DNA of 41,636 bases. Source: an archaeon. Lineage in GTDB: Archaea; Nanobdellota; Nanobdellia; SCGC-AAA011-G17; GCA-2687815. The stretch is taken from positions 1 through 41,636 of the forward strand of contig NZBH01000008.1 of NCBI GenBank assembly GCA_002687815.1, read 5' to 3'. The position numbers were made by a program, and so were the translations under genes. Of this stretch, positions 1 to 41,636 are shown piece after piece. Numbering within the stretch: position 1 is the first letter of the stretch; the number at the start of each line of letters is the position of its first letter. The notes under the pieces were generated by a model. The model saw nothing but the letters and a program-made list of their open reading frames with translations. It did not search any database and was not told the origin of the DNA.

Positions 1-1
1 A

Positions 2-427
2 AAAGGATTTATATCTACTCTAATGAATTCAGATTTAGGTGGCAATGGTCTAGGTGATATACTAGACAGCTCTGCACATATGTATTCTCTTAAAAATCTA
101 GAGAATAATGAAGGAAGATGTGAAAATCCAGGTTATTCAACTGAAGGTACTTGTGAAGGTGCAACTTGTACAGATGCTAATGGTGATAGACCCTGTAGAT
201 GGAATAAGTGGGGTAGATATGAACATTTTATTCCTGCTGGAGTTGATATTACTAATCTTAGATTCTTTGCAGCCTTAACATCAATACATCCTTCTGGAAA
301 TGATCAAGGCGGTATATGGCTACCAGTTAGAGGCTTTCTTGAAATGTGGGAAGTAGATGAAACAGATTTTTATGACGATGCTTATAATAATAGAACTGGC
401 GACGTAGTTCCTCATATACCTATATAA
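2..427 (+). CDS. structural / fibre-associated protein, C-terminal part (5'-partial at window edge)
   Basis: Frame is open from nt 2 through the first ATG at 23 to the stop at 425-427. It carries the Cys motif CENPGYSTEGTCEG shared with the two large fibre-like ORFs downstream, on the same strand. Confidence 0.6.
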   Translation, partial: KGFISTLMNSDLGGNGLGDILDSSAHMYSLKNLENNEGRCENPGYSTEGTCEGATCTDANGDRPCRWNKWGRYEHFIPAGVDITNLRFFAALTSIHPSGNDQGGIWLPVRGFLEMWEVDETDFYDDAYNNRTGDVVPHIPI

Positions 428-483
428 AGTACGCCACACTAAGAAGCCAAGTGACATAACTTAGATGAACAAAGGAGAAATTC

Positions 484-774
484 ATGAAACAGAAGCTGCT
501 AACAGCTCTACTAAATTTGTTCGGAATATTTTACTTATTAATAGAAAAATACTTAAAGTATCCAGATGATTATAATATTCTTGGAGTAGATATTAGTAAC
601 AAATTTCAAAAGAAAACTAGAAAAGAACTATGTGAATATATGGACATTCATCTTCCTAGAAAGGGTTTCTATGATCTTAATAGTACTACAAAAATAAGAT
701 TAGGATGTCAATTGTTAGAAAATTGTAATAAATATAAAAACTTATACGAGGGCTATAAGTCCAGGAATAAATAA
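484..774 (+). CDS. hypothetical small protein with N-terminal hydrophobic helix
   Basis: ATG preceded by AAAGGAGA. N-terminus LLTALLNLFGIFYLLI is hydrophobic. Sits between two structural ORFs. Confidence 0.55.
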   Translation: MKQKLLTALLNLFGIFYLLIEKYLKYPDDYNILGVDISNKFQKKTRKELCEYMDIHLPRKGFYDLNSTTKIRLGCQLLENCNKYKNLYEGYKSRNK

Positions 775-794
775 ATTTAAAGGAGAATAACATT

Positions 795-3700
795 ATGGGA
801 TCAGATACATTTCCAGGAACAAGATCAGCTAAAACTAATAGAATTATTCCATTTTCAGGACCAAGACCGGGTTCTTCCATTGCCACAAGATTCTTCAGAG
901 AGAAAACTTACGATGATAGTCCTGCATTTTTTGCAGGAGCAGTAACAAGACCTGTAGTATCAGAAACAATAGGAAATTGGATACGTTGGTCTGAAGTACC
1001 TAGACTTGCTTCATCATTAGAAAATAGTTATTTTTATCATAAAAGAGATTTATATACTGTTGGGGACATCGATAGACAAATCGGCGATCTTAAACTACAA
1101 ATTTTTCAGATCTTAAATACAGGATCTTCAGTAGATTTTTTAAGTGTAAGTTCTCATATTATTCCTGATAGTAATGAAGCATATAATTTAGGAAGTCTTC
1201 AACATAACTGGTCTACTCTTTACGCAGATGAACTTCAATTTGGACCTTTAGCCCTCATAAAACAGTCAGTAGGTGATCCGGACAAGATAACTGTTCAAAC
1301 ATCTGAGATGACTGTAGGGGGTGATGTCACTGTTGCTAATACGGTAGCTGCAGATCAGTTTATAGGTGACGGTTCTAATCTTACTGGAGTAACTGCTGAA
1401 TGGGATGGCACACATAGTGGTAATGCTTATATCGTTGGTAATTTAACTGTTGGTACATCTGGTAATAGTTCAGATCTAAACATAATGAATCAGATAAATG
1501 TAACTGATGGTTTTAATTTAGTAAACGCATCGCAGCCAGGGATATGGTCAATGTTAATGTGGGATAATGCAGGTAGACAAGGAAACTTTGATATACTTAA
1601 CGTTAATGGAGGCCAATTGAATAATGGAGGATATGGTTTTGCTAACATTGGTGGTGTTATAATAGGTGGAACTAATAATATAGATAGTATTAAAGATCTA
1701 ACCAACCTTACAATGGAAGGTGATTTACTAACAGGTACTTGTAGTGATAATCAATATTCCGATCCAAGTTCTTGTATAACTGGTGGAGGAACATGGACAG
1801 GAGGAACCATTAAAGGTAATCTATCTGGTAATGTAACTGGTAATGTAACTGGTGATGTAACTGGTGATGTAACTGGTAGTATCTCTGGCGGTACTTTAGC
1901 TGGCGATGGAGCTTCAATAACTAATGTTTCTGCTAGTGATTCTGCTCTATTAGGTGGATATGCTTCGGGCTGGTATACTGCCTATGTAGATACTGCAATC
2001 ACAAATCTCATAGATACAGCACCTGGTGCTTTAAATACACTTAATGAACTAGCTGAAGCTCTTGGAGATGATGATGATTTTGCAGGATCTGTAACTACAT
2101 CTATAGCAAATGAAGCTTCTACTAGAGGTACAGCTGATACTACTTTACAAAGTAATATAGATGCTGAAGCTTCTACTAGAGGTACAGCTGATACTACTTT
2201 ACAAAGTAATATAGATGCTGAAGCTTCTGCTAGAGGTACAGCTGATACTACTTTACAAAGTAATATAAATACTAAAGTTCCTCTAAGTGGTGCTGCGACT
2301 ATTTATGGAACTAAAACTTTCAATGATACTATTCAAGGAAACTTACAGGGTAATACATCTGGTATACATACGGGATCAGTCGTGGGAGATACTGCAGGAA
2401 ATGTAACTACACCTTTAATTACTTTTACAGGAAATAATACTACTCTTGATCGTAATCCTAATGCACATTTTATTCTTTTAGATAATAATGAATATCATGC
2501 ACTAGTATACGATTCTCCTAATCCTGTTTGGAATGAGGGTATGTGGGGAATGGTTACTTGGACGAATAATGAAAATGAATGTATGTGTGGACCTGGTGGA
2601 GTGTATAATAGTGGCGGCGGCGGTTCTTGTACTGAAGGTGCTCTAACTGATGATTACTGGAATAATTCAGTTGATAATAATGCAGGATTTTACCAACCTT
2701 CATGTTGGACAAAACGTATAAATGCTGACGTTAGAGCTTTAATATTTGATCATAAATTTGATGGTAGCAGTAGTGATCAAAAAGCTTGGTGGCAAGAGAA
2801 TGTAAATAAAATTGGATTATTAATAAAAGTATGGCAAGAACTAGATCCTGCCATATGGAAAATATTTAGAATAATAGATACTCCTAATCCTATAGGAACC
2901 TGTGATGATCTTACCTACCTAGATCAAGCTACCTGTGAAGCAGCTAACGCAGTATGGACAGTTGGAAATGATGCTATTCCTATTTACGTAGAGGAATTTG
3001 AAAGTTCAGCTTACTGTGTTGGTTGTGGACCTGCAGCAACTTGGAGTACTGGATCATCAGATGATCTAGCTATTCAGTATGTAGGAATTGGTGGACCTAG
3101 AAGTAAAAAGATTGAGGGTGCTTTAAGTGGAGATTTAATTCCTGTTGCAGATAATTTATATGATATTGGCTCAGCTCAATTTAGAATAAAAGACTTGCAT
3201 GTATCAGAGAATTCATTATGGGTTGGTGGTGATCATAAAATTGAGATTGCTGGCGGTAAAATGAAATTTAAAAAGAGAAAGAAAAGTACTGTTCCTGCTA
3301 ATATTATAGCTATAGCTGGTGATGAAGCTGGAGCTAAAACTCATTCAGGAGAGGCTAATGTTGAAGATATACAACTACATCAATGGTTAGCTTATGCTAA
3401 TAGTCTTGCAGGTGGAGAAAATTATCTGATTCAGGATATATATCCAGGAGAGGGACACGGTGGCTTTAATCCTGCTGATTGGGATGAAAATATAGGTGCA
3501 GGAGAGGTAGATGCGATGGGCGGTAGTATGACAGCTCATATTATTCCTGATACACATGATACCTATGATATAGGTAATGCTTCATTCAAGATACGAGATA
3601 TATATGAAGAAGAAGCTTCTGATATCAATTTAAAAGACGATATAGTTCCTTTTGAAAATGCTCTTGATTTCTTTGCAGATATGCGTGTTGTTAACTTTAC

Positions 3701-3923
3701 CTGGAAAGACGGTACTCATAGGGGCGGAAAAAGAGAAACAGGACTTATCGCTCAAGATGTTAAAGCTGCAATGGATTCTTATGATTATAATGATAGTTTT
3801 TTATGGTCTGAGACTAATGGTGAACAAGGTCTTGATAAGAAACGTCTTATTCCTGCTCTAGTTGCAGCAGTTAAAGAACTAACTACTAAAGTTAAAGAGC
3901 TTGAAGAAGAACTCAAAAAATAA
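795..3923 (+). CDS. tail fibre / tail spike protein with C-terminal peptidase S74-type intramolecular chaperone domain
   Basis: 1042 aa with SD AAAGGAGA upstream. Contains GxxT/GxxS 4-residue repeats and 3x19-aa fibre repeats (EASTRGTADTTLQSNID). C-terminus SDINLKDDIVPFENAL...ETGLIAQDVKAAM...coiled coil matches the S74 autoproteolytic chaperone pattern (SDxxxK..I, G-L/F-IAQ-E/D-V). Confidence 0.85.
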   Translation: MGSDTFPGTRSAKTNRIIPFSGPRPGSSIATRFFREKTYDDSPAFFAGAVTRPVVSETIGNWIRWSEVPRLASSLENSYFYHKRDLYTVGDIDRQIGDLKLQIFQILNTGSSVDFLSVSSHIIPDSNEAYNLGSLQHNWSTLYADELQFGPLALIKQSVGDPDKITVQTSEMTVGGDVTVANTVAADQFIGDGSNLTGVTAEWDGTHSGNAYIVGNLTVGTSGNSSDLNIMNQINVTDGFNLVNASQPGIWSMLMWDNAGRQGNFDILNVNGGQLNNGGYGFANIGGVIIGGTNNIDSIKDLTNLTMEGDLLTGTCSDNQYSDPSSCITGGGTWTGGTIKGNLSGNVTGNVTGDVTGDVTGSISGGTLAGDGASITNVSASDSALLGGYASGWYTAYVDTAITNLIDTAPGALNTLNELAEALGDDDDFAGSVTTSIANEASTRGTADTTLQSNIDAEASTRGTADTTLQSNIDAEASARGTADTTLQSNINTKVPLSGAATIYGTKTFNDTIQGNLQGNTSGIHTGSVVGDTAGNVTTPLITFTGNNTTLDRNPNAHFILLDNNEYHALVYDSPNPVWNEGMWGMVTWTNNENECMCGPGGVYNSGGGGSCTEGALTDDYWNNSVDNNAGFYQPSCWTKRINADVRALIFDHKFDGSSSDQKAWWQENVNKIGLLIKVWQELDPAIWKIFRIIDTPNPIGTCDDLTYLDQATCEAANAVWTVGNDAIPIYVEEFESSAYCVGCGPAATWSTGSSDDLAIQYVGIGGPRSKKIEGALSGDLIPVADNLYDIGSAQFRIKDLHVSENSLWVGGDHKIEIAGGKMKFKKRKKSTVPANIIAIAGDEAGAKTHSGEANVEDIQLHQWLAYANSLAGGENYLIQDIYPGEGHGGFNPADWDENIGAGEVDAMGGSMTAHIIPDTHDTYDIGNASFKIRDIYEEEASDINLKDDIVPFENALDFFADMRVVNFTWKDGTHRGGKRETGLIAQDVKAAMDSYDYNDSFLWSETNGEQGLDKKRLIPALVAAVKELTTKVKELEEELKK
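1815..1886 (+). repeat. in-frame tandem 12-bp repeat (about 6 units) encoding GNLS-GNVT-GNVT-GDVT-GDVT-GSIS
   Basis: ggtaatgtaact / ggtgatgtaact units read directly in the sequence, inside the fibre CDS. Confidence 0.9.
2104..2274 (+). repeat. in-frame tandem 57-bp repeat x3 (19-aa fibre repeat)
   Basis: Unit atgctgaagcttctactagaggtacagctgatactactttacaaagtaatatag occurs three times (2161-2217 and 2218-2274 differ at very few positions; the first copy diverges at its 5' end). Confidence 0.9.
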
Positions 3924-3935
3924 AGAAGATGTTAA

Positions 3936-4259
3936 ATGTTTGATAAAATAAAACAATTCTTTACTTTGTTTGGAATATTTGCTTTAATTGCGATCTTCTA
4001 TATAACTAAGAAGAAGTTTGAAATTAACTCTCTTAAAAAGTTATTGGAGAAAGACTATAAAGCAAGATCTAATAAACTTACTGATAAACGTAAGGATTTA
4101 AAGAAGGCATTAAATAAAAGTAAAGGTAAAGACACTTCTATTCAAGATACTATAAGTACCTTAGATAAGGATAGACGGAGAATTAAGAATGAATCTAAAA
4201 AATTGGACAGCTCTGATCTTAGCTCTGCTATTGACAAATGGTATAAGTCAAGAGACTAA
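3936..4259 (+). CDS. lysis-associated membrane protein (holin- or i-spanin-like: N-terminal TM plus charged coiled coil)
   Basis: 107 aa. TM helix FFTLFGIFALIAIFYI followed by a Lys/Asp-rich helical tail. Lies immediately upstream of the endolysin. Confidence 0.55.
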   Translation: MFDKIKQFFTLFGIFALIAIFYITKKKFEINSLKKLLEKDYKARSNKLTDKRKDLKKALNKSKGKDTSIQDTISTLDKDRRRIKNESKKLDSSDLSSAIDKWYKSRD

Positions 4260-4545
4260 TGAAGTATGCTTGCCTGAGGCACAGATAAGGGCTTTATTTG
4301 AAGATGCACAATTACTTTCAATTTGTGAACAAGAAAAAGAACTATACAAATTAGTAGTATTTAACAGAGATACTACTATAAGAATACAGGATGAATTAAT
4401 TATAAATCTTGAAAGTCAAGTAGCTTTACAAGATAGTTTAATGACCGAAATGAGATCTGAAGTAGGAACAGACTGGTATATTAAATATCTTTTTTTAATA
4501 CTCGGAATAGGATTTACTTCTAGTATTAATTTTATAAATAATTAA
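4189..4545 (+). CDS. lysis-associated protein with N-terminal signal-like peptide and C-terminal TM (u-spanin-like topology)
   Basis: 118 aa. GGAG lies 9 nt upstream of the ATG. Overlaps the previous ORF by 71 nt in another frame. N-terminus WTALILALLLTNG, C-terminus YLFLILGIGFTSSINFI. No canonical lipobox. Confidence 0.5.
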   Translation: MNLKNWTALILALLLTNGISQETNEVCLPEAQIRALFEDAQLLSICEQEKELYKLVVFNRDTTIRIQDELIINLESQVALQDSLMTEMRSEVGTDWYIKYLFLILGIGFTSSINFINN

Positions 4546-4547
4546 AT

Positions 4548-5165
4548 ATGAATTTTATTATAAATTTTTTATTTAAAATAATTAATATTTTTTTATCTAA
4601 TAAAGATAAAAAGATTAATATTATTTCCAAAAAAGAAATAGACATAGAGGTAGAAAAGAATCTAGATAATAATACCGAGAATGTTTGTTCTCGGTATTTT
4701 ACTTTAGAAGAAATTACTAAATCAGAGACCGCAGTGAGGCAAGGTATACAAAATATACCTAGTAAAGATCAAATTTTTCAAACTCAACAGTTATGTTCTG
4801 TTATTATGGATAGAATTAGATCTCATTATAATAAACCTATTCGTATTTTGTCCGGTTATCGTTGTCAAGAGCTTAATAAAGTTATAGGAGGCTCTAAAAG
4901 CTCTCAACATATGGCTTTAAATAATGATGCGGCTATTGATTTTGAATTTTATGATCATCACATAAATTTAGAGTCTGTTTTTCATTGGATAACACAAATA
5001 TCTGATATTCATTTTGACCAATGTATTGCTGAGTTTTTACCTGAAGGTTGGATTCATATTAGTTATAACACAGACAGTGAAAAGAATAGAGGAAAAATAA
5101 CACGAGCTACAAAAATAAATAATAAAACTTTCTATGAACAGTTAGGATATGCAAAATGGATTTAA
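4548..5165 (+). CDS. endolysin, peptidase M15 (M15_3 / D-Ala-D-Ala carboxypeptidase-like zinc peptidase) with N-terminal hydrophobic segment
   Basis: Motifs SGYRCQELNKVIGGSKSSQH ... AAIDFEF ... GWIHISY fit the H-D-H zinc ligand pattern of PF08291-type phage peptidases. The start is 2 nt after the preceding stop. Confidence 0.8.
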   Translation: MNFIINFLFKIINIFLSNKDKKINIISKKEIDIEVEKNLDNNTENVCSRYFTLEEITKSETAVRQGIQNIPSKDQIFQTQQLCSVIMDRIRSHYNKPIRILSGYRCQELNKVIGGSKSSQHMALNNDAAIDFEFYDHHINLESVFHWITQISDIHFDQCIAEFLPEGWIHISYNTDSEKNRGKITRATKINNKTFYEQLGYAKWI

Positions 5166-5188
5166 ATAATTAAAAGGAGAAATTAAAG

Positions 5189-6919
5189 ATGTCAAATCGT
5201 CAAATAGACACCCCTTGGGGGCCTTTATATGCAACAACAGCACAAACAAATTACTTTTTTGATACAGTTTCTTACACCGTACCACAAAATATAACAGATG
5301 GATGTAACTTACCAGATAATACTTTATCTATAGATTCTAATGGAAATATTTTATATAATTCATCAGAAGATATAGCCGGATTTCAATTTGAGGTTATTGG
5401 AACAGATCTAATAGCTAATTCTGCTAGCGGAGGTGATGCAGGCGAAGCAGGTTTCATGATGGTGTCTGGTACATCTATGATTATAGGATTTTCACTTGCA
5501 GGTACTGTTGTAGAGGCTGGTTGTGGTACATTAGTAGAAGTAGACTTTGAAAATGGAATTCCAGATGGTCTTAGTGATCTTATTATATCAGATAATATTG
5601 GAATGTTAATTGAACCATTTAATAATTTAGATACGTTGATTGGAGCAGAAGACTGGGTAGGAGCTTTTAGACCAGCCAATGTTTGTAATATAGCAGGACA
5701 ATTAAATCAGACTTCTTGTGAAGCTGCATCCGGAACATGGTTAACTGAAGAAGAACTGGTAGGCGCTAAACAATGGAATATCGGAGAATGTGGCCAATAT
5801 GTTTGTGATCTTGCAGTATATGGAACAGATACAGAAAATCCTGATACTGCAACTTATATGTCTCAGGGTCAGACTCCAATATTTAAAATTTATAATACCG
5901 AAGAGGAAGTATCTTATGATGCGATACCTACAACCTCAGATACACCCTGGACAGGCTCTGCTGGATCTATATATTATATAGAAGCCTTATTTGCAGGGTC
6001 TTCAGCTAATGAAGACTCAAATGATTTTGAAATAAGTTATAATATTGGTGGTGCGTGGAATCATTTAGTTTCATTTCCATTTGATTTTGATGGAGAAGAT
6101 GGGATAGGTGACATAGTGGGTTACGACGGACCCATAGAAGCAGTAATGGGTGCAGGTCAGGCAGCATTATTAGTAAATGGTGAATGGATTGGAGGTCTTC
6201 AAACTATTCTTCCTACCGATGGTTATTGGCTAGCCGGTACTTCATCAGATCCGTTAGTAGTTTCTGGTGGTTTTATAGAGAATCCAACTTATAATTTAAT
6301 TAATGGATATAATCTACTTTCATTTCCAGGCTCTGAAACTGCTTCTCTAGAAAGTAATTTTCCTCCAGGTAGTAATTCAGACTTTTTGAGTATAATTGGA
6401 GCAGGCCAAGCTGCTATACAAATAGCTGGTTGTACTGCTGTAAATGATGTATGTAGTGATCCTCAATGGACAACTGAAGCTGAATGCTACAGTCTGGCTG
6501 CCGGCAGTACTTGTACCGTAAATGGCACAGTTGATCCTCAATATACCACTTACCAGCAATGTTACTACGCTACAGGATGTAGTGATGATCAATATTCCGA
6601 TATAGCATCTTGTGAAGCTGCCTCTGAAACATGGGTATATAGTGCTATCTGGGCTAATGCAGAACAGTGGGGTACAACCGAAGCTAGTTGTGCTGCTGCT
6701 ACTACACCTTTTGGGGGTGGAACCTGGTATTACTCTTGGGTCGGAACTCTGCAAGATCTTGAACAAGGAAAGGGTTATTGGGTAACGACATCTGCTGCAA
6801 TAACTGGCTTTCAATATAATTTAGTAAAAGAAGGTTATTGTACCAATGCTGCTTATACAGATGAAGCTACTTGTATAACTAATGGATTTGCATGGAGAGA
6901 TCGATTAGTTAATGGCTAG
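5189..6919 (+). CDS. fibre-like / host-recognition structural protein with cohesin-like N-terminal beta domain and multiple Cys motifs
   Basis: 576 aa with SD AAAAGGAGA. DIAGFQFEVIGTD...IIGFSLAGTVVEAGCGTLVEVDF resembles cohesin-type beta-sandwich signatures (low certainty). At least 4 copies of the C-x4-Y/W-x5-C-x5-7-W motif. Confidence 0.65.
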   Translation: MSNRQIDTPWGPLYATTAQTNYFFDTVSYTVPQNITDGCNLPDNTLSIDSNGNILYNSSEDIAGFQFEVIGTDLIANSASGGDAGEAGFMMVSGTSMIIGFSLAGTVVEAGCGTLVEVDFENGIPDGLSDLIISDNIGMLIEPFNNLDTLIGAEDWVGAFRPANVCNIAGQLNQTSCEAASGTWLTEEELVGAKQWNIGECGQYVCDLAVYGTDTENPDTATYMSQGQTPIFKIYNTEEEVSYDAIPTTSDTPWTGSAGSIYYIEALFAGSSANEDSNDFEISYNIGGAWNHLVSFPFDFDGEDGIGDIVGYDGPIEAVMGAGQAALLVNGEWIGGLQTILPTDGYWLAGTSSDPLVVSGGFIENPTYNLINGYNLLSFPGSETASLESNFPPGSNSDFLSIIGAGQAAIQIAGCTAVNDVCSDPQWTTEAECYSLAAGSTCTVNGTVDPQYTTYQQCYYATGCSDDQYSDIASCEAASETWVYSAIWANAEQWGTTEASCAAATTPFGGGTWYYSWVGTLQDLEQGKGYWVTTSAAITGFQYNLVKEGYCTNAAYTDEATCITNGFAWRDRLVNG

Positions 6920-7463
6920 AGTATCTAAAATAGAAAATAATAGAGTAGGACCTAGAAGTAAAAAGCCAAGTGCTAAAAGAACAGTACTCATTACACCTAA
7001 AAGAACTTTAAAAAATGGTAAAGTATCTAAAGGACAAATGCGAGCTGCCACTCTTATATCTACTTTATTAGAGGGTACTCCGTATGAAATGGAAGTCACC
7101 TGGGATTGGCTGAAAGGTCCAGCTAAAACTAATCTTTATGTAGATATATATTTTCCTAAATATAGACTAGCAGTAGAATATCATGGTGAGCAACATTTCA
7201 AATTCCCAAACTTCTTTCATAAAACTAAGAAACTTTTTACAGAAGGTAAAAAGAGAGATAGAATTAAACGTGGCCTTTTACGAAACCAAGGAATTAAATT
7301 TATTGAATGGAGATTTGATGAAACGTTTACCGATGCAAGAGCTATAAAAAAGTTAATAAATGTGGGCCTAGAAAACAAAATAAGTTCACTAGGCCCTTCT
7401 CGTATACAGACACCAACACGTCAGGCAAACAGGGTATCTAAAGTACGTTCTAAATCAAAGTAA
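6912..7463 (+). CDS. PD-(D/E)xK endonuclease, Vsr/DUF559-like
   Basis: LYVDIYFPKYRLAVEYHGEQHF...KKRDRIKRGLLRNQGIKFIEWRFDE fits the D...vE-x-x-G-x-x-H...D..R...L...G pattern of DUF559/Vsr-fold nucleases. The N-terminus is basic. Overlaps the upstream stop by 8 nt. Confidence 0.6.
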   Translation: MARVSKIENNRVGPRSKKPSAKRTVLITPKRTLKNGKVSKGQMRAATLISTLLEGTPYEMEVTWDWLKGPAKTNLYVDIYFPKYRLAVEYHGEQHFKFPNFFHKTKKLFTEGKKRDRIKRGLLRNQGIKFIEWRFDETFTDARAIKKLINVGLENKISSLGPSRIQTPTRQANRVSKVRSKSK

Positions 7464-7670
7464 CCCTTTAAACTCTTCAGGGTATTTATTTACAGTATAA
7501 GTAATAACGGCACTAGAACTCGCTAGTAATGAGCCTATTATATAAAGCATCATAGTTAACCATGAATCTATTCCTGACCATGCTTGACTGATAGCTGTAC
7601 CAACTATTAATCCTGATCCATATAAAAAATATCTATAAAATATTCTAATTCCTTTTATTTTAAACATCAT
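7455..7670 (-). CDS. small membrane protein (2 predicted TM helices)
   Basis: 71 aa and hydrophobic. ATGA-type overlap with the uvrD-like stop. Overlaps the 3' end of the convergent + strand gene by 9 nt. Confidence 0.55.
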   Translation of the reverse strand: MMFKIKGIRIFYRYFLYGSGLIVGTAISQAWSGIDSWLTMMLYIIGSLLASSSAVITYTVNKYPEEFKGLL

Positions 7671-9529
7671 CGTTTTAATTCCTTATATTTACTTGGTATT
7701 TGTTCTATAAAATGAGATCGATAATAATAAGTTTCTTGACCGTACTTATAACGTCTTTTTGAATAAGTTAAATAAGCCTTATTCTTTGCTCTAGTAAGGG
7801 CTACATAAAATAATCGTCTTTCTTCTTCTAATTCTTTATGTGTATCTACTGGTAATGGAAATAATCCCTCCATTAACCCACAAATAAATATTACTGAATA
7901 TTCTAATCCTTTTGATGCATGTGCAGTCATTAAAGTAATACAATTTTTATTATCCTCTTTATTTGATGCTGCTAATGCTGCATCTTGAAGAAAATTAGTT
8001 AATTCTAATGAATCTGTTTCTTCTAAACTAATTAAAGTATTAATGAGTTCCATGATATTTCCATTCCTATCTATATCACTATTTTCATTTATATCAGTCC
8101 AATATTCTCTTATTTTAAAAGTAGTTATAATATCTTTTATTAAGATAGATATAGTCTTATGTTCTTTATAATTATTCTTTAATGTTATAATATTATTATA
8201 AAAATTAGTATGTATTTCTTGACATGATTCAAATAAAGTATTATTATTATTAAAGTCAGCTAAGTTTACTAACTTTTCCATAGATTTTTTCCCAAAACCT
8301 TTTGGAGGAAAATTAATTACTCTGTTTAATGCTATATTATCTTTAGTATTATTAATTAATTTTAAAAATGATATAATATCTTTTATTTCTTTTCTAGCAT
8401 AAAAATTAAGACCTCCCACAATGCGATATGGAATATTATTTCTTCTAGCTAAATCTTCCAATACTCTACTTTGAATATTAGTTCTATAAAGAATAGCAAT
8501 ATCTTCATATTTATGTTTTGTATTTAAAGTTCTAATTTCTGAAATAATTCTAGATGCTTCTTCATATTCATTTGGTTCTTTAAAAATAGTAATTCTTTTC
8601 TTATCATCAGATCTATTAGGTATTAATTTTTTATCAGTTTTATTTATATTTAAATCTATTATATTTTGAGCAGCCTGTATAATCCTAGGACGAGATCTAT
8701 AGTTTATTTCTAATTTAGATACCTTACAATCAGGATAGTAAATATTAAAGTTTAGTAAATAATCAATATCAGATCCTCTCCATCCATATATACTTTGATT
8801 ATCATCCCCTACAACACAGAGTTTTGTTTTTTTACCTACCAGTTTTCTAATTATTTCAAACTGAGGTTTATTAGTATCTTGGAATTCATCTACAAAAATA
8901 TATTTATATTTTTCTTGTAAAACTGTTCGTATATCATTATCCTCTAAAATATCAAGAGTTAATAATAATAAATCATCAAAATCTATTGAATTATTTTGAG
9001 CTAGTATTTCATTATACTCTTGATATAAAGTTATAAATTCTAAAGAAGAACTATCTTCTAATATATGCATCATACTATCGGGAGTCTTCATATTATTTTT
9101 AGAAAAAGATATATCATTTTTTAATTTATATGAAGTATATTTAGAGTCTGGATAATTTTCAAGAATTTTTTCTATAACTTTAATTTGATCCTTTTCATCA
9201 TATATTGTAAAATTTGATTCTAGATTTACTTTTGTATAATATGTTCTAAGAATTCTATTACATAATGAATGAAATGTACAGGCTAATACACCGCTAGACT
9301 GTCCTATAAGAGTTGCTATTCGATCCTTCATTTCGTTGGCTGCTTTATTAGTAAATGTTATAGCCACTATACTATGTCCTGGTACTTTTTGATCACAAAG
9401 ATAAGCTATTTTATGTGTTAAAGTTCGTGTTTTACCACTTCCAGCACCGGCTAGTATTATTTGATGATTATCATTAAATAAAACAGCACTTTTCTGTTCT
9501 TGATTCAAGTCTTGTAAAATTTTATTCAT
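7667..9529 (-). CDS. UvrD/PcrA/Rep-type SF1A DNA helicase
   Basis: LNQEQKSAV...ILAGAGSGKTRTLTHKIAYL (Walker A), VDEFQDTN, GDDNQSIYGWRG, TAHASKGLEYSVIF, RRLFYVALTRAK. Confidence 0.9.
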   Translation of the reverse strand: MNKILQDLNQEQKSAVLFNDNHQIILAGAGSGKTRTLTHKIAYLCDQKVPGHSIVAITFTNKAANEMKDRIATLIGQSSGVLACTFHSLCNRILRTYYTKVNLESNFTIYDEKDQIKVIEKILENYPDSKYTSYKLKNDISFSKNNMKTPDSMMHILEDSSSLEFITLYQEYNEILAQNNSIDFDDLLLLTLDILEDNDIRTVLQEKYKYIFVDEFQDTNKPQFEIIRKLVGKKTKLCVVGDDNQSIYGWRGSDIDYLLNFNIYYPDCKVSKLEINYRSRPRIIQAAQNIIDLNINKTDKKLIPNRSDDKKRITIFKEPNEYEEASRIISEIRTLNTKHKYEDIAILYRTNIQSRVLEDLARRNNIPYRIVGGLNFYARKEIKDIISFLKLINNTKDNIALNRVINFPPKGFGKKSMEKLVNLADFNNNNTLFESCQEIHTNFYNNIITLKNNYKEHKTISILIKDIITTFKIREYWTDINENSDIDRNGNIMELINTLISLEETDSLELTNFLQDAALAASNKEDNKNCITLMTAHASKGLEYSVIFICGLMEGLFPLPVDTHKELEEERRLFYVALTRAKNKAYLTYSKRRYKYGQETYYYRSHFIEQIPSKYKELKR

Positions 9530-9567
9530 ATTTTATATTATTAGTTTTTTTAATTAAAGGTTCGGGT

Positions 9568-11439
9568 CTATTTTGATAATGTTACTATTTTAGTCTCTAC
9601 AATAGTATTATCTTTTATTAATGAAATAAAATATATTCCACTAGAAACTTTTTCTGCATTCCAAGTTACATTATATGCACCAGGTAACGGAGAACCATCA
9701 AACAAAGTTTTTATTTGTTTACCTGAAATATCTCTAACTTTAAGAAATATATTAGAATACATTGGTACATTATATTTTATAGTAACGGAATTATTAAATG
9801 GATTGGGATAGGGTGCACCAAGACTATATGTTAAGGGATTTATAGAGTAATTATTTTCTACAGATAAAAGACAATCTTGCCAAGTAATTATATGATCTGA
9901 AATACAAGAAGGATATGGATAACAGAAATTATTCTCAGTTAAACCTATAGTTATTTCATTATCAATAAGAATACAAATACTGTCTGAGAAAATCTCTCCA
10001 AGATTGTTATCATGTAAAAAAAGATAATTTAATTCAGGTAAAATAAAAATAGAATTAGGAATATTTCCAATTAAATTATTTTTTGATAAAATAATACTAT
10101 TTAAATTTGATAAATTTCCAATATTTTCTGGAATCTTACCCCCAATATTATTATTACCTAAATTTAAAGTTTTTAATTCTGTTAAATTTCCAATAGATTC
10201 AGGAATTTGACCAGTAAGTCCTTCTTCATATAATTTTAATTCTATTAATCTTCCATTAAACCAAACTTGATCCCCTATAGATACCGGATCTTGTCCTTGT
10301 AATTCTTCAAATGAATCAACAAAGTTTTGTAAGATATCAATATCATTTTGAGAATAATAATCAGAATTACAATCAAACCATTGCATAGTTGAATCGGAGA
10401 ATGGTGAATTAAAAACAAATAATCCATTTTCTCTATCACTTGATATAAGATATCCACTAGGTAACTCAGTATATACACCCCAATTTCCACTAAACGGAGC
10501 CTCTAGATTTGTAGTATCGTAATAACCAATTTCAATTGGATTAAATGGATCAGATATATCAAGAACACGAGTTCCAGCTGTGTAATAAGATATTACTACA
10601 AATCCATCTTTAACATATACATTATGAGCAGATTGAACAAAAGATGTATAAATACCTTCGAAAGTTTGATATTCAGATAATAAATTTATATTATTATAAT
10701 TTGAAATATCCCATATTTTAACATGCCCTCCTATATTTTCATCAGCTGTAATTAGATATTTTTCATCTGCCGTTACCGCTACATCATGAAGACTTATATA
10801 GCCTCCTCCAGAGTCCCAAATACCGATAGTCTCTGGATTAGTTTTATTACTTACATCAATAATATAGAAATATCCTGTATATATTCCCGCTCCATATACT
10901 TTATTATTATATACTTCAATATCATGTAAATATCCACCTTCCCATGTACCAATTAATTCTGGTAATTCTGGAGTGCTTAAATCATAAATCCATATATCAT
11001 GATCATTAGCACCCACTACGTAAAGATAACCATCTGCATCAATATGAATATTATGACTATTAGTAATAGCAGTAATAGTATGTACTAAAATAGGAGTATA
11101 AGGATCTTCAACACTTACTATTTTTATTCCATCTGCTGCTTCTGTTCCTATATAAACATATTTATTCCAATATTTTATATCTCTCCATTCACTAAAAGTA
11201 CCCTCTATATATTCAATCTCAACTGGTTGAGTTGGAACCGTAATATCTATAAATGATACTCCTTCTGTAAGACCTACTACAGCAAATTCTTTGCCATCTA
11301 ATTCAAATCCTGTTAAATCAGATACTCCTTGATTGTCAAAATCATTAAATATACTAAGTAATTCTATATTACAGCTTTCTCCCGCAGACTGAGAAAATAG
11401 TGAAGTAAACATTATTAAATAAATTAAATAATATTTCAT
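9568..11439 (-). CDS. secreted protein: signal peptide + LVIVD-repeat beta-propeller + plant-type LRRs + T9SS (Por) C-terminal sorting domain
   Basis: The track start at 11448 is a TTG. The ATG at 11439 gives MKYYLIYLIMFTSLFSQSAG, a signal peptide. Repeated xxVxDISxP motifs (IWIYDLSTP, FYIIDVSNKTNP, VKIWDISN, TRVLDISDPFNP). LRRs: LTGQIPESIGNLTELKTLNLGNNNIGGKIPENIGNLSNL. C-terminus: YPNPFNNSVTIKYNVP...ISGKQIKTLFDG...GAYNVTWNAEKVSSGIYFISL. Confidence 0.8.
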   Translation of the reverse strand: MKYYLIYLIMFTSLFSQSAGESCNIELLSIFNDFDNQGVSDLTGFELDGKEFAVVGLTEGVSFIDITVPTQPVEIEYIEGTFSEWRDIKYWNKYVYIGTEAADGIKIVSVEDPYTPILVHTITAITNSHNIHIDADGYLYVVGANDHDIWIYDLSTPELPELIGTWEGGYLHDIEVYNNKVYGAGIYTGYFYIIDVSNKTNPETIGIWDSGGGYISLHDVAVTADEKYLITADENIGGHVKIWDISNYNNINLLSEYQTFEGIYTSFVQSAHNVYVKDGFVVISYYTAGTRVLDISDPFNPIEIGYYDTTNLEAPFSGNWGVYTELPSGYLISSDRENGLFVFNSPFSDSTMQWFDCNSDYYSQNDIDILQNFVDSFEELQGQDPVSIGDQVWFNGRLIELKLYEEGLTGQIPESIGNLTELKTLNLGNNNIGGKIPENIGNLSNLNSIILSKNNLIGNIPNSIFILPELNYLFLHDNNLGEIFSDSICILIDNEITIGLTENNFCYPYPSCISDHIITWQDCLLSVENNYSINPLTYSLGAPYPNPFNNSVTIKYNVPMYSNIFLKVRDISGKQIKTLFDGSPLPGAYNVTWNAEKVSSGIYFISLIKDNTIVETKIVTLSK

Positions 11440-11500
11440 AAATTCCAATTTTTTATAGTTTTAAAAATCAATACTAAAGGTTCGTCCCTAAAGAATATGT

Positions 11501-11530
11501 AAAAAATGGGGGGAGAAACCCTCCCCCCAT
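11501..11530 (-). terminator. Rho-independent terminator
   Basis: On the - strand: ATGGGGGGAG-GGTTT-CTCCCCCCAT (10-bp stem) followed by TTTTTT, 20 nt after the stop of the 77-aa ORF. Confidence 0.85.
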
Positions 11531-11549
11531 TTACAGTGATATTACTATG

Positions 11550-11783
11550 TTAGCTTCTGTGGTAAAACATACCAATCAGAATCAACAGCGAAACCACGCC
11601 AGCAAAGCCAGCAGAACCAACGGCACCAACTAAACTTACAATATTTGTAAGTACGCTAGTTCCGAAGTATGCAGTTCCAAAAAGGATCTCGGTTAGCACT
11701 GCAAGTGCTACAAGCCCCATAGATAAATGGACTAAACCATCAACCCAATCGCCAACTGTGGCGAACATTGTTTTCGTATTCAT
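11550..11783 (-). CDS. small hydrophobic membrane protein, visibly G+C-richer than its surroundings
   Basis: 77 aa with 2-3 TM segments (LVALAVLTEILFG, VGAVGSAGFAGVVSLLILIGMF). Strong SD CAAGGAGA upstream and a strong terminator downstream. Confidence 0.7.
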   Translation of the reverse strand: MNTKTMFATVGDWVDGLVHLSMGLVALAVLTEILFGTAYFGTSVLTNIVSLVGAVGSAGFAGVVSLLILIGMFYHRS

Positions 11784-11799
11784 AGTATCTCCTTGTTTT

Positions 11800-12204
11800 T
11801 TAGTTAACCTTTATTTGCTTTGAAATAGTAGTCTTATTCGAGGCCGGAATTGTAATCCTAAGTAGTCCATCCTTAGCAATCGCTGTAATACTATCAATAT
11901 CACAATTTTCACTAAGTCTGAACGACCTTCGAAAGTTTCTAAGAACTAAGCTACTATCATTAGTTATGTCATTTTTACTACTGATAGTAAGGATATCATG
12001 AATAATATCAATATTAATATCCTTTTTTGCATAGCCTGGAACTGCCATTTCTACTACCTGGTCCCCATTTTTGTCAGTAAAATTACTATATGACACAGAG
12101 GATGAAGGCCTACTAAAAGGCCATTCAATTTCAGACGTAAATCCAGATAAGCCGTCTAACAGATTATGTAATCCGTTAGGTCTATTTGTTAATGAACTAT
12201 TCAT
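11800..12204 (-). CDS. small heat-shock protein, Hsp20/alpha-crystallin family
   Basis: VVEMAVPGYAKKDINIDIIHDILTISSK...FRRSFRLSENCDIDSITAIAKDGLLRITIP is the alpha-crystallin domain pattern. SD GAAGGAGA lies 5 nt upstream. Confidence 0.85.
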   Translation of the reverse strand: MNSSLTNRPNGLHNLLDGLSGFTSEIEWPFSRPSSSVSYSNFTDKNGDQVVEMAVPGYAKKDINIDIIHDILTISSKNDITNDSSLVLRNFRRSFRLSENCDIDSITAIAKDGLLRITIPASNKTTISKQIKVN

Positions 12205-12394
12205 TATTTTTATCTCCTTCGTTTATTTCTTCGTTATCTCCTTCGTTTATTTCTTCGAATTCCGCATCTATTATTTCTTCTAAAACATAAAAGCTATTTT
12301 TATTTTTTAGTACCAAATCAGCTTTATATTTTTTCTTTAAATTTGCGGTTTTATCAACACTACTAACGCTAATTTTTGCTAATATAATATACAT
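12197..12394 (-). CDS. hypothetical acidic protein
   Basis: The track start at 12421 is a GTG without an SD. The ATG at 12394 (MYIILAKI...) is preceded by AAGGA. The C-terminus is acidic and repeat-encoded. Confidence 0.5.
   Translation of the reverse strand: MYIILAKISVSSVDKTANLKKKYKADLVLKNKNSFYVLEEIIDAEFEEINEGDNEEINEGDKNNE
12210..12257. repeat. perfect 24-bp tandem duplication
   Basis: ttatctccttcgtttatttcttcg occurs twice in tandem. It encodes EEINEGDN/EEINEGDK at the C-terminus of the upstream ORF and duplicates the GAAGGAGA SD in front of hsp20. Confidence 0.95.
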
Positions 12395-12446
12395 TTTATC
12401 CTTATAAGTAAGTCGGTCCACTAAGTAATAGTATCAATAACTATGC

Positions 12447-12818
12447 CTAATTATGTTTACTGTCTATCTGACATATAGGTTCAAAATTAGCTTCCCATGT
12501 CTGCCATTCTTTTAATTCGATTAACTTGTCTTTTACTTTAGAATGCCATTCTATTGAATAGAACTCTTTTTTAAGCTCTGGAGTCCATCGAAATTCACAT
12601 GATTTAAGTCTAATTCGTTGTACTAACGAACCTTCTTTTTTTAAACCAAACTGTTTCCATAAATTCCAATACATAACTTCTTTTTTATCTTCTAAAGATC
12701 CTTTAGGTTCTTTTTCAAATAATTCATCGTTTATTGTATTAATTTGTTTTTTTATAGTCATTGTATAGTCCATTTTTTTTCCAATTTTCTTTCTCTGTTC
12801 TAAAGTAATATTTTCCAC
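12447..12818 (-). CDS. hypothetical protein (start uncertain)
   Basis: The track start is a GTG at 12818, overlapping the upstream gene by 80 nt. In-frame ATGs at 12773 and 12761 are alternatives. No recognisable motifs. Confidence 0.5.
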   Translation of the reverse strand: MENITLEQRKKIGKKMDYTMTIKKQINTINDELFEKEPKGSLEDKKEVMYWNLWKQFGLKKEGSLVQRIRLKSCEFRWTPELKKEFYSIEWHSKVKDKLIELKEWQTWEANFEPICQIDSKHN

Positions 12819-14001
12819 CTATACAGGCGGCGTCTGTAACTTGAATATACTCCATTATATGAGATCTAGTATCTTTGTTAACATGAGCAATTAAGAAACC
12901 ATTACCCCAACCTGCTAACTGCGCATCACAGTAACTAGCTTCTACAATATGACCAGCACCTAATTGATGCCATTCACATGATCCAAGATCATGATTAAAG
13001 AAAGGCCATACAATATGTTTGTGGTGATGTCCATTCCAACCAGGCATATTAGCTTTTTTTCCAGGAGGATAATGATGAGCCACAAATGTATTATAATATG
13101 TTTTCCAGTTCTTTTTCAACTCATTTTTTGGTATTTTCTTACCAAATACACCAGCATTGGCATTTGAAATATAATTTATTTCAAATCTATCTAATCCTAG
13201 CAACTCTCTTGTTGTCATTCCATGAAGTTCATCTAATAAGATAGGAACTCCTGGATTATTATCTTGTTGACTTTTTAATAATCTTAATTCATGATTACCT
13301 TCAATAAGATCAATATTAGCTGAAGGACAGGACTCACGTAAAGGTTTAAAAATGTTATTCCATACAAATTTTACTTTACCAGGTGCATCAAATTCTCTTG
13401 GATCAACATAATAAACACTAAATTCTGCTAAATCGAAAACATCTCCATTTAAGCAAATATCTGTAGGTTGTAGTCTTTTTGCAGTTTCCAAAAATACTCG
13501 AAGAAAAAACGGATCACATAAAGTATCATGAAAATCAGCTCCAACTAAGATTGTTTTCCATTTTGTTTTATGATCACGTTTATAGTCTTCCGCCCAATCA
13601 TGTCTTTCATTAAGAGCCCTATAATGGTCTACAGAAACATGTTTTGCTATGTCTCTCTCAAGAGCGTGCTGTTGTCTTGTTAATTTTATACCAGATTGTC
13701 TTTTAAATTCCTCAAAAGTACCAAAATATCTATTCCAAGTTGATTCTGAAATCGAAGAATTATTTCTAAAATAATTTCTAGTTATAATTTTCTCAGGCTC
13801 AGCTTCTGCCATAGTTTTTAATTCTTTAATACAATCTTCTTTAGTCCATCCAGGTTTAAATTTAGCCTTATTCTCTGACAACGGAACTTCAGCTTGATCT
13901 CTGAGTTTAGTCCTATAATCATCAACACTCATTTTAAGATCAAGTGCTGCTTCTTGTGTTGTTTTAAACATCTGTCTATGTTCTTTATAGTTAGTTGACA
14001 T
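12739..14001 (-). CDS. calcineurin-like metallophosphoesterase with N-terminal helical (homing-endonuclease-associated-repeat-like) region
   Basis: VGADFHD, LNGDVFDL, IEGNHELRL, HHYPP and GHHHKH are metallophosphatase motifs I-V. The N-terminal STWNRYFGTFEEFKRQSGI resembles the FGSW..A...AGL repeat. SD AAAGGAGA. Confidence 0.8.
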   Translation of the reverse strand: MSTNYKEHRQMFKTTQEAALDLKMSVDDYRTKLRDQAEVPLSENKAKFKPGWTKEDCIKELKTMAEAEPEKIITRNYFRNNSSISESTWNRYFGTFEEFKRQSGIKLTRQQHALERDIAKHVSVDHYRALNERHDWAEDYKRDHKTKWKTILVGADFHDTLCDPFFLRVFLETAKRLQPTDICLNGDVFDLAEFSVYYVDPREFDAPGKVKFVWNNIFKPLRESCPSANIDLIEGNHELRLLKSQQDNNPGVPILLDELHGMTTRELLGLDRFEINYISNANAGVFGKKIPKNELKKNWKTYYNTFVAHHYPPGKKANMPGWNGHHHKHIVWPFFNHDLGSCEWHQLGAGHIVEASYCDAQLAGWGNGFLIAHVNKDTRSHIMEYIQVTDAACIGGKYYFRTEKENWKKNGLYNDYKKTN

Positions 14002-14012
14002 AATAATCTCCT

Positions 14013-14348
14013 TTATTTACCCCATTTACCTATATCTACGATTTGTGCAATAATTCCATAAACTGATAAATCTTTAAAAGCATCTATAGCAGGCTCATTT
14101 TGAGCTTCTCGATTATTCTTTATAACTAAATTTATTAATCTTTGCACTTTATCATTCATTCGTACTATGAGTCCCACTTTACTTAATCTTAAGTCAGCTA
14201 CTGTATTTAGCTGAGTACCCATAGCAATATTAGAGGGACCGTAATCCATTTGTTTCATACAAAAAGTTTTATATTGCTCTTTTTGAATATTTTTAAACGC
14301 ATTAGCAGTCTCAGGATATTCTTTTTCAATGTATTTTATAGCATTCAT
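14013..14348 (-). CDS. DUF1599-like / MazG-related all-alpha NTP-pyrophosphohydrolase-fold protein
   Basis: KQMDYGPSNI...GLIVRMNDKVQRLINL...EPAIDAFKDLSVYGIIA fits the K..DYG...R..DK..RL...E...D..D...Y pattern as remembered for DUF1599. Confidence 0.55.
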   Translation of the reverse strand: MNAIKYIEKEYPETANAFKNIQKEQYKTFCMKQMDYGPSNIAMGTQLNTVADLRLSKVGLIVRMNDKVQRLINLVIKNNREAQNEPAIDAFKDLSVYGIIAQIVDIGKWGK

Positions 14349-14359
14349 TATTACCTCTT

Positions 14360-14650
14360 TTATGTTTTAGTAAATAAGTCTGGATCTATTTTTCCTACTT
14401 TTTTTTCTTGATGAATATTTGGATCATAATCTGATATTCCAATTACAATATAATCAAGTTCTTCAAAGAATTTTTTATAATCATTATCAGTTAATTCTCT
14501 TATTTCTTTTTGTGCAAGATCTTGTGGAATCTCTAGACTACCTTCTATAAAAAAGGCATTAACAATTTTATTCCACTTATATTCTTTTATAATATCATAG
14601 TACATATACTTCTCTTTAGTATATAATACTTCCATAACTCTATCAGACAT
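14360..14650 (-). CDS. hypothetical protein
   Basis: 96 aa with SD GGGAGA and ATG. Packed in the same-strand gene chain. Confidence 0.6.
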   Translation of the reverse strand: MSDRVMEVLYTKEKYMYYDIIKEYKWNKIVNAFFIEGSLEIPQDLAQKEIRELTDNDYKKFFEELDYIVIGISDYDPNIHQEKKVGKIDPDLFTKT

Positions 14651-14933
14651 TAAATCTCCCTGTAATTAGTTGTGCTATTGTTATATAATCATTTTTCTGT
14701 CTTTTAACATATAAATATACTGTAAAAATTAAACAAAATACAGCAGAACTTATCATAGTAGCTAAACCTACAACAGGTAGCATAGAATAAGCTAAATATG
14801 TACAAAATATATCCGTAACTACATAGTGTCCTATAAGAAGCCGTTTTATAATAATTGATGTTTTTTCTATAAGGACAACAGCAACAGCTGCTGTTAATGT
14901 ACCTGATATTAAACCAGTTATTACTTGAATCAT
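14643..14933 (-). CDS. small membrane protein (3 TM)
   Basis: 96 aa and strongly hydrophobic. Overlaps the downstream gene by 8 nt. Confidence 0.6.
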   Translation of the reverse strand: MIQVITGLISGTLTAAVAVVLIEKTSIIIKRLLIGHYVVTDIFCTYLAYSMLPVVGLATMISSAVFCLIFTVYLYVKRQKNDYITIAQLITGRFNV

Positions 14934-14935
14934 TT

Positions 14936-15205
14936 TTATTCCTTTTCTTTAGGTGGCCATTGTTTACTTTGAGTATGTATAACTTTTTTTATTTCTTTAT
15001 GTAAAGCAGCACTAGGAGTCCTAGTTTTAACATAAGATTGCATCATTTTAGTAAAGTCTTTATATTCATCTGAAAGACCCTCCATATTAAATTTATGTTT
15101 TCCAAAAATAACTTCCCGTCTTTTGTTTATAATAAATTCTTTTGCTTTAAAGTATGCTGTACTTATTCCAAATCCCAGTAGTCCTATTAAAATATAATCA
15201 ATCAT
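14936..15205 (-). CDS. hypothetical protein with N-terminal TM anchor
   Basis: 89 aa. MIDYILIGLLGFGISTAYF followed by a basic soluble tail. Confidence 0.6.
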   Translation of the reverse strand: MIDYILIGLLGFGISTAYFKAKEFIINKRREVIFGKHKFNMEGLSDEYKDFTKMMQSYVKTRTPSAALHKEIKKVIHTQSKQWPPKEKE

Positions 15206-15368
15206 TTATTATTCTCCTTATATTTACTTTAAATACTTCATCATAAGCTGTATCTTTTAGAAGTACTAATGCTTCTTTATCATTAAGATATTCAATAAAT
15301 GTTGCAGGTCTAATATTAGGATTGTAATAAGGAAATAATACCTTTATTTCCTGATTCAAATTAAACAT
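15198..15368 (-). CDS. small hypothetical protein (56 aa), absent from the ORF track
   Basis: My translation: MFNLNQEIKVLFPYYNPNIRPATFIEYLNDKEALVLLKDTAYDEVFKVNIRRIIND. Its stop overlaps the next ATG (ATGATTGA) and its ATG overlaps the upstream stop, which suggests translational coupling. Confidence 0.5.
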   Translation of the reverse strand: MFNLNQEIKVLFPYYNPNIRPATFIEYLNDKEALVLLKDTAYDEVFKVNIRRIIND

Positions 15369-15486
15369 ATTTTCTTTTCTTCTTAATTTTTCTTTGTTCT
15401 TTTAAACCATGGCCGGAACAATAGGGTTTATTATTCATATATACAGTTGCTTTGCTTGTACATATAGTACAATCTATATTATTCAT
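15361..15486 (-). CDS. small zinc-ribbon-like protein (41 aa), absent from the ORF track
   Basis: My translation: MNNIDCTICTSKATVYMNNKPYCSGHGLKEQRKIKKKRKYV. CxxC...CxxH with a basic tail. SD AGAAAGGA lies upstream. Confidence 0.5.
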   Translation of the reverse strand: MNNIDCTICTSKATVYMNNKPYCSGHGLKEQRKIKKKRKYV

Positions 15487-15591
15487 ACCGTCCTTTCTAT
15501 TTTAATTAAGGCTTTACTTAATATTTGAGCTATTATTTTTTCTGAGCCATTATTAATAGTACCTATAATAAATATTAAATCTTTTATTTCA

Positions 15592-15897
15592 TCAATATAA
15601 CTCTGAGTCTGAGTTTGTATCTTTTTTGTTTTCAATTGCATGTTTAACTCCAATTAAATTACTAATAGTATTTATATTTATTTTCTTTCTAGAGAATGTT
15701 CTTTGTATATCTTTAGAAATAGCACTATTAGATTTTTTTATATACCCCGGCTTTAAATTGAAAAGACTACTTGTCCTTTTTAATGTAGAGCCATAAGCAT
15801 ACATTGTTAGAAAAACAAGTACATCAATTGTTTTTTTTCGATTAAAAATATCTTCTAAAATAGGCCATACATCTATATATGTGTTATTATTTAACAT
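15592..15897 (-). CDS. hypothetical protein, possible HTH (sigma region-4-like) regulator
   Basis: 101 aa. GSTLKRTSSLFNLKPGYIKKSNSAISKDI resembles an HTH. This is a weak call. Confidence 0.5.
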   Translation of the reverse strand: MLNNNTYIDVWPILEDIFNRKKTIDVLVFLTMYAYGSTLKRTSSLFNLKPGYIKKSNSAISKDIQRTFSRKKININTISNLIGVKHAIENKKDTNSDSELY

Positions 15898-16570
15898 AAC
15901 CTCTCCAAGTCATTGGACATTTATTACAAGAGTCACAAACCTCTGAGGGTTTTATATAAAATATTTCCTTTTCAATAGAATCTGCAATATATTGATAGTT
16001 ACTATCAGTGTTATATAATATAGAATATTCTTCTCCTAAAATTGGGAAGAAATATGTTAATTGCATAGGTCGTGTTTCTGCTAAAATTTCATAACCACAA
16101 GCATTCCATTGAGCTTTTTGAACTAATTTTGCAAATTCATCCAATAAGGGTAATACACTATCATATCTAAACCAAATAAGTTGTAAAAAATTACTTTCAG
16201 TTTTTATTCTAGCCACATCTACTGATATATCCATATTAAGAACTGTAGTGCGTATATCCTTAGAGATTACTGTAGAATTTCTATGCTTACTCTTCCATAT
16301 CCCATAATTTACTAATATTTTTTGTAAAGACCTAGCTATTATTTTTTTAGGCAATCCTCTTCGTTTTTTTGTTACATCCAATCCTTGAATGATAGTATCT
16401 ACGTTTGATGCCTCTTCATCAAAAAGATCAATTAGTATTTTATGAATATAAGATCTTAATAACTTTGCATCTTCTTGTTCTTCAAATACAGGATCATTTA
16501 ACTGCCGTAAAGGACATTCGTTTGTATACCAATATGCTTGTTCAAAGGAAATGCCTATATTATTGTACAT
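15887..16570 (-). CDS. hypothetical protein; clamp-loader accessory subunit possible from position only
   Basis: 227 aa. Its ATG overlaps the clamp-loader stop by 1 nt (TAATG). No recognised motifs. Confidence 0.6.
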   Translation of the reverse strand: MYNNIGISFEQAYWYTNECPLRQLNDPVFEEQEDAKLLRSYIHKILIDLFDEEASNVDTIIQGLDVTKKRRGLPKKIIARSLQKILVNYGIWKSKHRNSTVISKDIRTTVLNMDISVDVARIKTESNFLQLIWFRYDSVLPLLDEFAKLVQKAQWNACGYEILAETRPMQLTYFFPILGEEYSILYNTDSNYQYIADSIEKEIFYIKPSEVCDSCNKCPMTWRGYVK

Positions 16571-17751
16571 TAAGATTCACACTCTAATGCAGCAGCTGTT
16601 GCTAAGGCAAGCACAGTATATCTATCTTGAAAAATACTAGTACCTATAGTACTATTAAAGGTTCTTGCCATTCTCATTAATCGTATACCTTTAGAATCAC
16701 CTTTAGCTAGAAGATTTATCCCCATGGAACTAAGAGTCCTAACTACGCCACTACTTACTGCTTCTGGAGCAATACTAGATCTAGATGTATAAAAATCTCT
16801 AAGTATTTTATAACATTTTGTTTCATTAGCATAAATTAAAGAATCTATAAAATCCTTAAAATGATCTTCTTCTTCTATGTACACTTCTAAAACAGTTCTA
16901 GTCGCGCTAAGTTCAATAGTCCCCTCTGCATTAGGCTCTATTTGCTCCAAAACGGCCTGTAAAAGCGTAATACATTGTCTAAGTGAACCATCACTTACTT
17001 TAATTATCCTATTAAGGACACTACGCTGTACCTTAGGCCTTTTTAAGTATTTATACTCATTTAAATTAACATCAACAAGTATATTAAATAGTTCCTCTTC
17101 AGACCATGGGCGCAGTTTATATGTAAGAATTCGTGATTTCCAAGCTTTATTAGTAAATAATGTGTCATATTCTGAAGAAGTTAACAATATATGTACTCGA
17201 GTCTTTTTTGTATTAGTTAAAACATTCTCTACTGGAAGTAGTAAGTTTTCAATACCTTTTTTAGTTAAATTATGAGCCTCTTCAAGACAGATGACCCTTG
17301 TACCTCTTGCATGTTTCATAAGAGAGGTGCCTCCATCAATCTCTTCTTGGACCATGGTTATAACATCATCATTTTTCATTTTTGCAGCATTTTTTACAAC
17401 ATAATGTGGATCTCGACCATCAAAGCTTCTTGTAAGGATTCCCCTACATCTTGCACACTCTAAACATGGTTCAGTTAAATTACCTAGTTCGTCTCTTTCC
17501 GGCTCTAAACAATTTAATGATAATGCTAAAATAAGTGCAAGCGTTGTCTTTCCAGTCCCCGCTTCTCCAGTGAAAGCTACTGCAGGTTGTGAGAGTTTAC
17601 CTGCATTTAATGCAATTTGCCTACTCAAACCTTTTGCTACATCAGCTGCAGCACCATATAGTTCACCGAATCGTAACGGACGATACGCACTATAAAGATT
17701 AGCCCCTTGATCAGGACCCCTTCTTATTAGTTTAGATTTAAACTTAGACAT
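16570..17751 (-). CDS. AAA+ clamp loader, DNA polymerase III gamma/tau (DnaX)-like
   Basis: FTGEAGTGKTTLALILALSLNC (Walker A), Zn module CLECARCRGI, VICLEEAHNLT (Walker B / DExx), SRILTYKL (sensor 1 / SRC-like). Confidence 0.8.
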   Translation of the reverse strand: MSKFKSKLIRRGPDQGANLYSAYRPLRFGELYGAAADVAKGLSRQIALNAGKLSQPAVAFTGEAGTGKTTLALILALSLNCLEPERDELGNLTEPCLECARCRGILTRSFDGRDPHYVVKNAAKMKNDDVITMVQEEIDGGTSLMKHARGTRVICLEEAHNLTKKGIENLLLPVENVLTNTKKTRVHILLTSSEYDTLFTNKAWKSRILTYKLRPWSEEELFNILVDVNLNEYKYLKRPKVQRSVLNRIIKVSDGSLRQCITLLQAVLEQIEPNAEGTIELSATRTVLEVYIEEEDHFKDFIDSLIYANETKCYKILRDFYTSRSSIAPEAVSSGVVRTLSSMGINLLAKGDSKGIRLMRMARTFNSTIGTSIFQDRYTVLALATAAALECES

Positions 17752-20005
17752 GTTGTAATCCTTTTCTTCTAATACTAGTTATTGTTAATGCATATGATTC
17801 ATTCATTTTTTCAGATAAATTAGTATAACGTTTTGCTATACCTGAAGTCTGAATGGCTTTTATTACCTGAGCATTAGAGGCCATTAGAACGCATACTGTA
17901 CGAGCCCGGGTTATACCTGTGTATAATAAGTTCCTAGTTAACATTCTTTTTACAAGAAAATCATCTGGAAGGACTACAATCACTGCTTGTGCCTCTCCAC
18001 CCTGAGCTTTATGTATCGTTGAAGCCCAGGCATGTACTATATCATTTTTTTCAGAGAATTCATATCTAACATCATTTCCATAAAAATCTACATAAAACTC
18101 ACCAGAACCTTCTCTAGTCCCTTGTAACATACGAGTAATATAACCTGTATCACCATTAAATACATTTTTTCGATAATCATTACGTAATTGCATAACCTTA
18201 TCGCCTACTCTTAAAGTATTATTAGGAATATTTAATGACTGTCCTTCAGAATTAATTATTTCTTGCATAGTTTCATTTAATGAAGAACAATTTAAATCAC
18301 CCCTTTTCTTTCTAATTGGTGTTAAAATAAGAATATCCTCAGACCTAATATTATATTTATTAGGAATATGTTTCATTACAAGATCTACTAATACATCTTT
18401 AGATACCTTAGTAGTGTGATAAAAATCCGACTCTCCCCATTTTTTACCTGTTAATAAAGGTGCACTCTCAGCTAAGTAATGTCCAGAGTTTATAACTCGA
18501 GCATTACGTACCAACATAGCACTAGAATCCTGTCTAAAAACTGTTTTTAATTCTATTGTATTTACTTTACCTGAGCTTATCAGATCTCCTAGAAGATTAC
18601 CTGCAGATACAGATTGTAATTGATCTTTATCTCCTACAAAAATTAATTTTGTACTTCTAGGAATAGCTCTCAGTAAAGAAGTCATTAGCATTACATCTAC
18701 CATAGATATTTCATCAATAATAAGAAGATCTATATCTAGCTGCTCTCCTTCATTATACTTAAATTTAAAATTACCATTAGCACCAAATTCTAACAATCTA
18801 TGGATTGTAGATGCTTCGCGCCCAGTAGCCTCTTCCATGCGCTTAGCAGCTCTACCAGTTGGTGCGGTTAATTTATAAGATAAATTTAAACTATCGGCTA
18901 CGTAGAGTAGTGCAGCAAGCATAGATGTCTTACCAGTGCCTGGGGAGCCCGTAACGATCGTTACGTTGTCTAACAGGGCCCTGATAATAGCGTTATGTTG
19001 TTCATCAGTTAGCTTAATCGATCCATATTTTTCCCAATCAAGAATCCACTTTTTAATTTTGCCCACGTTCAAATCTTTAGTAGAAGTAAGAATTCTCTCT
19101 ATAAGATTTTTAGCTATAAATGTTTCAGCATTTTCATATTTTATTAGATGAATACCTTTATCATCTTGAAGAATTCTCTTAGATTGGACTACTTTACCAT
19201 CAATACTTTTTATATCTATAGCCAATTCAGCTAAAGCCTCATTAAAGATCACTCTCTTATCTAAAGGGTCCTCAAATTTTATTTCATTAGAAAATGCTTT
19301 AAATAACATTTCTATAGGAATATAGGTATGACCCTCATTATTGTCTTCTAATAAGTATACAAGCGATTCTTGAATTCTTTTAGGATCAGTATCCGAGAAT
19401 CCCAATAACTTAGCAAAGTAATCAGAGCGTCTAAAGCCTACTCCAGGTACTTTCATTAGAATATAAGGATTATCATCTAAGGCGGTGGCCATATCATCCT
19501 CTAAGTCTGCACTGAGAATCTTTCTAGCCATAGTTTTACTAAATCCCGCTTCTGTTAATTTAATAGCTATTTTTTCTCGTCCATAAAAGAAATGCCATTG
19601 ATTTACAATTTGTTTAGCAAGTTTAGGTCCAATACCAGGTATATCCTGAAGTCTTGAATCGTTTGTTTTTATAAGATCTATAATAGAAATACCAAACTTA
19701 TTGACCATCCATTTAGCTCTACTAGGACCAATACCCTTTATTAATCCAGAGCCAAGTAAACATTCTATGCCACTTTCATCGTCTGGAACATATCTAGAAT
19801 ATCTCTTTACACTAAACTGTAAACCATATTTAGGATCATCGTTCCAATCGCCAGAAAGACTAAGATGCTCTCCAACAACTAACCCCATGTAACCTTTTAT
19901 AATACATGGGGAATCATTATTATCTTCTATAATCTTTGCAATGGTAAAGCCATTATCAGGACTAGAATAAACTACACCCGTTACTATACCATGAAGCTGC
20001 GCCAT
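17744..20005 (-). CDS. RecD2-type SF1B DNA helicase (RecD/TraA family)
   Basis: N-terminal OB-like GFTIAKI, HhH (IKGIGPSRAKWMV, IPGIGPKLAKQIV), VTGSPGTGKTSML, LLIIDEISMVD, FVGDKDQLQSV, STIHKAQGGEA, LLYTGITRAR. Confidence 0.9.
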   Translation of the reverse strand: MAQLHGIVTGVVYSSPDNGFTIAKIIEDNNDSPCIIKGYMGLVVGEHLSLSGDWNDDPKYGLQFSVKRYSRYVPDDESGIECLLGSGLIKGIGPSRAKWMVNKFGISIIDLIKTNDSRLQDIPGIGPKLAKQIVNQWHFFYGREKIAIKLTEAGFSKTMARKILSADLEDDMATALDDNPYILMKVPGVGFRRSDYFAKLLGFSDTDPKRIQESLVYLLEDNNEGHTYIPIEMLFKAFSNEIKFEDPLDKRVIFNEALAELAIDIKSIDGKVVQSKRILQDDKGIHLIKYENAETFIAKNLIERILTSTKDLNVGKIKKWILDWEKYGSIKLTDEQHNAIIRALLDNVTIVTGSPGTGKTSMLAALLYVADSLNLSYKLTAPTGRAAKRMEEATGREASTIHRLLEFGANGNFKFKYNEGEQLDIDLLIIDEISMVDVMLMTSLLRAIPRSTKLIFVGDKDQLQSVSAGNLLGDLISSGKVNTIELKTVFRQDSSAMLVRNARVINSGHYLAESAPLLTGKKWGESDFYHTTKVSKDVLVDLVMKHIPNKYNIRSEDILILTPIRKKRGDLNCSSLNETMQEIINSEGQSLNIPNNTLRVGDKVMQLRNDYRKNVFNGDTGYITRMLQGTREGSGEFYVDFYGNDVRYEFSEKNDIVHAWASTIHKAQGGEAQAVIVVLPDDFLVKRMLTRNLLYTGITRARTVCVLMASNAQVIKAIQTSGIAKRYTNLSEKMNESYALTITSIRRKGLQHV

Positions 20006-20859
20006 TAAGACCCATTAAAGAATTGCTGATCAGTATCTATCTGCTCTTCTTCTATTTCAGACGCACTATCAGTAGAAATAACTTTACTGAAATCTTCGTC
20101 CTCGGTATTAATAGAAAAACTTTCTATATCAGTGAAGATATCTTCAAGATCTTCTTCAACTTTTAAAACAGTGGGCTCTTTTTGTTTTTTTGGTAATTCT
20201 TTTTCTAGTTTTGGCTTTTCGACTATCTCTTCAAAGCTATGAATTAACTCTTCTACGGCCTTATCTGGAATACTAGCAGGTTCTGCAACACTAACTTTCT
20301 CTTCTAAGACCTCAGTTAATACTGGATTGACAGGAGGATCACTACTATAAGTAGCTGGTGCTTCTTCAAGAGTATTAGAACTATCTATTACTTCTTGTAT
20401 ATCAGCTAGAAAATCATCTACTTCATTAGCTTCTATAAATGGAATTTCATGTTTTAACTCAACTACTGTAGTAGGAGTATCATTTAGAATTAATTCTACA
20501 TGATTATCTTCTTTTCTTATATACTCCCCTGGAATTCCAGGAAGTAATAAGGCAGGGGCAATATCTAAATATTCTGAAATTCCCATTAAAACACTTAACT
20601 TAGGAGTTCGTACACCCCTAAAATAGTGATGTATTGAACTAGGGCTAGATAACAGTGTTGGATAGTTTAATCTAAAGTAATTAACTAAATCAGAAACTGA
20701 TGCTCCGGTTTTTTTCATATAAAAACGAAGTCTTTCTGGAAAGTTAGAACTTTCATCAATACTTAAAGAACCGTTATCGTCCCTAAAGATTGAGTATTTT
20801 ATTTCTGGATCATCAGCTATAATCTGCGATATTTGATCTTCGTTCAGTACTAGTTGCAT
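20005..20859 (-). CDS. HTH (Xre-like) protein with long acidic C-terminal tail
   Basis: MKKTGASVSDLVNYF...FRGVRTPKLSVLMGISEYLDIAPALLL is followed by a Glu/Asp-rich low-complexity C-terminus. SD AAAGGAGA. Confidence 0.6.
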   Translation of the reverse strand: MQLVLNEDQISQIIADDPEIKYSIFRDDNGSLSIDESSNFPERLRFYMKKTGASVSDLVNYFRLNYPTLLSSPSSIHHYFRGVRTPKLSVLMGISEYLDIAPALLLPGIPGEYIRKEDNHVELILNDTPTTVVELKHEIPFIEANEVDDFLADIQEVIDSSNTLEEAPATYSSDPPVNPVLTEVLEEKVSVAEPASIPDKAVEELIHSFEEIVEKPKLEKELPKKQKEPTVLKVEEDLEDIFTDIESFSINTEDEDFSKVISTDSASEIEEEQIDTDQQFFNGS

Positions 20860-20874
20860 ATTTTCTCCTTTCTT

Positions 20875-22839
20875 TTAGATTATGCATACGTCATTATTGC
20901 AGAATCGTTCTACTTCTGCTTCTTCTCCCTTTACATTAGCAAAAGAGAGATATGTTAATTTCTTAACAATTTCATTATAAACTTGTTCACTAATTTTTTC
21001 ATAAGGCATCTGGTCATAAGCCCCTAACTCTAATCGCGGTAGAAAACTAATACCTTTTAATTGATACTGAAAGTATTTAAGAGCATGAGGAAGTTGAGTT
21101 CCTTCCGTTTTAGGATCAAATGTAACAGTACAACTAACTTGATTGTCAGCCCAATATTTTTGCATAAATGCTGCCAATGAAAGTTGTTCCCATAAAGAAA
21201 TCTCCGATAAAGTACGAATATTTTCACCCACATCAACGGGTAATTCAACTACCACTGTAGTCTCTGCTGCTTTAGTATCTGGCTCTATTTTATATCCTGC
21301 CTTTTTTAAAGGTTCAATTAATTCACTATGAATAGATAATCGCATTCGTCTAATATAAAATCTAGATTCTGGAAAATGAACTCCTGGAGTAGCTCCGGCT
21401 AGCAAAGATACTGTACCTGAAGGTTTTACAGAAGTTATTTTTATACTTTTTGGAACTGCTAACCAATCAGAATATTGATCATCATAAGCTTTTAGGATAT
21501 CATATCCCCTTTCTAACCATTTTCTAAACTCGTGGATGCCTTTATTAGTTATAAACTGAGCAACACCTGATACAGATGTTCCAATTCGTCTATTGCGCAG
21601 CATAACACGATTTGTATCTGGCCAATGAGTTTTACCTAAAGTAACAGTTTTAGCATATAAATAAGCATACTTCAATGTTTTTAGAAAGTCTTCTAAATTT
21701 TCATGATTATTTGGAAATGTTTCTACTAAACAGCAAAGTTCATATGATTCAAGCGTTTGTTCTAAGCAAGGATTTCCTCCCGCAGCTCTATGATCTTTGT
21801 TATCTTTACCGTTCTTCATGCGCCCATAACCTCTCATATTCTCAAGCCATGCAAATCCTGGTTCTCCATTATCAACAATTCGCTCTGTTGTAGACTTATA
21901 GTCCATTCCAAGCTCTGCGTAGATAGAATTATTAGAAGTCCATCCATACTCTGCTCTTTCTGGATTTACTTTATAATTTTTTAAATCTATATATTCTACA
22001 TCATAAGGATCTCCGAATACAATTTCTGCAGTTCTTCTGACATTTCCAGCAACTACACATTTTCCTATGAGATTTTGTAAATCTACAATAGTTCTTACTG
22101 TGATTGGTTCGTTTATATTATTATTTAGTATTAATTTTATATTATTATGTAATTCTTTTAATGGTTCAGAGCCGCTGGCTACTCCACCAAATCCTTTTAT
22201 TTGCTCTCCAGCAGCTCGAATTTTTCTATAATCAAACTTTATTGGTGGTCCGTTTGTAAAATATGAATCAATAAGAATACTAACTGATTCTACCCAACCC
22301 TCTCTAGTGTCTGGAATAATAAATAGAGATGCATCTCTATTAAGATTTTGTCCTTTAACAAATATTTGTCCAGCACCTTTTGTATCAAATCCAACCCCAA
22401 CCCCGAGCATGGATGCGTCCATTAGAAATGTAAATGGTTTTGATAAGTCATCTTTAATGGTTTCGGTAGATACAAATGCACAATTATTTAGCGCAGCATA
22501 TAATTCTTTTTTTTCAGTTAAATCAGTGCCCATGGCCCAGAGACCCCTACCTGGAGGAAGAAATTTCATATTCCATATTCTATCATACATTTCTTGTGCA
22601 CTATTTTGGGCTTGCCAAGGATTCCAGCCCAGTTGATGCAGATCAATCCATTTCTTTTGCATAGAATAAGTACCTTCAACAACTCTACGTACAGTTTCCC
22701 ACCATCTTTCATTTTTACCATCGTCTTTAACTCTAGAGTAGGTTCTCATGTAAACAAGCTCTCCTAATCCATTAAAGCCAAATGGTGGTCTTTTTCTTTT
22801 ATATTTTTCAATAAAATTATCTGATAAATTGAATTCCAT
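20875..22839 (-). CDS. nrdJ: ribonucleotide reductase, class II (adenosylcobalamin-dependent, NrdJ-like)
   Basis: 654 aa single chain. Active-site GGNPCLEQTLESYELCCL. Phage/cyanophage-type N-terminus FGFNGLGELVYMRTYSR. C-terminal redox pair CNNDVC. Confidence 0.8.
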   Translation of the reverse strand: MEFNLSDNFIEKYKRKRPPFGFNGLGELVYMRTYSRVKDDGKNERWWETVRRVVEGTYSMQKKWIDLHQLGWNPWQAQNSAQEMYDRIWNMKFLPPGRGLWAMGTDLTEKKELYAALNNCAFVSTETIKDDLSKPFTFLMDASMLGVGVGFDTKGAGQIFVKGQNLNRDASLFIIPDTREGWVESVSILIDSYFTNGPPIKFDYRKIRAAGEQIKGFGGVASGSEPLKELHNNIKLILNNNINEPITVRTIVDLQNLIGKCVVAGNVRRTAEIVFGDPYDVEYIDLKNYKVNPERAEYGWTSNNSIYAELGMDYKSTTERIVDNGEPGFAWLENMRGYGRMKNGKDNKDHRAAGGNPCLEQTLESYELCCLVETFPNNHENLEDFLKTLKYAYLYAKTVTLGKTHWPDTNRVMLRNRRIGTSVSGVAQFITNKGIHEFRKWLERGYDILKAYDDQYSDWLAVPKSIKITSVKPSGTVSLLAGATPGVHFPESRFYIRRMRLSIHSELIEPLKKAGYKIEPDTKAAETTVVVELPVDVGENIRTLSEISLWEQLSLAAFMQKYWADNQVSCTVTFDPKTEGTQLPHALKYFQYQLKGISFLPRLELGAYDQMPYEKISEQVYNEIVKKLTYLSFANVKGEEAEVERFCNNDVCII

Positions 22840-22840
22840 A

Positions 22841-23368
22841 TTATACGCTCCCTATTATCATAGTAATAATCCCTACTATTATACCAGTAACTGCTCCTAT
22901 AAATTTAATTCCTCGTAGTGAATCTGTAGAAATACCTCTAACAGTTTTTTCTATTTTATCAACATCATATTTTTCTAATTGATGAATGAGAATTTTTTTA
23001 ATAGATTCTTTTATACTATCGTCTGTACTTATAGTATGAACAATTTTCATAAACATCTTTTTTCTTTTTATTTCTGGAACAAAGATTTGAGTTATCCAAA
23101 AACTATCTAATATTGTATTAAATAATTTGAATTGTTCAGTATCTTTTAGATCTTCTTGATTTATAAAAGAATCTGTAATTAAACCAGCTGTATGTTCCGC
23201 TGTTTCTTTAATTATTTTATACTTATTTAACGGTACAAGTCCAGGAGTAAAAGGAAGTTTAAAACGTCCTATCATTATTGCTGTTCGTGGTCTAAATAAC
23301 ATTTCTATAGCTATTACATTCGTTATCCAACCAATAAACATACCAATTATTGGTAGAATAATATTCAT
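22841..23368 (-). CDS. DUF445-like membrane protein
   Basis: IGWITNVIAIEMLFRPRT...LPFTPGLVPLNKYKI resembles the DUF445 signature (GY.TN.LAI.MLF.P...GLIP). TM helices at both ends. Confidence 0.55.
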   Translation of the reverse strand: MNIILPIIGMFIGWITNVIAIEMLFRPRTAIMIGRFKLPFTPGLVPLNKYKIIKETAEHTAGLITDSFINQEDLKDTEQFKLFNTILDSFWITQIFVPEIKRKKMFMKIVHTISTDDSIKESIKKILIHQLEKYDVDKIEKTVRGISTDSLRGIKFIGAVTGIIVGIITMIIGSV

Positions 23369-23370
23369 AA

Positions 23371-24090
23371 TTATTCTACCAATTCTTTAAGTCTGTCCTT
23401 AGTTTCCGTAGGAAAATCTCCAACATTTACCATCCATTTAAGATAACTTTTATCTATACTAGTGAGTGGTTTTCCTCTATGTTTACCAAATGTAAGAGTT
23501 GCTATTCCATTTTCATTTAATCTAAGTTTTCCAGCTAAATCTATTTGCTTATCATCTTTTATTTTATCTACAATATTTTCGATATTATCAAATGAATATT
23601 TCTCATTTTGTAAATCAAAAATAGTAAGCATAGCTTCTTCATCGCTACATTCTTTTTCTTTACCGGAATAAAGCTTATAGGCATCAGATAATGTTCGAGT
23701 TTCAAACTTAGAAAATACTTTATAAAGATCTATAATAGTATATTCAGTCGTATTAAATATATTATTTTCTCTATCAAATGCCTCAATAAGCATTTGTAAA
23801 TCAAATCGTTCTATATTATAGCCGACAATATCTGAACCTTCAAAAAAGGATTTTAAAGCATCGATAATATCTACAAACTTAGGAGCATCTTTAACATCTT
23901 CATCCGATATTCCATGTATTTTAGTTGCCTCTTGTGAAATAGGAATTCCAGGATTTACCAGTTTAATTCCTCTTATTTCTTTTCCATTTGGATATCTTTT
24001 TATTAGGTTCACCCTTACAATTCTATCTTCTTTTAAAGATAAACCTGTAGTATCAACATCTAAAAAGACAATAGGTTTAGTTACATTCAT
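23371..24090 (-). CDS. DEDD (DnaQ-like) 3'-5' exonuclease with C-terminal DUF3820-like motif
   Basis: VFLDVDTTGL (Exo I), VGYNIERFDLQML (Exo II), C-terminal FGKHRGKPLTSIDKSYLKWMV. Confidence 0.8.
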   Translation of the reverse strand: MNVTKPIVFLDVDTTGLSLKEDRIVRVNLIKRYPNGKEIRGIKLVNPGIPISQEATKIHGISDEDVKDAPKFVDIIDALKSFFEGSDIVGYNIERFDLQMLIEAFDRENNIFNTTEYTIIDLYKVFSKFETRTLSDAYKLYSGKEKECSDEEAMLTIFDLQNEKYSFDNIENIVDKIKDDKQIDLAGKLRLNENGIATLTFGKHRGKPLTSIDKSYLKWMVNVGDFPTETKDRLKELVE

Positions 24091-24092
24091 TT

Positions 24093-25418
24093 TTACGTCC
24101 TTTCTATTTTTATTTGCATATTAATCTTCCCTGAAGAAGTTATGTCTTTTAACATAGTATTTATCTCACTAAGCAGGAGAATATTAAGACGTCTAAATAA
24201 AATAGACTTTAATATTCCTGTTTTATTGCTTAATCTTTGTAACAAACTTTCATGATGTATATTATTTTCTTTAGCTATTAAGGGAAGCCAATGATCAACA
24301 GTAACTTGATTATTCATTTTGGTATCAGCAAGTATTTCCCATTCAATAGGCAATATTGTAGAAAGTTTTCTAAATTTTTCTTCACCATTTTTCAATAAAA
24401 ATTGATCTGGATCGGTATTAGCATCTAAATGTAATATATGAATATCTTTTCCGGTTCGTTCTTTATACTTCAAGTAAAACTTTCGAGTAGCTCTTAAACC
24501 GGCTGGATCAGAATCTAAACAAAGTATAACATTATCAAATTCATTTATAGTTTCTATATGCCCCTCTGTAAACGCTGTGCCAGAGACAGCAACCGCAGAA
24601 TGGATACCTTTATGTATCATAGTCATTACATCTGCTTGTCCTTCAACCATGTATAATACTTTTGATTCAAATCTATTAATTGCATTTTTAGCTCTATGTA
24701 AATTATAAAGAATATTACTCTTTTTAAATATAGCTGAATTAGAACTATTAACATATTTTCTTTTGCTAGATTCATCTATTATTCTTCCAGTAAATCCTAC
24801 TGGACGACCAAAAGAATTATGAATAGTAAATATTATTCTATTTTCTTGGAACATAGATAAATATTTATTAGATTTTGGAAGAAAACCTATAGTCTTTAAA
24901 ATGTCTATAGAATAATTATTCATCATACTTTCTTTTGTTTTATTATAATTAACTAATCCCCCTACTCCCATTTTACTAAGTAGACTGGTGGGCCACTCTC
25001 TATTCTTTGCATAATCTTTTACAGCATCTGGAGATAATTTATTTGATAATTCTCTAGTTGCAGAATATAAATCTCTTTTAAATTTTTCTTCAGAAGTTAA
25101 TGTAGGTTTATTTTTAAGTTCAGGAAAAGGTAAACCAAACATATCAGATATATGTCTAACAGTTATATCATAGAAATCAGACTCTCCTCCCCTAGGATAC
25201 CCATGTAGCTCCGCAGCTAGGTCAAATATAGTACCACCTGTTCCACATGCGAAACAAAACCATAAAGGTTCTCCGTTTCTTTCTCCTAATCTAAATGGAT
25301 TATAGCTTCTATGAGATTTAATAGGACAGGAGCCATTAGTATTGGACTTTAAATTTATACCATACATAGATAAATATCTTTGTAATTTAGATATGTATGG
25401 AGCTAATGCTTCATTCAT
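24093..25418 (-). CDS. dnaG: DnaG-like DNA primase (CHC2 zinc finger + Toprim)
   Basis: CPIKSHRSYNPF...FCFACGTGGTIFDL (zinc finger) and MVEGQADVMTM...LCLDSDPAG (Toprim). Confidence 0.85.
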   Translation of the reverse strand: MNEALAPYISKLQRYLSMYGINLKSNTNGSCPIKSHRSYNPFRLGERNGEPLWFCFACGTGGTIFDLAAELHGYPRGGESDFYDITVRHISDMFGLPFPELKNKPTLTSEEKFKRDLYSATRELSNKLSPDAVKDYAKNREWPTSLLSKMGVGGLVNYNKTKESMMNNYSIDILKTIGFLPKSNKYLSMFQENRIIFTIHNSFGRPVGFTGRIIDESSKRKYVNSSNSAIFKKSNILYNLHRAKNAINRFESKVLYMVEGQADVMTMIHKGIHSAVAVSGTAFTEGHIETINEFDNVILCLDSDPAGLRATRKFYLKYKERTGKDIHILHLDANTDPDQFLLKNGEEKFRKLSTILPIEWEILADTKMNNQVTVDHWLPLIAKENNIHHESLLQRLSNKTGILKSILFRRLNILLLSEINTMLKDITSSGKINMQIKIERT

Positions 25419-25425
25419 AAAACTC

Positions 25426-26175
25426 CTATTTAATTAATATATTTAATATTTCTTCGGGAATATGCTTACTAGAAGACTCTATTGCGAAGACTACTATATT
25501 TCTTTCTTGTTCATTTAGCCCAGCTTTAATTAATGTTCTTTCTATTAAATCTGTAACGGGGAAATAACCTGCCGGATAAGCTTCTTCTAAGTATAAATCT
25601 TGAGTTTCATCAGAAGATTTTATATGTATATTAGTAGATCTAGCACATAATTTTATTGTACTTACCGATACTCCAAGTTTTTTTGCTATTTCAATTTCTG
25701 TGGGTTCTATTTGATGTTCATTTAGATGCTTAGAAACAAATTTAGAAATAGTAAAAGCAAGATGTTGTAAAAATACAGAACCTTGTCGTACAGAATAAGC
25801 GTGATTCATTATAAAGCGCTGCATTTTAGTTCTTGCATCTCTATAATAATATGTAATCATTTTAGAATTTTTAGTAGGATCCCATGTATCTAATTTATCT
25901 ATAAAAACTATAGAAGCTATTTGCATTAAATCTAATGGATCTATCCGATCACCTCCATGCATACTATTTAAAACATTAATAGCTATATCTGCAAATATTC
26001 TAATATTATAAGATATTAGAGTATCAAGTGCTTGTGCTTTAGTTTGAGGATTGGAATTTCTGTACTGTATAATTAATTCTAATTCGTGGTCTTTAGAAAT
26101 ACGATGTCTTCCTTTAGATACTTGTTTTACATAAGCATCTAGTCTATTGACATTTTCTATTGAAATATTACTAAT
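25426..26175 (-). CDS. sigma-70 family RNA polymerase sigma factor, probable non-canonical (ATT) start
   Basis: The track ORF starts at ATG 25962, but the same frame stays open up to a TAA at 26197-26199. That stretch encodes DHELELIIQYRNSNPQTKAQALDTLISYNIRIFADIAINVLNS, which is sigma region 1.2/2.1-like. It contains no ATG/GTG/TTG. AAGGAG (26182-26187) lies 6 nt before ATT 26173-26175. Downstream HTHs: IAKKLGVSVSTIK and LNEQERNIVVF. Confidence 0.7.
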   Translation of the reverse strand: MSNISIENVNRLDAYVKQVSKGRHRISKDHELELIIQYRNSNPQTKAQALDTLISYNIRIFADIAINVLNSMHGGDRIDPLDLMQIASIVFIDKLDTWDPTKNSKMITYYYRDARTKMQRFIMNHAYSVRQGSVFLQHLAFTISKFVSKHLNEHQIEPTEIEIAKKLGVSVSTIKLCARSTNIHIKSSDETQDLYLEEAYPAGYFPVTDLIERTLIKAGLNEQERNIVVFAIESSSKHIPEEILNILIK

Positions 26176-26225
26176 GGAAATCTCCTTTATTATGGATTAA
26201 TAATCAGTATATAATATACTAATTA

Positions 26226-29012
26226 TTAGCCCTCTAAAGCAATACCTTTATCAGACTTTGATAAAGAATTCAGACCAATAATAGGATCAATTTTTAGTTT
26301 AACTAATAATGTATCCTTAATTTCAATTTCCATTATACTATACAGATCTTTTACTGCGTCTTGCAACTCCGTCTCGGGAACTTCTAAAATATTTTCATCA
26401 TGAATTACTAAAAGAGGATATTTTATAGTATCTTGCCATTTAATATCAATATTAACAAGACTTTCTTTAATAATCTGAGCACCTAATCCCTGTATTAACA
26501 TATTTATTGCAGACAATACTTCTCCGCCTTTTTTTAAAACATGTCTTATTCGCCCATAATTATTTACCAATCTACCCTTAGTAATAATTTCATGTTTTTG
26601 CTTAGAAAACCATGTTTTTATCTTAGGATAGGCTCTATCAAAACCATCTAAATATTCTTGACATTTTTCTACAGAATCTTCAATTCCTTGAGATGCTAAT
26701 GTTTTTTGTAAACCTTCAGCTGAACCGCCATATAGTACTAAATAATTAACTGTCTTAGCCAGTTGTCTATATTTTACAGCCTTTTGTTTAGTAACACTAT
26801 TTAATGTGTACATTTGTTGCCATTGATCAGGAGTTATCTTTAAGATACTCGCTGCTGTAACAATATGCATATCTCCATTAGGATTACTAGAATCTGTTTC
26901 TTTTATTTTAAATACATTATATAAATTTGCATCACCAGATACAGCTGCTGCTAGATAAAGTTCCATACCAACATAATCTGCAGCAATAAACTTCATTCCA
27001 GGTCTTGGAATAAATAAACGTCGAATATCATATGCATAGTTTTTTGTTATTTTTGTACAATTATTACAAGTATATCTACTTAGACTTACATCTACAGTAT
27101 AATAAGAAGAATCTATAAAGAGATCTTTACAGTGCCAACACTCCTCAGGAACTGTTGGAATTTCTCTAGGAATATTTTGTAAATTTGGTCTATTTGATGA
27201 CATTCTACCTGAAGTAGTACCTATACTATTTAAATTTGCATGTATTACCCAATTCCCATCTTTATCCTTTTGTTTTAAAGTTTCAATAGCATCTATATAC
27301 GTACTTCGCATCTTTAAAACATGTTTATACTTAACAATTGCTTTAGTATAATTTGCTAATTTCTTAGAATTCCATTTTCCTGCAATTTCTTTATCTTTTG
27401 AATTCCATAATTTATACTGATTAGTTAATAATATTAAAGTTTTTTCTTGTGCATTGATTTCTTTATACTTTTCTGTAAAATATTCTAAAAACTCTTTTGA
27501 AAGAAGAGTCTTTAAAAAGGCTATCAGTTTAGTTCCAGAATTAAAATTAGTAACTGCAGTAGATATATTATATATTATTTCCTTTATTTCTTGTAAATCT
27601 TCTAAAGAACTTTTATCTAATTCTTTTAAATAACTATTATCTATACATATACCTTTGAGATGTGCATCTGCTAATATTTTTATTACTTTCAGCTCTATTG
27701 GATAAATATTATTCATTAACTTATTTTTTGTATAAAGTTTAGATTCTTTAAATACAATCTTTGCACTTTCATTAAATAAAATTAATGTATTTATTGCGTC
27801 ATCAGCCGCATAAGTTAATGCTTTCTTAGGAGAAACATACTCAAAAGTTTTTGCATTTGATCCTTTTATAACATCTTTAAATTCTTGCGGTTTTTCACCA
27901 AATTTAAAGAACATTTGATCTTTCAATCCATGTGCTGGATTTTCGTCTTCTAAGTAACACATTAAAAGTGAATCATGCGTCCATATATTATTTGCAGGAT
28001 CAAGTTTAAATATATCTAATCCATTTTTTTTAAGAACAGCATAATCATAATATAAATTATGAAATATTAATTGTACTGAATTCGAATTTGATAATTTTTC
28101 TAATACAGGCTTTACAATAGTTTCCCATTTTAATTGTTTAAATTTACGTTTAGATTGCTTATTACTATGGGCAATAGGAATATAATATCCTTTATCCTCC
28201 GTAGCAGCTAAAGAAATTCCAATAAGTTTAAAATCATCACCCCAAACTCTTAAAGAATTAGTTTCTGTATCCATAGCTATAAATTTAGAATCTTTAATAG
28301 CATTATACATATCATCTAATTGCTGTTCTGTTATAACAAGTTCGTAACTACGTTCAGCTATTACAGGAATAGTGGGTTGTTTTATTTGATCATAAATGGT
28401 AGTATGTTCATCTATAAATTTATTTAATCCTCTAAAATATGCACGTACTTGTGGTACAGCTCCAGTGCTCGTTTTTGCAGATAACGGATGTGTCATAAAA
28501 TAACACCATCTAGGTTTTCCTAATATAAATTCCTGAAAAGGAGCACCCATAGCATGATTTCGTCTAACGTTATTTTCTAATAAACTTTTAGAAGAATTTT
28601 TTCCTATAAAGATAATTAAAATAGGATCAATCATTCGAATTTCTTGTAGTAAATATCTAGAACAATTTTTAAATTCTTCAGTTTTTGCAGAAATTAAATC
28701 TAATTCATTAATTGACGTACATTTTACAGCACATGTAAACGTGCAATCTTTTTCAGATAAACCAGTATATCTATATAAATAATCTTCAAATACAGCTCCA
28801 AAAGCTCCAGAAAAGGGTTGTCCCCCTTTATGTTCTTCAGAATAAGGTTGATCAGTTATAACTAAGATACGTCCAGTACCTCTAGATGCTACAGGAAATA
28901 AATATTTTTTACGAAGAGCACTAGCATAATGACATAAATTACATGGTGTACTTTTTAACTTTGTTTGTTGATCAAGCATGTTTTTTATATTAGAAACTTG
29001 CAGATCATTCAT
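26226..29012 (-). CDS. polA: family A DNA polymerase with N-terminal UDG-family-4-like domain, 3'-5' exonuclease domain and a Cys4 insertion in the polymerase domain
   Basis: UDG-like ILVITDQPYSEEHKGGQPFSGAFG and THPLSA. Exo FIAMDTETNSL. Polymerase motifs SGRMSSNRPNLQNIP, FIAADYVGMELYLAA, RQLAKTVNYLVLYGG, VIHDENILEV. The UDG-PolA fusion is as in SPO1-type polymerases (from memory). Confidence 0.9.
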   Translation of the reverse strand: MNDLQVSNIKNMLDQQTKLKSTPCNLCHYASALRKKYLFPVASRGTGRILVITDQPYSEEHKGGQPFSGAFGAVFEDYLYRYTGLSEKDCTFTCAVKCTSINELDLISAKTEEFKNCSRYLLQEIRMIDPILIIFIGKNSSKSLLENNVRRNHAMGAPFQEFILGKPRWCYFMTHPLSAKTSTGAVPQVRAYFRGLNKFIDEHTTIYDQIKQPTIPVIAERSYELVITEQQLDDMYNAIKDSKFIAMDTETNSLRVWGDDFKLIGISLAATEDKGYYIPIAHSNKQSKRKFKQLKWETIVKPVLEKLSNSNSVQLIFHNLYYDYAVLKKNGLDIFKLDPANNIWTHDSLLMCYLEDENPAHGLKDQMFFKFGEKPQEFKDVIKGSNAKTFEYVSPKKALTYAADDAINTLILFNESAKIVFKESKLYTKNKLMNNIYPIELKVIKILADAHLKGICIDNSYLKELDKSSLEDLQEIKEIIYNISTAVTNFNSGTKLIAFLKTLLSKEFLEYFTEKYKEINAQEKTLILLTNQYKLWNSKDKEIAGKWNSKKLANYTKAIVKYKHVLKMRSTYIDAIETLKQKDKDGNWVIHANLNSIGTTSGRMSSNRPNLQNIPREIPTVPEECWHCKDLFIDSSYYTVDVSLSRYTCNNCTKITKNYAYDIRRLFIPRPGMKFIAADYVGMELYLAAAVSGDANLYNVFKIKETDSSNPNGDMHIVTAASILKITPDQWQQMYTLNSVTKQKAVKYRQLAKTVNYLVLYGGSAEGLQKTLASQGIEDSVEKCQEYLDGFDRAYPKIKTWFSKQKHEIITKGRLVNNYGRIRHVLKKGGEVLSAINMLIQGLGAQIIKESLVNIDIKWQDTIKYPLLVIHDENILEVPETELQDAVKDLYSIMEIEIKDTLLVKLKIDPIIGLNSLSKSDKGIALEG

Positions 29013-29037
29013 ATTAATTTTCCTTTTTTTTTATTTC

Positions 29038-29088
29038 AATCAATTACTAGTCCAGTATCGCCCCATGGATACTGGCTAGTGATTGATT
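29038..29088 (-). promoter_or_regulatory. long imperfect hairpin (about 21-bp stem, 8-nt loop) between thioredoxin and polA
   Basis: - strand: AATCAATCACTAGCCAGTATC-CATGGGGC-GATACTGGACTAGTAATTGATT, followed by GAAATAAAAAAAAAGG. There is no U-tract on the coding strand. It shares its flanks with the hairpin at 29911-29950. Confidence 0.6.
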
Positions 29089-29125
29089 TAATTAATTTTT
29101 ATTTTATAATAGAAAGAATTTTATT

Positions 29126-29506
29126 TTAAGATTCGGGTCTACTATTTAAAAGTTTTATTTCAATCATTTCTTTTAAATCTTCTTTAGATGGCGCTCCTGA
29201 ACTCATAAATGGTTCATCATTCATAGGAATAAATAATATTGTTGGAAGTCCTCTAATACCGAACATATTTGCTAAATTTAATTCATTTTCTGTATTAATT
29301 TTATAAATATCAACCTTGCCTTTATAATCTTTAGATACTTCTTCAAGAATAGGCTCTAAACTTTTACAAGGACTGCACCAAGTAGCATAAAAATCTACAA
29401 GTGCAGGTCGCTTACCCAAAAATTGTAACTCTTCATCATCCTTTAATAAGTTTTTTAAATTATATATATTTTTATTAAAGAAATCAGTTGTTATATCCTT
29501 TGCCAT
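29126..29506 (-). CDS. thioredoxin
   Basis: LVDFYATWCSPCKSLEPILEE (WCxxC) and GIRGLPTILF (cis-Pro loop). Confidence 0.9.
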   Translation of the reverse strand: MAKDITTDFFNKNIYNLKNLLKDDEELQFLGKRPALVDFYATWCSPCKSLEPILEEVSKDYKGKVDIYKINTENELNLANMFGIRGLPTILFIPMNDEPFMSSGAPSKEDLKEMIEIKLLNSRPES

Positions 29507-29531
29507 TTTACAATCCTATTTAATTATATAT

Positions 29532-29888
29532 TTATAAAGCATTATTTGCTTCATTCATTCTTACCATTGCATTACTCTTTATATCTTCTCTACAAGCTAA
29601 AATTAGCTTTGAAATTTCATTTAATCTATATGATGCATCTGGAGATATTGAAAATTGTTTTGATAACTTTAAGTTTTCAGAAACATTAGTAAATTTAATA
29701 TTAATCTCCATTATTAATGTAATTATACTATTAAAAGATGCATCAGATACTATCATATCATGAATTATTTCTAAATCTTTAATAACAGCATCTTTTAAAG
29801 ATTTTATATTATCATTTTGTGAAGTATATTTAAGAGGAGTATCTATTCTGTTTTTTGTTACTTTTGAAAATCTAGAATAATCTATCAT
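29532..29888 (-). CDS. hypothetical protein
   Basis: The track start at 29912 is a TTG lying inside the hairpin stem. The ATG at 29888 (MIDYSRF...) is preceded by AAGGGA. Confidence 0.55.
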   Translation of the reverse strand: MIDYSRFSKVTKNRIDTPLKYTSQNDNIKSLKDAVIKDLEIIHDMIVSDASFNSIITLIMEINIKFTNVSENLKLSKQFSISPDASYRLNEISKLILACREDIKSNAMVRMNEANNAL

Positions 29889-29910
29889 TTCTAATCCCTT
29901 TATAATATTC

Positions 29911-29950
29911 AATCAACCATTGTAAGAGCCACGCCTTACAATGGTTGATT
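29911..29950 (-). promoter_or_regulatory. perfect 16-bp hairpin with 8-nt loop
   Basis: - strand: AATCAACCATTGTAAG-GCGTGGCT-CTTACAATGGTTGATT, followed by GAATATTATAAAGGG (no U-tract). It has the same conserved flanks as 29038-29088. Confidence 0.6.
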
Positions 29951-29970
29951 TCATTAATTTAAAATATAAA

Positions 29971-30294
29971 TTATGATTCTTTACCAGACCATTTAGTCCA
30001 GCCTTTATTTGGTAACCAATTTCCCTCTTTATCTTTTCTTCGGGGAAATAAATTATTACCAACTTTAGTTTGTCCAAAGCCTAAGGCATGTCCAGAATCT
30101 CTATCATAAATTTCATAATATTTATTACTGTCAATTTCTCTGACTCGAAAAGCAATATTATTGCTTTCATTTACAGGACAAATACTTTCATTAAAGATTT
30201 CATCAAAAACAGCTAGCTGTTCAAATACTTCTTTTACATCACCCTCTGCCTCTAATGTTAATCGTTTATTTACTGATAAGTATTTTACTTTCAT
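29971..30294 (-). CDS. hypothetical protein
   Basis: 107 aa ORF with an ATG in the same-strand chain. No motif recognised. Confidence 0.6.
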   Translation of the reverse strand: MKVKYLSVNKRLTLEAEGDVKEVFEQLAVFDEIFNESICPVNESNNIAFRVREIDSNKYYEIYDRDSGHALGFGQTKVGNNLFPRRKDKEGNWLPNKGWTKWSGKES

Positions 30295-30306
30295 GTAACT
30301 CCTTTC

Positions 30307-30639
30307 TTATTGTATTATTTCTAACAACTTATCTAACTTAAGTATAGCATAAATATCTCCCCTATCTTCTCGTATCACTTGCATATCAACATTTTCAGAT
30401 GGTTTGAGAAATTTTGCTATATTTTTTCTTATTTTTGCTTGTACCTTATATGTTTGTAGCCAACCAGCCATAGCTGTTCCGTCTAACTCACTAAATATAA
30501 GGTCTACTTCTGCGTGCATACCTAAAGCTTCGCCATTCGAGCCCCAGGCTCGTTTAGCTTCTCTACCTGTTAGTTCTATATTCTGAACAAGTTCTCTTTC
30601 AAATCTATTACCTTTAGCTTTTGACTTATTTTGTGCCAT
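30307..30639 (-). CDS. small PD-(D/E)xK nuclease, Holliday-junction-resolvase (Hjc)-like
   Basis: KGNRFERELVQ...EVDLIF...KVQAK fits the G..fE..l / D / (E/Q)xK layout of Hjc-type resolvases. Confidence 0.55.
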   Translation of the reverse strand: MAQNKSKAKGNRFERELVQNIELTGREAKRAWGSNGEALGMHAEVDLIFSELDGTAMAGWLQTYKVQAKIRKNIAKFLKPSENVDMQVIREDRGDIYAILKLDKLLEIIQ

Positions 30640-30651
30640 TAATATGACTCC

Positions 30652-30789
30652 TTATGATGGTGGAGGAACAAGTTTATCCTTACCATGTTTTTTTATATAT
30701 TTTTTAATTTGTTTGGCAGTTCTGCCATACATTTTACACCAAGCTGCTTTTCGTTTTTTAATTTGTTTACGATCTTTAGATTTCTTCAT
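30652..30789 (-). CDS. small highly basic protein (45 aa), absent from the ORF track
   Basis: My translation: MKKSKDRKQIKKRKAAWCKMYGRTAKQIKKYIKKHGKDKLVPPPS. Its ATG overlaps the end of the upstream ORF. It fills an otherwise unexplained 135-nt gap. Confidence 0.4.
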   Translation of the reverse strand: MKKSKDRKQIKKRKAAWCKMYGRTAKQIKKYIKKHGKDKLVPPPS

Positions 30790-31009
30790 TAGAATTTTCC
30801 TTATCTATTATTATTTGATATATTTCAAGAAAATTACATTCTTCACACCAAATTGGTTTACATTTATGATTTCGATATTGAGCTTCATGTTCTTTACAAT
30901 ACTTTTTTGCCATTTTATTAAAGTGCTTATTAGTTTTTTTAAGCATTACTCTTTCATCTAATGAAGTTATATCCCTTCCACATTTAGAGCATATGTTCTT
31001 TTTCTTCAA
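30776..31009 (-). CDS. Cys-rich zinc-finger-like small protein (TTG start)
   Basis: CSKCG...CKEHE...HKCKPIWCEEC. The TTG start overlaps the recA-like stop (TTGA). Confidence 0.5.
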   Translation of the reverse strand: MKKKNICSKCGRDITSLDERVMLKKTNKHFNKMAKKYCKEHEAQYRNHKCKPIWCEECNFLEIYQIIIDKENSNEEI

Positions 31010-32265
31010 TCTATAGATATCCTATCAATTAATTCGTTAAGAAGGCCCATTTCTTGTAATTTTGCATAAATTGTTGCAGGTTTAGAACCTCTTAAACTAA
31101 TAGGTTCTTCATCAACATTTACATATGTAGTACTTGTACCTGTAGTAGTTAATGGACTGTCTTCTATAAGATTATTTAATGCCATTGTTACGTATTCAAA
31201 TCCTATATTAAAGCCTCTATCAAAGAAGAAATATGTTTCTAACATATCTCCTTCTCTAAGTCCTTTATATTTACTTTTAGCAACAGTTATCTTTAATTTA
31301 TAAGCTACAGATTCATTTCCAATTTCTAAAAATTGGCTAGTTGAACTATGCTTAATTCTAGATAATTTCATATATAATAAATCTGCATATTTTCTAGCAT
31401 TACCGCCACTCATTGATGAAAAAGCTATACTTCCACCAAGATTAGTTCTATGTTGTCCTATCAATATGAGAGTAGTATTATTACTTCTAAAATGAAATGA
31501 TACTCTGGGATACCATTTACTCATAGCCCTAGCCTTTAAAGCCATGGTATCATCATCTATATCTTTTTCTACACCTTTTTTAGTTTCTAAAGTTCCTCGA
31601 GGATTAGCAGCATCAAGAGAATCTATGATTACTAAATCTACAAGAGATTCCTTAGTAGCTCTTTCTATAAAATCTAAACCATCTTCTAAGGCTTCTCCTT
31701 CCCATAAATATAAATTATCTGTATCTACTCCAAGTTTTTGAGCCCATTTAGCATCTAAAACAGATTCATAATTAACAAATGCAACAACTTTACCTTGTCG
31801 TTGATATTGACCGGCCATCATAAGAGCAAAACTAGTCTTGCCTACTGAAGGTTCTCCGCTTATACTTATCTGTCCTCCAGATGGAAAACCACCTTGAGAC
31901 CAAGAGTCTAGTAAAGGAAATCCAGTCTGTTCCTGTTTAATAGTTAAAAATTCTTCTGGTAATTCAGATCCTTTACCTATAACTACTTTACTTCCCTTTT
32001 TTTCAGCTTTCTTTTTTGCTTTATTTACTAATGCATCTAAAGCTTCCATCTTTTCTTTTTTATCCATTGCTTTCCATCCTTTTATAGATTCTAATTGCCA
32101 AGGTTCTTTTCTTTTTATAAAGGCATCTATCCAAGGTGCCTTTTTTCTCATTCTTATTTTACAATTTTCTGTAGTTTTAGTTCGTGGAAAATTTCTAGTA
32201 CAGTTTAGATTGGTATCTAAATTGTACCATACACACTTTTCACACCTTTCTTTAATATAATTCAT
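31006..32265 (-). CDS. RecA-superfamily recombinase with N-terminal Cys-rich (zinc-ribbon-like) extension
   Basis: Walker A SGEPSVGKTSFAL, Walker B LVIIDSLDA, SGGNARKYADLLYMKLSRI (compare RecA GGNALKFYASVRLDIRR). The start is reset to ATG 32265 (MNYIKERCEKC) because the 60 aa upstream in the track lie over the tRNA and the tmRNA 3' end. Confidence 0.8.
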   Translation of the reverse strand: MNYIKERCEKCVWYNLDTNLNCTRNFPRTKTTENCKIRMRKKAPWIDAFIKRKEPWQLESIKGWKAMDKKEKMEALDALVNKAKKKAEKKGSKVVIGKGSELPEEFLTIKQEQTGFPLLDSWSQGGFPSGGQISISGEPSVGKTSFALMMAGQYQRQGKVVAFVNYESVLDAKWAQKLGVDTDNLYLWEGEALEDGLDFIERATKESLVDLVIIDSLDAANPRGTLETKKGVEKDIDDDTMALKARAMSKWYPRVSFHFRSNNTTLILIGQHRTNLGGSIAFSSMSGGNARKYADLLYMKLSRIKHSSTSQFLEIGNESVAYKLKITVAKSKYKGLREGDMLETYFFFDRGFNIGFEYVTMALNNLIEDSPLTTTGTSTTYVNVDEEPISLRGSKPATIYAKLQEMGLLNELIDRISID

Positions 32266-32274
32266 AATTATTGA

Positions 32275-32344
32275 AGCGGAGATAGGAATCGAACCTATTA
32301 CCTCTGGGATATGAACCCAGTATGCAACCATTACAATTCTCCGC
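32275..32344 (-). tRNA. tRNA with CAT anticodon (Met / fMet / Ile2-type)
   Basis: - strand: GCGGAGAATTGTAATGGTTGCATACTGGGTTCATATCCCAGAGGTAATAGGTTCGATTCCTATCTCCGCT. Acceptor GCGGAG/CTCCGC, anticodon arm CTGGG-TTCATAT-CCCAG, T arm ATAGG-TTCGATT-CCTAT. The D arm is compact and slightly non-canonical. No CCA is encoded. Confidence 0.7.
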
Positions 32345-32347
32345 AAT

Positions 32348-32666
32348 TGGTGGAGATGGGGGGAATCGAACCCCCGTCTTGACAGCAATGCTATAAAGTC
32401 ATTCACAAGTTTAGTTAGTTTCTTTCCTACTAACAAAGTCAACATTTCTTAATTCATTATTTAGCATCGCGATTAAGTATTGTTATTCCTACGATCGGTC
32501 TTCCGATTGGTAACACCGCCTGATCTTATATCGGAGTCAAAGGGCGATGACTAACTACGCGTAAGCGTAATTAGTGTTGTAGTTTGTATAATTGCCTATT
32601 AAACAATTGTACGAGTTTACTTGCACTTTATATCAAAAATCTACCAATCGAAACCATGGCATCCCC
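32348..32666 (-). ncRNA. ssrA: tmRNA (SsrA), full length, tag ORF (A)GNYTNYNTNYAYA
   Basis: - strand 5' GGGGATGCCATGGTTTCGATTGG ... GACGGGGGTTCGATTCCCCCCATCTCCACCA 3'. A 7-bp acceptor GGGGATG/CATCTCC includes G3:U. T arm GGGGG-TTCGATT-CCCCC, discriminator A, encoded CCA. Internal ORF: GGC AAT TAT ACA AAC TAC AAC ACT AAT TAC GCT TAC GCG TAG. Confidence 0.9.
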
Positions 32667-32677
32667 ATACTGAAAAC

Positions 32678-33013
32678 TTACATCTTATCTAAGATAATTT
32701 CCAATAAATTTTTAAATAAAGACATATCCATATGGATCATAACTTCTTTTTTATTATTTCTAGTAACAAATATAGGACTTAATCCTCTTCGTCCGATTTG
32801 TATTTTTGCCTTATTCCAATCTTTAGTCGGTACGGAATGAGAAGATACGTTTCTATCTTTACATTCAAACCCTAGCTGAACTGGAGAGTCCCCCTTATAT
32901 TTAGGGGAGAGATCTCCATCACCAAATACATTACCAGATCCTGGATTGAATTTAAGACCAAGCAGTTCTCCTAATTCGTCCATAACAATTTGTTCTAAAG
33001 CTTGTTTACTCAT
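32678..33013 (-). CDS. small PD-(D/E)xK-like nuclease
   Basis: 111 aa. GSGNVFGDGDL...QLGFECKDR fits a D...ExK catalytic layout. ATGA overlap with the upstream ORF. Confidence 0.5.
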   Translation of the reverse strand: MSKQALEQIVMDELGELLGLKFNPGSGNVFGDGDLSPKYKGDSPVQLGFECKDRNVSSHSVPTKDWNKAKIQIGRRGLSPIFVTRNNKKEVMIHMDMSLFKNLLEIILDKM

Positions 33014-33198
33014 TGTCTAAGTACTGAATCTTTTTTGATAAATTCCATTGCATGTTGAGCACAAAAGTGAAGAGTTTTATCATAACCAAAACTAATTCCC
33101 GCAGGTCTACCGCATTCTGGACACTTTTTACTTTTAGATTGTGAATCTTGTTTCCAGGGCCAAGTAGGCTCTATTGGATTAGTTCTTTTCTTTGCCAT
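33010..33198 (-). CDS. small zinc-ribbon protein
   Basis: 62 aa. CPECGRP...HFCAQH. SD AAAGGAGA. Confidence 0.6.
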   Translation of the reverse strand: MAKKRTNPIEPTWPWKQDSQSKSKKCPECGRPAGISFGYDKTLHFCAQHAMEFIKKDSVLRQ

Positions 33199-33209
33199 TA
33201 ATTCTCCTT

Positions 33210-34391
33210 TTATCCAATAACATTAAATGAAATAGTATAATTAATATCAGATACTGTGCCTATAGCATGCATAAATTCAACATAAGGAGTTTCATAATCC
33301 TCATCATTAGAATTAAATGATATGCTAACTTTTCCATTTAAATTATTTAAATTTCCAAGTTTTTTAAATAGTATTATAGATGATTGAAATACATCAGAAG
33401 AAACTAATTCTTCATTATAATTACTAGAGACAACGTCAATTTCCATTTTAGTTGAACTACTAACTTGATTTTCTGTTTTAATAACCATTTTATCAGATTC
33501 TGGAACAGAAAAATTAAAGATTCCATTTCTTGTAGAATTTTCTACATTACGAAGCACAGTATCCATTTCGGATACAGACCAATTAAGTCCATAAGTATCT
33601 AGTTCTTTATCTTTAATATCCTCTTCGTATTCCTCTAAAGTTATTGGAGGATCAGAATGAAGAACAACGGCTCTAGTACCTATTCCCTTTTCTTTTAATA
33701 TTAAAAAGTATTCATCAGTAGTTAATTCTAGGTTTATAATAGGACTTTCAAACTTTTTTATTTTCATAAGAGCACTTGCTCTTACAGTTATATCAATATC
33801 CTCTTCTAAATCATAATCAATAGAGAATTTTGCAAGAGAATCTCCTTGTGTAAACATAGAAAGAATATTATCTTTTGCGACAATTTGAACATAATCATAT
33901 ATATCAATTCTAGGATTTGAAAATTGACAAGTCATGTCTATCATAGAACTAAATACTTTAGAATCTATATCCCCAAGACTAGTTGTTTCTTTAAATGAGA
34001 TAACTTCATACGCATCTATAGGAACAGTTCTTACTACCCCAAGAAACTTAGCACCTATAGTAATATTTATAATATCTTCTTCAAGTTCTTCTAAATTAAA
34101 AGTAAATTGAGAAGTTTTTGAATTATTCTTTACATAAGTATTTAAAGAATTATAATCAAGAAGAAATTCTATATTTTCTGTAATAGTTGTAGATACTATA
34201 TCTATTAATATTTGAGCACATATTGTACTACTTTGAACTTGAGTTAATAATTTATTAGAATTAGGAAATAATTTTATATAAAGAAGACTAGGTTCTTGTT
34301 TAGCCGACGCCCTAGTACCAACAGCAGGTGCTATATAACTTAATGCTGTTTTTAATTCACTTCCCATTATATCAATCTTTATAGATGACAT
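33210..34391 (-). CDS. DNA sliding clamp, DnaN (beta)-like
   Basis: 393 aa, which is beta-clamp size. The N-terminus IKIDIMGSELKTALSYIAPAVGTRAS...LLYIKL resembles DnaN N-termini. Lies in the replication module next to SSB. Weak sequence-only call. Confidence 0.5.
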   Translation of the reverse strand: MSSIKIDIMGSELKTALSYIAPAVGTRASAKQEPSLLYIKLFPNSNKLLTQVQSSTICAQILIDIVSTTITENIEFLLDYNSLNTYVKNNSKTSQFTFNLEELEEDIINITIGAKFLGVVRTVPIDAYEVISFKETTSLGDIDSKVFSSMIDMTCQFSNPRIDIYDYVQIVAKDNILSMFTQGDSLAKFSIDYDLEEDIDITVRASALMKIKKFESPIINLELTTDEYFLILKEKGIGTRAVVLHSDPPITLEEYEEDIKDKELDTYGLNWSVSEMDTVLRNVENSTRNGIFNFSVPESDKMVIKTENQVSSSTKMEIDVVSSNYNEELVSSDVFQSSIILFKKLGNLNNLNGKVSISFNSNDEDYETPYVEFMHAIGTVSDINYTISFNVIG

Positions 34392-34671
34392 CTGATAACT
34401 CCTTTATGGTCTTTATTGTACTGTTTACACTTTTCTTTTCTTTTTGACTAATATCTAAATCTACTATACTTTCTGAAATTAAATCTAAATCTTTTATATT
34501 GATAAATTTATTATCTGATCTTTCATTTATTATATGTAATAATAATGGAATTACATATTTTTCAAAAGATTCTGTGTATTCACAACCTAATTCATTTGCA
34601 TAATAGGAACTAATATGATCTAAAGCAGCATTAAGAGTACTTAATATAAAATCAAAATTATTATTATTCAT
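34372..34671 (-). CDS. hypothetical protein
   Basis: 99 aa with an ATG, first gene after the SSB terminator. Overlaps the clamp-like gene by 20 nt. Confidence 0.6.
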   Translation of the reverse strand: MNNNNFDFILSTLNAALDHISSYYANELGCEYTESFEKYVIPLLLHIINERSDNKFINIKDLDLISESIVDLDISQKEKKSVNSTIKTIKELSDVIYKD

Positions 34672-34675
34672 AATT

Positions 34676-34713
34676 ATAAGAATAAATATGGGGAGGATTA
34701 CTCCTCCCCATAT
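34676..34713 (-). terminator. Rho-independent terminator after ssb
   Basis: - strand: ATATGGGGAGGA-GTAA-TCCTCCCCATAT (12-bp stem) followed by TTATTCTTAT, 10 nt after the ssb stop. Confidence 0.85.
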
Positions 34714-34723
34714 TTATAATATA

Positions 34724-35185
34724 CTAGAAGGGCAATTCTTCTTCAGCTACATCATCTGTTTCAGTTACTGCGGCTGCCATAGAAGCTTCTGACTGAACAG
34801 GGCTTGTATGAGCTGTAGTAGTTGTTTCAGAATGAGTATGATCTGAATTTGAATTTTCAAGAGATCCAGGAGAGAAAGTGGTCATATCATTTACCAAAAC
34901 ACTTAAGTTTTGATATGTAGTACCAGTTTTTTCATCCTTTCTTTCATTTACTTCTAAACGACCAACAATCGCAATAGAAGAGCCTTTTTTAAGACGTGAT
35001 AAGAAGTTTTCTTGAGGTTCATTTCGTACAAATCGAGAGAATCCAACAAAATTAACTCCTGTTTTGTCTTCAGCCTTTGGTTTATAGTAATTATCAGCAA
35101 CAGTGCCTCTAATTACCCAGCTTTCGCCAACTTGGGCTATAGTCACATCTTTTGTCAAACGACCAACTATACTGATGTTATTCAT
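34724..35185 (-). CDS. ssb: single-stranded DNA-binding protein
   Basis: MNNISIVGRLTKDV... OB-fold start and an acidic tip DDVAEEELPF at the C-terminus. The start is reset to ATG 35185, because the 52-aa track extension overlaps the upstream gene. Confidence 0.85.
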   Translation of the reverse strand: MNNISIVGRLTKDVTIAQVGESWVIRGTVADNYYKPKAEDKTGVNFVGFSRFVRNEPQENFLSRLKKGSSIAIVGRLEVNERKDEKTGTTYQNLSVLVNDMTTFSPGSLENSNSDHTHSETTTTAHTSPVQSEASMAAAVTETDDVAEEELPF

Positions 35186-35219
35186 CTGTAACGTTCCTTT
35201 CGTTATGGTGTTTATTGTA

Positions 35220-35531
35220 TTAGTGGCTAATAGGCCACTTATCTTCTGGACAGTCTGCATCTTTAATGTGAATCTTATATTGCATATAACATCCACAATG
35301 TATGCAGCGCTTCTTTTTTGTGAAGAATTCACATCCCTCACAAATTTTCATACGATCACGTGCTTGTTGCTTTGTGACTAAAATCTTTTTTCCTAAGAAG
35401 AATTTTCTAAAGATTAGAAATAAGTGTTTTGCAAAATCAATTCCCATGATTTTAAATGATGGGAAATCAGATTCATCACAAAACTCATCACAACCCTCTT
35501 CTGTGTCTATTATCTTAGGAAGTTCTTCCAC
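35220..35531 (-). CDS. Cys-rich (zinc-binding) small protein with hydrophobic segment
   Basis: CEGCEFF...RCIHCGCYM...DCPEDKW. The track start is a GTG, so the real start is uncertain. Confidence 0.55.
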   Translation of the reverse strand: MEELPKIIDTEEGCDEFCDESDFPSFKIMGIDFAKHLFLIFRKFFLGKKILVTKQQARDRMKICEGCEFFTKKKRCIHCGCYMQYKIHIKDADCPEDKWPISH

Positions 35532-35534
35532 TTA

Positions 35535-35819
35535 CTATCTAGTACTATAAGTACCCATTGTAACATGTGCTCTAATAGCTGCAATTTGTTGAGTAGTATA
35601 ATGTGGATATAGATTTACAAGTGTTTTTGTATCTGTACCGCCCATTATTGCTTCTATTATTGCTTGTTTTTCATAGCTATTATTAGGAGAAGACTGATTT
35701 TGTTTTTTATTAGAAATTACCTTATTAGTCGAATTACTAATAACCGTATCTATAAGATTTTCTAAAATATCATTTATACTTTTTTGAACTTCTTGTATGC
35801 TATTAACTATTTTGTTCAT
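35535..35819 (-). CDS. hypothetical protein
   Basis: 94 aa with an ATG. Overlaps the upstream glutaredoxin-like gene by 17 nt. Confidence 0.6.
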   Translation of the reverse strand: MNKIVNSIQEVQKSINDILENLIDTVISNSTNKVISNKKQNQSSPNNSYEKQAIIEAIMGGTDTKTLVNLYPHYTTQQIAAIRAHVTMGTYSTR

Positions 35820-36090
35820 TTTTATGTTCCTTTCTTAATGTAAGTAATAGTTTATTTAGAATTGCTTCTTTAAATCCAATTACATAATATCCCGCAACTT
35901 TAAGCTGAGGATATGTAGCCTTTTTTGTTACAGCAAGTAAGCTTTCTTTTGCAACTGAATCTGTATGGACATCTATTTCAGTCCATTCTAATTGATTTGC
36001 CTGTAACCATCGTTTTGCCTTAGAACACCACGGACAGTTTTTTATATTTGAAGATGTATATAGTATAACTTTAGGTTTATATATTTCCAT
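35803..36090 (-). CDS. glutaredoxin / NrdH-like redoxin
   Basis: VILYTSSNIKNCPWCSKAKRWL (CPxC) ... TYPQLKVAGYYVIGF. Confidence 0.8.
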   Translation of the reverse strand: MEIYKPKVILYTSSNIKNCPWCSKAKRWLQANQLEWTEIDVHTDSVAKESLLAVTKKATYPQLKVAGYYVIGFKEAILNKLLLTLRKEHKNEQNS

Positions 36091-37762
36091 GTGATATGTA
36101 TATTATTTGTTTTTTAGTTTTTTCCAAGAGTTCTATTAATAGACTCTCCTTATTTTCATCGAAGCTAGCTGCTACTTCATCAAGTATTATAGTATCAAAA
36201 GATCCTATTCTACTAATCTGTGCAATAGCCATTCTTATTGCTAAACTCGCAACATCTGATTCCGAACCACTTAAAATATCGTAATCATCTATATTATAGT
36301 TTTCATCTATGCTAAATTTACTAAACTTATTATCAGTTATGAAATGAAATAAATTAGATGCATTACTTTCAATGAGTGGCACAATATTTTTAGTAAATTC
36401 TTTTCTATATGCACTAATAAATTCTATAAATCTAGATAATTCAGAAAGTTTTTTAGATGATTCTTTTAATAAACTTTCATACGTATCATGTAAATCTTTA
36501 ATTTTTTCTGCTTCAGTTATATATATTTTTAAAGTATTTAATTTTTTCTTTGATTCATTTAATTTAGACTTTATAACTGAAATATCTACTGTTTTTCTTG
36601 GTTTTTCAATAGATTCTAATTCTATTAATCGATCTAGAAAAGGTTTAGCTTCTAAATCACTAATAACTTTATCTATATCTTTATACTTGCATTCATAAAG
36701 TAAATTAGATAATTTATATTTTCTAGAAGACAATTTAGCTTGTTCAACTAAATCTGTATATTTCTTATACTCTTTATTAGCGAAATCTCTTTTAGCAATA
36801 AGATCAGTAGCATCTGGTATATGTTGACCGCAAGTTGGGCATGTTTCAGTTACATTTAATAAATCTTCATATACTTTTCTATTTTCTATTACTTTTTCAG
36901 AAAAACTAATTATATCTTTTTGTTTATCTGTTGCAATAATCGTGCTATTCATAGTTTCTAATTCTAATTTAGCCTTAGTAGCAACATTAACTGCTTCTTT
37001 CATACCTAAAAGATCTGAAATAGAATCATCTATATCAGTATATATAATATTCTTAGTTTTTGATATTAATTCTTTTTTTATTTCCCATTTTTCTAATTGG
37101 GATTTATATTCAGCATTAGTATTTATAGCTTTTTCATACTCAGTTTCAAACTTTTCTATTTTACTATTTAATTTTTTTATTTCCTTTTTTGATTCAGCAA
37201 TAGCACTAGAAGAAACTGTCTTATTTGTAAGTTTAGATTTAAATACTTTATTTTCAGGAAATAGAACTTTTTCATTTTCCTTAGCTTTTGCTCGTATAGT
37301 ATCTAAAACATCTATTCTTAATAGCTTTTCTATTCTTTTAATCTTTTCAGCGGCCTGTAAGCCACTAAAAGACTCTATATCTTTTTGAGCGATATAGTTA
37401 GAAGTAGAATATAAATCAGCATTTAAACCATATTTTTTCATTATCCATTCATCTACTCCGACGTGTTGACGTGCAATAATCGTCTTCGTTGAATCAGTAA
37501 CATGTTGTTCGTTATCACCTCTAGTAATTATAAAATTATCTATAAATAATTTAACTTTTCCATGTTTACATCCTTTTCTAACCCAAGAATTAGCCTTACC
37601 TCTAGTAAGCTTATTACCAAATAAGGCAAATGATACAGCCTCTACAATAGAGGTTTTACCAGTTCCATTTGGAGCTGCTATAATATTTAATTCATTTGTA
37701 AAATCTTGTGAAAAAGATTTATAACATCTATAATTTTCTAGTTCTACTCTTGTTATAGACAT
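36077..37762 (-). CDS. sbcC: Rad50/SbcC-like recombination ATPase (T4 gp46-like)
   Basis: IIAAPNGTGKTSIVEAVSFALFG (Walker A), long coiled coil with hook CPTCGQ, LSGSESDVASLAIRMAI (signature), IILDEVAASFD (Walker B). Confidence 0.85.
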   Translation of the reverse strand: MSITRVELENYRCYKSFSQDFTNELNIIAAPNGTGKTSIVEAVSFALFGNKLTRGKANSWVRKGCKHGKVKLFIDNFIITRGDNEQHVTDSTKTIIARQHVGVDEWIMKKYGLNADLYSTSNYIAQKDIESFSGLQAAEKIKRIEKLLRIDVLDTIRAKAKENEKVLFPENKVFKSKLTNKTVSSSAIAESKKEIKKLNSKIEKFETEYEKAINTNAEYKSQLEKWEIKKELISKTKNIIYTDIDDSISDLLGMKEAVNVATKAKLELETMNSTIIATDKQKDIISFSEKVIENRKVYEDLLNVTETCPTCGQHIPDATDLIAKRDFANKEYKKYTDLVEQAKLSSRKYKLSNLLYECKYKDIDKVISDLEAKPFLDRLIELESIEKPRKTVDISVIKSKLNESKKKLNTLKIYITEAEKIKDLHDTYESLLKESSKKLSELSRFIEFISAYRKEFTKNIVPLIESNASNLFHFITDNKFSKFSIDENYNIDDYDILSGSESDVASLAIRMAIAQISRIGSFDTIILDEVAASFDENKESLLIELLEKTKKQIIYISHGNI

Positions 37763-37763
37763 T

Positions 37764-38639
37764 CTAAAAATATTCCTTTATGAATTTCTTAGTAAAGCCC
37801 TCTTTTAACGCCTGTTCTTTAAAATCTAATATAATATCTATATCAAGTTCCTTTTCTTCCATTCGTAAATCTGAAGAAGAAATATTCTTTACTGTTTTAA
37901 TATAAATAGGTTTGTCTTTTTGAGGTTCAATAGATGTTCTTGTTAGGATAACATCATTACTTTTTGTAGAACCTACATTATGTTTAATTTCTATTGCACC
38001 TTCAGTAGAAGTCCAATAGTACTTTTTTCCTAACTCTCCTATATTCATAGGCATTATTGATCCTAAATGTAAAAGATTATTTGAAAATCTAGAATTATGT
38101 TCATGACCAGATATAAGTAATATATCCTTATCTGCAGCTAATTTAATAATATTATTATGAACTACATTATCCATTTCATTATCCCAATTATTATAAGCAG
38201 CATGTAAAAATATAGTTGTAACATTTTTCGTATTTATAATACTAATTAATTTCTTTTCAAATATAGTTTGTGTATCACACCATCCTATTGCATAAAATCC
38301 TTTTACTACTTCTACAGCTGTATTTCTAGGTATAACTGAAACATAATCACTTAAATAATCCATAACTGATTTTTTATTAGTTTTTGGAATATCATGATTT
38401 CCACTTACTATAAAACAGTTATCATAATTATCAATGACTTTTAAAAATTTAAATACACTTTGATACGATGGAGTAGAATTATTAAATACATCTCCTAGAA
38501 AAACTACTATATCTGGTTTTTCAGTCTCTAAAATTGACTTTACAATAGTTAGAGGTTTTTTACTCCAAATATGAGGATTTCCATAGGTTACATTAAAAGT
38601 TTTATCTAAATGTAAATCAGGGATTGCAACAATGTTCAT
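37764..38639 (-). CDS. sbcD: Mre11/SbcD-like nuclease (T4 gp47-like)
   Basis: AIPDLHLD, VFLGDVFN, VSGNHD, FLHAAY and SGHEH phosphoesterase motifs. Its stop lies 1 nt before the Rad50-like start. Confidence 0.85.
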   Translation of the reverse strand: MNIVAIPDLHLDKTFNVTYGNPHIWSKKPLTIVKSILETEKPDIVVFLGDVFNNSTPSYQSVFKFLKVIDNYDNCFIVSGNHDIPKTNKKSVMDYLSDYVSVIPRNTAVEVVKGFYAIGWCDTQTIFEKKLISIINTKNVTTIFLHAAYNNWDNEMDNVVHNNIIKLAADKDILLISGHEHNSRFSNNLLHLGSIMPMNIGELGKKYYWTSTEGAIEIKHNVGSTKSNDVILTRTSIEPQKDKPIYIKTVKNISSSDLRMEEKELDIDIILDFKEQALKEGFTKKFIKEYF

Positions 38640-38657
38640 AATATCTCCAAATAAACA

Positions 38658-38731
38658 GGAGAAGGCTGATGCAGCTATTGATGAAGTAGGGCATCAAGGA
38701 TAGATAAATTCTAAACCTATAAGCCTTCTCC
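38658..38731 (-). promoter_or_regulatory. structured intergenic RNA element with mutually exclusive inner helices
   Basis: A 10-bp outer stem (38658-38667 with 38722-38731). Inside it, GCATCAA (38691-38697) can pair either with TGATGC (38667-38672) or with TTGATG (38678-38683). On the - strand it is followed by TGTTTATTT and the SD of the Mre11-like gene. Confidence 0.45.
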
Positions 38732-38750
38732 CATTGTGAGAGAGAAGCAA

Positions 38751-38936
38751 TTAAGTAATAGTATTTCTGCTATTAATTTTTAGTTCTAATTCTACAGCTT
38801 TTTGTTCTGCTAATTTAATTGCATCGTCAACAGTATCAGCATAAGCTTTTACTTTTGCAGACCACAATCCTTTAGCATTTATAGAAATTTCAACACTAGA
38901 TTGACTAGCGTGCATTTCTCTACTTGTTTCTGCCAT
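38751..38936 (-). CDS. hypothetical small protein
   Basis: 61 aa. SD AAAGGAGA and ATG. Confidence 0.6.
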   Translation of the reverse strand: MAETSREMHASQSSVEISINAKGLWSAKVKAYADTVDDAIKLAEQKAVELELKINSRNTIT

Positions 38937-38957
38937 TATTCTCCTTTATTAGATTAA

Positions 38958-39179
38958 TTATGCGGCTGTAGTTTCAGTAACTACAGTAACTTTTTCTGCT
39001 ATTGGACCTTTTGGACCGGTACCTACAGTAAATTCTACTGCTTGGCCTTCATTTAATGTTTTAAATCCGGTACTTTGTACTTCGCTGAAATGTACAAATA
39101 AATCTGTACCTTCATCTCTAGAAATAAATCCATATCCTTTTTTAGGATTGAACCATTTTACTGTTCCACGTTCTGACAT
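38958..39179 (-). CDS. cold-shock protein, CspA family
   Basis: [17 protein letters not shown] (RNP1) and DLFVHFSEV (RNP2). Confidence 0.9.
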
Positions 39180-39206
39180 TTTATTGTTTCCTTGTTTTAT
39201 TTTAAG

Positions 39207-39620
39207 CTAAACTGTTGCTGTACTTGATGAGTCAGCAGTAGTTTTATTCGGTTGTTCTTTAAAAACAGCTTTATTATCTACTAGATCATCAGGTGTTTTA
39301 CCTTCTGCTCCAGCTTTAGCGTTTTCCGCCATCTGTTTTTCGTGTTCATCTCGCATTTTCTTAGTAATCTCTTGAACTTCAGGTAGTTGATTAATTACAG
39401 TACCAACCATGTCAACTCTAGCACCTATAAGATCTACAGTTTGACCCATTCGCATAATAAGATTAAATAGAATATTATCTTTTTCGTCTGCTGTTCCTGT
39501 TTTAAAAGCATTTGTTAATCTATCTAAAGCTTCAGCTGGAGATAATTGTTTTTGTTCTTCAGGATTAGTTCCTCCAGAAGGAGGAGCAGGATCTTTCTTT
39601 TTATTCTTTTTCTTTGCCAT
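39207..39620 (-). CDS. hypothetical protein with basic N-terminus
   Basis: 137 aa. MAKKKNKKKDPAPP... No recognised domain. G+C-richer codon usage, like the neighbouring csp gene. Confidence 0.6.
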   Translation of the reverse strand: MAKKKNKKKDPAPPSGGTNPEEQKQLSPAEALDRLTNAFKTGTADEKDNILFNLIMRMGQTVDLIGARVDMVGTVINQLPEVQEITKKMRDEHEKQMAENAKAGAEGKTPDDLVDNKAVFKEQPNKTTADSSSTATV

Positions 39621-39646
39621 TTTTCTATTTCTCCACTTTGATTATT

Positions 39647-39678
39647 ATTATATAATTTACGAATAATTAAAGATGTAA
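39647..39678 (-). promoter_or_regulatory. candidate sigma-70-type promoter
   Basis: - strand: TTACAT, then about 18 nt, then TATATAAT, in the 66-nt AT-rich gap upstream of the 137-aa / csp block. Such hexamers are frequent in AT-rich DNA. Confidence 0.3.
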
Positions 39679-39686
39679 TACAACAT

Positions 39687-40085
39687 TTATTTATTCTTCT
39701 TCTTTTTCTTTTTATACTTAGCAGCTAATTCAAATAATCTTTCGTCAGCTGTTTTCTTAGTTTTCTTTTTCCTAGGTTTTATCTTAGTAGAGGGAAGAGT
39801 TCCTTTTAACTCTGATTGTTCTTTTCCCTTATGAAAGACATTACCGTTTTTATCAACAAATATCTTCATAAAATGCCATCCAGGAGGTCTACCAGACCTT
39901 TTTAATTTTGGATTAAGTTCTGGAATTAGCTCTGGATTAAGCTGTATTGAACGAATAGCTGTACACCTAGAACAAGTGATTGCTACTGTTTCAAAACTTA
40001 CCGTTTGATATTCATGACAATACTTACATTGTAAGTATCTTATTCCATCTTCAATAAATGACATATATTCTTTTTTCTTTGACAT
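39687..40085 (-). CDS. zinc-ribbon DNA-binding-like protein with AT-hook-like GRP motif and poly-Lys tail
   Basis: CKYCHE...CSRC, KRSGRPPGW, C-terminal KKKKKKNK. Confidence 0.6.
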   Translation of the reverse strand: MSKKKEYMSFIEDGIRYLQCKYCHEYQTVSFETVAITCSRCTAIRSIQLNPELIPELNPKLKRSGRPPGWHFMKIFVDKNGNVFHKGKEQSELKGTLPSTKIKPRKKKTKKTADERLFELAAKYKKKKKKNK

Positions 40086-40123
40086 AAACTAAAGATGATA
40101 TGTCATACAAAGCAAATATTTTC

Positions 40124-40339
40124 TTACTTAGATACTTTTCCTTTAATAAATTCTGTTTCGAAATTAGTATTTATATTTAATCTAAGCTGTTCTATACGCT
40201 TTTTAGTACAATTAATTATTTTTTCTGTTACAACTACCTTAAATTCAGTTTCATTGCCTATTCCTATTCTATTAAATTTAGCTAATTGTCCTTTATAAAA
40301 TCCAATTATATCATGATTTGATTTAACATTATTATCCAT
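40124..40339 (-). CDS. hypothetical small protein
   Basis: 71 aa with an ATG, in the same-strand chain. Confidence 0.55.
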   Translation of the reverse strand: MDNNVKSNHDIIGFYKGQLAKFNRIGIGNETEFKVVVTEKIINCTKKRIEQLRLNINTNFETEFIKGKVSK

Positions 40340-40358
40340 TTTATTCCTTTTTTATTAT

Positions 40359-41519
40359 TTATTCGTAATCTCTAATTGAAACGCCAACAGGAAATCTAGG
40401 AATACCATCATCAGTCAGTTCTTGATATCTAACTGTTAGAAGTTTTCCTAAATATTTATCCCCTGTATTAAATAATTGTTGACGTTCGTCTCTAGTTCCT
40501 TTTGGTCTTGCCCAAAATCTTTGAGAGCCGTCTTCTGTTTCACATTGCCATATTGCACATCCGGCTTCCACTCCTTCTCCTTCTTTATAGGCTATAATAG
40601 TATACTCAGAATCAAGAAATGATTTTAATTTCTGAAGATCTGCTGATCTATGTCCTAATTTATATTTTCCAATTACATTTCGAACTATGATACCTTCATA
40701 TCCTTGTTCTATGTAATCATTATGCTTTTCTCTTACATGTTCTTCATTTTTTCCAATCAAAGTTTCTATTAATTTAATAGAAGGTTTTTGATAATATTCA
40801 AACATATCTTTAAGAATTTTCCATCTTTCTTTAAATCCAATATCTAAATTATCGGTATCAAAGCAGTCAAATATTATAAGATATACTTGTTCTATAACAA
40901 AAGAATCATTTTTCTGTCTTCGTACTGTTCCTGCTAATTCTTGAAAAGTTAAAGTATCAGAGTAAAGTTCTCCATCAAGATAAAAATTACTACCTTTATT
41001 TTTAAGTAACTGTTCCAATTCATATTCAATGTGAGGCATTGTAGTAAAGGGTTTACCTTTTCTAGTAAACATAATTACTTGTTCTCCATTCCAATGACAA
41101 GTACAACGAATTCCATCGATCTTTGGCTGAACAGCTGAAGGCCATTGTATATTATGCTTTCTTTTTTCAAAAGGTAAAGCAAGCATTGGAAGTATAGGAG
41201 TACTTATAGTACTAGAATCTTCTTGATATCCCTTGTCTTTTTTCTTTTCTACTTTACTTTTTGCTTCAAGTATAGCTTGTTCTAAATAACTGGTTTCATT
41301 GGACTTACCAATGTTTTTACCTGTTTTTATAGCCTTTGTATTTACTTGCAATTGTCCATTAATGTAGCCATGGGTACATGTAATCAATGCATGAGTATTA
41401 TCATCTATTACATTTATTTCCCATTGCTTTATTTTTCCGGAAGAAGATTTAGCATAAAGTGTTTCCGAAGTATATTCCATGTTTGCTATCTTATTATACT
41501 CTTTTTCATAGTTTACCAT
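40359..41519 (-). CDS. lig: ATP-dependent DNA ligase with N-terminal WGR-like extension
   Basis: Motif I QPKIDGIRC, motif III FYLDGELY, motif IV YLIIFD, EGIIVR, LQKLK. The N-terminal GKIKQWEINV...GKNIGKSNETS is typical of phage ligases. Confidence 0.9.
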   Translation of the reverse strand: MVNYEKEYNKIANMEYTSETLYAKSSSGKIKQWEINVIDDNTHALITCTHGYINGQLQVNTKAIKTGKNIGKSNETSYLEQAILEAKSKVEKKKDKGYQEDSSTISTPILPMLALPFEKRKHNIQWPSAVQPKIDGIRCTCHWNGEQVIMFTRKGKPFTTMPHIEYELEQLLKNKGSNFYLDGELYSDTLTFQELAGTVRRQKNDSFVIEQVYLIIFDCFDTDNLDIGFKERWKILKDMFEYYQKPSIKLIETLIGKNEEHVREKHNDYIEQGYEGIIVRNVIGKYKLGHRSADLQKLKSFLDSEYTIIAYKEGEGVEAGCAIWQCETEDGSQRFWARPKGTRDERQQLFNTGDKYLGKLLTVRYQELTDDGIPRFPVGVSIRDYE

Positions 41520-41636
41520 TGTATACCCCTTTCTAAATTATCCATACAGGAATTACATTTATCGTATTCTGGACGGAGTTTAACCTTCTCATCACATATT
41601 GAACAGACCTTCCATATAGATTCGTTTTGAACCTTG
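41513..41636 (-). CDS. small zinc-ribbon protein, 5'-partial at window edge
   Basis: My translation: ...KVQNESIWKVCSICDEKVKLRPEYDKCNSCMDNLERGIQW*. CxxC...CxxC. Its stop overlaps the ligase ATG (ATGGTAA). Confidence 0.5.
   Translation of the reverse strand, partial: KVQNESIWKVCSICDEKVKLRPEYDKCNSCMDNLERGIQW

Follow-up and report, generated by a model that had tools for sequence, protein, structure and literature searches.

Phage-encoded proteins that are exported by the infected cell and block receptors, such as the Llp lipoprotein of T5 and the superinfection-exclusion proteins of the T-even phages, are small and follow the Sec or Lol routes; they are made before lysis by phages of the lytic type, with a host export signal, and their location in the envelope changes binding by other phages. 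The secretion system of type IX (T9SS) is described in current reviews as a Bacteroidota system. The type A C-terminal domain (CTD) is a T9SS signal whose distribution follows that of the T9SS core genes (PMC10202324), and PMC4804311 and PMC10202324 describe its fold as a seven-strand Ig-like beta-sandwich. Substrates are bound by a carrier protein inside the translocon pore (PMC10994853), and CTDs are removed by PorU in a sequence-independent manner (PMC4804311). Type A cargo of Bacteroidota (RgpB, mirolase, RemA and the endonuclease I of F. johnsoniae) combines an N-terminal signal peptide with a C-terminal Ig-like PF18962/TIGR04183 domain of about 80 aa.

Phage-encoded T9SS cargo has been reported in 'Cryophage' (Bellas et al. 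2020, Nat Commun, PMC7468147), in which genes with a type A sorting domain lie in flexible, accessory positions and were proposed to hijack the host T9SS, possibly for superinfection exclusion. We analysed a window of 41,636 nucleotides (the whole stretch of DNA under study), in which a phage gene for a 623-aa protein carries the same kind of sorting domain in the same kind of position, both cases being known from sequence analysis only. Cryophage is assigned to a Bacteroidetes host and its cargo comprises an endoglucanase, a GH39 and a PA14 protein, whereas the host inferred here is Marinimicrobia, outside Bacteroidota, and what the phage carries is a host surface protein homologue in compacted form, made of binding-type modules (propeller plus leucine-rich repeats), for which both the host orthologue and its locus were identified. 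The gene is therefore not unprecedented: Cryophage is one published precedent, the only earlier one that we found in the literature. The idea had stood on that single in-silico example, and becomes testable with a second case whose host orthologue can be identified.

The reading that we favour, with a probability of roughly 60%, is that this is an accessory ('moron-like') phage gene derived long ago from a SAR406 surface protein and kept under selection, whose product would be exported via the host T9SS and may remodel the cell surface. The Llp and T-even proteins offer a functional analogy for this conjectured role; they share neither sequence nor fold with the present protein, which is a 623-aa multidomain product with a predicted T9SS route. 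The Bacteroidota type A cargo has the same two end signals, but its passenger domains are unrelated, the secretor inferred here is not a member of Bacteroidota, and the gene is viral.

Domain architecture and export signals

The features of the gene and its surroundings are collected in Table 1. Its product is identical to NCBI MAG50188.1 ('hypothetical protein CL621_00940 [archaeon]'), and an alternative start, a TTG three codons upstream, would yield 626 aa. From the N to the C terminus, the protein comprises a signal-peptide-like segment, a choice-of-anchor B propeller, leucine-rich repeats (LRRs), a disordered linker and a type A T9SS CTD; the AF2 model of the whole protein (mean pLDDT 86.6) had the expected layout, including the disordered linker before the CTD, and fold searches with the whole protein returned generic propellers only. 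The preliminary description, made from the DNA alone, had recognised an ORF with a signal peptide, LVIVD repeats, LRRs and a sorting domain; the last three were confirmed by profile HMMs, and the N-terminus is signal-peptide-like on inspection. Its interpretation is supported in each part that could be tested here.

Table 1. Features of the accessory gene and of neighbouring elements in the window.
Feature	Position	Strand	Details	Basis
Second accessory gene	5189..6919	+	576 aa; missing from L005	
UvrD-like helicase	7667..9529	-	38 nt downstream of the accessory gene	PHROG 1967, sequence, terminator scan
Accessory gene (CDS)	9568..11439	-	623 aa from ATG; stop codon 9568-9570	ORF list, Pfam/NCBIfam
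Type A T9SS C-terminal sorting domain	9571..9810	-	aa 544-623	PF18962, TIGR04183, AF2
Cys-rich LRR C-cap and disordered linker	9811..9939	-	aa 501-543; the CTD may be removed here	AF2, orthologues
Four 24-residue plant-type LRRs	9940..10254	-	aa 396-500	LRR_8, LRR_1, PDB matches, DNA periodicity
Linker and LRR N-cap helix	10255..10404	-	aa 346-395; includes conserved Cys357	AF2, PDB matches, orthologues
Seven-bladed LVIVD beta-propeller (choice-of-anchor B domain)	10405..11379	-	aa 21-345	TIGR04312, PF08309, AF2
Signal-peptide-like N-terminus	11380..11439	-	aa 1-20 (MKYYLIYLIMFTSLFSQSAG)	Heuristic: hydrophobicity, AF2, orthologue alignment
Upstream spacer	11440..11504	-	No Shine-Dalgarno (SD) motif before the ATG	
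Intrinsic terminator directly upstream	11505..11528	-	GGGGGGAGGGTTTCTCCCCCC, then a T run	
77-aa multi-TM ORF upstream of the terminator	11550..11783	-	Missing from L005	ORF list

The propeller was matched by the choice-of-anchor B model TIGR04312 with 152.4 bits (cut-off 100; aa 24-343, profile positions 14-362 of 364) and by LVIVD PF08309 with 33.6 bits (GA 20.2). Six clear xxVxDISxPxxP repeats and a partial seventh were counted, in agreement with the at least six LVIVD-type repeats described previously, and the AF2 model contained 28 strands arranged as seven four-stranded blades, with pLDDT mostly above 90. Fold matches in the PDB were generic seven-blade propellers (TM 0.6-0.8), and the only sequence relative there was the metallo-phosphotriesterase 5hrm (E 6e-7). 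The choice-of-anchor B domain, after which NCBI names the homologues ('choice-of-anchor B family protein'), had not been named in the preliminary description.

Four canonical 24-residue repeats of the form LxxLxLxxNxLxGxIPxxIGN (aa 394-490) follow, with a helical N-cap before them and a C-cap rich in Cys after them, and a 72-nt periodicity was detected in the underlying DNA. LRR_8 (28.3 bits, GA 27) and LRR_1 (22.9 bits, GA 20.6) both scored above their thresholds, and the best PDB sequence matches of this part, N-cap included, were plant LRR-receptor (LRR-RLK) ectodomains (GSO1/FLS2), upholding the plant-type assignment made beforehand. The N-cap helix spans residues 364-376 in the AF2 model, in a region that corresponds to the SERK/PSKR N-cap in the PDB sequence matches, and C357, C489 and C512 were invariant in the orthologues.

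Both ends of the protein carry predicted export signals. At the N-terminus, Lys2 is followed by a hydrophobic core of 13 residues, whose Kyte-Doolittle value peaks at 2.28, and by a small-residue c-region (SQSAG). AF2 models residues 2-14 as a detached helix, and in the alignment two host orthologues, P0004 and P0012, have an equivalent N-terminus, which bears out as a predicted Sec-type segment what had been called a signal peptide. At the other end, the proposed T9SS type A sorting domain was backed by HMM scores above both curated cut-offs: Por_Secre_tail PF18962 gave 34.8 bits (GA 27; aa 544-619, profile positions 2-74 of 75) and TIGR04183 gave 27.9 bits (cut-off 23). The match reaches residue 619 of 623, that is, the extreme C-terminus, where ...TKIVTLSK of the phage protein is aligned with ...QKVVLLK of the host proteins; identity with host CTDs was about 44%, and weak profile matches to the CTDs of RgpB, mirolase and endonuclease I were obtained. 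The linker before the CTD fell below pLDDT 50 at aa 519-532, and as modelled it is compatible with processing by PorU.

Modelled by itself, the CTD formed a beta-sandwich (pLDDT 95). In a Foldseek search with this model, the PorU CTD (6za2) and a translocon-bound substrate CTD (8gl8_D) ranked no better than generic Ig-like/FN3 domains (E ~0.01), a result compatible with a T9SS CTD and non-specific.

Genomic context in the phage

The placement of the gene in a phage backbone, as first described, was verified by the tail fibre gene, the lysis cassette and the replication genes of the window, although the record is labelled '[archaeon]', from which we conclude that the binning is wrong. The phage DNA polymerase was at most 28% identical to that of any GenBank phage. 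In the closest collinear viral relative (L005) the accessory gene is missing and a different small ORF fills the same slot, while phage backbone genes kept in L005 stand on both sides of it in the window. Three other assemblies, which may be based in part on the same Tara reads, had the same gene order and a protein identical at 622 of 623 residues.

These data bear on the suspicion, raised by the record label and by the possible re-use of reads, that the gene is a product of chimeric assembly, mis-binned host DNA or a decaying passenger devoid of function. The flanking backbone genes and the three assemblies with the same order speak against it, as do a codon usage and GC3 that are the phage's and not the host's, and an intact ORF in which conserved positions were kept in 90% of cases and variable ones in 20%. 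This reading is largely refuted, and we regard it as hardly credible.

The gene is preceded by a strong terminator, of which L005 has an equivalent after Hsp20, and the spacer at 11440..11504 must hold its promoter; a sigma-70 scan gave no more sites than in shuffled sequence and none convincing within this spacer. On the other side, the terminator scan found none in the 38-nt gap that separates the gene from the UvrD-like helicase, and the two are probably co-transcribed.

A second host-derived accessory gene (5189-6919) was detected in the window. Its product contains a module of about 105 aa in common with giant CTD-bearing T9SS surface proteins of the same Marinimicrobia island, and is 30-51% identical in this module to repeats in L001, L003, L091 and P0124; it has neither a signal peptide nor a CTD, and no family matches were obtained for the protein. 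The identity of the module as a cohesin was considered and not established, its sole PDB match being a scaffoldin cohesin at E 0.7 and Pfam giving no match. Within one phage, one host-derived protein has thus lost both export signals and the other keeps both.

The borrowing of host surface modules for a signal-less protein could be taken to mean that the 623-aa protein is likewise part of the virion, a tail-associated receptor-binding or decoration protein built from host-borrowed binding modules, whose N-terminus and CTD-like fold would be relics unused in export. Phage fibres do use propellers and Ig-like domains, many phage propeller proteins are found in BFVD, some of them annotated as tail fibres, weak PHROG matches were obtained for the propeller and LRR parts, and the border of the tail-fibre/lysis module is close by; the CTD fold alone, moreover, is indistinguishable from generic Ig-like domains. 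We nevertheless consider this improbable: the gene is on the strand of the replication genes, behind a terminator and probably co-transcribed with the helicase, it has no structural PHROG annotation, the conserved cysteines of the LRR caps suit an oxidising, extracytoplasmic fold, and both export signals are intact, above curated thresholds, despite a divergence sufficient to ameliorate codon usage fully. The 5189-6919 protein argues in the same direction, showing that the signals are gone when export is not wanted by the phage.

Homologues, probable host and age of the acquisition

Marinimicrobia occur abundantly in dark and low-oxygen ocean waters, and hardly any of them have been cultured. 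This group (SAR406) was recently renamed Fidelibacterota (PMC11652737). The nearest homologues of the 623-aa protein (45-64% identity) were chromosomal proteins of Ca. Marinimicrobia/Neomarinimicrobiota, and a search of 50,697 GenBank phages and of IMG/VR contigs yielded no homologue, in accordance with the earlier view that this is a protein of host type and not of the virion. The PNPFN-type CTD had been attributed to a host outside Bacteroidia, with Marinimicrobia named first, which was correct. Marinimicrobia (SAR406) are the likely host of the phage as judged from these relationships, and the two host-derived genes provide a specific host assignment for the phage lineage.

The homologue genes belong to a conserved island of surface-protein genes, many of whose products are tagged with a CTD or a dockerin, and at least seven distinct CTD-tagged proteins were counted in about 100 kb of Marinimicrobia DNA. 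In close homologues, the propeller is followed by either Por_Secre_tail or Dockerin_1, the same domain with alternative anchors. The orthologues carry an equivalent signal peptide and CTD, and choice-of-anchor B/LRR/Por_Secre_tail proteins such as P0004 (870 aa, GCA_014381415.1) have their parts in the same sequence, from the signal peptide through the TIGR04312 propeller and the LRRs to the type A CTD; they are 48-52% identical to the phage protein overall, reaching 64% within the propeller and about 44% within the CTD. They differ from it in that the phage protein lacks the first LRR block of about 200 aa, has 24-residue plant-type repeats and phage codon usage, and is encoded in a phage replication module instead of the host surface-protein island. 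T9SS core genes were not seen within the roughly five 20-kb host neighbourhoods inspected, and our literature search found no paper documenting such genes (SprA, PorV, PorU, GldKLMN) in Marinimicrobia. The dense CTD-tagged islands and the persistence of the tag in a virus argue for a working T9SS-like pathway outside Bacteroidota, which would run counter to current reviews.

Codon usage of the gene was typical of the phage (distance 0.57, phage range 0.44-0.90; GC3 10%), as opposed to host genes (distance 1.1-1.5; GC3 26-31%), and the protein occupies a long branch among its homologues. Of the propeller positions conserved in the host family, 107 of 119 were kept, compared with 9 of 44 variable positions; the invariant His/Asp-rich blade motifs were among those conserved, and H269Q, C220V and D288A were altered at highly conserved residues. 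Judged from its sequence, the gene is an old acquisition from Ca. Marinimicrobia kept under selection and not a chimera, because it has the phage's codon usage and has retained those 107 propeller residues; the recent host capture entertained in the preliminary description gave way to an old acquisition with ameliorated codon usage. Population variants amounted to a single substitution, too few for dN/dS.

Conservation of this kind also suits an auxiliary (AMG-like) role, in which the phage would supply a working host surface protein and keep or boost a host activity, with no part in competition between phages and with export still by Sec and T9SS. Attachment to particles or prey, ligand capture and a metal-dependent extracellular reaction of the propeller are candidate activities. 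The conserved His/Asp-rich blade motifs, the metallo-phosphotriesterase as sole PDB sequence relative of the propeller and the enzymatic cargo of Cryophage would all fit, and host paralogues beside multihaem cytochromes and TrAA12-like genes hint at an extracellular redox or enzymatic context. The paralogues adjoining these genes are, however, of the dockerin type, whereas the phage protein is closer in architecture to the LRR-CTD type. The phage protein is no like-for-like replacement of the host protein, since the first LRR block of about 200 aa has been lost and H269 and C220 have changed, and we found no function for the choice-of-anchor B domain. On balance, we consider this role rather unlikely.

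Proposed role in the infected cell

Under the favoured reading of surface remodelling through the host T9SS, the gene would be transcribed during infection from its own promoter with the downstream helicase, that is, with replication genes and not late genes. Its product would be exported to the periplasm by Sec and would fold there, probably with disulfide-bonded LRR caps, after which the type A CTD would be recognised by the host T9SS, by way of the PorV carrier within the SprA translocon. The protein would then cross the outer membrane and lose its CTD in the disordered linker, and the processed form would be attached to the cell surface or released. Retention of both export signals suggests that the protein is probably put on display by the T9SS of the infected cell.

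Once displayed, the protein would act as a compact mimic of the native host surface protein, with the same propeller but minus the first LRR block. Its benefit, proposed with low confidence, is most likely that the surface of the infected cell is remodelled and a receptor masked or replaced, which would exclude superinfecting phages and spare progeny from loss on infected cells or debris. A comparison with the known defence and exclusion models of PADLOC-DB gave no match at E <= 0.01. The gene would be an example of a phage in which a host surface protein has been kept along with its intact addressing signals, and as such bears on the reshaping of host surfaces in the ocean.

A more elaborate version, which we regard as a long shot, would have the phage exploit the Marinimicrobia surface-display system from both sides: giant host proteins anchored by T9SS would serve, through cohesin-like modules in tandem, as scaffolds for the many dockerin-tagged proteins, choice-of-anchor B propellers included, the virion would dock onto dockerin-bearing surface proteins through the cohesin-like module of the 5189-6919 protein, and the truncated mimic, secreted through T9SS, would mask or replace the receptor and shut out competitors. 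If this were true, it would be the first functional evidence of a virus using T9SS outside Bacteroidota, and the surface-display system itself would be previously undescribed.

Minor features of the locus

The LRR block may or may not be of mosaic origin: it was about 36% identical to the LRRs of the orthologue and equally so to an LRR gene adjoining the host orthologue, in which the N.L.G.IP motif is also present. The 77-aa ORF upstream was examined as part of a two-gene cassette, as the counterpart of a 75-aa gene that is conserved upstream of the orthologues in the host, and this was ruled out by the lack of similarity.

The exact 10-mer CGAACCTTTA had only two copies in the window, one on each side of the gene (shuffle frequency 0.009). 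Its match did not extend further and it was not found in L005; it was rejected as an insertion scar, given that 25 of 190 spacer pairs of this AT-rich window had some 10-mer in common.

SD-like motifs preceded 29 of the 45 ORFs of the window. The strong AAGGAG sites had seemed puzzling earlier, as atypical of Bacteroidia, and this was resolved by the Marinimicrobia genes themselves, which had SD-like motifs in 21 of 67 cases against a background of 10%, about three times as often. The 623-aa gene had no such motif, and the host orthologues, like the phage copy, also lacked it.

Phage identity of the contig

The contig carrying the 623-aa protein (NCBI MAG50188.1; 41,636 bp) is labelled '[archaeon]' and is a tailed-phage genome fragment, with a tail fibre, a lysis cassette and replication genes. 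The label is a binning error: judged by its accessory genes, the phage has a Marinimicrobia host. No GenBank phage exceeded 28% identity in DNA polymerase I, and the lineage was therefore left unclassified. The lysis cassette, in which a 107-aa holin-like transmembrane protein is followed by an overlapping 118-aa spanin-like ORF with a signal peptide, is typical for a phage of a diderm host; the M15 endolysin has a hydrophobic N-terminus, possibly a signal-anchor. The Hsp20 gene lies midway through the replication module and is conserved in L005 (an IMG/VR viral contig; 9138-9608). L093 is an assembly of this phage that extends further; its region just past the left end of the window (19722-20581) encodes a giant ORF, about 3,581 aa long, which runs off the locus.

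Features of the phage fragment, in window coordinates
Feature	Position	Strand	Module or source
Tail fibre with Peptidase_S74 chaperone domain		plus	
Lysis cassette: holin-like ORF, signal-peptide-bearing spanin-like ORF, M15 endolysin	3936-5165	plus	
Cys-rich ORF, 576 aa, between endolysin and HNH gene	5189-6919	plus	
HNH endonuclease		plus	
623-aa ORF, from ATG	9568-11439	minus	ORF list
77-aa membrane ORF	11550-11783	minus	
Hsp20/alpha-crystallin small heat-shock protein	11800-12204	minus	replication/repair
UvrD-like helicase, metallophosphoesterase		minus	replication/repair
Clamp loader, RecD-like helicase		minus	replication/repair
Ribonucleotide reductase		minus	replication/repair
Exonuclease, primase, DNA polymerase I		minus	replication/repair
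UvsX, SbcCD, ligase		minus	replication/repair

Domain architecture and predicted fold

The preliminary description had presented the 623-aa protein as phage-borne T9SS cargo with a signal peptide, an LVIVD propeller, plant-type LRRs and a type A C-terminal sorting domain (CTD); the observation was confirmed and the interpretation supported. Profile searches detected Por_Secre_tail (PF18962) at aa 544-619, with the model covered nearly end to end (34.8 bits, GA 27), TIGR04183 (27.9 bits, cut-off 23), LVIVD (33.6 bits, GA 20.2) and LRR_8 (28.3 bits, GA 27). The NCBIfam 'choice-of-anchor B' domain TIGR04312 matched aa 24-343 (152.4 bits, cut-off 100), and is a more precise label for the N-terminal two thirds. 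On inspection, the N-terminus had the classic layout of a signal peptide (Lys2, a 13-residue hydrophobic core and SQSAG) and aligned with the equivalent N-termini of cellular orthologues. The LRR block comprises four plant-specific repeats, each 24 residues long, and its best PDB sequence matches were plant receptor-kinase ectodomains, N-cap included.

An AlphaFold2 model built from 57 homologues (mean pLDDT 86.6) showed a detached N-terminal helix (aa 2-14), seven blades formed by 28 strands (aa 26-344), an LRR solenoid whose N-cap is helical (aa 364-501), a disordered segment (aa 519-532) and a C-terminal beta-sandwich (aa 551-620). The fold search with the CTD was non-specific, and its profile matches to solved structures were weak, yet all of them were T9SS CTDs. 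Invariant His-Asp/Asn pairs start the second strand of successive blades (residues 129-273; window 10405-11379, minus strand) in the motifs SHNIHID, LHDIEV, HDxAV and HNVY, plus GGHxKIWD, a recurrence that suggests a ring binding a metal or a ligand; in the phage protein the pattern is retained, with H269Q and C220V altered.

Cellular origin and age of the gene

The best homologues (45-64% identity) are named 'choice-of-anchor B family protein [Candidatus Marinimicrobia bacterium]' and are encoded on long chromosomal contigs, within a conserved island ordered YceI, MORN, a 75-aa gene, the orthologue, an LRR gene, an FG-GAP/dockerin gene, giant CTD proteins and Lon. When 185,579 species, each represented by one genome, were scanned by pattern, 38 loci were recovered; all the named ones at 44-64% identity belonged to Ca. 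Neomarinimicrobiota, and the sole outlier was a Saprospiraceae genome (33%), in agreement with the initial suggestion of a host outside Bacteroidia, with Marinimicrobia among the candidates. No relatives were found in GenBank phages or in two pattern-limited scans of IMG/VR. Of the parts of the full-length host type, the first LRR block (about 200 aa) is missing from the phage protein, which has retained the signal peptide, propeller, a single LRR block and the CTD; identity to the host proteins was about 64% in the propeller, 45% in the LRRs and 44% in the CTD. The LRR gene adjoining the host orthologue natively carries the plant-type motif, and the phage copy formed a long branch within the family in a neighbour-joining tree. 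At the sequence level, the comparison shows that the protein is host-derived, of Marinimicrobia origin.

The gene is phage-like in composition (GC 27.7%, GC3 10.3%). In codon usage, its distance of 0.57 from the remainder of the phage falls within the range of the other phage genes (0.44-0.90), versus 1.1-1.5 for the host homologues (GC3 26-31%). The phage copy retained 107 of the 119 propeller positions conserved in at least 95% of the host sequences, and matched the consensus at only 9 of the 44 variable positions; D288A is also among the altered conserved residues. Both a chimera and a recent capture were thus ruled out, and the pattern argues for purifying selection. SD-like motifs preceded 29/45 phage ORFs and 21/67 Marinimicrobia genes, against a background of about 10% in both, so that SD use is compatible with a Marinimicrobia host; an SD is absent both from the LRR-CTD orthologues of the host and from the phage copy.

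Placement in the phage backbone

L005, the closest viral relative located via the helicase, is collinear with the window from the ribonucleotide reductase through the lysis genes (30-74% amino-acid identity). Its gene order is Hsp20, terminator, a 113-aa ORF and helicase, whereas that of the window is Hsp20, the 77-aa ORF, a strong terminator (11528-11505), a 65-nt spacer, the 623-aa ORF and, after a terminator-free gap of 38 nt, the helicase. On this gene order, terminator and spacer, the gene sits in a variable slot and is probably co-transcribed with the helicase; no promoter was found for it. The same order, with a 622/623-identical protein, was present in three other assemblies, which support the contig structure and were not counted as independent populations because Tara reads may be common to them; one cluster member came from Tara station 037 (mesopelagic, 0.1-0.22 µm fraction).

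The 77-aa ORF, which has a strong SD, is predicted to span the membrane two or three times; it had no family matches, is absent in L005 and is unrelated to the 75-aa gene that precedes the host orthologues. Exact copies of the 10-mer CGAACCTTTA stand at 11475-11484 and 9555-9564 (minus strand) and nowhere else in the window, one in each flanking spacer and as direct repeats. The match stops at these 10 nt, and since spacers of this AT-rich window often have such sequences in common, the pair is probably due to chance.

A second host-derived gene and Marinimicrobia surface islands

The Cys-rich ORF is absent in L005, had no Pfam, PHROG, NCBIfam or PADLOC matches, and carries neither a signal peptide nor a CTD. 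Its N-terminal module of about 105 aa (IxGFQFxV...SGGxA...GFM...GFSLTG) recurs, at 30-51% identity, as tandem repeats within the giant Por_Secre_tail proteins that the same Marinimicrobia island encodes, and another homologue was located on a 1.7-Mb contig syntenic with it, providing, by homology, a second, independent link to a Marinimicrobia host. This ORF carries host surface modules without export signals, whereas the 623-aa protein retains both, and it may be a virion adhesin made from a host module. The module had no Pfam match, and its sole PDB match, a scaffoldin cohesin (E 0.7), is only a hint that it may be cohesin-like.

The Marinimicrobia islands (L001, L003, L087, L091 and L096) are dense in Por_Secre_tail- or Dockerin_1-tagged proteins, with giant CTD proteins bearing tandem GFQF modules next to the tagged genes, which suggests that surface display there relies on a cohesin-dockerin-like system anchored through T9SS; no papers describing T9SS or cohesin-dockerin display in Marinimicrobia were found in the literature. 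The dockerin-type choice-of-anchor B genes (L087 7307-12148, L091 4751-12073) consistently follow a multihaem cytochrome gene (Cytochrome_C554 / MtrC-like) and one for a TrAA12-like propeller, a neighbourhood that hints that the family may act in extracellular redox chemistry.

Proposed export, benefit and precedent

The type A CTD (PF18962/TIGR04183) is the T9SS signal, and CTD proteins track the distribution of T9SS core genes (PMC10202324). The CTD is described as an Ig-like seven-strand sandwich that PorU removes independently of sequence (PMC4804311), and substrates are held by a carrier protein inside the pore of the translocon (PMC10994853). Reviews treat the T9SS as a Bacteroidota system, and no papers documenting its core genes in Marinimicrobia were found. 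With the architecture, host origin, phage placement and both export signals of the 623-aa protein demonstrated, we infer its secretion and function as follows: it would be expressed along with the replication genes, exported by Sec, folded in the periplasm with its conserved cap cysteines and translocated by the T9SS, after which the CTD would be removed within the disordered linker and the protein attached to the cell surface or released.

Exported exclusion proteins are known from other phages. By analogy with them, and given the probable co-transcription with replication genes and the 'truncated mimic' nature of the protein, we favour, as a conjecture, superinfection exclusion through a masked or replaced receptor; the protein matched no known defence families. 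An enzymatic or AMG-like role is also conceivable, since the only PDB sequence relative of the propeller, through one blade, is a propeller phosphotriesterase, and the dockerin-type paralogues adjoin multihaem cytochromes.

T9SS cargo encoded by a phage has a precedent in the 'Cryophage' of Bacteroidetes, which carries three T9SS-CTD genes (endoglucanase, GH39 and PA14) in flexible regions (Bellas et al. 2020, PMC7468147); no further cases were found in the literature. The proposed principle is the same, although the host inferred here is Marinimicrobia, a new phylum for such cargo. Also new are the type of cargo, a compacted version of a propeller-LRR surface protein whose host orthologue could be identified, and its pairing with a second host-derived gene.

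Follow-up and report, generated by a model that had tools for sequence, protein, structure and literature searches.

A phage-encoded one-piece tmRNA with an AYA-ending tag in a marine contig filed under an archaeal MAG

Phage-borne tmRNAs are known and little understood, and the surveys that find them depend on ARAGORN. The locus considered here lies in a contig that GenBank files under an archaeal MAG, analysed over its 41,636 nucleotides (the window), and it raises the question of whether a reading made from the letters alone was right to see a full-length tmRNA encoded by a phage, and what an ending such as ...NYAYA would mean for the proteins that receive its tag. The features on which the answer depends are collected in Table 1.

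The identity of the RNA was borne out by a search with Rfam RF00023, in which the minus strand, from its first letters GGGGATGCCATGGTTTCGATTGG to its last letters GACGGGGGTTCGATTCCCCCCATCTCCACCA, matches the whole model (1-374) as a one-piece tmRNA of 319 nt with E 2.2e-39 and 103.1 bits, the gathering score being 47, and its homologues score 89.9-103 bits; the length is short for a tmRNA, as had already been remarked. The 7-bp acceptor stem GGGGAUG/CAUCUCC with its G3:U70 pair, the T arm, the discriminator A and the encoded CCA are all present as first described, and their pairing is upheld by covariation. The MFE z-score is -4.27, and across 22 homologues 97.1% of the cells in 69 pairs are paired, with compensatory changes in 21 pairs, whereas slid controls reach 39-47%. 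The G3:U70 pair is invariant (22/22 sequences), in acceptor pairs 4 and 5 both partners have changed in compensation (GGGGAUG/CAUCUCC to GGGCUUG/CAAGUCC), and compensatory changes occur in four of the five T-stem pairs. The CCA itself is encoded only in the window copy and in L130, L121 and L110, the other family members having CAA, CAC or CAT.

The interior of the molecule is preserved in part. Long helix 2 (helices 2-5 of the covariation table) has 24 pairs that are 99-100% paired, most of them invariant and with one compensatory change, and the helix 5 hairpin appears in the MFE fold and shows compensatory changes across the family in six of its nine outer pairs. Among the four pseudoknots for which a fold had been suggested, PK2 was recovered with both stems 100% paired, stem 1 having four compensatory pairs and stem 2 a C-G/U-G/U-A series, whereas PK1 was not identified by eye, by RNAalifold or in the Rfam alignment, where its inner stem is deleted, and no covarying pairs occur in the 22 nt from helix 2 to the resume codon. 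An RNAalifold helix at columns 75-82/92-99 was considered as PK1 and rejected, being invariant and overlapping the resume codon. PK3 and PK4 are also largely deleted in the alignment, and one conserved 3' hairpin (helix 11 of the covariation table) covaries. Given the absence of an identifiable PK1 and the reduced PK3/PK4 region, activity as a tmRNA is assumed here; the pseudoknots of the E. coli tmRNA can be replaced without loss of activity (PMC2481249). ARAGORN, which had also been proposed as a check, does not find the window tmRNA at default settings, with -ps or with -ps90, and calls it at the same coordinates, with a wrong tag, under -ps80.

Table 1. Coordinates in the window of the tmRNA, its parts and the genes discussed
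Feature	Position	Strand	Evidence
One-piece tmRNA (ssrA) gene, 319 nt	32348..32666	-	RF00023, MFE z-score, covariation
Acceptor stem 5' strand GGGGAUG, with G3 of the alanine identity pair	32660..32666	-	G3:U70 invariance, compensatory changes
Tag reading frame, resume codon GGC to stop UAG, encoding GNYTNYNTNYAYA*	32555..32596	-	Rfam alignment, U(-5)A(-4), synonymous changes
Helix 5 hairpin over tag end and stop codon	32550..32575	-	MFE fold, covariation
Pseudoknot PK2; stem 1 = tmRNA positions 118-127/140-153, stem 2 = 132-137/160-165	32502..32549	-	Covariation, helices 8-10
T arm, acceptor 3' strand, discriminator A, encoded CCA	32348..32375	-	T-stem compensatory changes
tRNA(CAU), second gene of the cassette	32274..32345	-	RF00005
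RecA/UvsX-like recombinase CDS of 419 aa, its extent as judged from homologues	31006..32265	-	Pfam RecA 113 bits, phrog_97 UvsX-like, N-terminus alignment
111-aa upstream gene, weakly resolvase-like; stop 11 nt before tmRNA 5' end	32678..33013	-	phrog_2002 Holliday junction resolvase, E 2e-6
LVIVD/LRR protein with T9SS C-terminal sorting domain, host marker	9568..11448	-	Pfam PF18962, 34.8 bits, cut-off 27

The tag had been read as (A)GNYTNYNTNYAYA, ending ...NYAYA, from the frame GGC AAT TAT ACA AAC TAC AAC ACT AAT TAC GCT TAC GCG TAG, and this reading holds. The consensus resume codon of the Rfam alignment falls on GGC, and the U-A dinucleotide at -5/-4, which sets the frame of tmRNAs (PMC2481249), precedes it in 26 of 27 family members. 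Moreover, the frame is kept across the family with synonymous changes (GCT/GCA/GCG, TAC/TAT, TAG/TAA), a pattern which indicates that it is under purifying selection. A rival frame that opens with GCA (AIIQTTTLITLTRS) can be dismissed, as it meets an early stop in homologues such as L034. One contig (L018/L147, CEPX01136267.1) lacks 1 nt at the resume codon, which would shift the tag frame. The AYA end is found in 25 of the 32 complete family tags, and the other seven end in AYAA (n=4), AAA (n=2) or AVA. Read in the frame that U(-5)A(-4) dictates, the window tag closes with Ala-Tyr-Ala and a stop, which places it in the AYA class, and it ends in neither LAA nor Ala-Ala, which places it outside the ClpX-type ssrA degrons.

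The source of the DNA is an uncultured lytic-type marine dsDNA phage, and the tmRNA lies inside its replication module. The contig encodes PolA, primase, helicases, RNR, a clamp loader, a UvsX-like recombinase, SSB, SbcCD and ligase, together with tail fibre and M15 peptidase (endolysin-type) genes; its GC content is uniform and low, and the PolA protein has tblastn matches at 22-28% identity only. The phage origin proposed from the letters is upheld by the same-strand phage replication and recombination genes on both sides of the tmRNA, by the recurrence of the locus in three independent assemblies, and by the lack of any integrase among the window ORFs scanned. The 111-aa gene upstream is syntenic in all RecA-family relatives, and the 11-nt gap that separates it from the tmRNA had been given correctly.

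On the downstream side, the suspicion that a spurious ORF had been laid over the tmRNA was justified. Only the maximal ORF of 479 aa (31006-32445) extends into the tmRNA, and the N-terminus of the RecA-like protein, MxYIKERCxxC, aligns with six homologues, which places its true start at the ATG at 32265. The GenBank CDS MAG50214.1, of 441 aa and with its start at 32331, runs into the tRNA and not into the tmRNA, and this overlap is, by the same alignment, an annotation error.

The tRNA in question, with anticodon CAU (RF00005, 49.7 bits), begins 2 nt downstream of the tmRNA, rather than the 3 nt first stated, and was missed by default ARAGORN. In most of the family a homologous tRNA likewise comes after the tmRNA, and a conserved TTGACT box of its own stands upstream of most tmRNA copies. 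The tmRNA is part of a small mobile promoter-tmRNA-tRNA(CAU) cassette common to related marine phages. The proposal that an initiator tRNA is a family trait was rejected, as the GGG/CCC of the anticodon stem is present in the window copy and absent in most homologues.

The family itself consists of about 32 distinct homologues from marine metagenomes. A 20-mer search of metagenomes gave 56 matches, of which 19 fell by chance within a protein-coding gene from freshwater and were discarded. Related phages carry a diverged form, placed elsewhere in their genomes, and the contigs of relatives are 50-177 kb long. Among the INPHARED phages, blastn and megablast found no related genome and only a distant tRNA-Met match, and in IMG/VR a degenerate tag pattern had no matches and a locus search with the RecA-like protein gave no confirmed relative. 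The exact 31-nt 3' end pattern, searched in the same database, matched unrelated tmRNAs (two-piece types and huge-phage tRNA arrays), and is therefore not lineage-specific. When cells were searched for a donor with the family HMM, the matches were all weak, led by a Saccharibacteria tmRNA with 39 bits, and no recent donor emerged.

The search for smpB that had been recommended was also carried out, and neither the window nor any locus of the phage family yielded an SmpB, whereas 55 bacterial loci did so under identical conditions. Given that no SmpB is encoded in the DNA available, the RNA would depend on host factors.

E. coli SsrA is the familiar one-piece tmRNA, with the tag ANDENYALAA. The window tmRNA resembles it in the G3:U70 pair, the T arm, the ACCA end, long helix 2 and PK2, as well as in an internal tag ORF that follows U(-5)A(-4), has its stop in helix 5 and carries an NY-A motif near the tag end. 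On the other hand, it is shorter (319 nt against ~360), has no identifiable PK1 and a reduced PK3/PK4 region, resumes at Gly (GGC) rather than Ala, ends its tag in AYA rather than LAA, is encoded by a phage, and is missed by default ARAGORN.

Complete tmRNAs have been reported in phages before, for example in the cluster C mycobacteriophages (Bxz1 and others) and in Bacillus phage G (PMC4131195), while Melnitz and the pelagimyophages carry two-piece forms (PMC9004378). The window family shares with these a complete ssrA in a lytic-type phage, the adjoining tRNA genes, the lack of a phage smpB in the DNA examined, and a proposed role in the upkeep of the hijacked translation apparatus. In the ARAGORN survey, marine phages account for only ~2.5% of the one-piece phage tmRNAs, those of marine phages being overwhelmingly two-piece (PMC9004378). 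In contrast with the latter, the present family is one-piece, reduced, unrelated in sequence and probably associated with a different host phylum, and it is invisible to the method of that survey.

The AYA ending is a regular class of cellular tags and not an exotic one. A scan of one genome per species, pre-selected for AYA and thus no evidence that this ending is universal in Marinimicrobia or wholly absent from marine Bacteroidota, returned at least 119 loci, with ARAGORN tags ending in AYA in at least 84, and about 12 others among them being genuine tmRNAs that ARAGORN had missed. These tags belong to Marinimicrobia, Patescibacteria and some uncultured Bacilli (e.g., ANYGNVAYA, GNSYKNAVAYA and ANSKVAAPAFAYA). 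Among the matches listed, none of the AYA-tagged tmRNAs came from marine Bacteroidota; L229, a Bacteroidetes MAG, looked like a candidate, but its match lies by chance within coding sequence.

Marinimicrobia (SAR406), a major deep-ocean phylum, is not known to have a cultured phage-host system. Its tags (ANYGNVAYA, ANYGQVAYA and ADYGQVAYA in L205, L208, L213, L223, L249, L254 and L267, labelled Marinimicrobia or Neomarinimicrobiota) offer the comparison with candidate hosts that had been called for, in which the ending agrees and the tag body differs. Most phage tags of the family end in (N)VAYA or AYA, with U-A at -5/-4 and a marine habitat in common with these bacteria, and the 18 nt AACGTAGCTTACGCTTAA, which encode NVAYA and a stop, are identical in the phage sequences L127/L155 and in three MAGs (L164/L170/L196) that have the Marinimicrobia-type tag and are labelled only 'bacterium'. 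The source name TARA_037_MES points to a mesopelagic sample. A second line of evidence is provided by the gene from which a link to Bacteroidota had been drawn. Its T9SS domain is real, and the link is not supported, as every taxon-named homologue of this ORF is a Candidatus Marinimicrobia protein (51-62% identity) in a cellular context, and T9SS C-terminal domains are carried by Marinimicrobia too. Of the Gly-initial ...NYALAA form suggested for Bacteroidota, the window tag has the Gly resume codon, but it ends in AYA and not in ALAA. Together, this one gene and the tag terminus suggest that the host is probably from Marinimicrobia rather than Bacteroidota. The literature searched on tmRNAs of SAR406 phages and on T9SS in Marinimicrobia contained nothing relevant.

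The tmRNAs of Marinimicrobia are nevertheless different molecules, of 349-356 nt and 43-58% GC, with the acceptor stem GGGGGCG and the resume codon GCC (Ala), against 319 nt, GGGGAUG and GGC (Gly) in the window. The body of the window tmRNA has no specific similarity to them (14-17 bits in nhmmer), which argues against a recent transfer of the whole gene, and, the two bodies being unlike, a match of the phage RNA to the host SmpB is no more than presumed.

Taken as a whole, these observations most probably describe a selectively maintained phage one-piece tmRNA, carried in a mobile cassette and provided with a host-type AYA tag, which would top up ribosome rescue. Once transcribed, its precursor would be cut by the host RNase P and trimmed at the 3' end, with CCA addition by the host needed in most relatives, and the host AlaRS, guided by G3:U70 and A73, would then charge it with alanine. 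Its delivery to stalled ribosomes would fall to SmpB and EF-Tu of the host, and translation would resume there at GGC, five nt after the frame-setting U-A dinucleotide, and append (A)GNYTNYNTNYAYA. As AYA is the tag terminus of the probable host lineage (ANYGNVAYA), the tag would most likely serve as an ordinary degron for host proteases, so that the phage copy may raise the capacity for ribosome rescue during infection and leave the fate of tagged proteins unchanged.

The opposite view was taken in the sequence-only reading, in which the AYA tag was a novelty that could escape the LAA-specific ClpXP of the host and spare rescued proteins their normal degradation. The window tag does lack LAA, its N-terminal body (Gly start, NY repeats) is unlike ANYGNVAYA, AYA ends are absent from the ~70 ARAGORN-detectable tmRNAs on IMG/VR contigs that share conserved tmRNA end motifs, and the mismatch would be real if the host belonged to Bacteroidota with an ALAA tag. 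However, an ending that occurs in at least 84 cellular tmRNAs, including those of marine Marinimicrobia, is by itself no sign of escape, and the best host candidate uses it. Gur and Sauer, in 2008, reportedly described Mycoplasma/Mesoplasma tags that end in ...YAFA. Although these tags have 27 residues and occur in organisms without ClpXP, they resemble that of the window in replacing LAA by an aromatic-Ala or Ala-aromatic-Ala end. In Mycoplasma, Lon still recognises the tag without LAA as an efficient degron, to which the C-terminal residues contribute (PMC8403727). Such tags show the co-evolution of termini with the protease repertoire. An escape from degradation is considered unlikely here. 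A related possibility is that promoter, tmRNA and tRNA(CAU) form a translation-takeover cassette specific to Marinimicrobia phages, in which the host-type AYA would be accepted by host proteases and the phage-specific tag body might alter the binding of adaptors or single out proteins from damaged host mRNAs for preferential recycling; this is given slightly more credence, and is still rather improbable.

Two further explanations would deprive the tag, or the whole gene, of a role. The RNA might work as a decoy, shutting down host trans-translation by titrating SmpB or by competition with the host tmRNA, as has been proposed for the TLD-only tmRNA of mycobacteriophage DS6A (PMC4131195), and both the lack of a phage SmpB and the reduced ring of pseudoknots would fit such a function; yet purifying selection, with synonymous changes, has preserved the tag frame, the U-A dinucleotide, the stop codon and helix 5, which would be superfluous in a pure decoy, and this explanation is very unlikely. 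Even more improbable is a passenger with no role for the phage, left by integration or excision at the host ssrA or created by a chimera of assembly or binning. The ssrA gene is a common site of phage integration, with fragments at prophage ends (PMC9004378), partial tmRNA matches are known (L002, L004, L012), L121 has a short duplicate of the tmRNA 3' end, CCCATCTCCAC, downstream, and the contig is filed under an archaeal MAG. Against this stand a full-length gene with both ends intact, gaps of 11 and 2 nt to same-strand neighbours among the phage replication genes, a GC content that is uniform over the contig, the recurrence in three assemblies and the diverged form elsewhere in related phage genomes, the TTGACT box that most copies have for themselves, and the lack of a close cellular counterpart.

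What is new, therefore, is an added family of tmRNAs, real and functional-looking, and no new mechanism is revealed by it. As a marine family of at least 32 variants is invisible to default ARAGORN, the one-piece tmRNAs of marine phages are under-counted, and public records lay CDS calls over the RNA gene that adjoins this one. The AYA tag and the Marinimicrobia-like T9SS-domain gene point to SAR406 as the host of this group of phages, so that a contig filed under an archaeal MAG now has a concrete hypothesis for its host, and the end of the tag in a phage tmRNA may, it seems, help in host prediction; were the takeover cassette to prove true, tag termini could serve as a barcode of the host lineage for uncultured phages.

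The DNA in which the tmRNA lies is phage, with replication genes (a family A DNA polymerase with a UDG domain, a primase and two helicases), a ribonucleotide reductase, a clamp loader, recombination and repair genes (a RecA/UvsX-like recombinase, SSB, an SbcCD-like nuclease and a DNA ligase), thioredoxin/glutaredoxin, and a tail fibre with an S74 chaperone domain and an M15 peptidase. GC is uniform (24-36%) along the contig, and the window is the entire 41,636-bp GenBank contig filed under an "[archaeon]" MAG (locus tags CL621_*, such as CL621_00940 and CL621_01070/MAG50214.1); a contig of phage origin has here been assigned wrongly to an archaeal bin. The same locus recurs in three further assemblies, namely two Tara/ENA contigs and CEPX01136267.1. 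An Hsp20 gene elsewhere on this contig is a second one related to proteostasis, in addition to the tmRNA.

Coordinates of the tmRNA, its neighbours and the compared loci (numbering of the contig named)
Feature	Contig	Position	Strand	Detail
tmRNA (ssrA)	window	32348-32666	(-)	RF00023, first through last model position; 103.1 bits, E 2.2e-39
tRNA, anticodon CAU	window	32274-32345	(-)	RF00005, 49.7 bits; 2 nt downstream of the tmRNA
Recombinase, real start (ATG)	window	start 32265		419 aa
Recombinase, GenBank CDS MAG50214.1	window	start 32331		441 aa; starts inside the tRNA
Recombinase, longest ORF	window	start 32445		479 aa; overlaps 98 nt of the tmRNA
LVIVD/LRR 'choice-of-anchor B' protein	window	9568-11448	(-)	626 aa; PF18962, 34.8 bits
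Hsp20/alpha-crystallin small heat-shock protein	window	11800-12204	(-)	PF00011, 54.7 bits
tmRNA with 1-nt deletion	L018 (= L147, CEPX01136267.1)	6028-6345
Host-like genes beside recombinase	L025	5365-8148
Host-like genes beside recombinase	L019	6328-8483
Host-like genes beside recombinase	L021	1225-1614
Host-like genes beside recombinase	L027	5084-6040

The sequence of the tmRNA gene was found, on re-reading, to be exactly as the sequence-only reading had described it, and the Rfam tmRNA model (gathering score 47) matches it significantly over the whole model. A single-sequence fold, with a z-score of -4.27 against shuffles, recovered the acceptor stem and the T arm as well as the tag hairpin and the stem of PK2. 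The ORF that covers the gene is spurious, as had been supposed, given that alignment with six homologues places the recombinase start at a conserved MxYIKERCxxC motif, so that no part of the recombinase N-terminus is encoded where the tmRNA lies. The tmRNA is intact and conserved, and has every element that alanylation and the templating of a 13-residue tag require. ARAGORN at default settings found neither the tmRNA nor the tRNA(CAU) in the whole window or in a 1-kb sub-range, and at an 80% score threshold it returned a tmRNA of identical coordinates with a wrong internal frame and the flag "Tag not identified".

An explicit structure of 69 pairs, comprising the acceptor stem, helix 2, helix 5, both PK2 stems, a 3' hairpin and the T arm, was checked on 22 full-length family sequences, in which standard pairs fill 97.1% of the cells; a control with the 3' partners shifted by 1-3 columns gives 39-47%. 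Changes on both sides occur at 21 pairs, and the observed covariation score was reached by none of 500 shuffles. Throughout the family, G3:U70 is invariant, and the acceptor stem changes as a unit (GGGGAUG/CAUCUCC to GGGCUUG/CAAGUCC); CCA is encoded in only four members. The defining features of a tmRNA are present, and the pseudoknot set was recovered in part: PK1 was not identified in the family tmRNAs, where 22 nt separate helix 2 from the resume codon (L145 and L139 are exceptions, with a 17-nt insertion there), and PK3 and PK4 are reduced, which accounts for the length of 319 nt.

The tag frame may be judged from the rule established in E. coli, where it is set by U85 and A86, at -5 and -4 from the resume codon (PMC2481249). 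U-A stands exactly at these positions in 26 of 27 family members, the consensus resume codon of the Rfam alignment falls on GGC, and the proposed frame is open and conserved family-wide. Given this spacing and conservation, the tag first proposed (GNYTNYNTNYAYA, shared with contigs L130 and L136) is correct, and its AYA end is a selected trait of the family. The commonest phage tag is GNYTNYNVAYA (14 contigs), others being GNYTNNNANYAYA, GNYTNTNFNYAYA, GNYTNTNFNYNVAYA and GEYNTQVAYA, and the differences include synonymous ones (Ala GCT/GCA/GCG, Tyr TAC/TAT, stop TAG/TAA). Complete tags end in AYA in 25 of 32 cases, in AYAA in four, in AAA in two and in AVA in one; the window tag thus fits the AYA class and falls outside the LAA-degron definition.

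An alternative frame from GCA, which reads AIIQTTT-stop in the family contig L034, was rejected. The tmRNA of L018/L147 equals that of the window save for a 1-nt deletion in the resume-codon GG, through which, under the U(-5)A(-4) rule, the tag frame would shift to AIIQTTTLITLTRS; the deletion may have arisen as an error of assembly, or the allele may be defective.

Uncultured marine phages form a family by their recombinases (46-62% identity), and synteny among them is strong, in the order SbcC, glutaredoxin, SSB, a 390-aa protein, a 111-aa protein and the recombinase. At the position of the tmRNA, these relatives carry either a tRNA alone (L019, L025) or nothing, in a gap of 0-310 nt, and an nhmmer search found no tmRNA homologue in any of their loci. 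Beside the recombinase, some relatives carry other host-like genes, namely a SusC-like TonB-dependent receptor (CarboxypepD_reg and Plug), NeuB with a family-29 glycosyltransferase (sialic acid), a peptide deformylase and a second RecA.

True tmRNA homologues were found in two IMG/VR contigs (L034 and L040, 51 and 70 kb) and, through a metagenome scan with a conserved 20-mer, in about 35 more marine contigs, which gives 32 distinct sequences. Several proteins of L034 are 40-57% identical to those of the window, and its tmRNA and tRNA lie in a different gene neighbourhood. Most copies (e.g., L130, L034, L120) are preceded, at about 49 nt from the mature 5' end, by a conserved TTGACT box with TAAGTT after a further 18 nt; behind the tmRNA comes the tRNA(CAU), either at a distance of 2-41 nt or beyond a tiny hydrophobic ORF. 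Since promoter, tmRNA and tRNA recur together in differing neighbourhoods, the unit behaves as a mobile cassette within the phage lineage, which in the window has landed at a tRNA-bearing hotspot between a resolvase-like gene and the recombinase.

This upstream motif (20-55 nt before the tmRNA) has the -35 box of a classical sigma-70-like promoter and differs from the TTTG/TAnnTTTG promoter type described for Bacteroidota; of it, the window copy retains only TGTAAGTT, which lies within the last part of the 111-aa gene. The tiny ORF (L115, L122, L136, L108, L120, L145), some 10-110 nt downstream, has GGAG as its ribosome-binding site and codes for a hydrophobic peptide of about 25 residues (e.g., ...IPMVIITVFIIWLMWPPNSEE). 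In L034, L117 and L132, the spacer (1-40 nt downstream) is filled by repeated AGTACGGAAA and its inverted copy TTTCCGTAT, which may form a hairpin or act as a signal for processing or termination. In L121, 11 nt of the tmRNA 3' end (CCCATCTCCAC) recur about 40-50 nt downstream, much like an att-like scar, and may trace how the cassette moves. The tRNA(CAU) has a U1-U72 mismatch and a discriminator U, both conserved in the family homologues; the window copy alone has the three initiator-like G:C pairs at the base of the anticodon stem, together with an elongator-like U:A pair at 11:24, and the tRNA may be initiator Met, elongator Met, or Ile via lysidine. In L107, it is replaced, 13-90 nt downstream, by an Ala-like tRNA with anticodon UGC (GGGGATAT...ATCTCCA), whose acceptor stem resembles that of the tmRNA.

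AYA ends were absent from the tags of about 70 ARAGORN-detectable tmRNAs on IMG/VR contigs sharing the conserved tmRNA end motifs. A genome scan anchored on the tmRNA 5' end (one genome per species), pre-selected for AYA-stop tags, yielded at least 119 loci; among those listed, ARAGORN called a tmRNA in 87 of 119, 84 of these with AYA ends (hence at least 84 cellular AYA tags), while about 12 more are real tmRNAs that it missed and about 14 are chance matches. The lineages among the matches listed are Patescibacteria (...PAFAYA, ...LAYA), uncultured gut Bacilli/Tenericutes (GNSYKNAVAYA) and Marinimicrobia/Neomarinimicrobiota (ANYGNVAYA, ANYGQVAYA, ADYGQVAYA, ANSYGTVAYA, ADNYGMAYA). The commonest phage tag shares NVAYA with the Marinimicrobia tags, and 18 coding nt (AACGTAGCTTACGCTTAA) are identical between phage contigs L127/L155 and MAGs L164/L170/L196, which carry a Marinimicrobia-type tag and are labelled only "bacterium". 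Many genuine cellular tmRNAs, mostly of Patescibacteria and uncultured Bacilli, are likewise missed by ARAGORN at default (L156, L169, L177, L186, L190, L201, L203, L207, L209, L210, L227, L233, L235, L250, L251, L262, L272), although their 5' ends are clear and an ...AYA tag stands in frame in each; it therefore seems that tmRNAs of the AYA type, or of reduced form, are under-called in a systematic way.

Phage tmRNAs are catalogued from cluster C mycobacteriophages and Bacillus phage G (PMC4131195), and an ARAGORN survey found tmRNA in 402 of 18,146 phage genomes, the marine ones being almost all two-piece and only about 2.5% of the one-piece ones marine (PMC9004378). The family described here has a one-piece tmRNA of reduced form, is marine, and escapes the method of that survey; it is probably associated with SAR406, and no paper linking SAR406 phages with tmRNA was found in the literature.

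The T9SS gene of the window had been read as agreeing with a Bacteroidota-type tmRNA. The C-terminal sorting domain is real, in a protein with LVIVD repeats and LRRs, and fits Marinimicrobia at least as well, since, among hundreds of homologues (45-64% identity), those named to taxon are all Candidatus Marinimicrobia (P0039, P0069, P0118, P0132, P0135). Its identity with cell-surface proteins of Marinimicrobia is 51-62%, the homologue P0039 is encoded on a MAG contig of 115 kb amid other Por_Secre_tail surface proteins, and a Neomarinimicrobiota locus with a tmRNA also encodes a T9SS-type C-terminal domain; the gene is likely host-derived. These two independent lines, the T9SS-domain protein and the AYA terminus, make Marinimicrobia the probable host, with some room for doubt. 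The rest of the tmRNA has no special similarity to Marinimicrobia tmRNAs, and the gene is therefore not a recent capture.

The sequence-only reading took the AYA end for an unusual one that could let tagged proteins escape proteolysis. Given that AYA is a normal terminus in cells, Marinimicrobia included, and probably that of the host, this explanation loses its main support, and would revive if the host tag ended in LAA. A tmRNA that acts as a decoy for SmpB is unlikely, because the tag frame is under purifying selection. That the gene is a passenger fragment or a chimera is contradicted by its intact ends and tight phage context, by its recurrence in independent assemblies, and by a cassette that is diverged and mobile within the phage lineage.

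The preferred reading is a working tmRNA that draws on host factors, every functional statement on the cassette being read from sequence. No smpB was found in any phage DNA examined, the window itself being an incomplete phage genome, while the same search recovered smpB beside ssrA in 55 bacterial loci as a positive control. The cassette would be transcribed from its own promoter or by read-through, and the transcript processed by RNase P and 3' trimming, after which host AlaRS would charge the tmRNA, and host SmpB and EF-Tu would bring it to the stalled ribosomes that are expected to pile up as host mRNAs are degraded during infection. The same general roles were proposed for the tmRNA of phage Melnitz, a two-piece RNA (PMC9004378). 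As the terminus of the tag probably matches the degron class of the host itself, it is proposed that the tagged nascent chains would be degraded, and their ribosomes and amino acids recycled.
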